Part shown: in pieces, positions 1 through 64,000 of the stretch
Layout of the letters: the number at the start of each line of letters is the position of its first letter
Numbering within the stretch: position 1 is the stretch's first letter
DNA from: Oculina patagonica
Taxonomy: Eukaryota
Direction: 5' to 3'
DNA: 64,000 nucleotides
NCBI RefSeq assembly: GCF_052425735.1
Contig: NC_135765.1
Location: forward strand, 1,860,001-1,924,000
Program-made: the position numbers and the translations under genes
The notes under the pieces: model-generated
What the model saw: only the letters and a program-made list of their open reading frames with translations
Told to the model about the DNA's origin: nothing
Database searches by the model: none

Positions 1-4484
<4,484 letters not shown>

Positions 4485-4758
4485 AACTTTGCTTCAACAA
4501 GATGGCCGATTCGATGAGGTAATTTTAGCAGAAACCTTTTCGTTCCTGCACTTCAAACCCTCCCTTCGCAGACGCCTCAAACACTCTAACGGACTTCAAA
4601 GTTAGTCCGGTCGGTTAATTCCGTTTGTTTTGATTTGATTACACGCTAAATTCCCTTCCTTATTCAAGGTAAAGCGGCGAAAGAACTCAGTTCCTTTGTT
4701 CCTTGCCGAGCGCAGCGCCCCGAAAGCGCTTCTTTCCCGCACGCTGTTTGTCGCCTCG

Positions 4759-4836
4759 TATTTATAGTGAAAGCCCAATGTGCGGGGTGCACCCAAATTC
4801 TTCAGGGCCGACCGTTGCATTGTGGGAGTGACGTAA
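4759..4836 (-). promoter_or_regulatory. Putative POLR2A promoter: TATA box, ZNF143/Staf-like site, CRE-like site
   Basis: TATAAATA on the minus strand at 4759-4766, TCCCACAATGCA (minus) at 4816-4827 and TGACGTAA at 4829-4836. These lie in a CpG-rich patch about 280-350 bp upstream of the ATG. Confidence 0.5.
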
Positions 4837-6398
4837 CACCTAAAACTGTGTTCTGGGGGTGGGGGACAGTAAGATTTTTTTGTTTTATTCATAAGAAATC
4901 TTAATTTTATTGGTTTTCTCTCACTTTTGAGCATTTTTTTCAGCGTTCTATTTGTTGCCATGCAGTTTTTCAGCAAAAACTGAAGGAATAGTTTTTAATT
5001 TGTTGTTCTTGCCTAGAATTGAAGTCATGAAACAAAAAATATATGTTGTGGCTTAACTTTTATATTTATATACCCTTTGTAAAATTTGGTATTTTCCTTT
5101 GTTTTGGTGTACATGTATGTAATATACAACTAATTGCAATTACGTTGTCATAGAAAAAAGGTTAATAGGAATTACTTAGCATAGATTCACAACTGGTAGG
5201 AAGGAAATGCCAAATTGTACCAAGGGTAAAATTGTAACACAACATATATTTATTTATTATTATTATTATTTCAGCATTCATAAAATATTCCACACAACTG
5301 TTTCTAGCCCAAACACAGCAAGTACACAGCACAGTCCCATAAGCTGTACAAGCTTAAATCTTATCGTGAGAAATGGTAAATAAAAAATGTTATTTTAACA
5401 CAAAGATGCGTGTGTAGTTGATTAGCAATACTGAATACCGATGGAGACATTTGACTAGCCCACATTTTGAATGGGATAAGATCCTGGGGACAAGTTTTAG
5501 CAAAACAAAAATGTCAGCAGCAAAGTGTCATACTTCCTACTTTCACATTCATGAACAGAATTTTCCCTTGATTTCAAAACCAAGAACAAAACAGACAGTG
5601 GAGAAAAAAAAATACTTTCAGGCAAGGAAAAGGACCACAAAAGATTATTTGAAAACTACTTTAAATACTTGATAACTAACCAAACTATCGCAATTACGAT
5701 AGTTGAGCTACCAGTAGTCTTGCAATCTATGTATTGCTCTTGGTATCATGATACACGCTTCACACTCTTTAGCACTTTTGAAATTCCACGACTTTCCATG
5801 ACCTTTTCCATGACTTTTCAAAGTTTTACAAGACCAAAATTTGACCATTTTTCTTGGAAATTTTCAAAATTTGTATTGATTTTGGATATGTTTATAACCT
5901 TTTCCTCACAAAAAATAACCTGCCTTTTTTGTACAATCAATACCATTTTCCATGACTCTCCATGACCCACACATAAATTCCATCACTTTTCAGGCCTAAA
6001 AATTCCAAAATTCCATGACCTTCCAGGTTTCCTCTGAATGACCCTTACAAACCCTGTCTTTGTATTGCAGTTGGAATCACAGTTCATCAACACTTTAACG
6101 TATCCTTACACTTCAACTAAGGGTTATGAAGATTTTACTGTATTTTATTTTTTAAACAGAAAGACATGGACACTTGGAATTTTTACAATAAAAGTGCTTT
6201 ATTAACATTTTTCCTCAAGCACGAGTCCACACAGCAGTGAGAGATTCCTGGCATTAAAATTACTGGTGTATCAGCAACAGATGAAAGCAACAATGTCATC
6301 AAGTCTTCCCAGTGTATCTTTACAATCAAGCTGAAATAACAAGTGTAGTACATCCGCAAAATATCCTACCGAAATCAGGATACTTTAAAAAATATCTG

Positions 6399-8602
6399 TC
6401 ACTTCAGTTTAGGAAACAAGTGATGTCCAATCTGTAAAAAACAAAGAAATCAGATTATTAGAAAATACTGTAATACTTTGAAATGAAAATGGATGACAAA
6501 AGTATAGAACACAGTTTTGATGTCTATAACAAAAATGTCATGTTCAAGTCATAACAGATGTACATGTTGTGGTTTAAAATGTTTGGTTTTTTTTTTTAGG
6601 TAATAAACCTGGAACAAAGGAAAATACGGCAAATCAAACTAGTTTGAAATCACTTGAAATGTAATTCGTTTTTTGTGGTTGGGGGACAAAAACGAATTTC
6701 ATTTCATCTATAACATACATGGCTCTGAGACATTTTCAAAGAAAAATCCAACAAGTTTTATCTTACTCTACTTACACATTTATCTTGACATTCTAGAAAA
6801 TCAAACAATTCCTGGACACATGTCTCCTCTGTGTTTGACCTGCTGCTAACTCGTTGATTGCATATCTCCAGCTCATTTTTAAATTTAGCACATTCTGCAC
6901 GTTCAGCACATGATTCCCGAACCTTATCCAAAGGATCTTCTAACTCCTCCTCATCTTCATCATCATCATCATCTCCGACGTCGCCGCCGTCATCACCAGG
7001 CTCTTCCTCCTCCTCATCTTCAGGGTCTGAATCTCCAGCCTACAAGAGAAATTAGAAATTTACAGAAAATATCCATACACAGTAGGCTCAATTTCTAGCT
7101 GCTTTTCGGGGAAAATGAGCCCAAGCTCCTCCTCCCAAAAGCACTCTTCGGGAGGAACAAAGACGGTACTTGAGAAGACGGCGGTAATGGAGCCTACATA
7201 CACAGCCAATAGAAGTGTTCAGATCCTAAAGGGAGTGGAGGGGTGGGGAGGCAGAGAGATTCAAAACAAAAATCCTTCCATGGCAGAGTATGAGTGTTTC
7301 CTGGATTAAGACAATCCACTTTATAAAACCAAACTTGAGAAAGTTCGCTAAATCCTTTTATTAGAGGCATCCACTCAAGGATAATAATTATTACACAATG
7401 GCTGTTCTAAACAGTCAATTGTTAAAAAGCCATTTCTTACGCTGTTTAAGAAGGTTACCGTATTTATTCGATTAAGCGCCCAACCTCGAATAAGCGCCCA
7501 CCTCGAATAAGCGCCCACCCTATAGGCAGGAAAAGTTAATAAGCGCCCAGCCTCGAATAAGCGCCCACCCCCCACCCCACTAAATTGAGGGCACAAGAGG
7601 AAAGTTTGACTATTGTTAAAGTTGAGATTAAAATTGACTAAGTACTACTAAGAGACTATCGCGAAGACCGAGTTTTTTTAGCTTTTTTTACTGAAACTTT
7701 CAATCAGCATTAAAAATTCAGCTTTCGTACACCTTCGCGTTTAGTTATTATACATTGTTTTCTTGCAAAATAAACGTACTACTTGCTAAAAATAGTGAAA
7801 ATTTAATAAGCGCCCAGCCTCGAATAAGCGCCCACCTCGAATAAGCGCCCACCCTCAAGGTCCAAAAATTTAATAAGCGCCCAGGGCGCTTAATCGAATA
7901 AATACGGTAATCTCATATCTCCAGCTAGCCACTCAGTGATTTAGCTGTGTCTATACTCAAAGGGCAGTGTAGTTTTGACTCATTCAACGTAGCAATTAAT
8001 ATTTGAATCACTACACACCAAATGAGAAAGCCAAAAGCTGTGTATCTACAGTGCGTAGCATGAAAACCTTTCCTTAAACTAGATTTAACACACTGCATTT
8101 TGCTAAGTAAATCACCTTGAAATGATTTTCATTTTTTGTAGGTTTGTTGATGATTTCAGTTATTACAAAGTATGTACAATCAATACACTGCGCTTTATAT
8201 AGTTTATACCCAAGAGTGCAAGGGATTCAAATATTGATCACACGGTCCAGATAAATGCAAGAATTCGGTTTAGAAATATGTTTAGCAACAATAAACAGCA
8301 AACAACAAAATGGGTGTACTTCGATCCCTCAGTTCTTCACTTGCGACTTATAATCACACTAGAAAATTAAAAACCTTTCGCAGCTCTCTCTGTTGAATTG
8401 ATCAATCTCTGATCAGCATTCTGCGCTTGTCCGAAAATTATACAAGTACAGACAAGCGACCAAGTTGAAATTTGCGTCGTGTGACAGAGTTTAACAAATA
8501 TTTGATGCTAAATACAGCAAGGTAAATTTATAAACAATGTTTTTTTACCTCTTCTGTGTCAATTTCCTCGCCTAAAAGCGTTTTTTCTTCATCTAAACCC
8601 AT
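6399..8602 (-). CDS. UQCRH: Cytochrome b-c1 complex subunit 6 (hinge protein), about 116 aa
   Basis: Exons 8549-8602 (MGLDEEKTLLGEEIDTEE), 6776-7039 (acidic run, then LEDPLDKVRESC..C..CNQRVSSRSNTEETCVQELFDFLECQDKC) and 6399-6431 (IGHHLFPKLK*). This matches the UQCRH/Qcr6 Cys pattern. The ORF track misses it. Confidence 0.95.
7458..7907. mobile_element. Tc1/mariner-type MITE in UQCRH intron 1
   Basis: TIRs CCGTATTTATTCGATTAAGCGCCC / GGGCGCTTAATCGAATAAATACGG with TA on both flanks and internal AATAAGCGCCCA repeats. A degraded relative lies at about 44845-44935. Confidence 0.9.
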
Positions 8603-8696
8603 CTCGCTAGCAATCTACCGGCACTTCACTCTTCTCGTGTAACGCGCAAGCTTAGCGATCAAGCCTCATAACTTTGTAACCACGCCAGCTGGCAAA

Positions 8697-8708
8697 GCAT
8701 TCTGGGTA
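8697..8708 (-). promoter_or_regulatory. ZNF143/Staf-like motif upstream of UQCRH
   Basis: TACCCAGAATGC on the minus strand, about 100 bp upstream of the ATG. Confidence 0.4.
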
Positions 8709-9697
8709 AACAGGCACGCAATGCGTGCATTGAGCCTGACTGTGCCTCTAGTTTCACTTATAGTTTCATTGCGAGAAAGAGAGATACCCTTTCTAATTTT
8801 CTCCTCTAATTTTTTTATCTTACCTCGGTCTTCTCTGTCGTAAGAATAAGTTTGCTGTTTGACATGTTGTTTTCTTGTCTTTGGAGGTTGTCCTTCAGTA
8901 GCATATCGGAAAAACAATATAAAAGTTTAAATGCGGCCCCCTACTGTAAAAGGGCAAATAGCTAGATATGGTTTTACCAGTAGGTTAAGGCCCCATTTCA
9001 ACTTTTATGTTATTATCTGTCATTGTGTTTTGCTATTGGGCAAGACACAATGCCCCACTTATTACCTTCTTGGGCTTGCTCCTTTTTGCCAATTTTATTG
9101 CCCTATACACAACCAGGGAGATAGGCTCCACTAAATTTTCTAACGTAGAAAAACATCAAAGGAGTAATAAAACTCCGAAAATATAGAAGGATAGTTTCTA
9201 CTAACGAAGAATAAGACGGACTTCGAACGCTCAGAGGCGGAGCCGTGTTGATTGGTAGATAGACGATCGCTACGTAGCCAAACAGATAGCGAGGTAGTCG
9301 ATAAAAGTTTGTGGTCCTGGTTGTGCTAACTATCCAGATTAAGGGTTAAGGGAGATTAGGGATTTGGACTGTAAAGGATAACGTCTTTGTGTTTTTAACT
9401 TTTTCGATCAGATAAAATCAGACTAAATGACTTTCAGATCTCGCCCAGTTAAACAGTCAGCGACATTTTTTTTTTAATTTTACGAAAAACATTTTTGTCA
9501 TAATGTTTGCTTGATAAATTTTTTTAAAAAAAGTCTAAAAAGAATAAAAGGTATATATTAAAGTTTTAAAATTAAAACGTTTTCAACGCTAGGTCATGAC
9601 CAGTGATGTGGAAAGGCCCTATCATTGATAATGACTTAGCGTCGAAAACGGTCGATTTTAGAACTTTAATACCTTTCATCCTTTTAAGCCTTTTTAA

Positions 9698-10053
9698 AGG
9701 GACTATGTCATGGAGATTTCGCAGATTTTTGGTATAAACTGTTCTGAAGTTAGTGGAAGACAACTAAACCCATAAAAAACAATATCTTTGAACATCTAAA
9801 GGAAGTAATATATCAAACACGAGAGGCAGTGTTTCTTCGGGATATCCAAACACCGAGAAGAGAGTTGAAAATACGACGCGCAGCGGAGTATTTTTGACGA
9901 AATTCGAGGTGTTTGGATAGCCGATGAAACACTGTCTGGAGTGTTTGATATATCTTCTCAATCGAAACAAAAACTACGGAGTAAACGGAGAAATAAAATC
10001 GTAAAAATCTATGCTAATTAAGATCGGGTTTCCAAACCACCGTCACGGTTATA

Positions 10054-10088
<35 letters not shown>

Positions 10089-10372
10089 GTTTGAGAAGAT
10101 ACAATCTTAATTTGCGGATAGAAATCAAGCAAAGGCTACAAATATCGATTTTTTGAAGACGCGCGGAAACAATTTGAAAACGTTTGCCTAACGTTTTCAA
10201 ATTCCAATCCGTTTCCATCCGCGCCATCCGCAGCTAATAATGCTAGTTAACAGTTTCAGTGCTCTAATATAGCTATTTTTATTAAAAATGGACTATTATT
10301 TCTTGGTTTCATGCGAAACAAATATGAATTTTGGCTGTTCAAAAATCTGGTAAAATCCGTGACATAGTCCCT
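9698..10372. mobile_element. Non-autonomous DNA transposon with TTAA flanks (Kolobok-like), apparently carrying a nested repeat at about 9803-10097
   Basis: TTAA|AGGGACTATGTCA...TGACATAGTCCCT|TTAA. Same terminus type as 15699-16081 and 36350-36731. Confidence 0.8.
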
Positions 10373-12011
10373 TTAAATAATAAATACAATTTTATCTGCA
10401 AAATGCATGTTGCTGTCTGTGTGATTCTAGTTAGACAAAATGTCATAAAATAGATTTTGCTGCGTGGCACTCAAATTAGGTTGAAACGTGGAAACTTGTT
10501 TGTTTGTTTTCTTGTTTGTTTGAAATATATCACTGTAAAGGGAAATATTAAAAACCAGAGAAAAATGAAGACAATTGAAAAGAACTTATTCAATCAGTAT
10601 TCTGGACAACACACAAATAAAAAACAAAACAGTGAGATCGCTATCAGACAACAGGAAATGTGGGATGGGAAGTAATTCTTCTGTTTAAATATAATGTTTC
10701 CGATCTAATATTCACGGCTTTGTAGTAATTGCACATTTTTGATAAAGTTTACACTTTAAGTACTCATTATCATTATGATTACTGTTGAGTCGTGTGAAAC
10801 AGGTGAGAACTGTACACCTGAACAAACTTGAAGTTCAGCTTAAAGAACGACTCGGCGCCGGGAAGTTTTCGAACTCATTTTGTGCGTGTTAAAGGCTCTG
10901 CAGTTTGCTCAAAATTCACACAGAACAAGGTGATCCAGAAATTTAAGGGTAAGGTTTGTGAACTTTCCAACTAAATCTGCGGGGAACGTTAATTGTTGTT
11001 TAAGAAAACAGGGAGAAGTTATTCCCCCGAACAAAACTGACACGGTTTTCACTTCAACTGATGTTGTACAAAATAGACAAATCAGGGTGAGGATATGAAA
11101 TTTTTACAGTTGTTCAGAAGGGACTGTGTGGTCGGTAAAATTAAGATTAATACTGCAAAACCAAATGATTAAATGAGAACAAAATGTTACGAACGATTTC
11201 AAACTGAAGTGGGAGACATTGTACTCTTCGAAAACCTGGAATTATTAATGCTTACTTTCTTAACAGCGGCTTTATTTATTTAGCTTCAGGGTTCGAATAT
11301 AGGACAAATGGATAAACTTATATCTGGCCGGGCAGAAGAAAGTTTAACTTAACAGAATTAAATTACGAAAAAACATATGACACACACCTTTCCATCATCC
11401 ACGTAGAATTAAGAAGTCAGATCCAAGATGCATTTTAATTTGACTTGCTGTTTTTTCATACAAACTCAAAACATTGCAATTACAAGTAATTCTTTAATGT
11501 CATTACACAAAATTAAGACATCAAAAAAGTGGAAAAATTATTTTGTTGGAAATGGGTCACTTGCCTGTCAAGACGCACTTTGTTGTCATTGTGTCAATAG
11601 ATCAAGTAAGAGATAATGCTGTTCAAATGGTTTATTTACTCTATCTTTGTGTTTAACATATGAGAAGTTTCATTATTGTCTCAGAGACGTCCTCAGAGTT
11701 CTCGAAGTAGAGGCGAGTTGAATGCCGGGGAGGAAGGGGGTGCGTATGTATATCCGTGGGGTTTATACATTCTCTGTTATCCACCCAACAGGTCTATAAC
11801 AGAAGGCTAATAAGCAAGATTTTACAATATTTTACTTATTTTCCGTCCAACGGTCGGTTTAGTGCGGTGATGTAATTTTTTTTACCCTTGTATTTGTCCA
11901 GGTTAGCTTTAATTCAAACTTAAACAATGTTGGTCACATTTAAAAAAAAATTAATTATAATTAAATTATATTTAGCTTTTTATTATTTCTCTTTTGGTCA
12001 CACAGATCAGA

Positions 12012-14313
12012 ATGTCAACCACAGTCCTCATAACTCATCTCATGTTGTGTTTGATGAAGATCACAGCTGCTTCAAATCAGGATTGCCGTTTAGTCGAATC
12101 AGTTTCTGATTACGCCCTCTTTGAACACACCTTCATGTCAATATCCGGGACACGCTTTGAATCTTGCGCCGCAGCATGTGACGCTGACCCAGTCTGTTAC
12201 AGCTTCAACTACTTCATTCCCTACATGACTTGCGAGCTGAATAACTCTTCACGGCGCGCAGATTCAAGTTTCTTCCTTCACAGATCTAGAGCTGTTTACT
12301 TGGACAAACTGAGAGAGCCTGTGGACTACTGCCAAACATATCCTTGCTGGAATAATGGAACTTGCAAGATAGTAAGGCGCCATCCAGGGTTTGAATGTTC
12401 CTGTCACGAGGGATTTAGTGGGGAAAAGTGCGAAAGTAAGAGACAAAAATATGCTTATTTTTTATAGTCGAACATGATAGAGTAGATCTTAATACAACTG
12501 TAAGCATATTGCTAGAGCCATCTGGCTATGGATCAGGGTCTTCCCTGCTCGGACTTGGCTACCGACTTAGACTTAAGGTTAGTACTAGACCGTACTAGTA
12601 TCGTCTTTGATCATGACTGGGCGCTTTCCATTTGCCAGAACTGGCCGGCCAGTCCGGTTCTTTTGAATGTAAAATGGCCTTGTCCAAGCGATTTTCGCCC
12701 CAAACCACCACAACAGTGTATAATATATTTGTGAATTGACTGATTTGACAGGACAAATCTGGCTAACAAAGGAATTCTGTCCTAGAACTTACTGGTCTGG
12801 CCAGCCAGCCAGTAACCTTGGACTGTTTAAGTTTGACTGGACAGCTTTTTTGACGGAACTAAAAAAAGACAAGACATCAACATTTTTCTTTGTAACGTGC
12901 AATTGAAAACATTCGTTGAATTTGCGCCCTGTAAATGAATGTTATTATTATTTGTTAGTTTGCAGTTCTTCTCCATTTGGTCTCAGTAATCATAAGTTGC
13001 CTGATCAGAATTTTAACGCCTCGTCCAGCTCGAGCCCTTTCAGACCTAGTGACGCTCGCTTAAACGCAAACACGTCTTGGGTCAATGAGGGAACATTTAA
13101 CCAGTTCCTGCAGATTAGTTTCCAGCCTCACTCCAAGCGCATCACAGGCGTGGCAACTCAGGGAAATCCTCACAATGATTGGTGGGTAACTCGTTATAAT
13201 CTTCAGTACAGCTCAGATGGTGTCACGTGGTCGTACTACGAGTTCTTTAGAGCGCCTGGTTCACGAAAGGTAAAGTTTTGTCTTTTTTTCGGTATCCTCG
13301 AGAGCTGATAGCTATTTTTAAAAATAATACGAATTTGAAGTTCTACTATGATACAGATGTACTCAGACCAGTCGATCAGTACACGTACCAGGGCAACGAA
13401 TTGTATCCCGTGAGATTTGGGATTGTGATCCTGGCTGTAACTTTCTATTTGTTGCTCAATTATGAATCTAACACCACGGGGCGCCCACACAAATGGGAAT
13501 GTACGGGAACCTTCAAACGTTCCTATTAGCATGAACAGAAATTTGAATATTCATTTTGCTAAGTACCATATTTGGAAACACGAAGAATTTGTACGCGAAT
13601 GCTTTATACACGTAATGACACACGCAACATAATTTTTGGTTTTGTGGTAAGTTGCATGAATTTCGACCTAAACACCGTAAATTTCTTACAGAAACTAAAG
13701 AAATACATTAAGTGTATCGAAGCGAAGTTCTCCAGACTACTTCAAGAAGATGAAACAGGAGAATTTAACCAAATTTAACTTTATTCAACCAAGCTTGTTC
13801 AAAAACAAGATTACGCCATCGAGCGCGAGCTAGCTTACAAAGCACAACGATTGAGGTAACTTTACGTTTATTTTGAACATAAATGTGAATATTACTCGCT
13901 ATAGTTCATGTTAAAACGTTTCGGTTTTCCCATACATCCCTTTATAATTTTGAAACATCAACAGTCGCTCCATTTGTGTGGGCCCCTGTACTCACACACG
14001 TTTTTCAACCAAGAGAAACCACACGAGTAGAGAATTTAAGGCATAGGGTGGGGGGTGGGGGCGAATTAAGCGCGTGACGAGTGAAAAGACGTCTATTTCT
14101 AAGCAATTGCGTTGAAGATTGCGTCACAAAGCTAACACGTGTGTTGCCGTCGTGACTTTGTAGGAATTTGCTGCTAACCAAGATAGAAATACTGTCATAA
14201 CAAACCAGCTCCAGCCTCCTATCACAGCAATGTACCTTCGTATTGCACCAACCGCCTGGGTAGGAAAGATCGCCTTACGGGTAGAAATATATGGCTGTAC
14301 CGACTACAATTAG
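12012..14313 (+). CDS. Secreted PAN/apple + EGF + F5/8 type C (discoidin) domain protein, about 294 aa
   Basis: Exons 12012-12435 (hydrophobic leader; PAN: CAAACDADPVCYSFNY..CELN; EGF: CQTYPCWNNGTC..CSCHEGFSGEKCE), 12959-13269 (FLQISF..ITGVATQG..WVTRYNLQYSSDG) and 14164-14313 (FAANQDRNT..LRIAPTAW..ALRVEIYGC..*). Phases are consistent. Confidence 0.92.
13477..13988. mobile_element. MITE-like element in intron 2 of the PAN-EGF-F5/8C gene
   Basis: Imperfect TIRs GGGGCGCCCACACAAATGG / CCATTTGTGTGGGCCCCTG. Confidence 0.6.
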
Positions 14314-14704
14314 CAAAAGCGGCCGGCCATACACCGAGCACCCGATAGACTGCCGAAGTTTGACGTCAGCATGTCGTCACAATATTACGTCATGTTACTT
14401 GGCAACAGCTCTCACGAAAACGCGGGCTCAGACAATTGTGGGAAACGATAAGAGAAAAAGATAACTGCTCTCCCTGAATGAACTAATGGATTTAAATTCC
14501 AACACATTTCGGAAAGTTACACTCTTTATTACACAAGCGATAAAAACAATCGCCACAACAATTCTGTTTTCCTTTAGAAATTGTTTAGTATTTACATGAT
14601 GTGTATTTACAAGACCAATGTATGCTAACAATGGCTATAATAAAGGAAAATATCGAGAATGAACATTAAATGTATTAATGTAAATAAATCAGTGATGCTA
14701 TGAG

Positions 14705-17700
14705 CTAACGCCGATCTGTGCTTCGGCGACTGGCCGCGCTGCCAGCTCGGGAGGAGGCCTTGGACCCAGCTGTGGAGCCAGGCCTGGAACTCGTCTTCTT
14801 TCCTCGCGCACTACCAGAAGGCGAAACACCTGGAAACGTAAAGAACATTAATGAAAGATGAAGTATTCAACATGACACGAGCGTGGGACAAAGAAAAATT
14901 CTGAGTCCCCGACGGGAATCGAACCCATGGCCTCCCAGATACCGGTTGGGCGCTCTAACCAACTGAGCTACGAGAGACTCGTTGTGAGCTGGGCCATTTT
15001 ACTAGGTTGTAAAAAATGAAATGGCATTTCCACCCCCATTATTACAACAGTGTAAAAAATGAAATAGTGCGGCAAGGCCCACTATCTTATCTCTAGTTGC
15101 TTCTCCTGGGCGGCACGAGCTGGATTGCCGCAGTTTGTATATAGCCAACTGGTCTGACTAAGGGCCTGTTCATATGAAGGAGAGTTGTCCCTGGTAGGAG
15201 GGTTACCCTCTCCCCCGAGCCATCTTTTGCCAAGCGTTTATATGAGAAAGTTGTCCGTGTTGGCCAGGCCAAAACTTGGCCCTCTCAGTTCAAAAGACTG
15301 GCGAGAGTTGTTTTAAAACATTTATTATGGCTGCCTTTTCTAAAATCAGGAACGCTGAAACACCGACCAAGACCATTTTTTGGACAAATCTACCGCTGAC
15401 TTCGATTTCAATTTATCTGCAATTTTGTTTTTGTTTTGGCGTTATATAGCGTTTGCGCATGCTCCGTATGTGTCAACTTGTCTCAGGTAAGCGAGCCAAA
15501 AATAACCAAACTGTTTATATGAGAAAAAAATTGGCTCGCTCCCCAGGGTCACCCTACCTTCAAAGCGAGTGACCCTCCACCCAGGGTCACCCTGCCCCTC
15601 TGTTTGTTTTATACATTGTTTGTTAATTTACAGCGTCCTCAATTAGCCCAGCAGTGCTACATACTTAGTTATCATGATGGTTTGATTTTACGGAATAAAG
15701 GGACTAGGGCACGGTATTTTAGGTAATTCCATTGATATTCGTTCATTAAGAGCTCTAAACTTTAAATTGGCAGAGCAAAAGTCTTTCATTGGCAAAGTCA
15801 CGGCCACATAACAAACAAGGATGATTTTCGAGCATTTTTAATGAAACTTTGATACAAATTGAGATTAACTTGAAAAAAGTCGGCCCGACGTTTTTCAAGT
15901 TTACCCGAACGCAATTCGTTCTAATCTTCTCGAATTTTGCCCCAGCTATTCCCTTCTTTTGACCTTTCTGTGTTTCGTTTGTGTTCTTCTACAGTTTTAA
16001 GCCGTTATTGTGATAATTCAGTTAATTCTATGACCAGTTGTTCAGCGCCGAAATTGCCTAAAATTGCGTGACATAGCCTCTTTAACTTTACATTTCACTG
16101 TTCATGTACACACCTGGCTTAGGACTTCCCGCCCCAGTGGGACTAGCGGCTCCAGACAGAGCCAGAGCTCCAATGTCCACTGTACCAACACCTCGCCGAC
16201 TGCCAGTGGATATATCAGATCTGCGGGGCGATAAAAAAAACATCAAATTAATCCTTTCATTTTACCTTTAACTTAGCAATCCCCTTAGAAATGCAAATAT
16301 ATAACTATATAACTGACTGAGTACTGGAGTATAAACTTTTCGCATTTGAACTCACCTAGCGGACGAGAGTGTTCCAGAACTCCTAGAGCTACGAGACGAT
16401 GTTGGCCGCGACATACCAGGGCCTGGGGAAGGTGGCATTGGTAACCCGGCCTGGCTGAAGTAGATCTGGACACTGGGACCAAGATCCGGGTGACTGTGCA
16501 GTACCTCTCCCATCTGTTTCATCGTACGCGTGTTAAACTCTCGCAACTCTCTCAAATCCATATCCTTTTCTTCATGCAGTTCTCCTGAACTTTTCTTAGC
16601 GCTCCTTACAGTGCGAGCTATTTTACTGGCCTCGCGAGCAGCTCTGTCCTTCTTTGTCTTCTGTTCGTCTAGTTCTTTCTGTAAATTAGTCGTCTTTGCT
16701 TGTTTCTCAGTAATCACTTCCACCAACGTTTGCTCGTCCGCATTCAAGTTGTCCAGCGTGCTTTGCATGGAGCCCAGGTCCTCCTGCAGCTCACGGATTT
16801 GTCGTCGTTTGTATTTGTACTTGTCCATGACAGCACGCATTTGATCCTCCAAGCGCTGCTTCTCATCAAACTCCTCGCTCATCTCATCCACCTTGTTAAA
16901 GCTTTTCCGGTACGTCTCATTACGACCGTTCATCAACCGCAGTGTGTTCTCCAACGCTCTAGCAAAAAATTGACAATTTTAGTATAACGATAAAAACACA
17001 AATTCTCATTACTGATCTTCACAAATTTTTTGAGTTGGCTCAAGGAATATAGCTGTGGATCTGATGATTTTCTTCATTTCCATTACCTGCTTGTTTGACA
17101 ATTCACTCAGTGATGTTATCAGAAGAAATATATATTGATCTACATAAAATTATGCCGCGCAAACCAGCCTGTATATAGGCTAAACAGAAAATGTTCAATA
17201 TTTCTTTTTTCTTCTTTTTTGACAACTACAAAGCTTTGTTCTGTATTTCATACTTCTAAGATTTAGATCCAATTTTTCAATCTCGGCTTTATCTTCCCCA
17301 GTTTTAACTCTCAAAAGAGAACACTCTAAGACTGAAATCGAAATTAGAAGTTTTACGTAAAGTAGCCATAGCAAACAAAACGCTTCATAAATACAATGCT
17401 ACTTGGGCACCTATACTGTAGGTTATTTTTTTTCTCCCTTCTTCTGTTTTACTTTACATTTTTTATTTCTTGTTAATGTCAATCCTTAATTTATTTAACT
17501 GTGTTGTAGTTTATCTGTAGTGTATTATAAGTTTTCATGTATAATACGGCTTTATAAAATTGTCCTATATCGCATTGCAGTTTTATGCTCCTTTAGGTCT
17601 GTCAGTAAAGTCTGTTAGCAAAGTCTGTTAGTAAACGAATCCAATGAACGAATTCAATGAATGTTTTTTTTTTTTTTATTTTTATTTTTATTTTTTTTTT

Positions 17701-20700
17701 TATATATATATATATGTATAATAGACTTTATAAAACTATGGCACAATTCGACAACACCTTTAGGTCTATTAGTAAGGACTGTTAGTAAACGAACGTAAAC
17801 GAATTCATATAGCCAATATAATCCTCATGGACTCAATATGATAGGACTAGTAGTATTGTTAAGTTTTTTTTTTATATATATATACACACAGTATAGATTT
17901 TGTATGTAGTGTAGGTATTGTTAGTGTTATTTGTTTGTTTGTTTGTTTTTTTTTTCTTTTACTGTTTGTAACGTGAGTTTCTGCAAATAAAAAAAAAAAA
18001 AAAAAAAAAAAGAGAACACTCTTGTTCTCTTTTGGTTTATAAATACCTGTTTGATATTCATGTACCTTTGTAAATTATTACTTTGAGCGTTTTTTTTTTT
18101 TTGACATTGTACAAATGACTAGACTGAATATGACATTACTCCTTAGTGCAGTAGAACAAGCGGACATTTGAGATTCTCACCTGATCTCCTTCTCAGCTTT
18201 CCTGATCTTAGCGTCCAGTTCATCGCCTTCACGCTGAAGCTCTTCCTTCTCTTGAGCTGCTTTGATGACGTAATAGGCTTGAGACCTCTCCTCCTCCCCC
18301 TCGGGAGGCGCCATGGAGATCATCAGGATTTCATACCTAGTTGATCAAACATGAAGTATGTTATTAGCGATAATTTAGAGCACAGGAACATTCTGTTGCA
18401 GTTTCTTCAGTCAGTCAGTCAGTCAGTCAGTCAGTCAGTCAGTCAGTCAGTCAGTCAGTCTGTCAGTCACTCAGTCAGTCAGTTCAGTTCAGTCAGTCAG
18501 TCATTCAGTAAGTCAGTCAGTCAGTCAGCCAATCAGCCAGTCAGTCAGTCAGTTCAGTCAGTCAGTCAGTCACTCAGTCAGTCAGTTCAGTTCAGTCAGT
18601 CAGTCATTCAGTAAGTCAGTCAGTCAGTCAGCCAATCAGCCAGTCTGTCAATCATTCAGTCAGTCAGTCAGTCAGTCAGACAGTCAGTCATTCAGTAAGT
18701 CAGTCAGTCAGTCAGTCAGACAGTCAGTCATTCAGTAAGTCAGTCAGTCAGCCAATCAGTCAGTCAGTCAGTCAGTCAGTCAGACAGTCAGTCAGTCATT
18801 CAGTANNNNNNNNNNNNNNNNNNNNNNNNNNNNNNNNNNNNNNNNNNNNNNNNNNNNNNNNNNNNNNNNNNNNNNNNNNNNNNNNNNNNNNNNNNNNNNN
18901 NNNNNNNNNNNNNNNNNNNNNNNNNNNNNNNNNNNNNNNNNNNNNNNNNNNNNNNNNNNNNNNTCATACCTTTTCCGTAGTTTGTCGATCTTGGATATCC
19001 GTTCGTGTAGTTCAGAGCTGTGGGGAAAAACAAAATCAATTACACAAATAAGTCATGGCAAAAGTCACGCAATACTTACAAGGGTCTGGCAAGTCTGTCA
19101 CACCACACAACACTTGCGTGACAACTAAAAAAATCGCTTGTGAAGGAGACAGGTGAGGGACTGGGTTACCTGACAGTTTGCCTTTCCTCTTCAGAAGATT
19201 TGATCTGTGCTTTCAGCATGTCTTTGTGAATGTCGATTTCATGACGGCGCTGCTTCATCGCCTACAAAACACAAAACGACAAGCGTCATGTACTTCTATT
19301 TATGAACCCAGAAATAATGCTTTAAAACTTGCAGAACAGTACCCAACAAATGACAGGAACCCATAAGAAAGACAGGGTGACTAACGATGGCGAGGATGGA
19401 AATGGATTGCAATAAGGACAAACTTGAAAACGCGAGGTTTGTATGAAGGAAACCCAACAATAATGGTTTTATTTAGTAGAACAGTACTGGAGAAATGACA
19501 GGAACCCATTAGGAAGTAAGGATGACAAACGATGGCGAGGATGGAAATGGATTGCAATATGGACAAACTTGGAAACTTGAGCCTTGCGTTTCTTTGAATT
19601 TTCGCAAAAATCTTGTTCTAACATACATGCAGATTTCCTTTTTAAAAAGTACTTTCTGAACTGATACTATTTTTTTTTTCAGTTTTAGAGGCCTGTTCCA
19701 CTTACAGAGAAATGATATCAAGTGAAAGTGTTGACGTACCGTCTCTAATTGAAGTTTTCTCTTCTCCAGATTAAGCACGTTGTCTGCCTTGTTGCTAAGC
19801 GTTTCTCTAAGGCGCTTGATCTCCAGCTTAAGAATGTTCTCATCCACCATAAGATTCTACAAAGAAAGAACATAACAACACCAGTCATTCACTGGTCACT
19901 TATGTCAGTAGCTAGTACTCCAAGAGAAGTTGCATGGTTTGTAACTAAGGTATAACGACTACAGGACGACAGTTATGCGTAAATTGGGAAACTCTCTATT
20001 CTGGATGCTTATCTAACCACATCCTATAAAAAGTACACTTCGACTCGTTGCTTGTAAGTATGAAAGAAAGTACAAACAAGCGAAAAAGAAATACGTGCAC
20101 CTACGTAAAAAACATAGGCACGCTAAGCGTGCAGGAGTTATTTTTTCAATTTATGAGGTGGCTTGGGGTGAAACTGGGTGATTGTCCTGTTGGGATGGTT
20201 TATGCCATGGGTTGAGCTATTTGTGGATGGCGCCCCACGGAGTCACTTTTTTGCACAAAGTTTGCTTGCAAACAAAATAATTTTTACATGCATTTTGATT
20301 CATCAGAACTGTTTTATTTAATACGGAAATTTTCATCATTTAATTAAAAAACAAAACTAATTCAATTGTCAAAATGTCACAAAATGGCACGTTCTTATTC
20401 TGTTTAAAGCGGTTATTTTGTTGCTAGCTTTGTAGCAACCGTAACGGATTACTTTTGTTTGTTACGGAATACTTTTGGCTTTTTGCCAAACACTGTAACA
20501 TGATACCGTTGTTTTTCTCACTTTTGTAACGTGATACCTTTGTTTTTTTAAAACGAACGTAACACGATACCCTTGTTTTTCTCGAAAAAGCCACGTCTTC
20601 ATAGACATTGAACGAAAAGTACTTTAATAAACCGCGAAGTAATAAACGAATCAAATAAAAAAACCACTCTCTTCGGAAAAGTTCTTTAATGCGCAGTACA

Positions 20701-23700
20701 CCTGGAGTATTTGTTTCCTGTCAAAACTGTTCAACAAAGATTTTCGTTTATTCACAACGTAAATTCTATTCAACAAACAAGAACTAATTGAGTTATCAAG
20801 TTGTCACGAAATGGCACGCTCTTATTCTGTTTTCGCTATCGATCGTAGTTGCTTTTAACAGTAAAGTTACTTGTACCGGTTCAATGTTTGAACGAAATGT
20901 TAAATGTTAAATGTTTGAACGAAATGTTTTACAGTTGATTTCATTTTACTTTGGCCGCCCGCTTTGCGAAGTTTTTTGGGAAATTGGAAACTTTGTTATG
21001 AAGTTGCCAATTACGGTGCGAGTTTGCGAATCAAATTGCAAACATCGATACAAACTTCCCGACTTCGGCCCGACTGAACTTTCCAAGTTTGGTAGTTGAG
21101 GAGAAACAAGACATGTTGCTCGAAAGTCATGGCGATTTCTGAACTCGAAGATTTTAGAACTTGTCAAGGAAAGTAGCTTGAAGTGCAAGACAACGTTTCG
21201 CATCAGCGATCACGCAAGTGATTTGCCGATAAATAAATATCATGCATGTAGAAATTTGGTCAAATTTTAACTTTTTTGTATGAAAACACATATTTAACGA
21301 TTTCTGTGAGGCATAATCTTCACTGTCTTCAATTTCAAGTCTTCTGCGTTTGTAAACCGGATGAAACTGGATGGTTTACCCATATGTAAAATTGATTTTA
21401 ATCGAAGCCGACGCGACGCGACGCGACAGGGAAGACTAATTTGTTCGAGACAACATGTTTACGGCTCGCTAACAATAAAAGTTTATTATTTTTATGACAT
21501 TTATTTCCAACAGTTTAGCGTAGCAAAGCCCTTTTTGATAACATAACTACAGAAGGATTTAATAAATTCGGGCCGAAGTTGGGAATTTTGTATCGAAGCT
21601 CACAATTTGATTCGCAAACTACGAATACGTTTCAAATCCATGATAATTCACAACTCACCAATTAATCTTTCAATGAAAACGAACTGCGACACGCTGCGAC
21701 ACATAATTTCGTCAGATTACTTCGCCTTTATAAACTGCAATTTGATTGGTTCTGATAGTACCTGAAATCTGATTGGTGTGACAAACAAACATACTTCACT
21801 GACCCACTGACCCACTGACTGAGTCACGGAACATCGCGCCGACTAAAGAGCTATTTTGAAAAAATAACTCAATGACAAACAGCTATGAACAGATATTAAT
21901 GAGGAAAACTGTTAAATATACCAACCTGTTTCAAGGCCACCACTTTCTTTCTTTCTCTCTCCGAGCTGTCATTGTGAAGATTTAATTCCTCTGTAGAAAT
22001 AAAATCGAAAAATACATTTAAAGTTTTAAACATTCATTTCCATAACGTACATATAGATTACACGGACAAATACCCTTTCATCTCCAACAGTGATTAACTT
22101 CTATCATCTCACTAAATCATTACAACAAATATCCCAAGAACGGTAAGGAGAGTCTAGGTTCTGATGCCTGCACTTACCAATCTTGCTTGTAAGAGTTTCC
22201 ATTTCTTCCTTTCCTTTATTCAAGTCTCGGTTAGCTCGTCGAAGATCGTCCTGTGAAAAAAAAGCATTTTAATTTAAAATTAAATGGAGGTAATTACTAC
22301 TTTTTAAGATCAAAACTAGCGATATAAGCAAGGAACAACGTTTCGCTGTCTAGTTTTTCATATTAAAATGTTTTACTTAAACATCTTTAATTCGAATGAC
22401 AACTTTAGCCATTACATACACTTACAAAAAAACTAACACAAGAAAACATGTAACCAGTCGAAAGTGCGGGATAATCTCAAAACTGTTCACAGCCCTCTAT
22501 ATTCTCGTAGATTTCTTCGATCGTTGAACATAGAAAAAATTGCAAGAGAGCTTGACGTCAGTGCAAAAGGGAGGCGCAAGGGATGGGGGTGGGTACCCCA
22601 TGCTTCGTGCTCGCTTTTTCTTCCGTGATCTTTTGTGTTGTAAAATAGAGAAGCTGTGATCAGCCTAGAGAATTGCACGTACCGAAGCGTGGTTTTGAAT
22701 TTTTACCTAAATGCTGTTAAAAAAAGACCTGATTTCAGTACAATGCAGTGAAGGCACGACGTTTTTAAACATTGTTTTTACCCAAATAAACAACTCAACT
22801 GTACACAAAAAACTAAAGCAATTCATATTAACTTCTTATAATTCGTTTTGAAACCGAACTCTCCACAGGAAAAGAAAACGGCTTTATACTTACGTTTAAG
22901 TTCTTCATCTGAGCACTGAGAAGTGTGTGAGTCGAGTTATGTTCATCCATTTGAGACATCAGTTCCTGTAAAGGAAAAAATTTAATCGATTTATATTTGG
23001 CAAAATCTAGTAAATACCATTTTATTTTTAATTTTTCACGTTGTAACTCAGTGTTCTACTGCAGAGGGTCTGGTCATAACATTAAAATGCGGAGTCGTGA
23101 TGGTATGGGGGACGAGGTTGATTTGTAGCCACTTCGCATCGCCCACTGCTATTGAATAAATAACGTTTTCTCGTTCAGAAAACGTCCATAGCCGCGTATT
23201 TCGACGTATTCAAGTCGTAAACTTTACCTTTATCCTAGCCTCAAGTTGCAGCTTCTCCTCATTGCTCCGCTCTCCCTGCATGCGACTTATTCTTCGTTCC
23301 AGTTGCTGCAGCTGGAAATCCTATAAAACACAACACAAACAAATTTTTCTAAAAAAACCCATCCCTAAATCGGACAGTTGGAACTGGTTCCAAGTGTGTC
23401 TTACAAGGGGAAGTTGTGGATAGAATGTTACACTAGAAGAACAATGAGGAAGATATTCCCTGTGTGGTACTCCCTATATACGGTGATGCTCTGCTTAAAA
23501 AAGGGTAAGTTTTTAAGGCTGCAGGATTATAAAAGGGTAGGGATTTTACGAGTTGGGAGTGTACAAAAGGGTAGGAGAAACTGTCATATAGGTATTTAAG
23601 AGCTTATTTATTTACCATTTTCTATTGAATGCACACGAAAAGGTTACCTTTTCTGTCAAAATGGTATATAAAAGGGTAAGCGTTTGGACCTCAGGGCAGA

Positions 23701-26700
23701 GTCTCCCTATCTAAAAAATGAAGACCCCCCCCCCCCCTCTCCCTGGGTGATATTCATCATCAGCAGTGTCATAAACTACTCTGACTTTTTTCCAGGGGAA
23801 GTTGACTGCGTACAAGTGCACATCTCACTCGGTCCTCACAGTTTCCAAAAACCTACCTGCATGTAGATGATTTCCTGTTGTTTAAGTGATTCCTGGTCTA
23901 GTTTATGTAGTTTACTACTCAGATTCCTGCTGGCAGCTCGAGCACCCTGATCACAATACAAAAATAGAAAGTTAGTTTAGAGAACAGTATCAAAACAGTG
24001 ACATTAAGAGGGCATAATAAGTAAAAGTTATGTACCTGAATTTCTGCTGCAGTGTTGTTTTCCAAAACTTTACATTGGTGTAGTTCTTCTGTTTTTCTAA
24101 ACTGAAATCGGAGATATAAAAATCAAATTTTGATTACCTTCTTATCATATTTATGCTTTTTTCTAAAATGAACATATTCAACAGACAAAATAAAAAGGGG
24201 AAATGATCTTCCCGCAATCAGAACAAAACAAAACGAAACATAATGGAGCCAGTTCAGAGGAAAGATAAGGTCACAAAAATTATGTTACTTTCCTGGTCGG
24301 CTAAAGTAAGAGCAGGTTTAACCATGCACAGAGTTATCAGATGTGACTGTTAAACTGACCTTGAAGGTAATATATGTATATAAACCTAAGAACCCTACCT
24401 GTGTTTCACGCAGTCTAGCCAGTTGCTTTTCCACATCATAAATCCTAGCTTCTTCTTCCTTTAACAGTGTGTCCATTCGCTGTGCCTTCTCTTCAGCAGT
24501 GAGGGTCTCATCAGTCACAATTTTCAGCTGTTCTCGCAAATCATCTCGCTCATTTTGGACTCTCTCAAGCCTGATAAAAAGTAATGCCAATTAGAGTGAC
24601 CTTGATATGATTTTAATACAATATACTTTCAAAGGCAACATTGTTCCAAAACATCTTCTTCCTTAAATGTGAGGTTTCGATGACATTCTTTCAAACAAAT
24701 CTTTATAGAAATTGAGTAAATCTTCAAGAACAAACACAAAATTTAAATCCGTGTGATTTTTCCTTAAAGATTAATTCTTGCTTGCTGTTACACATAATGA
24801 TGGAGAAATTGAGTAGTAATGTGAGGGGTGTGACACAAATAATAAAATATTAATTGTCATGTACAATACCTTTCTATTCTGTTTGTAACTTCCTTCTTGA
24901 GTAAGTTGTGTTTTTGTCTAGCACTATCAAGGTCCTTAGCTGTCCTATCCACAGTATATCTTAGAGTGTCAAGCTGGCAAAAAAGAAATAACAGAGAAGA
25001 CTTTTTAATCACTTAATATTAAAATAGCGTTCTGATTTGCCAGTGCAAACAGAGGCGTCATTCCCTTACGCTTATGACTAGTTCTGATTTATGCTAAGGT
25101 TTTCATGCTACAGTAGAACTCTGGAAACTAGAACACTGAAGGGAAACGAAAAACAGTTTTTCGCAGTTAGCGGGTTTCGAGTTTCACGGTCGATTGAGTA
25201 TTTTAATTTGCCAAGTGAGTAATTGATAGTTTACTGATTTTTCAGCACTTTAGTATTTAGTATGCAAATTGAACTTATTTTGTCAGAAACTCTAGATATG
25301 TCCAGGATTGAACGCAAATGAGATGCACGTTCCTCATAACAGGCATCACAGTGTCCTTATTAATAAAAGTTCACCAAAACGCACCAAAATCTGTCAAATA
25401 TGAAGTAATATGGAAATGTCAAATAACACAGTCAAACATGAAGTACTCATTAAACAATACCTGCGTTCAATCCTGGACATAAGTGAGAAACTCTAACAGG
25501 ATCATACATTTTCATGATAAGAGTGGGATTCTACTGTACATTTTTTGCTCCACCATTCACATATAACTCCGAGGGAGGGGCAGGAATGCTTGTTGCCTAG
25601 CTTAGGGTGTAAATTATGGATTTTGGTCTCACTTGGGTGTTCAAGACAGAACACCAATATTTATAGCCATCAAAGACTTATTTAGGGTTGTACATGAAGA
25701 AATAAAACGCTGTCATGCTGTGCTGGTGGTCTAGACTGAATAAGCATAGAAAATTATCTTACACACTTTGGGGTTCAAAAAGGCCTTTAAAGCCATGCCT
25801 GGATTGGTTTCCCTGCTCTTTTCATATGGGAGCCCCCACTCCTCCCCCAGTAGTACAATATTACTGTACCTCATCCTGGAATTGAATGCGGATTTGCTCA
25901 GCATCCTGGTACTCTAGTCGCAGTTTAGCTGCCTGTCTCTCCGCCACACCAACTTTCTTCTCCTTCTCTTGATTGTTTGCAAGCTCACTCTCCATAAATT
26001 TCTAAACAAAATACAGAAAGTGTTACTTTTCATACTGCAAACAAAAGAAGAAGGAAGTTTGGGAAAAAGTAACGAAAGTGATCATTAGGTCAGCATGAAA
26101 ATTCAAAAAATATACACTGTAGCGCTAAGGAAAAAATGAGTCTGGTCTGAAATTCACTTCAATCTACAAGAACCTATATGATATAATAATTGCACTTATT
26201 AATAATATGGTAGCAGGCATAATTACCTGTTTTTCTTGAACTTGTTCCTCTCTGTCCCTGACTTCCAGTTTTACCTCCGCAAGTTTCTAACGAAAAAGGT
26301 GATCAACTGTTTATTAGAGGAATAAACATAAATAAAAAGGCCGTTTGTTGACTGGTTTTTCTGTGTTTTTTTTTAAGTACAAAAACACTATTGCTTAGTT
26401 TTAGTCTATTGTAGCCATATTTTGTTCTTTTCAGGTTCCACAGAAATGATGCTAGGGTTCTGGGCCTCCTGGTTCCAGACTACTCCTGATATTTTTGGAG
26501 GGGGGTGGGGAAGACCTTTTCCCCTCAATTTGATGTACCAACCCAAAATCAGAAACCAGCATTCTACTTTAAAGAAAGAAAAAGAAATGGATGGCTTATG
26601 GGAAGCACTTACCACAGCCAGCTGGTCCATCTCTCTGTCTCTTTTCTGCATCTGTTCAATGGTGTTCTCCCACTGCCGCAGTAACTCTTGCCTCTCAGCG

Positions 26701-29700
26701 TGTGCCTTGCGGAACTCTTCAGCTGTCTTGTCTAATTCAATCTGCAGATTGTGGAACGTTGTGAGGATAGTTACATCACTAGTATGAATCTCTTATGTGT
26801 AAGACAGTCTGGGGAACAAGTGCCAGTTGATGGTTAGTTGATGGCGAGATCACTTCTCCGAGAAGTGACTGAGCCGGCGGTTTTCATCCCAGAAACTGCT
26901 AAGCAACATGACATATTAATATGGGCGACGGCTTTTGGAATACTTGTGAGCACTTGCGCTAGATTTCGATTGGATGAAATAATTCTGAAATTCTTCGAGT
27001 GTTTCAATGAAGATTTGCCAAAACTGGCACTTATTCCCATAACTGAAGAATAAAATTGACAATCAGAAAATGATTTTCCAGTGGTTTAAATCTGAGACTT
27101 TCCAAGATCCTGAGACTTCATATTTTAAACGTAGGTCTGAGATGTTATTGAGCTAAAAATATTTTGCTTCAAGCCTTTCTAAATTCCAAGGAGGATTTTG
27201 TTTAGGAAATTTGCTGTGAGCTACATAATATATTAGTCTATAAACTTCACTTGTACAAACATGTACATTTGATAGACCATCTAATGCACCACAGTTATCT
27301 TAATGTAACTGACCTGAGCTGTCATGGTAAGCGTTAGTTCATGCTCCAGTTCTCTTCTTTTCTTTGCAGCATCATCTGTCATTCTTTCCATCCTTAGTGT
27401 AAGTTCCTAATAATCAATGAATGAAGAAAAGTTGAAAAAACGGTCTTACTCTTTTATTACAGTGCTATGCACTGGAAATTTGCCATCTTTCTGAAAACAA
27501 CCCTATGGCTTTTGTCTCAACTGGCAAATGAATTAAAATGAAAAAGTGAGAATGGCTGAGCTGACAATATTGTTGTAGAGGGCATGGAACTTGATGATGC
27601 AGCCTTTCATAGTTCTTTAATTTACGAGCTGATTCCAGTTCAAACAAAGGCTTCAGATGTTTTATTCCTTATATCAACTAGGCTAGAAAGTTCTGCTGTG
27701 CAATTTCTGTTTTGCCCTATGGACCTACTAAGAAGCAGCAATAATTATATATTCACTAAATAATATATTCACTAAAAAGGATAAGGAAATAATTATTTAT
27801 TCCACGTGGTAGTTACTGACCTTCACTTTTCCTTCATCTGAGCGGGTGTACTTTTGGAGTGTCAATGCATCCTCATCTTTACGAGCTGATTCCTCTAGCC
27901 AAGCCTCCAGTGCCTTCTGGTCCCAGTTCATCTGGCTCTTAAGGTCCTCAAGACGCTGCGTATTCCTGAAAATGTTGTTCTAGCAAAAGAAAAGTTAAAA
28001 CAATAGTGAGGGCAGGGAACAAGATAGTTTTCAGAATATGGTTGTGTGTGAGAAAGCATTCAGCGCAAATGCTTGTAGTCTTTCTTACCTCCAGGATATT
28101 CCTTTTTTCAGTCATATCTTTTATTTCATTGCTTATTCTCCTGATTTCATTGTTGAGTCTTCCCTCTTCTCGCTCAGCTAAAGATGGAACAAAGGTTTAC
28201 AAATAAATAATTAAATAAATAAATAAATAATGGGAGTTTGCACTGGCACTTCCACAGAGTGGCGTTTCATCCACTGTTCTTGATCAAATTGGAATTTAGC
28301 CGTGTTGGTTTTTGAGGAGGAAAACCTGAGAACCGGAGAAAAACGCTCAGAGCAAGGACGAGAACCAACAACAAACTCAACCCACATATGACGCTGAGCG
28401 CCCTCACCACTGCGCCATCCCTGTAACATGTATGAGATTGGAAATAAAGTGATATTAACATCAATGTAATTTATTCCCTTGTTGATAATCGTGTTCATTA
28501 TTTCTTGTTGTGTCTGCATTTAACTATTGATTATTTTATATGATGAATTGCAACAACCAGTTTACAAGTTATTTAGTGTACAATAACTACAGTAGCCAAG
28601 AATATGTAAGAAGGATAATAACAGTCACAAATTAAAGCATTTCGAAAGAGTTACCAGCATGTACACAATGGAGACAAATTTGTCTGAGTTTACCTTAGGG
28701 CCTGATTACATGAGCCGGGCTGGCTCGGTTTGCCAAGATGACTTTCAGCCCGGTATTACATGAGCCCGGTTAGCCGGGCTGGCCCGGTTTGCCGAGATGA
28801 CTTTCAGCCCGGTTTCAGCACGAATTATCTTGATTACCTTTTTCCGGCAATTTGGTGGTTAAATCTTTTGCACTTATGCAGCTGGATGGGTTACTTTACC
28901 TCTACATCCTATTTAGAAGGAGTAGCATTGATTTTTTCGTCGGATATTGTCCTCGGAAGAGTAATTTAATGCTGGCCCGCTTAGCCGGGCTGGCCCGGTG
29001 AACGCGATTACATGGAAAATTTTCATTCCGGCTAGCCGGGATCCTGGCATCGCGATACCAGGATCTCGGCTAACCGGGCTGGCCCGGTTGTCATGTAATC
29101 GTGAAGATGATTGCTGTTGCGTTTAACAGACGTGCCGAGATCTCGGCTAACCGGGCCAGCCCGGCTCATGTAATCAGGCCCTTAGACTAGTAGATACAAT
29201 GTAAAATTTACATACCTATCTGTTTCATGTGATTTTCAGTCTCGATCTCTCTTTTTCTTGCATTAAGCAAATCCTGTTCACAACAAGTAATAAAAGTATA
29301 TTTGACCATCATTTATAAGAAAGCAACAGTTTGATGTGTCCAGTATTAAAAACCAACAACAAAAACAACATAAAGGCCTGCTTGTTAATCTAGTTTTGCT
29401 ACAAAGTTATTTTCTTCACCTGTGTATGCTGTAGTTCTTGTTGTACATTTCTGAGATGTTCACTCATAGCATAGATTCTGTCTGAGTGTTCATCAAGCTG
29501 TTCTTTATAAGATGTGACATTCTTCTGTGTGTCAGTTACCTTGAAAAAATAAAAGAGGTCATCAAACAATTGATCAATCAATCAATCAACTGGACAAAAA
29601 AATACAAAATACAAAAAGACAACCCCAGTTAAAAAATAAAATCATTCTAATTATTATAAAGGACTACGTTTAAAAGGGTTCTATGCATCCATAAAATTCT

Positions 29701-30938
29701 TCCAAGCATGACGTTTTATAGCAGCCTTAAAATTAGTCACATCTGTTAGAGTCAAACCCCAGGGGGGGGGGACTCCTATATGAAACGTACGGGGATGCTT
29801 GTCGGAAATTTTGAAAATAACCCCTAATCAATCTGAGTGTGGCTCAAGCTTTTCTTTACCCCTAAAAGATACCAAAAACTAAGAATATAATTTATATTTG
29901 TATATTTCGTCGTGTGTAACCCTAAACAAGACCATTATGGCTTAAAGTATTGCCGTTTTGCCCGGAACACCCTAAGCGAGACCAAAACTCCTAATTTACA
30001 CCCCTAAGCGAGACGACGAGTATCCCCGTCAATTTCATATGCGAGTCCCCCCGCCCCTGGGAGTCAAACTAGTCACATCTGTTAGAGTCCGAGGTAGTTC
30101 ATTCCAAAGCCGAGTAGCTCTGAATACAAATGACTACTGGCTGGTAGCTGTTTTGAATAGCGGTACATCCAACTTGTTTCTGTGTCTTGTTTGGCCAATT
30201 ACTTATTCAGTTACAGTGGTGGATCCAGGATTTTTCTTAGGAGGGATGCAACAATAAACCACATAGTTTTTTTGCAGAATACCAGTTGTATTAGAAAGCT
30301 GTAGGACCCCTCAGGGGGGGGGGTGCAAACCCCCTGCACCCTACCCCTAGATCCGCCCCTGATTTACCCTCAGTGTATTTCTGACGGGTTTCCCCAACAA
30401 TTTTTCAGTACTTAGAAGTTTTTCCATTTTTTTTTACTGAGTAGAGATGGGCACTGCTACAATTAAGTTTGTCTTGCCTTAGAACATAAGCTTAAGTCAA
30501 TCAAACCAGAGACCTCTCAACACAACGAACTACATTTCTTGTAGGCCAATACATTTGTAGTGAATACATTTTCCTTATACCAAGCCTACTCTAATTTATT
30601 TACCAACTTAACTGAAGGTAAGCCATATTATTGTGCTAAAATATACATTAAATTTAACCAGAAGCCTATCAGATAGGCTTCTGATTTAACATTATGGTGC
30701 CTATCACAAATGTATAAAAGGTGGAGAAACTATTGCTGTACATATTTTAGTCATGTCAGTAGGGCTTACATATACTTTGCAAGCAAATAATTGCAACAAA
30801 AAATCATCCATATCTGAGAATGATTATTTGTTTAATCACAGTAAAGCTTACCTCACTCTCCAGCTGTTTATTTTCGAGATTTGCCACTGGCATGGCGATG
30901 CCTTCATCGAAGTTCAACTCACTCGCAATGCCTTCCAT
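14705..30938 (-). CDS. CCDC39: Coiled-coil domain-containing protein 39 (axonemal 96-nm ruler)
   Basis: First exon [29 protein letters not shown] (30852-30938), followed by over 20 GT-AG coiled-coil exons. These include [91 protein letters not shown] and [21 protein letters not shown] Ser/Arg/Gly-rich tail ends at TAG 14705-14707. Confidence 0.95.
14852..15008 (-). mobile_element. tRNA-derived SINE in the last CCDC39 intron
   Basis: Minus strand GTAGCTCAGTTGGTTAGAGCG (A box) ... GGTTCGATTCCC (B box), followed by a non-tRNA body. Confidence 0.8.
15161..15600. mobile_element. Truncated PIF/Harbinger-like MITE
   Basis: TAA|GGGCCTGTTCATATG left end with internal AGGGT(T/C)ACCCT repeats. The right TIR is not evident. 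Confidence 0.45.
15699..16081. mobile_element. Kolobok-like non-autonomous element
   Basis: AGGGACTAGGGCACG...TAGGTAATT at the left end and AATTGCCTAAAATTGCGTGACATAGCCTCT|TTAA at the right end. Confidence 0.65.
17328..18007 (+). mobile_element. 5'-truncated L1/Tx1-type LINE (ORF2 C-terminus, 3'UTR, poly-A), antisense in a CCDC39 intron
   Basis: 15-bp direct repeat AAAAGAGAACACTCT at 17313-17327 and 18008-18022. Frame 17329-17421 reads [30 protein letters not shown], resembling L1/Tx1 ORF2 ends. AATAAA runs into a poly-A tail. Confidence 0.8.
18408..18805. repeat. (CAGT)n microsatellite running into an assembly gap
   Basis: Degenerate CAGT tetramer array. Confidence 0.97.
18806..18963. other. 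Assembly gap (N run), intronic
   Basis: The flanking CCDC39 exons (..[16 protein letters not shown] | YEILMISM..) join in frame, so no coding exon appears to be missing. Confidence 0.95.
19333..19571. repeat. Intronic tandem duplication, period about 145 bp
   Basis: AAATGACAGGAACCCAT...AACGATGGCGAGGATGGAAATGGATTGCAATA.GGACAAACTTG occurs twice. Confidence 0.85.
20074..21879 (+). mobile_element. Helentron/DINE-like non-autonomous element
   Basis: 5' palindrome GCACGCTAAGCGTGC (20118-20132). Sub-terminal GAGTTATTTTTTCAA (20135-20149) is inverted to TTGAAAAAATAACTC, which is part of a 3' hairpin (21848-21870). Short ACAA/CACTGAC repeats lie before the 3' end. No TSD. Confidence 0.55.
25111..25536. 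mobile_element. Degenerate Tc1/pogo-type MITE
   Basis: TA|CAGTAGAA...TTCTACTG|TA. Confidence 0.6.
28200..28423 (-). mobile_element. tRNA-derived SINE (Meta-domain-like) with an internal deletion
   Basis: Minus strand GGATGGCGCAGTGGTGAG (A box), TTTTTCTCCGG..GGTTTTCCTCC core and (ATTT)n tail. The B-box region is missing. Confidence 0.7.
28698..29181. mobile_element. PIF/Harbinger (Tourist-like) MITE
   Basis: TTA|GGGCCTGATTACATGAGCCGGGCTGGC...GCCAGCCCGGCTCATGTAATCAGGCCC|TTA, with internal AGCCGGGCTGGCCCGG repeats. Confidence 0.92.
29758..30061. mobile_element. MITE with CCCAGGGG...CCCCTGGG termini
   Basis: Inverted ends GGGGGACTC..ATATGAAA / TTTCATAT..GAGTCCCCC, flanked by an 8-bp direct repeat AGTCAAAC. 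Confidence 0.8.
30214..30361. mobile_element. Short MITE (CAGTGGTGGATC...GATCCGCCCCTG)
   Basis: Imperfect terminal inverted repeats. Confidence 0.6.
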
Positions 30939-31327
30939 TTTGAATGTGAAAATTCCTTCAAGATTTCAAGGATGAGATCGTAACTGAACGCGATGCTGTC
31001 CTATATACGCGTAGATATCTGTGTAGAGGACTGAAACTATGTTTGTGTTAGTCCTGCACAGTCTTTCCACAATCTTTTTAGTGAAAATTTATAAATTTCT
31101 GCTCCATCAAAGTTGTTGTGGAAACGGCGAAAACAACCTGCGCCAGCGATGTGAAGAACGTCTCTCAGCGGATGCGCTGGACTGAAAACTCCCGGATGTT
31201 AGAACCCAGTGTCTTGCTGACCAAGGACGCCTTGCTGAACACGAACACGTGAAAGTGAAAAACATCTTTGGTCATCTCTCTTTGAGGGGATCTTTTAGTT
31301 GAAAGAAAACTCAGATATCTAAAAAAA
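30939..31327. promoter_or_regulatory. Bidirectional promoter CCDC39 / NOL7-like, with X-box and E-box
   Basis: ATGs are about 390 bp apart head-to-head. GTTTCCACAACAAC (minus, 31112-31125) fits the RFX X-box; CACGTG lies at 31246-31251. Confidence 0.65.
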
Positions 31328-32110
31328 ATGAGAAAGAAAACTAAAGGAAGAAAACTTAAACCGAATTCAAGTCAGAATAAGGGAAAACTAACAGATCAGA
31401 GCACCGAATCTACCGTGGAAAGTGAGGTTCAAGTGCAGGCGCAGAAATCAAGTGGTGCCGGCGGAGAAGATCTTATAAAGGATGAAAATGAGCACGTTAT
31501 TGCTGTGATAGATAAGAGCCCAGCTAAGGGTAAAACCAGTGAAGAGAGTAATACAGAGGTTGATGATGACGGTGACGATGCTCCAGAGGACGTTTCTTGG
31601 AAGTCTAGCAAAGAAAGTGCAATTCGAGAACGGACACTCGAGAAAGAAATCGCTCTTGATGCTAAACGAAAAGAAAAGCAAACCAGAATAGAGAGAAATG
31701 AAAGATTACGAGAGCAGAAGGAAAGAAAAAGAGCGAGAGAATACTCTAGACTACCAATGGAGGTTCTCCAGGAGGTTGCTAAGCGACAAAAGTCCCAGAA
31801 TAATGAAGACGTCTTATCACAGTCAGTTGACACTGGAAATCACGTGACATTTGACAGTTCAAGCGAAGATGATCAAGACGAAAAAGAAGAGGGACCAGAA
31901 GTCAATGACGAAACACCAGAAATCAAAGTTCTTGTTTTACCGAGGGAAGTGAAGAAGCCTAAGAAAATCCAACAATCTGCAAGTTTGTTTTTACGAGAGC
32001 AATTGTTTGGTGATAGGATTCAGCGCATTTCACCATCAAAGGACTCAGATCGCACAAGAAAATATAAAACAATAGCTCCTGCACTTAAGTTTTCCAAAAA
32101 ATCATGGTAG
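31328..32110 (+). CDS. NOL7: Nucleolar protein 7-like (NUC129/Utp16 family), single coding exon, 260 aa
   Basis: DDAPEDVSW followed by a charged coiled coil, ..REQKERKR..RLPMEVL, and C-terminal QQSASLFLREQLFG..IQR..PALKF. This parallels the recalled NOL7 motif order. Confidence 0.75.
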   Translation: MRKKTKGRKLKPNSSQNKGKLTDQSTESTVESEVQVQAQKSSGAGGEDLIKDENEHVIAVIDKSPAKGKTSEESNTEVDDDGDDAPEDVSWKSSKESAIRERTLEKEIALDAKRKEKQTRIERNERLREQKERKRAREYSRLPMEVLQEVAKRQKSQNNEDVLSQSVDTGNHVTFDSSSEDDQDEKEEGPEVNDETPEIKVLVLPREVKKPKKIQQSASLFLREQLFGDRIQRISPSKDSDRTRKYKTIAPALKFSKKSW

Positions 32111-32137
32111 CTTAGTGGATGTCACTATAAAGTTATA

Positions 32138-32323
32138 CAGTAGGATCCCAATTTCTCAAACCTTTGGGGGAAACGGAAATAATATTGCATGCTTCAAGAA
32201 ATTGGGAAGTTTGAGAAATCAAAAGTAAAATTCAAGAGCAGTACCTTCCCAGGGAAATGAAAATTGGTTTGAGAAATTGGTTGGTTTGAAAGACTGAAGG
32301 TTTGAGAAATTGGGATTCTACTG
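32138..32323. mobile_element. Tc1/pogo-type MITE immediately 3' of the NOL7-like stop
   Basis: TA|CAGTAGGATCCCAATTTCTCAAACC...GGTTTGAGAAATTGGGATTCTACTG|TA. Confidence 0.9.
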
Positions 32324-33412
32324 TACATTGTGCATAAAAAACAGGTTTAAGTTGTTACAAAGCTGCATGTTTGATGAAGGGCACATCATAGAGTCATCAT
32401 ATACTGATGGTTGGAATTCTCCATTTCCCTTAATTATTTACATACTGTCTGTTTGTAGAATAACTTAAGAAATCACACAAGTCATATAGCATGGGGCTGA
32501 AAGGGTTGAATGATGCATGTTCAGTGAACAATATCTGTTGGTGTACATGTTTCACTTTTGTCAAAGGAGAAATTTCAAAAAAAAATGTTGACTGGGAATA
32601 ACAAAAATTAGGGGAAGAGAGAATTTTAATACACAGGTAGTGAAAATAACCAATTATTTGCAGTGACAGGAAACCTTTAAACTTTTTTATATTGTTCTTA
32701 TTCTGAGGCATTATTTTATATTTTCTCCTGAGTTGCACAACTACAATTGGAATAAAACCCGCTATACAAGTATACCCTGTCTAGGGTCAGCACAAACATT
32801 TAGCCTATTTATGCTACGTATTTCCACACTGTTAATTAACATTCAATTCATTTATTCTGAACAAATACTGTAACTTTTTGAAGTAACTGACAAAGCAGTA
32901 AAGTGTTTCTTGATGTTTTCTTATGTCAACAAGAATGGAATAAAGCTTGTCTGCATTATGAAGATAGTTCAGTCAACATGAACTGACAATCAGTGATTTT
33001 AAATCAATAAATGTATTCTCCTTCAGGGTGTGTGAACTCAACTGTGTTGGTTTGTGATGCCATATTTAAATAAAAGATTAAAAATATGACCTGATGTAAT
33101 TGAAAAATAAATAAATAAAAAAAACAAAAACAAGGTCAGAGGCAGTGCTGGGGATGAAAATTTACTTGTGACACAACAAATTTGTGCAATGCAAAAGTGT
33201 GCTTAAATTGAAACAGAGGTTTAAAATTTTGAAACAAGGATAACATCCGTGTAAATCCATGGTGTAAAGATATAAATATCGCAACAAAGGCATTGCGTGA
33301 CGAGTCGAGACATTGCGTGATGTGTCGAGCGTGACAGAAGGCGAGGCATGTGAAACTGGGAATACCTGCTGATTCACGCACTGAGCCCGCAATATCAACC
33401 CATCTTTTCAAA

Positions 33413-36400
33413 ATGGTGAGCTTCGGCAATATTTTGTCTTGATACAAAATCGGGGAAGTCTTTCCTCTTGGAGTTTTGTCACACGATATGAAACAGCGGT
33501 TTAATTTTGTTGTTTTATTTCAGTTTCAGTTTATGCTGCTCTTTAGCCGTCAAGGCAAACTTAGACTACAGAAATGGTACACCGCTTCGAGTCAAAAGGA
33601 GAAGAAGAAAATTACCCGTGATCTGATCACCACTGTTCTTGCTAGGAAACCGAAAATGTGCAGCTTTCTTGAGTACAAGGACATGAAGGTTGTTTATAAA
33701 AGGTAAATATAGGTAGCAGTTATCTTTATATTTGAGAAAATAAAAGCTGGAACCTGTACACTATTGAATTTATAGATGATGCGGCATCATAATGATTATT
33801 AAATTGGGGAAACAACTTTGTCGACAGATGGCCGTCAGTAGTTCTATAAGATATTGTTATAAATTCTCTAGCAATACTTTGTTCAAATGCCGATCAACGC
33901 TATTGCTGAGTTAAACAAGGGAATGTTGCTGTGATGGGAAGTGTCTAGTCGGTTTTTCGTGCATTTTGTATTAAATACCAGCAGGAACATTGATTCAGGC
34001 TATATTTGGAAAACTGCAACACTTCCCGGCCAATATAATGCATCCTCCAAAGTTTATCTCACAATCCTCCCTGGCTATATGATTATCAGAAGGAATTTTA
34101 CTGAACCAGTCAGTTATATTTGTACCATACTAATGCACACGTCAATGTTAAGCTGCAGGAGGGGGAGGCTGGGCATAGGAAGGAATGGTCAAAAAGTCAT
34201 GGCTACAGCCAGACAGTTGCTGTCAAATCCCATGCTATGCTCAGCCTCCCCCCCCCCTGCAGCCTAACACTGAGAGGTGCATAACATTTAACATTTCTTT
34301 TTTTAATTTCTAAGATATGCAAGTTTGTATTTCTGTGTGGCAATAGAAAAAGATGACAATGAGCTTCTTACTCTGGAAATAATCCACAGATATGTTGAAC
34401 TTCTTGACAAGTATTTTGGAAGTGTAAGTATAAAACACCAATTTCTGTTCGAGGTGACAAAAACATTTTCTCACTGTTTTGTATTTTGCCGCAATGCTTT
34501 CAATTGGCACTGATGGGTGACAAGAAGTGTCAGCTACTTTGCACTGCTTTAAGGCTGCAAATTATTATTTTTTGCTGAAAGGACATATGTCAGACTAAGT
34601 CACCATTTTGATTGGACAAAACAAAAATGTGGTTGAACAGGGCTTTACATTGAAATTTATTTTTGATTCAAAATTGTCACAAGAGAATTGTCACCTGGAA
34701 AATGATATTAATGGTCATTTATGATTTATTCAGCCTGACATGTTGTCGGACTACGGTTGGGATTTTAACGGACATAAGCAAATTTTGGTCGGCCATTGTC
34801 CAATGACCGACTGTTATTTGTAGTCCTGCTACTTTGCTCAGAGAAGTCGGCTTCTTTTCCCCCTAAACTAAAGAAATTAAAGAAAGATTCTTTCAAACAG
34901 TCAGATACTCTTTTCAAACCAGCTGCCTACTTGGCATAATAATTTTTGTACATATTTATTTTCTGATAGGTATGTGAGCTAGACATCATTTTTAATTTTG
35001 AGAAGGCATATTTTATGCTGGATGAACTGATACTCGGTGGAGAGATTCAAGAAACAAGCAAGAAAAATGTTCTGAAGGCAATTTCAGCTCAAGATCTCCT
35101 TCAGGAGGTATGTGAATCCTTACTTCATGTTCATATTACGCCACTGTCATTATCTGTTGAGTATGGCTTGAGGGAGGCGTGGTGGACTAATGGTTAGCGC
35201 GCATGACTCTGGGTCGAATGGCCAAGGTTCGAGTCCTGGCTGGGCACTGCGTTGTGGTCTTGGGCAAGACACTTTACTCTCACAGTGCCTCTCTTCACCC
35301 AGGTGTATAAATGGGTACCAACGAATTTACCTGCTGAAGGTAACCCTGCGATGGACTAGCATCCCATCCAGGGGGGAGTAGCAATACTCCTAGTCGCTTA
35401 ATGCTACAAAAAGTGGGATAAGCTCTGGCTGTATGGGCCACTTGGCTTGGACACAGACTTTACCTACCGGTATGGCTTGAGGGAAGTTGTGTCACAAAGC
35501 ACCCAGGCTCCTGTCATTCTTATATGGATCAAAACGCCCCGACAAAAGGCTATTGCTCAAAACCTCAGCTTTTCAAAATTTGTTACAGTGGTTATTTTAC
35601 CTTAATCCCCTTCAAGAGTTCATAAACTATGTGACTCCTAAAATAATACTCGCAACTTCGTTTTTAAAACACTTATAACTGTGATAAATGTGTGACAAAT
35701 TTTGTGGCGACTTGTTTAGTGAAACACTTGTAAATTTAACTTTAACTAACTAACTTACTTCCAGGTAATAAACATATACACGCGTCTAATATTTCAATAC
35801 TTAAAATAATTTTAAAAAGGCTTCTAAATATATATTGTAATCGTTTAACAACTTTAAAATCTGTCATCATACATATCATGGCCAGAACTTGTGAGCTACT
35901 CTCACTGTTGCCTCCCTTTTCACATTCTGTTTTTAAAATTCATGCACCACATAACACGTTTTCTCTTTGCATTTCCTATTGATGCATTCTCTATTCACAG
36001 CCACACACAAATCTTTACACACGTTCATTACAGTTACGATAAAAATTCTCCTTTCTGGTCTACGTTCATTTTTAACAGAATCAGTTAGGAGAAATTGGGT
36101 GTTGGTGTTCTTTCCTATTGATGTACACATTCACATACAACCCTTTACACCTTAATGAAAACATGATGCATATTTATCCTTCCTGGTCCCAAACATTTCT
36201 CACAGCACCAGATAGGAAAGTTTCTAAGGCATTTGTGTCATGTTATCTTCACTAGTGAGAGGCATACTTTTGTCTGTCTGTCCATCACTGCTAATGATTT
36301 CTGCTGATCACACTCCAGAACCAAGATGCAGTGGGGGTACTGGTCGTGAAGGGACTGTGTCACGGCTAAGTTAATTATTTTTATGTTATTAAATTTTGTC

Positions 36401-36942
36401 AAATATGCGCTATGAAACTAAATGTTTGCAAAGAAATTAATTCTATGATTCTAAATGACAAAACCATAGCTTCATTGTCTCCCCGGCATTTCAATTTATA
36501 GTCACAAGCAGACATGTTTAACTTTGAAAGTTGTTCCGCCAAACCATATTTCAAAAACCCATATCGCAATCCGTATCAAACTTCAACACTTTTGGCCATC
36601 CGTACCTTCTTTTGCATTTGGTGTGTCATTTAAATATCCCTCACTGTTTTAAGAGGTTGTTTTGTATATTCAACAAATTTGATGGTCATTTCCTATGCCT
36701 TAGTTTGGCTAAAATCTGTGACACAGTCCCTATAAAACCAATATATAACTTCTCCTTACTCACCACCATACCTTTCATATAATACCAGTAGTGAGAATTG
36801 TTTTCACATCTACATCTACTCACTCTGCTGTTATCTATGCTAACTAATCCTCTCCTCTGAGCTGCCTCTTTGCCTTCCTTTCATGCTTTTTCCACAGGAA
36901 GCAGAGCTGCGAAGTGCTTTGGAGGAGATGGGTCTTGCCTGA
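33413..36942 (+). CDS. AP1S2: AP-1 complex subunit sigma (AP1S1/2/3 co-orthologue), 157 aa with the first EEMGLA exon
   Basis: Exons 33413-33415 (ATG), 33524-33702 ([19 protein letters not shown]), 34315-34423 ([26 protein letters not shown]), 34970-35107 ([25 protein letters not shown]) and 36898-36942 ([14 protein letters not shown]). Confidence 0.96.
35172..35469 (+). mobile_element. Full-length tRNA-derived SINE with a CORE/MIR-like central domain
   Basis: A box GTGGACTAATGG, B box GGTTCGAGTCC and core CTTGGGCAAGACACTTTACTCTC..TGTATAAATGGGTAC. Direct repeat GTATGGCTTGAGGGA at 35161-35175 and 35470-35484. A degraded copy lies at about 47575-47820. Confidence 0.9.
36350..36731. mobile_element. 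Kolobok-like non-autonomous element in the last AP1S intron
   Basis: AGGGACTGTGTCAC...GTGACACAGTCCCT inverted termini. Confidence 0.8.
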
Positions 36943-36988
36943 ATTCTTTCATCTGTAAATCTCTACTTCTGATCCTTTTGTTCTACAG

Positions 36989-37033
36989 GAAGGCGAGCTC
37001 CAGCGCACGCTGGAAGAAATGGGTTTGGCCTGA
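36989..37033 (+). CDS. AP-1 sigma alternative terminal exon (EGELQRTLEEMGLA*)
   Basis: Has its own branch-like CTGAT, pyrimidine tract and TTCTACAG acceptor. It is phase 0 and paralogous to 36898-36942. Confidence 0.8.
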   Translation, partial: EGELQRTLEEMGLA

Positions 37034-37088
37034 ACTGTCTCCTCTTCTCCTTCTTCAACATCTTGTCCTAACATCTTCACTTCTACAG

Positions 37089-37136
37089 ACCAAGATGATG
37101 AACTTTTCACAACGGGATGCTCTGTATCATATCTAA
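37089..37136 (+). CDS. AP-1 sigma candidate third terminal exon (TKMMNFSQRDALYHI*)
   Basis: CCTAAC branch site, pyrimidine tract and TTCTACAG acceptor. Exon size and spacing are similar to the preceding two. AATAAA follows at about 37209. Confidence 0.5.
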   Translation, partial: TKMMNFSQRDALYHI

Positions 37137-39469
37137 AAGCGAGATTCTGTTGAAATGGCCTAAAACTTAGCCTGTTATATGCACTATTAGTTTCAGTCTG
37201 TAGTTTGGAATAAAATCACAAAATGCAACATTCTTTGCCCAGGCTGCAGTGTTAGCGCCTCTGTAGATCTAATCTGGAGGTCTTGGGTTCAGATTCCATC
37301 GGAGATCACTTCCAAGGGATGTTGATCAATGTGATCAACATAGACAAAAGGATCGCATAGGCTGTCCTCAATAAATCCACAGACTGAAATTAACAGTGTT
37401 TAGGCCATTTTCACAGAAGTCTGTTTCTTAAATAACTGTCTTGAATTGTTTAAGTATACTTGATTAAAAACAGGTATTCGTATATATAAGTTGAAGTGTG
37501 GGTTTCTTTTGTGGAAAATTGAAAAGGACAGAACTTTGAACTGGAAATTAATTACCAGTAGGTATCTTGCAAATCAAATTTCTGTATACTGGAAAAATTA
37601 TGTAGTTTTCAAATCTTATAAATATTATATAGAATAATAGTACCAGGTATATTTCTATGAAGGCAGCAATCCTTTGCACTTATTGTTTGTTCTGTGACTT
37701 TTTGTTATGTTTCAAATTTCTTTTTTGTGGTAAGTCAACTCTCGCCTTGCGGACACCCCGCTTTGCTGCCCCGGGTACCCTAACGCCCCCGCGGGCCACT
37801 ACATATAATGTATTTTTCTTTTTTTTACTGCAACGTGCTAACAGTTTTGAAGACATTTTTTAACTGGTGTTTGGTAAAATGTAACAAAAAAAAAACATAA
37901 CAAATAGCTTTTTCAGTTTAAGAGTGCTTATCATGCCTAATGTTTTTTTAAATAAAAAATTAAAATGTAAACTATAAATTCGAACTCTATTTTATAGATT
38001 CCATATCCCATATTATAGTTTGTAAATAATCAATAATTAAATATTAATGTAATTAATAACTACTAATATATTTCTCTTTTAATTTTAATCCTTACTTGAA
38101 TCGCCCCTTTGATATTGTAGCCAAATTATGTTATTAAAGTAAAAAATTTAGCTTGTTTTGAACGGTAAAACGCAGCCTGCGTAGCAAGCGTTCTCGTACG
38201 AATGAAGATTAGACCTGATTGGCTGGGAAGAGAACATGTTTGTTCTGATTGGTTGGACCAAAATGCACGAGTATTTTGAACCAATAACAAAGCTTGGGAA
38301 CACAAAAAGGAAACATGTAACAATGCTTGAAACAAAAAGCAACTAGAGTGCTGTACTTCATACGGTTTTGTTTGTTTGACAGGAAGGGGAACTGCAGCGT
38401 ACACTGGAGGAAATGGGGCTGTCATAATTACAAGTTGCATGATGAAGGGAAGGGAGAACTTTATAATGGAATTAGAATCTTCTGTAGTTAATTTCCAAAT
38501 CCACTTTTTGTGACATTTTATACTCTTGTTCGTCTGGGTTTAGCTGTTTCTGATCAGACGTTAGTGCCACTCAAAGCACAAGGAACTCGTGAAAAGGTGT
38601 TTCCCTGTTGCTCAGAAAAGAATACTTCTCTTAAACCGCATGCCGTTCTGGTTTTCTTTTTTTACCTCCCTTTTTCACTTGTTCCTTGCCACCCGAGATA
38701 AATTCTCAATGCACAGTTAGCGAATTGAAAATAAGTGGCATTCGGTTATCCGTAAAAAGCATTTAAAGGTAAACATGGTTTGTCACCTTCGTCTTTGTTT
38801 GATTCAAGATAGATTTAATGCCAAATGTGAAAATGAGAACTTTGTAAAGCTGTAGTATACTATTAAAGTAAAACGAAATAGATATTTTGTCTCAGTTACT
38901 GTATTCAGTGTGTGTACATGCACGTACAGCGTATGTAAAGGATCGATGAAGCAATGACGTCCTTCATGCATCCCGCTTTGTAAGTTCTAGCCCCACAGTA
39001 TCATAATGACGTTTCATTTTCTACCTTCCGAGGCGGCCTAGCCACAGCCCATGCTGGTTCGTGATTTACTCACCATCCCCAATAACCTGAAACCTGAAAC
39101 CTCAAGCGTCCAAGCAATCACAAAGGTAGCCGGTACCAGGTTTCGGTTAGTTGGGTCGTAGCGCGAAGGACGGCGAGTGGAAAAAAAAAATGAAGAAAAT
39201 AATGAATTGGGGCTTCTTCGCCCCATTTATTTCACTTTCCGGTATTCGCGCTTTTCTCCAACTAACCGAACGCCTGGTGCATGCTTTCGCAGAAGTAGCG
39301 AGTCACTACAATCGCTTATTAGTGTAGTAAACAATCGAATCAGAACTCAAAGTTAACATGTGCAACCAGTGGCAAACGCAGGACAAGTCACTTAATCAAA
39401 CGGTTTGTTTTGCATTGCGACTATTTTCAGAGACCTATTGTTAGTTATTTATCGTGTCTAAATAAAAGA

Positions 39470-39471
<2 letters not shown>

Positions 39472-39543
<72 letters not shown>
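39472..39543. repeat. (ATT)n microsatellite
   Basis: Perfect trinucleotide run. Confidence 0.98.
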
Positions 39544-39544
<1 letters not shown>

Positions 39545-41274
39545 ATTTATTTAGACAAAGCTTCGTAAAAAAGATAAATGGTTTTTTTTAGCAGCCTTGT
39601 GAATGACTTTACCTACCCCAGTCTGCTGTTTTCCACGCTGTCAGTGTTTTTAGTATTCCTTCTGGGGATACCAAATTCACTAGGGATTTTGGTACGGGGG
39701 TTCCAAAAACTCGGGGATTCCAAAATCTCGAAAAATCACTGTGAATGCCTGAGTACAGAACTTCAGGTCCCGCCGATCGCCCCGTGACATTAAGCGATTG
39801 TCATCGGGCTTAAAGAAGACCTTGAGTTTCGACGATGGGCCGAAAAAAATCATCCTGGTAACGTACCTCTTCAAAGATCCTTTGTAGTTTCTATCTGACG
39901 ATCGGTTTTAAAGGGGGAAGGGGGGGGAGGGGGGAAGAGTGGAACTGAGTTCCCTTCTCCCCGCTCACCCTCCTCCGTTTTCACTCCTTGAATTTCCTCA
40001 ATATTCCTACTACCACCCTCCCCCATTTTTACGCCTCCTACGTAGGCTATGCTACGTCAGTTATGTCATGTAGTATGGAACTTTACGCAATTTCGGGTGA
40101 GGTCGAATCTCTTCCGGCCGAGCAGGATAAGAATATGATTGTACCTTGAATTTGCAATGCAACCTTGATTATTTCATCACGCTCTTTACATTTGTGTTGT
40201 TTTGTTTGTTTTCTTCTGTAAACAAGACATCCCGATTGTTTGCATCCTGATTATCCACGTAAGCAAAAAAACGCACGTTTCTTGTAGCCTTTAATACCAA
40301 TGACTTAAAAAAAAATCTTACCAAAAATGCAAAAAGGGCAAAGTAGCACGCTAAATTTTACAACTCTGAAAAGAAATTCCGGAAAGTAAAAATATATTTT
40401 CACGTTTCATTATTTATGGCCTGCGAATATAGCGGCTTGTGTGCGTGCCGCTTGTACGGTCAAGTTTTCGCAACACTGCGTTACTGGTTACGTGTCAAGC
40501 GACGGAAATGCGAACTAAATACGACGTCATTTTCTTCCAGTCCAATCCGCGGGAAGCCGGATGTGATGTCATTTTCGTGGCGTTTTTGCAGCACAACAGG
40601 CACGCGAGTTAGTGCTTCTTGTCACGCAAGGGAAATACATACACGAAACCTTCAAACCAAGATATGTTGTAAACCACTGGATATCATTTGTTTTGTTACA
40701 ACATGCAGAGATGAGGCAATACAATGGAATTCCATAAATAATTTATTAAATAAAAATATGCATACTTTCTTACAATTTTGTTGTCATAAAATAGTTTGAA
40801 GACAATCGAGTTTCGCAATTAGTACAAGAGACAATTAATTTAGTGCCTTGAAAGGCGTGAAGGCGGCCGGATTTCGGTATTTATATAAGTCTTGTTTACG
40901 TCATAAAGGATCGTGGCGAGTGTTTACAGAAATGACAAATGGACTCTGTGGGAATTTTCAGTCGATTAGCAACTCAAATGAAATCTGTAAATAAACATTG
41001 TGCTATTAGTGCGTGTCAGATTTAGATCATACTGATTATCGTGGATAAAACCACTAAAACATCGCAACTGAAATCAATAAAACAAATCAACCAAACCCTA
41101 GTATATTTCCACTCTACAACAATTAACTGCGCTGTGATTTCCGCACTAGTTTTGAATATTTGTCGGAACGCATTCAACCTTGAAAGGCATGTATGCCACG
41201 AACTCTTGAACTTCATCAATAGTTTAAAAGTGGCATACTTTGCGACGATAATTTAGCAGATAATATCATTGCAT

Positions 41275-42999
41275 TTAGCGTTTTTTCTTGCCTTTTTTCT
41301 TTGCCTGACTTTGTGAATCGTCTGTTTTATGACTTTTGTCCAAATTAAGAGCATGTCCAAGTTCTTTTATGTGTTGGAACATTCTGTTTCTTGTGGGAAA
41401 CGAAGCTTGGCAGACATTACACTTGAATGTGTTAGCTACTGGCTCCTTGCTCGCTGCTGACGATTTCTTATTTCTTTCTGCGGATTTTTTGTTCTCATTA
41501 TCAGCGTCAGCAGACTGCATATCGCTGCTAGATTCTTGTAATTCCATGTTTTCTTTATCGTGTTCCTTCTGGTTTTCAATATCAGTTGTCGCACTGTTTA
41601 CGTGCGGTGAAGTTGGTTTATCACCTCCGTCGCCGGTGTATTTGTCACTTTGTTCATTGACAGTGCTTTCCTCATCGCCATCGCTATCTTCACTTTCATT
41701 CCTCTCCGCGTCTTCATCTTCGTCTCCTCCTTCTAATTCTCCTTCTCCAATTCCTGATAAAGCTCTTGGCTTCCTCTCGTGTAACACCTTTATCTTGTAC
41801 CGATTGTTGCCCTTGATTCTCATGGTGGACAGCTCCACAGAGTCCATCAGATTTAATTCTCCAACACTCACAAAATCCGTGCCATTCTCCTCCACACTGT
41901 ACTGTCTCTTATTCAGATATTCCTTCTCTAGCCCGCCGTCATTCAATCCATCCAAATCATTTTCCACATTGTTCGATGCATGGCCGTCCACTTGTTCTTG
42001 CTCAGCCATTTCTTGTTTGATAGCGGCGACTTTGTCCTTGTGTTTTCTCGACTTCTCGTGATTTACTAGCGCCTTCTCTGTTTTGAAAGCTTTATCACAC
42101 GCTACACAATAATAATGTTCGACCTCCTCGTCATCTGATTGGCTGTCGGCGACGTCATTGTCTCTGCCGAATTCACTGTCCAAATGCGTGTCCATTTGGG
42201 CCAAGTCCTCCTCAAGCCCGGACAAAGTGACCCAGCTCTCCTCTTTATACTCATCAAACATCTTCTCGCGTTTCTGCAAAGCTTCCAGTCGCTTCTGCTC
42301 AGTTAATCGCTTTCTTTCTTCATCTTTCTCCTTCAGTAGCTCTAGGTATGCTTTGACACGCTTGTCTCTTTTGCGGACGAACTTCACCAAAGCGCGTACT
42401 TCTTCATTTCTTTCCTTTTTGGCGGCATCTCGGATTTTCTTGTTGTCTTTTTCCATCAGTCGCTGGACTCTGCGATTAGGCGCCTCTTTGAGGTTGTATT
42501 TCTCCAACCAAACGTAGGATTTTTGGGTCGAGTAGCTTTGCCAGTGAGCATAGAAAGGTTGTACCACCTCTTCATAATCGTTCGAAGATGTTCCAAACTC
42601 GGGTACTTCCAGATCTTTAGCAGTTGCAAATTCAGCGTCTTCTTGAGCTATTATTTTAAACACATTGGAATAAACCGCATAAAAACCGTCCTCGTCGTCG
42701 CCGTATCCACAATAAACAGTTGCACTGAAGTACTTCATCAAATTCACGCTATTGTCGACATAATCATCGCCTCCCCTGATGATTTGTTCGCGATGTTTAT
42801 CATACCATGCTCGCTCTTGCGGATCGATGAGAACTTCATAAGCTTGCTGGATCTCTGTGAAGATCCGGGTGCTCTCTTCATTGTTGTCTTGGTTTTTATC
42901 CGGGTGCCATTTTAACGCAAGCTTCCTGTAGGATTTCTTTATCTCATCGTCGCTTGCATCTCTTTCGACCCCCAATACTTCATAACAACAGCGCGGCAT
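41275..42999 (-). CDS. DNAJC21: DnaJ homolog subfamily C member 21 (Jjj1-like 60S maturation co-chaperone), single exon, 574 aa
   Basis: N-terminal J domain with the HPD motif, [25 protein letters not shown] segment, and two C2H2 fingers ([14 protein letters not shown]; [17 protein letters not shown]). Confidence 0.96.
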
Positions 43000-43339
43000 T
43001 TCAAAAACTTGAAACTACCAGCTCACAGTAACAACACACAGGTGACCTCACCAGTATGAGTCGTGTTGAGAAAATACCTTTTCCAAAATAATTATTTCGA
43101 AGAATTATATTCAGACCACGTTTTCACGTTCTGGCGAAACAAAATGGCGGACAGCTGATCGCGCATGTCATAACTGCTGGTCATTGTATTGTCGTTGCGG
43201 TTGAAGGTACACACGTTGCTAAGCGACGGCTAAGCCAGATCGCCACAGGCACAGCCACAGGCAAACTGTCTCTTCACTTCAAGATATTGCTGTCTTTCAC
43301 TTCAGTTGTGTTTGATTTTTGTTTTCAATTACAATTAAG
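43000..43339. promoter_or_regulatory. Bidirectional promoter DNAJC21 / CFAP97D2-like, with X-box and YY1-type motif
   Basis: ATGs are 340 bp apart head-to-head. GTTGCTAAGCGAC at 43215-43227 is X-box-like; AAAATGGCGG lies at 43141-43150. Confidence 0.65.
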
Positions 43340-46789
<3,450 letters not shown>

Positions 46790-49143
46790 GGAGACAATGC
46801 TTAATTTATAAATAAAAAGAGTGCAATGGATAAGATATTATTTTATAATGCAACTTAAAATTTGTAAATAAGATTTTTTATCAGAGTGTGATAATTTAAA
46901 CCTTTTTTTTTCCAAAACTTTTCATTTTTGTTTTAATTTTTGTAAAGAGAGAAGTAATGGTTTTCTTTTTGAGTGCAATTTTTATATCTTTCCTGTATAA
47001 CTTAAAGCTTGTATCTTAAGTATGCTGTTCAGCTTTGTAAGAAGAAATTAAATTTTGTTAATGGTTTCAACTAGAAATTGTTCAAAGATTTCAGTTTTAA
47101 GCCTATCTGTTAAGAACTAGTTCCTTTAACTTTCGGTAGCTGTAGAAACGTATACAGGGAACTGTTATGATGGAAGTTACAAAGCTCTTTTAAAATACTT
47201 TAAAAAAAGTTAATATTCTTTTTTTGCTTTTTTTGTTCCTTTTTGAGAATTTTGTATGATTTTTTTTCTACCTTTCAACTTCTTAACTGAACTAGTTTGG
47301 GGAATGTTTCTGCATTTTCTTAAAAAAAGATAAAACTACTTTTGCCAGTGTGACAATAAATGCCATGGCTAGAAAGAAATAAAGTGTGAACAACCTATCA
47401 CAGACTCTGAGTTTTATTATACTTAAAGAGAGGTAGTGTTGACAGGGAAGTTACGCCGGGGGGGGGGGGGGTATTTTTTGGGTTTTTTTTTTTTCCCCCC
47501 CGAGTACAGACAATTCAGTCCTGTCAATCCAGAGATCCTGGGTTTAACCATAGCATCCAAAGATGAGGAAGCTGCTGTACTGGTCACACTGAGTGCTGGA
47601 CCCCGGGTCAAGCAGTCTGGGTTAAGCCATCATGCTGGAATAACTGCAAGTGATCTTGGGCAAGATACTTTATTCTTAGGATGTTCCCCTCCTCCCAGGT
47701 GTATAAATGGGTACTGGCAACGTTAAGGCTGGGACGGGTAAGCCTGGGATGAACTAGCATCTTATCCGTGGGGAGGGGGAGCTGAAATACTCCCGGTCTC
47801 TTCATGCTAAAAGAAAGAGGGACGTAGCCAGGATGTTTGAAGGGGTACGCACACCATCTCAAGTTCTGAAGGCGCTTGTTTTTAGGGGAGTTTAGTTAGG
47901 CACACTGAATTTTAGTGTCTTGGAAATGCCCCCCTCCCCCCCCCTCTCCCAAACTCGGCCCCTTTCCCGCGTTTTCCACGGAACATCCAGGCGGCCGTGG
48001 ATACGTTCCGTTTTCGGCATCTTTTATCATCTTTCCTTGTTGCGTGATGGCATCTTTGGCAGCGAAGAGATTTTTATTGAAGCAACTTAACCTTCACTTT
48101 GTGAAACACGCCAAAGTTAGCTTACAATGTTGGGTCAAGCGTGTTTGGTTATCAACGTCAAACAAAATGCCGTGTGGTGGTCTCTCCTCCGAAACAGGCG
48201 GTCACAGGGCACCCAGGCTGACGACTAGGCTAACCTTTCATCCTGAGTGAAACGAACAGTCGGAAACTTTTGCACGGTATATTTCTCACTAGTAATTTCT
48301 AACTTGGCGTTGACCATTTGAACGAAAAACTAAACACCGTCGGAACAGTTCCAGGACGCTTTCAAGATTTGACCAAAAAATACCGTTATACTGTCGGGAA
48401 ATTTGTAGTGACAAACGGCACAACATTATCTGGAGTTACTGCATAGAGTCGTAGGAAAAATGGTGTCTTTTTTTCTCAGAAATTTTCGTAGCAGAGGACA
48501 ACCTTTCGCGGTCTAAAATAGGAAGACAAAATATTCAATACGCAGAACATACCGGTATTACTGAAAAATACATTCTACGATTGGAATGCGTGCGTTTTTG
48601 CGGCATTGTCAAAGTGAATCAAGGCATAATAATCTGCACCAAAAAAATCTGAAATTTTGTTAATGCATTTTGTCTAGTCGCACATATTTTCCGAAGCTAC
48701 AAGTTATGAATTTTAAACGCGGACACAAGAATGCGTATCAATGATTGGAGCGCGTTCTTTTTTTGTAGCATTTTTGAAGTGATTCAAGATATCAAAATCT
48801 TCACGAAAATTTCGGAAAAATTCTTCAATGTATTCTATTTGAATCGAACATATTTCTCGAGCTCGTAGCTGCGAAGAATGAATTTTAATTGCGTATATAA
48901 AGAAGTGTCAAACCGACGCACCCATAATTTAACTGTTGGTTCGTCGAAGTACATGTACGTACTGTGAGGCGAACGGCGGACGGCTTCCTCCATGTGCTTC
49001 CGATCCTTCAGATAAGTCCACGTTTTCTGTCTTTTTTGTATCAGGGTAAACTTGTTCATTTACCTATAGCTTTAGTTTTTGAAATTTCGCTATCCTTTCA
49101 ATTTTGGCCTTGAAACTGTCTTATATTGAAGTTCAGCCGAGTT

Positions 49144-49953
49144 GCTCATCGGCCACGCCGCGGAAAACTTTTCAGCTTACAAGTTTTTGAAAATGCTAGC
49201 TAATACTGGGTCTTCAAGTGTGTACAGTTACTGCATGAATTTGTTCAATTGGCCAAGCGAGCTGTTGTCCTTTCGTACTTTTCGGTTGGTTCGCAGTTTG
49301 TAGCTCCGAGTTCAGGGGCGTGTACATTTTCACAAAACGAAACTCCATTCAATTTCAATGACCTTGTTAGCAGTCGTTCTAAAAGGGTATTTCACAGGCT
49401 GAAAAGTTTTTACGAGCGAGCACCTATATTGAATTTGTTAATTGCAGTTAGCTGATGCTGGTGTATTTCTTGTTCGTTTTGTGCACGGTATGAGTTGTGA
49501 AGAAATGATGTACAGCCATACTGGTTCTTGGCTTCAGGGCGACTGATCATTCCTTTGTGGATTTTACGCTGTCAAGCCACAACGTCAGTCCTCGTTTCAG
49601 GAAGTCGAGGTTTGTTTGAGAACTTTTTAATCTGTTGAAGTCAAAAACTAAGTGTTGTCTGCAGAACCTCCAACAACTCCTTACACTTTAATACTTAGCA
49701 TGTTTGTACTTAAAGTTTACTTTGCCAACGCGTTCAAAATTTACTGCAAAATTTCCATCAGGGTTTGTAGGCCAAATGTTTACAATTACCGCACTGAAAA
49801 ATATACACAATAACCAATGGTGTTTCTTCGTTTTCTCCAGGCTTAACAGAGACCAGTGCTGAAAGAAAGGACTTGGATTGATTGAGTAATCCGGCGCCGG
49901 CACGTGTAATCCATCGAAGTCTAACCAAGTTTTCCGCGGCGTGGCCGATGAGC
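49144..49953. mobile_element. Non-autonomous DNA transposon with perfect 27-bp TIRs
   Basis: GCTCATCGGCCACGCCGCGGAAAACTT ... AAGTTTTCCGCGGCGTGGCCGATGAGC. Confidence 0.8.
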
Positions 49954-50240
49954 TAATGGGAGCATCAGTCTTCTTTCAAATAAGTCCATAACAATTTTCT
50001 TGTTTGTTTTCTTGTTTTCTATTGTTTATTCTTTAACAGTTCAGTTCTAGAGTGTACAAGGTCGGATAAATCGTCGAATGTCTTTCAGTACAGCAAATCA
50101 TTATTAATGGATGGTGAGCAGTGTTCGAGGAGAATTACATTCGTTAGTGCTGGGCCTAAAAGGAAAATGAAGGAAAATGATCTGATTGGCAGAGAAATCA
50201 GGAAATACATGAAAATAAGATAAAACAAGTTAACGTAATA

Positions 50241-50472
50241 AGGAGTATCAAATGGTCTTTGCGAGCATGCGAGCACAGCGTTTTCTTTGCGAGCACGAAC
50301 ATTGACAAAAATTAACCTTGCGAGCAACGAGCACTTTTCAAAAACCTACCTCCACTAAAAACCGAGCATGCGAGCACTTGTAAAAATGTGCGAGCACGAG
50401 CAAACGAGCACCCACTAAAATTTTGTGAGCATGCGAGCACTGCGACATTTTGAGGGACCATTCTTGACTCCT
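50241..50472. mobile_element. MITE with internal GCGAGCA repeats
   Basis: AGGAGT..AATGGTC / GACCATT..ACTCCT ends, with GTAATA on both flanks. Confidence 0.65.
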
Positions 50473-53149
50473 GTAATACCGGGAAACTGATTGCCATATA
50501 AAAAAGACTAGATCTCCGCAACCACGAATTAAAAAACATCTATTGTAATTAAATTAGCCTTCGTAGCAGGCGTTAAACGGGGAGGGAAAAGGAGGTTATA
50601 TTGATATTCCATCCGTTTACTTCAGGTTAAACAGAGATGAATGAAAGGAAAGTGCATGGACTCCTGAGTGCAATCATTTTGGATCGAAGTGTGTAGCTCT
50701 TGCACTCTGACGCAAGTTGACAATTGGAAACAGCTTATTTCAGATAAGTATATCATAGTTTTCTTAATTTTTTTGTCATTTACCATTCTAGACTAAGAAG
50801 TGAACATAATGTCCCTGTTGTTTTTCACTATTAAAAAATGTTAACTATTTTGTCCAGACAAATTTTAAGGGGGAAATTATCGACAAAAGAAATAAAAGGC
50901 GCGAAACAACACAAAAATTTAAATATGAATTACATTACCTAACTGGTCAGAGCACTGACGTTGGTTCAAGCTATGCAAAACGACGTTTTCAAATCACCGC
51001 ATTTGAAATAAAAATTGCAATTAGTGGACATGTTGAATGAAACATTAGGTATGCTTTAGTATGTTAACGTTTCTCTGGTTTACTCCAGGTTGGATAGAGA
51101 TGTATCAAATAAAGTGTATGGTGAACTGCCTGCAAACATTTTGGATGAATGTGACGGTGAAGATCTTAGACTCTGACGCAAGTTCACAATTGGAAACATC
51201 TTATTTCAGATAAGTTCATCACAGTTTTCTAATTTACTCTGTTATTTACCATTTCATACTCAGAGTTATCAAAATTAAAAGTGCTTCTTTTCAATATTGA
51301 TATAAAATTGTCAAATTATCTTTGTATTACCAAATTCTACGAACTAACATTGTAACAAATGTATGCAAGACAATCAGCAATAAGAATAACTATTATTTTG
51401 AGCCTAGGACGGAAAGGGTTAAAATCTAATTCTTTATTTTCGGAAGTCAAAGTAAAACCGTCAAATATTGTTGTATTAAATTGTCAGTGCTAAGTCACAG
51501 TCTTGATTAAAAAAGGAAAAATTTGTTTGAATAAGTTACGAAAAAAATATTTTTTCAGTCAAACAAGAAGTTTAGAAAATGGCCGTGATGATCATTCAGT
51601 ATCCACAACATTTGGTGGAATTCAAATCAAAAGCATAGATATCACATAGTTGCCGTTTTTTGTAAACTTAAGTGTATATTGAGTATATGTTATAGAAATA
51701 TGATAAAGAAATAGAGGATAACACATGGTTGCTTGAAGATATGAAATTTATCTTCTCGTGTTCAAATCGATATCTCACTACTGAGCGTTATTTTGTTTAT
51801 TTTATAAACTTACTGAAAAAGAGGTTTTCCGAAGATTTCCGGAGATTTTCAAAATGGTGTCCGAAGGTCATACGAATGTTTCCGAAGATTGCCGAAGATT
51901 GCCGCGAAAGATGCGAAGATGTTTCGACTTAACATCGATAAACTTAGGCTCAGTCACCTTTGAAACATGGCAAACTCATCAGCAAATGTGACGAAATCGA
52001 TATTTTCACATATGAAACGTATCATATTTTTTACAGTGTTTAAGATATGTATGATTTTCCTCAGCAAAAGAGATCCTGGTAATTAACTCTAGTTTATATC
52101 ATAAAAAAAAAAATCATAAAAGATATTGTCTCGTTGAACTACCAAATTCCCAGATATAACATTAAAAGACATGTACAGCAATTAGAAAAGGAATTAACAA
52201 TTTGAGACAAGATTCGAATACTGAAAAATCCAGTTCGTAATTTTGAACTCTTTTTTTTTAACCAAACAAGAATTTAAGAAAGTCAGAAATGGCATGCACG
52301 TGCTAGTATTCGTTTTGTTTGTATAGGTAATCACATAATTTCGAGTGCAATTTGAGATAAAAAAAGCAGGGGGAAAATTTTTCAAAGGCTAACAAAAAAC
52401 TGCGATAAAGCAATTTTTCTGCACCAAATTAACTTATTTCTACATCGAATTTACTAAAAACTGCATTTCTCTAAGCCAATCAGATTCGAAATGCGCAGAT
52501 TCAAAGTTGTATACTCAGAAAAGGATGCAACGTTTTGCATACTGTCACAATTCGCCAAAAAATAAGTTCGAGAAATAAAACCCTTCTGACAGTACAAAAA
52601 AGAGATTAATGTATTTTCTTCAAAACCCTTTTCTGTGGGTCTCTTTTTGGAGGGGGGTAACGCGCTATCATCTGGGACATTTCAATTTTGAAGGGATAAG
52701 GCTTTTACAAAGAAGAAACAAAAAAAAACGTTAACTGAACATCAAAATATTCTTAACGTTCCTAATGACGTATGCAAACATTTTCCGCGATACAGTGAAA
52801 GCACAGATTATATTTATACCAGGGAGCAATTCAGTGTTTAATTAAGCTTTTTTTTCTGGAGCTTAATTTGAATTCCATGCATCCATGCATGGCCTTACAT
52901 TCGTTGGGAGAGATGAGGAATGGCTTATTATTGGAATTATTTTTTCATCTGTATAAGCGGCGGGGCAGGGGGGCAGGGGGGTGTAGCCCCGCCCCCAAAC
53001 AGAATTTTTTGGGGGCTCCCCCCCACATTTCAGTGTTGAAAGTATCACTAGCGCAGCATAAATTGTTTTGTCAAGACACAAATCGTTTTATCAGGATCGT
53101 GCTTAGCGGGATGATATGGTGTAGGACTTTCAACGAAACTCATTTCCCT

Positions 53150-53320
53150 AAAACGCTACTTGGAGAGGTCCGCAATCTGTTAAGATTGTATTTTACATTA
53201 CCTGTGGTATCGGCGACTTCAGAAGGTCCATTTTCTGCCCTCCAACGTCTAAAGAACACCCCAAAAGCACCACGAAGCAGGATCGTCTGAACTGCCTAGT
53301 TATGCATTGTCATTAAAATT
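53150..53320 (+). pseudogene. hAT transposase C-terminal dimerisation-domain remnant
   Basis: EVRNLLRLYFTLPVVSATSEGPFSALQRLKN, then after a frameshift STTKQDRLNCL. This matches the hATC pattern P.(T/S)SA..ERSFS.L.RLK..LRSTM.Q.RLN.L. Confidence 0.75.
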
Positions 53321-54231
53321 GATCACGGACTTTGAGTAGGGGGATGTGTGCGCCAAGAGGGAGGGGGCTATGCGCTTGGCTTGGAGAACGATGGGCCCCC
53401 ACGTTTCAAAAAGTTCCGCCGCCCATGATCTGAGGTTTTGGGGACTTAGTTTTTCGGGGTCGGGGCGATGTTTGGGAAGTCTTAGTCCTTTGAGTTGCGT
53501 GGCACGAGTTTTCATCATGTGCGCATGATATGTTGAAATGCATTTTATCAAAAATTATCATTTACAATTTGCTAGCCTTGCGATTGGTCAAATTAAGACA
53601 CAAAACATATTTCACCGTTGTCATCATCATCTCAATACATTTTGATAGCTCAAATTATATATTTCTTTGTTTCCAGTTTTCAATCTTACCTTTTTGCATT
53701 GGAAAGCCAAAACGTTAACTAACTTTTCGATTGAGTCTAGTGAAATAAAAATATTTGTCGAAAATTTCTTCTCTGAACTTGCCGTGAAAATCTAGTGAAA
53801 AAAAGTATTTTTCTGCATTTGTTTTTAGTTTTGTTTCAAGACCTTCTGAATTCACACATAGGGCAATTTCGGCACAAACTCTCGGAAACGAAATAGTGAT
53901 TTTCCTATCTTTTGAAGGTAAAGAGAAAAGTCTTTCAATATCTCGAAAAATGTTAAAATTAAGATTTATTTATCAAGCAAAATCATTGTCAAGTCAAGTT
54001 AAACGTTCTCGCTTTTGGATACTACACTTATAGAACGAAATTTAGGAATGAAAGTGAATAAATTAAACATATGCCAGTTAACAATGAACTTTTTTATTCT
54101 CAATATTGGTGACCAACATACAATTTCTCCTCACAATATCAATACATTTTCAAACAGACAGGTGGTGAGAAAAAAACAGAATCAGCATGTAGGGCACATT
54201 GTCGCAATATATCATTAAGTTTTCTGATTTA

Positions 54232-55256
54232 GGCCAAGTAAAAGAAAAAAATGTCACTTGTCCGGATTTCTATAAAAAAGAGAGCGGACGGGCGCTTTTT
54301 TTTGTTTTTTGTTATTTCCACCATCGTCAAATTCTCCAGAAGCGAACTTGCAAAATAAATCCTGACCTCTCCAGTACGGACCTAGCGTGCCGAGGCTTTA
54401 AACTTTTGGCCTGATTTCGTATTAAAACGCAGACAGTCATCATGCCTTTAAATCGGGTTTTTATATTTTTACTTTTAAATTTCATGTAAACGCACTGAGA
54501 CGTATGTAAAGTGCGTGCTAAGAACTGTTATTATTTTTTATTTTTTTTTATTATGCCTTACAAATTTTCTTTGTACTTAAATGAGGATTAACGCCTGTTG
54601 GTTTTTGTTCGTTCCAACTTTCCCAATAACAAATACAGTGGAACCCCGATATAACGATATGCCAAGGGAGCATTAAAATTATATCGTTATATCGAGGAAT
54701 CGTTATATTGAAACTCCCGATATAACGATATGGCCGTAAAATAACCGAAAATATCATTATATCGCGGTAAACCTAGTCAAAGATAATGAAACAAAGAGAA
54801 CTATTGAATGACAACTAATGACAAGGAGGATAAAGAGGATAAAGTTGATAAAGAGGCTTAGAACACAGTATTATTTTCGTATATAATCGTACAAAGCTGT
54901 GACAGAAACGTTAGAGATTACTCGATTACTGTTATGTTATTGTGTTAAATTCAGTGTTTTGCTTAAATTGTCACTGAGAACTGATAATATCGTTATATCG
55001 GGAAAGAGTTTACGTTCGGTCCGCTAAATTCTCATCGTTACATCGGGAATATCGTTATATCGAAGATCGTTATATCGGGGTACTGTCCCATACATTTTAC
55101 AGTAATTTTTCCCGGGAGATGGAATATTCATCGTTATATCGGGAATATCGTTATATCGAGGATCGTTATATCGGGGTTCCACTGTATTAAAAATAGAGAA
55201 GCGGCCCTAAAAAACTGACGCGGGCGGGGACGAGAAACATTTTTTTTTACTTGGCC
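54232..55256. mobile_element. PIF/Harbinger-like MITE hosting a nested insertion
   Basis: TTA|GGCCAAGTAAAA...TTTTACTTGGCC|TTA. Confidence 0.8.
54636..55184. mobile_element. Tc1/pogo-type MITE nested in 54232-55256
   Basis: TA|CAGTGGAACCCCGATATAACGAT...ATCGTTATATCGGGGTTCCACTG|TA, with many internal ATCGTTATATCG repeats. Confidence 0.92.
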
Positions 55257-57488
55257 TTATCAATTAGAAACATGACAATTAATAAAAGCAACTATGATAT
55301 CACAGGATTAACACTGAAAAGATACCAAATGACGCTTTATTATTTTCACTCGTGATTGGCAGAGAAATGATGCCTGAAAATACCAGTAATTGTTTCTTTG
55401 TAGTCATGTGGTAAAAGTCGACAAATAATGTTTGGTTGCGTTATTTCACAAGGAGAAAATTTGTACAACTTGCTTAAACTGTATCTCTATTACATTCTTC
55501 GTCGCAAAGTTTTTAATCTGATATAGACTTTTGAAAAATTGAATGCATGGTACAAGTTCACTTTTGTTCGTCAACAAGAAAAGTCGTTGCTTTTTCAATT
55601 AGCATTAATTGCTTTGAAGTTAATAAGTAATCTACAAGCTGGACAAACTGTTTTGTTTTTGTAACACCTGCAAATTTAATGTAAATACGGTATTCCTTAT
55701 AGCGTTAAAAATAAAGTGTTTGTGATACATAGCCTTTACCATTTCTTGGTCATTTCTTAATTGCTTAAGTGTTTAGTGACCTTGATGCAGGACCAGGTTG
55801 CTCTAAAGCAGGATAAAGCTGGAAATTCAAGTTATCGTAGTTATATTCATCTTGTTTCAAAATGTTTATCGTTGCTAAATTACTTTCCAGTTTTACACTG
55901 TTCCAATTAAACAATGTGCAAAAAAAAAGAGTTCAGATAAACGATTAACTGATCATATGAATTCAAAGTGAACTAATCCTGGATTAGCTTAATCCTGCTT
56001 TGAACAACAAGGCCCAGATATGATGACAAGTCACGAGCACAAACACTGTTACAATTTGTTGTAGTGTTACAATTACCCTATTAGCTGAAATCACAACAAC
56101 ACATGCATGAACACTTCTGCCATCTACTACTATACTTATTAATGCTAAATACTAATAAATTTGGACAAAAGTGGTAGAGCTGCAGTTATTCGAGCTATTA
56201 CTGAATATCAGTAATAATAGTTTACATAAATTTTGAGCAGCGATAAGTTATGAGAAAAACGAAGGAAGTGTGAAAAAAATCCACAAAAAATATAACTTTC
56301 ACAGAATGATTGAAGTTTTTGACTGGACTTTGTTTGTAGCTTTAATAAATTTTAAAATGCCTTTGCGATATCAGTAGTGGTGTAACTTTCTCATCTATTT
56401 AAAAACTCACTTAGCTTTGGTTGAAAATCTAAACAGAAAATAATCAGGCATCCATCTGCAAAATAGTTGATAAGAAAATTAAAAATTAATCTGATCATTT
56501 CAAGAATTAAGACAGAATCCGCCACGACTTCGAGTATTTATTGAAGAAAATTCCAACAACACCAAACATCGAAAACAAATTTCGAAGTGCCAATGAATTC
56601 CACTGAATTAAAAGGCGATAGCTACACATGGAATTTTACCTTTAGTTTTCATCGCTCTTGTGAACTTTGAAATTCATTTTCTCACTCTGATAAGAAATTG
56701 TTGTTGGTGTTATCACAGATAAATAGGATTCAATTAATTCTGGTATTTTTTGTACTCGATTTTTGTCCAACTTAAACAAATATTACTCGTTTTCCTGATG
56801 CATTCCGTCTTAATCTGTACGTATCTGTTCATCCCACAGAAATGCACGTATAAATCACAGAATCCGTTTGCTGAAAACTGTACAACAACTTGCCTAGAAG
56901 AAACATTGATCACATAGTAAGTGTTTTATTACCTATTAACAAAATTTTGTTCATACCTTTTCAGTGAACTTTTCATGAATATGCCTTCCAATGTATCAGT
57001 TTTTTTTTGCTTGTCGACAGGCACAGAGCTTGAGACGAGAGGGCAAATGAAAGGATATGAACAGTAAAGGATCACAACAGTTAATTCAACTTTCAAAAAT
57101 GCATCAGAAAAACATCACGACGTTTCCTCATTTTCACTATCAACATTAAACATTTTCAGACCAAATAAACACTACTCTGATATTCAATCTTTGCGTTCGT
57201 TTTTGAGTATATTAGAATATTTAGATAACACGATTTGTCTTTAAGATTAGCCACAAGATACATTTTGAGAACCAACCTTATGTAAAGAAGGTGAAAAGAG
57301 CACAAATAAAGGGGTTGTCAACAAAATGCTCAATTAAACCTTCTACTAAAAAAATACTTAAGCAACTGAACATAGATGAAAAAAAAAGCCGCTTAGCCAA
57401 AAAGGCTTCGCACGGCAAAAACTTGTGTCCGCGTCTCTTGCTTTAATATTTAAAACGGGCGGGAATAAAAACAAAAGAAGAAAAAATG

Positions 57489-60400
57489 ACTCCCACTCAC
57501 CCTTCTCCCCCTCCACTCGGAGAAGGAGAGAGCGAGGGGGAGGTACTCCCACTCACCCTTCTCCCCCTCCACTCGGAGAAGGAGAGAGCGAGGGGGAGGT
57601 ACTCCCACTCACCCTTCTCCCCCCTCCACTCGGAGAAGGAGAGAGCGAGGGGGAGGTACTCCCACTCACCCTTCTCCCCCTCCACTCGGAGAAGGAGAGA
57701 GCGAGGGGGAGGTACTCCCACTCACCCTTCTCCCCCTCCACTCGGAGAAGGAGAGAGCGAGGGGGAGGTACTCCCACTCACCCTTCTCCCCCTCCACTCG
57801 GAGAAGGAGAGAGCGAGGGGGAGGTACTCCCACTCACCCTTCTCCCCCTCCACTCGGAGAAGGAGAGAGCGAGGGGGAGGTACTCCCACTCACCCTTCTC
57901 CCCCTCCACTCGGAGAAGGAGAGAGCGAGGGGGAGGTACTCCCACTCACCCTTCTCCCCCTCCACTCGGAGAAGGAGAGAGCGAGGGGGAGGTACTCCCA
58001 CTCACCCTTCTCCCCCTCCACTCGGAGAAGGAGAGAGCGAGGGGGAGGTACTCCCACTCACCCTTCTCCCCCTCCACTCGGAGAAGGAGAGAGCGAGGGG
58101 GAGGTACTCCCACTCACCCTTCTCCCCCTCCACTCGGAGAAGGAGAGAGCGAGGGGGAGGTACTCCCACTCACCCTTCTCCCCCTCCACTCGGAGAAGGA
58201 GAGAGCGAGGGGGAGGTACTCCCACTCACCCTTCTCCCCCTCCACTCGGAGAAGGAGAGAGCGAGGGGGAGGTACTCCCACTCACCCTTCTCCCCCTCCA
58301 CTCGGAGAAGGAGAGAGCGAGGGGGAGGTACTCCCACTCACCCTTCTCCCCCTCCACTCGGAGAAGGAGAGAGCGAGGGGGAGGTACTCCCACTCACCCT
58401 TCTCCCCCTCCACTCGGAGAAGGAGAGAGCGAGGGGGAGGTACTCCCACTCACCCTTCTCCCCCCTCCACTCGGAGAAGGAGAGAGCGAGGGGGAGGTAC
58501 TCCCACTCACCCTTCTCCCCCTCCACTCGGAGAAGGAGAGAGCGAGGGGGAGGTACTCCCACTCACCCTTCTCCCCCTCCACTCGGAGAAGGAGAGAGCG
58601 AGGGGGAGGTACTCCCACTCACCCTTCTCCCCCTCCACTCGGAGAAGGAGAGAGCGAGGGGGAGGTACTCCCACTCACCCTTCTCCCCCTCCACTCGGAG
58701 AAGGAGAGAGCGAGGGGGAGGTACTCCCACTCACCCTTCTCCCCCTCCACTCGGAGAAGGAGAGAGCGAGGGGGAGGTACTCCCACTCACCCTTCTCCCC
58801 CTCCACTCGGAGAAGGAGAGAGCGAGGGGGAGGTACTCCCACTCACCCTTCTCCCCCTCCACTCGGAGAAGGAGAGAGCGAGGGGGAGGTACTCCCACTC
58901 ACCCTTCTCCCCCTCCACTCGGAGAAGGAGAGAGCGAGGGGGAGGTACTCCCACTCACCCTTCTCCCCCTCCACTCGGAGAAGGAGAGAGCGAGGGGGAG
59001 GTACTCCCACTCACCCTTCTCCCCCTCCACTCGGAGAAGGAGAGAGCGAGGGGGAGGTACTCCCACTCACCCTTCTCCCCCTCCACTCGGAGAAGGAGAG
59101 AGCGAGGGGGAGGTACTCCCACTCACCCTTCTCCCCCTCCACTCGGAGAAGGAGAGAGCGAGGGGGAGGTACTCCCACTCACCCTTCTCCCCCTCCACTC
59201 GGAGAAGGAGAGAGCGAGGGGGAGGTACTCCCACTCACCCTTCTCCCCCTCCACTCGGAGAAGGAGAGAGCGAGGGGGAGGTACTCCCACTCACCCTTCT
59301 CCCCCTCCACTCGGAGAAGGAGAGAGCGAGGGGGAGGTACTCCCACTCACCCTTCTCCCCCCTCCACTCGGAGAAGGAGAGAGCGAGGGGGAGGTACTCC
59401 CACTCACCCTTCTCCCCCTCCACTCGGAGAAGGAGAGAGCGAGGGGGAGGTACTCCCACTCACCCTTCTCCCCCTCCACTCGGAGAAGGAGAGAGCGAGG
59501 GGGAGGTACTCCCACTCACCCTTCTCCCCCTCCACTCGGAGAAGGAGAGAGCGAGGGGGAGGTACTCCCACTCACCCTTCTCCCCCTCCACTCGGAGAAG
59601 GAGAGAGCGAGGGGGAGGTACTCCCACTCACCCTTCTCCCCCTCCACTCGGAGAAGGAGAGAGCGAGGGGGAGGTACTCCCACTCACCCTTCTCCCCCTC
59701 CACTCGGAGAAGGAGAGAGCGAGGGGGAGGTACTCCCACTCACCCTTCTCCCCCTCCACTCGGAGAAGGAGAGAGCGAGGGGGAGGTACTCCCACTCACC
59801 CTTCTCCCCCTCCACTCGGAGAAGGAGAGAGCGAGGGGGAGGTACTCCCACTCACCCTTCTCCCCCTCCACTCGGAGAAGGAGAGAGCGAGGGGGAGGTA
59901 CTCCCACTCACCCTTCTCCCCCTCCACTCGGAGAAGGAGAGAGCGAGGGGGAGGTACTCCCACTCACCCTTCTCCCCCCTCCACTCGGAGAAGGAGAGAG
60001 CGAGGGGGAGGTACTCCCACTCACCCTTCTCCCCCTCCACTCGGAGAAGGAGAGAGCGAGGGGGAGGTACTCCCACTCACCCTTCTCCCCCTCCACTCGG
60101 AGAAGGAGAGAGCGAGGGGGAGGTACTCCCACTCACCCTTCTCCCCCTCCACTCGGAGAAGGAGAGAGCGAGGGGGAGGTACTCCCACTCACCCTTCTCC
60201 CCCTCCACTCGGAGAAGGAGAGAGCGAGGGGGAGGTACTCCCACTCACCCTTCTCCCCCTCCACTCGGAGAAGGAGAGAGCGAGGGGGAGGTACTCCCAC
60301 TCACCCTTCTCCCCCTCCACTCGGAGAAGGAGAGAGCGAGGGGGAGGTACTCCCACTCACCCTTCTCCCCCTCCACTCGGAGAAGGAGAGAGCGAGGGGG

Positions 60401-62103
60401 AGGTACTCCCACTCACCCTTCTCCCCCTCCACTCGGAGAAGGAGAGAGCGAGGGGGAGGTACTCCCACTCACCCTTCTCCCCCTCCACTCGGAGAAGGAG
60501 AGAGCGAGGGGGAGGTACTCCCACTCACCCTTCTCCCCCTCCACTCGGAGAAGGAGAGAGCGAGGGGGAGGTACTCCCACTCACCCTTCTCCCCCTCCAC
60601 TCGGAGAAGGAGAGAGCGAGGGGGAGGTACTCCCACTCACCCTTCTCCCCCTCCACTCGGAGAAGGAGAGAGCGAGGGGGAGGTACTCCCACTCACCCTT
60701 CTCCCCCTCCACTCGGAGAAGGAGAGAGCGAGGGGGAGGTACTCCCACTCACCCTTCTCCCCCTCCACTCGGAGAAGGAGAGAGCGAGGGGGAGGTACTC
60801 CCACTCACCCTTCTCCCCCTCCACTCGGAGAAGGAGAGAGCGAGGGGGAGGTACTCCCACTCACCCTTCTCCCCCTCCACTCGGAGAAGGAGAGAGCGAG
60901 GGGGAGGTACTCCCACTCACCCTTCTCCCCCTCCACTCGGAGAAGGAGAGAGCGAGGGGGAGGTACTCCCACTCACCCTTCTCCCCCTCCACTCGGAGAA
61001 GGAGAGAGCGAGGGGGAGGTACTCCCACTCACCCTTCTCCCCCTCCACTCGGAGAAGGAGAGAGCGAGGGGGAGGTACTCCCACTCACCCTTCTCCCCCT
61101 CCACTCGGAGAAGGAGAGAGCGAGGGGGAGGTACTCCCACTCACCCTTCTCCCCCTCCACTCGGAGAAGGAGAGAGCGAGGGGGAGGTACTCCCACTCAC
61201 CCTTCTCCCCCTCCACTCGGAGAAGGAGAGAGCGAGGGGGAGGTACTCCCACTCACCCTTCTCCCCCTCCACTCGGAGAAGGAGAGAGCGAGGGGGAGGT
61301 ACTCCCACTCACCCTTCTCCCCCTCCACTCGGAGAAGGAGAGAGCGAGGGGGAGGTACTCCCACTCACCCTTCTCCCCCTCCACTCGGAGAAGGAGAGAG
61401 CGAGGGGGGAGGTACTCCCACTCACCCTTCTCCCCCTCCACTCGGAGAAGGAGAGAGCGAGGGGGAGGTACTCCCACTCACCCTTCTCCCCCTCCACTCG
61501 GAGAAGGAGAGAGCGAGGGGGAGGTACTCCCACTCACCCTTCTCCCCCTCCACTCGGAGAAGGAGAGAGCGAGGGGGAGGTACTCCCACTCACCCTTCTC
61601 CCCCTCCACTCGGAGAAGGAGAGAGCGAGGGGGAGGTACTCCCACTCACCCTTCTCCCCCTCCACTCGGAGAAGGAGAGAGCGAGGGGGAGGTACTCCCA
61701 CTCACCCTTCTCCCCCTCCACTCGGAGAAGGAGAGAGCGAGGGGGAGGTACTCCCACTCACCCTTCTCCCCCTCCACTCGGAGAAGGAGAGAGCGAGGGG
61801 GAGGTACTCCCACTCACCCTTCTCCCCCTCCACTCGGAGAAGGAGAGAGCGAGGGGGAGGTACTCCCACTCACCCTTCTCCCCCTCCACTCGGAGAAGGA
61901 GAGAGCGAGGGGGAGGTACTCCCACTCACCCTTCTCCCCCCTCCACTCGGAGAAGGAGAGAGCGAGGGGGAGGTACTCCCACTCACCCTTCTCCCCCTCC
62001 ACTCGGAGAAGGAGAGAGCGAGGGGGAGGTACTCCCACTCACCCTTCTCCCCCTCCACTCGGAGAAGGAGAGAGCGAGGGGGAGGTACTCCCACTCACCC
62101 TTC
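57489..62103. repeat. 56-bp tandem satellite, 82 full units plus a 17-bp partial unit
   Basis: Unit ACTCCCACTCACCCTTCTCCCCCTCCACTCGGAGAAGGAGAGAGCGAGGGGGAGGT. Length 4615 = 82x56 + six 1-nt homopolymer insertions + 17. Confidence 0.98.
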
Positions 62104-64000
62104 CTCGGGTTATTTTATTCATATATTCCGGCCTTTTTTACTGGGATTATTTTGCACAAGAACAGGTGCACTGTTTTATTGATCTCTCTGTAATTGTTTA
62201 CTTTTCCATATAAATTTGGTTTACCCTGGTATGCAATTCTTCCTTTTCAAATAAAGTCGATTTACCTTTTACCCAGTGTTTGGGAATGGCAACTTTCATC
62301 CCAAAATATTAATTTTCCTTGAGGTTTAAGGGGGAGTTTAACTATTCCCAACCTCATTCTTGAGAATAACGGAGGGCACCATTAGAAAAGTGATTTGGGG
62401 AGGGACAAAAAATTCATGCAAGGAAAAATTCCAAGAAATAATTCACGGACTGTATAAGTGTATAGGGTGAAGAAACAACCAGTATAACGTGGTTTTAAAT
62501 AAAAATTAATTATGGCATTTGATTTAGGCCATTCGTAATATTTTTACTGTTTTAGGGAAGTGAAGGACTGTGGACATCCTCCCACAATCTTCTCCGCAGG
62601 AAATTGTAGATTGTCGATGGAATTTACACCTTAATTTTCATTTAGTTTTTTCCTGTGGGAGAGTGGAGAATTGTCAACGGGAGTAAAGTCTCCCTATAAT
62701 ATGCTTACGTGGTTGGAGGAGTCTTACAAATGTGCGAGGCAGAAATCCCTTCTTCAAATAAAAACGTCAAGCCCAAGCTACTTAAGCTAACTCGGCTGTA
62801 GACTAACCAGAGTGTAATTTACGCTTACAGAAGTGCTTTTAGGCTAACCAGAATGGATCGCACGCCTCGCTGCCTTGCACTTTGTGATGATCCGATGGAG
62901 GATTGGGGCTGAGAGTTGCTCTAAGAGGTTGGGTGATAATGGTTCAGAGTTTATGTTATCTCCTTTTCAAAATCTTTCGACCTTTTCCCCAATGAAAGAC
63001 AAGAATTTTAGATATGAGCACACTTTTCCTCACGGGGGACGTAAATATCACTGGCAATATCCCCTTCTTTGGGTTAGGAAGAAATGTTTTTAGGAGTAAA
63101 CCAAATTTAAGTGAAAAAGTAAAGGACAACCACACAAGTTTCACCGCATTCACTTTTCAAGTGGTGCAGCGTATTTTTTATCCTTTTTCTCTTAAGTCAC
63201 TAAGTAACGTTATATTAAAAACCGTTTTTAAGAGCATTTGGGTCAGGCCTTTAATCTGCTCTTAGCGTATTCTTTAAGTCAGTAAAGTAAACTTAACTTA
63301 TTATTGCGTTGATTGCTGATAACATGAGATTGAGAATGACTCTGTCTCAGTGAACAACAAAACTTTCTTTTTTAAGTTTAGTAACCACATACGTCAGCTG
63401 CCTACACGTTAACGACCTCTGTTTTGACAATTTCCATTTAAACGAAACATAAACAACTAAGTGAAATAGCTAGACTATTGCAAAAAAGCAACTTGGCTGA
63501 CTTTTTTTTAAAACGTATTAACTGTACTAGTTTGAAATCTTCTTCCGGATCATTTTTCTGTGTAATTTTTCTTGCTTCTTGTGATTGTTTTTGCATTGCT
63601 AAGAATAACTTTTCTATATCCGTTTAAATAATAAGAGCAAACTGAACAATCCATGTGTTAAACGGTTTTCTATAAATGTACATATTTAACATTTATAGCG
63701 TTTCTTTATTTACACTTAGTATTTATCTTTACTATTGTAGTTCCAAAGTGTTGATAATGGTCTTTAAGGATAAAAACGTTTGCAAATGTTCTTGGCTTGT
63801 CTTTAATTCACCCAGGCTCTGTGACTTGAGGCTCATTTTCTTGACTTTTCAATCTCTATAAAGTATCTGCTGAGAGGATCAAAAATTGACAAGTTTTTAG
63901 AATACATAACATAAAATAAACGTTAGTGATGAAAGAATTGATCTTAAATAAAGCCAACTAAAGGAATGGGCGTCCTGTATTTTTTAAATAATTTGTATCA

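Follow-up and report, generated by a model that had tools for sequence, protein, structure and literature searches.

Can the single AP-1 sigma gene of the coral Oculina patagonica furnish several C-terminal tails by choosing among serial terminal exons? An earlier note on the window (the whole 64,000-nucleotide stretch of DNA that was analysed, to which all coordinates refer) had proposed this, describing three cassettes, here C1 to C3, that follow one another before one AATAAA. The gene encodes a sigma1-type clathrin-adaptor small chain, and no second AP-1 sigma gene was found in the 529-Mb genome. Its coding portion upstream of the tails comprised the following features.

33413..33415, + strand: AP-1 sigma start codon, placed from sequence at the end of exon 1, with the donor GTGAGC at 33416
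33524..33702, + strand: AP-1 sigma coding exon 2, with boundaries from sequence (Pfam Clat_adaptor_s, E=1.3e-19)
34315..34423, + strand: AP-1 sigma coding exon 3 (Pfam Clat_adaptor_s, E=6.8e-13)
34970..35107, + strand: AP-1 sigma coding exon 4, with which the sigma fold ends (Pfam, E=1.3e-14)

Against the PF01217 profile (142 positions), exons 2, 3, and 4 covered positions 2-61, 61-96, and 98-140. The score was 262.7 bits for sigma1A versus 140.8 for AP-2 sigma and 118.4 for AP-4 sigma, a ranking with which exon 4 agreed; the closest PDB relatives of the gene product were AP-1 sigma1A and sigma3, with exon 4 matching residues 98-143 of PDB sigma1A. The start in exon 1 yields M+FQFMLLFS, matching the 157-aa coral RefSeq proteins, and the O. 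patagonica RefSeq isoform X2 is the window-encoded protein (100% identity), down to the N-terminal extension for which 33488-33523 code. The C-terminal extension past the sigma fold ends in ...LEEMGL[A/S] and corresponds in alignment to residues 144-157 of sigma1A; the AP-2 and AP-4 sigma chains end after 142 and 144 residues, respectively. Exon 4 ends in a donor at 35107 (GT at 35108) that is common to all tail exons, and because this donor is phase 0, C1, C2, and C3 would all be in frame if spliced. Downstream of it lie the tail exons and related elements.

36898-36942, + strand: tail exon C1; AG at 36896-97, then GAA GCA GAG ... GCC TGA
36989-37033, + strand: tail exon C2, EGELQRTLEEMGLA and a stop; AG at 36987-88, then GAA GGC GAG ... 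GCC TGA
37089-37136, + strand: candidate cassette C3, TKMMNFSQRDALYHI and a stop; AG at 37087-88, then ACC AAG ATG ... ATC TAA
37209-37214, + strand: AATAAA, seen in the sequence, which may act as a proximal polyadenylation signal for mRNAs ending in C1 or C2
38383-38427, + strand: tail exon C4, EGELQRTLEEMGLS and a stop, outside the interval first flagged

What had been stated of the letters themselves (the acceptors of C1-C3, their ACAG, pyrimidine tracts, and stops, and the AATAAA at 37209) was all borne out. A closed array of three cassettes ahead of a single AATAAA was not, since the third true member, C4, lies 1.35 kb further downstream. C1, C2, and C4 are homologous 45-nt terminal coding segments, each with its own stop and each encoding a 14-residue tail; all three begin with a complete codon and are thus in phase with the exon 4 donor. 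Their acceptors all end in ACAG, with pyrimidines making up 84%, 79%, and 63% of positions -22 to -4, respectively. C1 and C2 form a direct repeat with 91-nt spacing and 71% identity over 68 nt. Tandem Repeats Finder made no call on this C1-C2 array, because beyond the 45-nt exons the divergence between copies is too great. The pair is more than chance, as both exons recur in four other coral genomes. Conservation extended into the sequence flanking C1 and C2.

36850..36897, + strand: CU-rich intron tract and C1 acceptor, 43/48 identical to Pocillopora and to Desmophyllum
36943..36988, + strand: conserved spacer forming the pyrimidine tract and acceptor of C2, 43/47 identical to Pocillopora
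37034..37088, + strand: CU-rich tract 3' of C2, non-coding, 42-50/55 identical among corals

Between corals whose neutral introns cannot be aligned, the C1-C2 block and its intronic flanks showed about 90% conservation, and directly upstream of the 36850-36897 tract the identity fell to about 35%. The tract at 37034-37088 is possibly a splicing-regulatory or UTR element. Two other arrangements were considered and rejected. For C1 as an internal cassette with the donor GTAAAT at 36955, after the C1 stop, the motif proved to be deleted in Desmophyllum. Candidate tail exons at 35740-36042 lacked a conserved block versus Pocillopora, and no such tails occurred among the proteins listed; in the comparison with Desmophyllum, fragments of 64-65 nt at 78% identity merely abut this interval.

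The substitution pattern within the tail exons points to selection on the encoded peptides. C2 and C4 differ at 11 of 45 nt, which amounts to nine synonymous codons and one non-synonymous codon (Fisher p=2.2e-7); between C1 and C2 there are 14 changes in 45 nt, falling in five synonymous and four non-synonymous codons. The synonymous excess of the latter pair (p=3.9e-5), along with the observation that differences between coral orthologues of the tail exons are nearly all synonymous, upholds the earlier suggestion that C1 and C2 are under protein-level selection. The C2 peptide is identical to that of a Nematostella exon, though 15 of the 45 nt differ, and the 45-nt length, frame, and stop of the tail exons were retained from Nematostella to corals. 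Sequence flanking the paralogous exons, by comparison, has diverged to background. By these sequence criteria, C1, C2, and C4 are all kept under purifying selection at the protein level. To describe the array as diversifying the tail is apt just in part, as the C2 and C4 peptides are the same up to their final residue (A or V versus S) across the five corals. C1 departs from both at 4-5 of its 14 residues, and this departure is itself conserved.

The near identity of the C2 and C4 peptides, in all five corals, and the roughly 45-55 nt of conserved sequence 3' of each stop are also what would be expected if C1 and C2 were retained chiefly for switching the 3' UTR or the fate of the mRNA, the tail having only to be preserved. 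Such a switch would set a short proximal UTR against a UTR of roughly 0.5-1 kb after C4, where candidate distal signals lie at about 38862 and 39461. We regard this explanation as unlikely, given that the distinctness of C1 from the other two tails is conserved, that the A-versus-S choice at the last residue is consistent across corals, and that the position of the proximal poly(A) signal varies among corals. The AATAAA lies at +176 here, at +624 in Pocillopora, and at +492 in Desmophyllum, and an RNA contig (X6) reads through the AATAAA at 37209 and continues about 730 nt beyond 37591. A single AATAAA that ends the array, as first described, is thus not upheld.

C3 fared differently from C1 and C2. 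It is a 15-codon open frame behind a good acceptor (CTTCACTTCTACAG), and these properties, together with the presence of the acceptor in Desmophyllum and the conservation of the region as DNA, would suit the original three-cassette proposal, in which C1, C2, and C3 all serve as coding ends of one terminal exon polyadenylated after the AATAAA, with C3 supplying an unrelated tail. However, in three of the four other coral genomes (two Pocillopora and Stylophora) the AG is lost, being replaced by CACGA plus an 11-nt insertion, and in the fourth, Desmophyllum, the frame behind the acceptor encodes an unrelated 25-residue peptide. In RNA contigs from two close relatives, a 2-nt deletion at 37128 alters the end of the tail, and no protein joining exon 4 to a C3 tail was present among the best 120 matches. 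The three-cassette proposal, which also leaves out C4, is therefore very improbable. As judged from the sequence comparisons, C3 is not supported as an exon and would instead be part of the conserved non-coding sequence 3' of C2. Conservation of the downstream copies, on which the earlier note had made its reading depend, was divided, with C2 conserved to Nematostella and C3 not conserved as an exon.

Annotated proteins and genomes of related species carry the same three tails. A protein cluster at 90% identity with 27 members, comprising RefSeq isoforms of Stylophora, Pocillopora, Acropora (four species), Montipora, and Oculina, contains exactly the C1, C2, and C4 tails. The C1 tail occurs in isoforms of Stylophora, Acropora, and Montipora; the C2 tail in Oculina X2, Acropora, Montipora X2, and Nematostella X1; and the C4 tail in Stylophora X1, Acropora, Montipora X1, and A. 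palmata X1. The search used a 98-column alignment as its query, and exon 2 by itself returned mostly read-through or fragment models. The hexacoral RefSeq isoforms named AP-1 complex subunit sigma-2-like, which are automatic models, share the tails, the exon order, the phase, and the 157-aa protein.

Such isoforms: Stylophora pistillata X1/X2, Acropora digitifera X1-X4, Montipora capricornis X1-X3, Oculina patagonica X2, Nematostella vectensis X1-X3

Three tail exons were found in the same order in two Pocillopora loci (L005 and L009) and in loci of Stylophora (L008), Desmophyllum (L006), and Nematostella (L007), and the downstream neighbour in the relatives' loci is the same DnaJ/ZUO1-like gene. 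Acropora, Montipora, and Oculina were represented by their proteins, and the genomic comparison is one without "complex"-clade corals. C2 ends in V in pocilloporids and in A in Oculina. The anemones Nematostella, Actinia, and Exaiptasia have three tails apiece in their protein annotation; their first and third tails have diverged (EGELRTALEEMGLS and QLELQQTLEELGLS), and their spacing is tighter (184 and 261 nt). The proposal of one gene choosing among serial 3' splice sites is thus supported for C1 and C2, which are annotated in related corals, and unsupported for C3.

RNA was placed on 34900-37600, a stretch that ends upstream of C4 (38383-38427), and the RNA covering the gene consisted of assembled contigs, which drop rare forms. 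Contigs of depth 210 and 141 start and stop exactly at the exon 4 boundaries. One run had a contig able to show the exit from exon 4: this spliced contig (X1, depth 210) passes from exon 4 into 660 nt found nowhere in 34900-37600. The major mRNA most likely joins exon 4 to C4 and carries a long 3' UTR; since the C4 region lies outside the RNA-mapped stretch, we infer C4 as the major form from this contig. Unspliced contigs lay over 36717-37600 at 5-12% of the depth of the exons; they could stem from retained intron instead of C1/C2 mRNA. Among the contigs, none showed a junction between 35107 and C1, C2, or C3. Two runs of raw single-end poly(A) reads (X23 and X24) hardly covered the gene, with zero depth over the cassettes and coverage of intronic repeats only. 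The lack of junctions to C1 and C2 among contigs that drop rare forms, along with intronic flanks as conserved as the exons themselves, might be taken to mean that C1 and C2 are untranslated RNA elements, such as splice-site decoys or elements of NMD-type regulation. We consider this very improbable, because the substitutions are overwhelmingly synonymous, which RNA constraint does not predict, because frame, 45-nt length, and stop persist from Nematostella to corals, and because RefSeq models translate C1 and C2. C1 and C2 are presumably also used in this genome.

Taken together, it is probable that the gene possesses three tandem-duplicated alternative tail exons, C1, C2, and C4, served by one donor. 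According to this model, the donor at 35107 would join to any of C1 (36898), C2 (36989), or C4 (38383), and the choice of 3' splice site would set both the 14-residue C-terminal tail and the 3' UTR of the mRNA. The three exons would have arisen by tandem exon duplication before the divergence of corals and sea anemones. C4 is probably chosen by default in bulk coral RNA, and C1 and C2 would be minor or regulated choices, possibly governed through their conserved CU-rich flanks. Tandem-duplicated mutually exclusive exons are homologous, equal in length and phase, and included one per mRNA. The coral tail exons resemble these, but every copy has its own stop; their exclusivity needs no special mechanism because the first acceptor used terminates the reading frame.

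The vertebrate proteins sigma1A, sigma1B, and sigma1C (AP1S1, AP1S2, and AP1S3) likewise vary in the C-terminal segment after ...DLLQE. Vertebrates distribute this variation over three paralogous genes, whereas in the coral one gene would choose among duplicated terminal exons. Vertebrate AP-1 sigma isoforms have been reported to differ in the sigma1 tail (PMC4944158), and in mouse brain Ap1s2 3'-end isoforms with coding changes have been reported (bioRxiv 10.1101/2025.05.02.651907). Partner binding also differs between the vertebrate AP-1 sigma isoforms. Among other invertebrates, Ptychodera, Amphiura, Priapulus, oysters, and Gigantopelta each have one gene with annotated isoforms that split exactly after ...DLLQE; their other tail families (…SVLEEIGLT, …NALEEMGFL, …ETPQGFFEDHGLG, and …ALKEQGLY) are known here from proteins alone. 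No publication on tail exons of invertebrate sigma1 came up in our literature search. Tentatively, and with the balance tilted against it, duplicated sigma1 tail exons may be an ancestral animal device for building functionally distinct AP-1 complexes from one gene; the vertebrate sigma1A/B/C tails would then descend from it, fixed in paralogues, and the coral CU-rich flanks would be PTB-type silencers that limit C1 and C2 to particular cell types, e.g., neurons or secretory cells.

The alternative tails are a real and ancient feature, and RefSeq already lists all three in its public models for related corals and sea anemones. Current understanding is unchanged, as the relatives' models already show three isoforms. 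For annotation of this locus, the terminal exon set should include 38383-38427, C1 and C2 should be treated as alternative coding ends, and C3 should be left out. An animal with a single gene has retained three versions of the sigma1 tail by exon duplication since before the coral/anemone split, and retention of the three tails for so long therefore argues for an isoform-specific function of the tail.

A single AP-1 sigma gene is present in the 529-Mb genome, where the second-best match to exon 4 has 39% identity. Exons 2, 3 and 4 cover positions 2-140 of the 142 in the Pfam Clat_adaptor_s profile, and the nearest solved structures are AP-1 sigma1A and sigma3, with the AP-2, AP-3 and AP-4 sigma chains far behind.

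Exons of the AP-1 sigma gene and candidate tail exons (window positions)
33413-33415, + strand: start codon, directly followed by GTGAGC
33524-33702, + strand: exon 2
34315-34423, + strand: exon 3
34970-35107, + strand: exon 4, with a phase 0 donor
36898-36942, + strand: tail exon C1
36989-37033, + strand: tail exon C2
38383-38427, + strand: tail exon C4

An in-frame ATG at 33488, within intron 1, gives a 12-residue N-terminal extension (33488-33523) that is present in the RefSeq model of Oculina patagonica isoform X2; the product of the window is identical to that protein, extension included, which assigns the window to O. patagonica or a very close relative. Exon 2 begins at tandem acceptors (tttcag|tttcag, 33518-33529) set 6 nt apart, through which two residues (FQ) could be gained or lost. 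Just upstream of the gene, a K/E/S-rich open frame of 274 codons (31286-32107, +) is probably an exon of a neighboring gene.

The earlier note had described three short open frames behind ACAG at 36898, 36989 and 37089, each terminated by a stop, with AATAAA then at 37209, and all of these were read from the sequence. Its three-member array stands for C1 and C2, which form a diverged direct repeat (71% identity over 68 nt, 91-nt spacing), but the third member is C4, which had been missed. This fourth tail-like frame emerged when the whole window was scanned for motifs; it reads EGELQRTLEEMGLS and a stop behind TTTGTTTGTTTGACAG.

Pairwise differences between tail exons within the window (Fisher test on Nei-Gojobori site counts)
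C2 versus C4: 11/45 nt differ; 9 synonymous and 1 non-synonymous codons; p = 2.2e-7
C1 versus C2: 14/45 nt differ; 5 synonymous and 4 non-synonymous codons; p = 3.9e-5
C1 versus C4: 15/45 nt differ; 6 synonymous and 5 non-synonymous codons; p = 3.9e-5

The protein-level selection earlier proposed for C1 and C2 is borne out by their p value within the window and by the coral orthologues of the tail exons, whose differences are nearly all synonymous. Judged from these comparisons, C1, C2 and C4 have all been read as protein during evolution. The 40 nt flanking each side of the three exons resemble one another only at the level of pyrimidine-rich background; the duplications are therefore old, and gene conversion as the source of the exon similarity is ruled out.

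We compared five orthologous loci (two of Pocillopora and one each of Stylophora, Desmophyllum and Nematostella), and in 5/5 the same exon 4 is followed by the three tail exons in unchanged order. The C1-C2 spacing is 85-92 nt in the corals and 184 nt in Nematostella, and the third tail exon lies 1.1-1.35 kb beyond C2 in the corals and 261 nt beyond it in Nematostella. The C2 peptide of Nematostella equals that of this coral, though 15/45 nt differ. A single-exon gene for a 574-aa, DNAJC21-like protein with DnaJ, zuotin-homology (ZUO1-like) and zf-C2H2_jaz domains lies on the opposite strand (41275-42999, -). Such a gene is also the downstream neighbor of AP-1 sigma in all four of the other genera, which points to old microsynteny. 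Ordinary intron sequence does not align across corals; the block at 36844-37137 aligns at ∼84%.

Conservation in and around the 36844-37137 block
Sequence just upstream of the block: ∼35% identity
48 nt before C1: 43/48 identical to Pocillopora and to Desmophyllum
C1: 42/45 identical to Pocillopora and to Desmophyllum
C1-C2 spacer: 43/47 identical to Pocillopora
C2: 42/45 identical to Pocillopora, 44/45 to Desmophyllum
55 nt after C2: 42/55 identical to Pocillopora, 50/55 to Desmophyllum

In regulated alternative exons, conservation of the intron flanks typically matches that of the exons themselves. The CU-rich conserved flanks of C1 and C2 suggest PTB-type control. Behind the C4 stop, a stretch of ∼45 nt (38428-38475; ACAAGTTGCATG.TGAAGGGAAGGGAGAAC) shows conservation in three corals, unlike the remaining UTR, and is a possible UTR element.

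A profile search, followed by a search limited to the C-terminal 60 residues, revealed several annotated sigma1 isoforms in most invertebrates among the matches listed, with divergence beginning exactly after ...DLLQE. The exact C1, C2 and C4 tails occur in RefSeq isoforms of one 27-member cluster (90% identity). The C1 tail (14 residues) is found in Stylophora X2, A. digitifera X3, Montipora X3 and A. palmata X3; the C2 tail, EGELQRTLEEMGLA, in Oculina X2, Acropora and Montipora X2, with a ...GLV variant in Pocillopora; and the C4 tail in Stylophora X1, Acropora, Montipora X1 and A. palmata X1. Desmophyllum has a C1-type tail nearly identical to that of the window, and Nematostella, Actinia and Exaiptasia have three tails each, one per set matching C2 fully or almost fully. 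Certain tail families turn up in more than one phylum (proteins P0230, P0231, P0227, P0228, P0212 and P0195): ...SVLEE[IL]GLT and ...NALEE[ML]GFL are common to a hemichordate and a brittle star, and ...ETPQGFFEDHGLG to a priapulid and a gastropod. This recurrence hints that alternative sigma1 tails already existed in early bilaterians.

The frame at 37089-37136 (C3), previously taken as a coding cassette, did not hold up. Its acceptor reads CCACGA, followed by an 11-nt insertion, in three pocilloporid genomes; in Desmophyllum the AG is retained and the frame encodes an unrelated 25-residue peptide. A 2-nt deletion at 37128, carried by RNA contigs from two close relatives, converts the ...YHI end into a longer, different one, and no protein among the matches listed in the C-terminal 60-residue search joined exon 4 to the C3 peptide. 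Being conserved only as DNA with indels, C3 behaves as non-coding sequence. Additional tail exons at 35740-36042 (N[IL]YTR) were also rejected: there is no conserved block versus Pocillopora, 64-65-nt fragments (78% identity) merely abut the region versus Desmophyllum, and no such tails occur among the listed isoforms.

RNA was compared over 34900-37600, a stretch that ends before C4. Exon 4 coincides exactly with contig starts and ends at depths of 210 (run X1) and 141 (run X6), and these two contig runs are clearly RNA. An X1 contig continues for 660 nt past exon 4 into sequence matching nothing in 34900-37600, so the main mRNA lacks C1, C2 and C3; we infer that its terminal exon is C4 with its 3′ UTR. 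Over 36717-37600 only unspliced contigs were present, at a depth of 11-17 (5-12% of exon depth and ∼3-fold that of the earlier intron). They fit either a retained intron or minor C1/C2 mRNAs with distal poly(A), which contigs cannot separate. No junctions from donor 35107 were listed in the contig runs over 34900-37600, and the gene was hardly covered in two raw poly(A) runs. As for a single AATAAA closing the array, the motif is present at 37209, but its position is not conserved in other corals and one X6 contig runs straight across it to ∼730 nt past 37591. A long (ATT)n microsatellite (39475-39543) directly follows an AATAAA at 39461, close to where the 3′ UTR probably has its distal end. 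The last intron also holds an interspersed repeat (35173-35470) with contig depth up to ∼28,600 versus 210 for the exon; it looks SINE-like and has a box-B-like motif (GGTTCGAGTCC), and ARAGORN called no tRNA in it. The C1 block is closely preceded by a second high-copy repeat (36349-36720; depth 1,000-4,700), which interrupts the RNA contigs at ∼36705-36717.

The AP-2 and AP-4 sigma chains end at 142 and 144 residues, and AP-1 sigma has a tail of ∼14 residues more. Exon 4 completes the sigma fold, and acceptor choice would set this tail, because each copy has its own stop; exclusivity of the copies would need no special mechanism. The closest known systems include the coral and anemone RefSeq isoform sets, with the same exons and tails as the window, and the vertebrate sigma1 paralogues and AP1S2 3′-end isoforms. 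The literature search found no paper on invertebrate sigma1 tail exons; the feature is already in public annotation, probably also in that of the window's own species. The present analysis adds that the array arose by exon duplication before corals and anemones split, tests the copies for selection, rejects C3 and places the third member at 38383. Mammalian sigma1A and sigma1B reportedly show differences within the C-terminal helical region and have different partners (PMC4944158); by analogy, tail choice in corals likely tunes the binding of accessory proteins by AP-1. The C2 and C4 tails are the same except for the final residue, so for this pair the 3′ UTR that is selected may be as important as the protein that is made.
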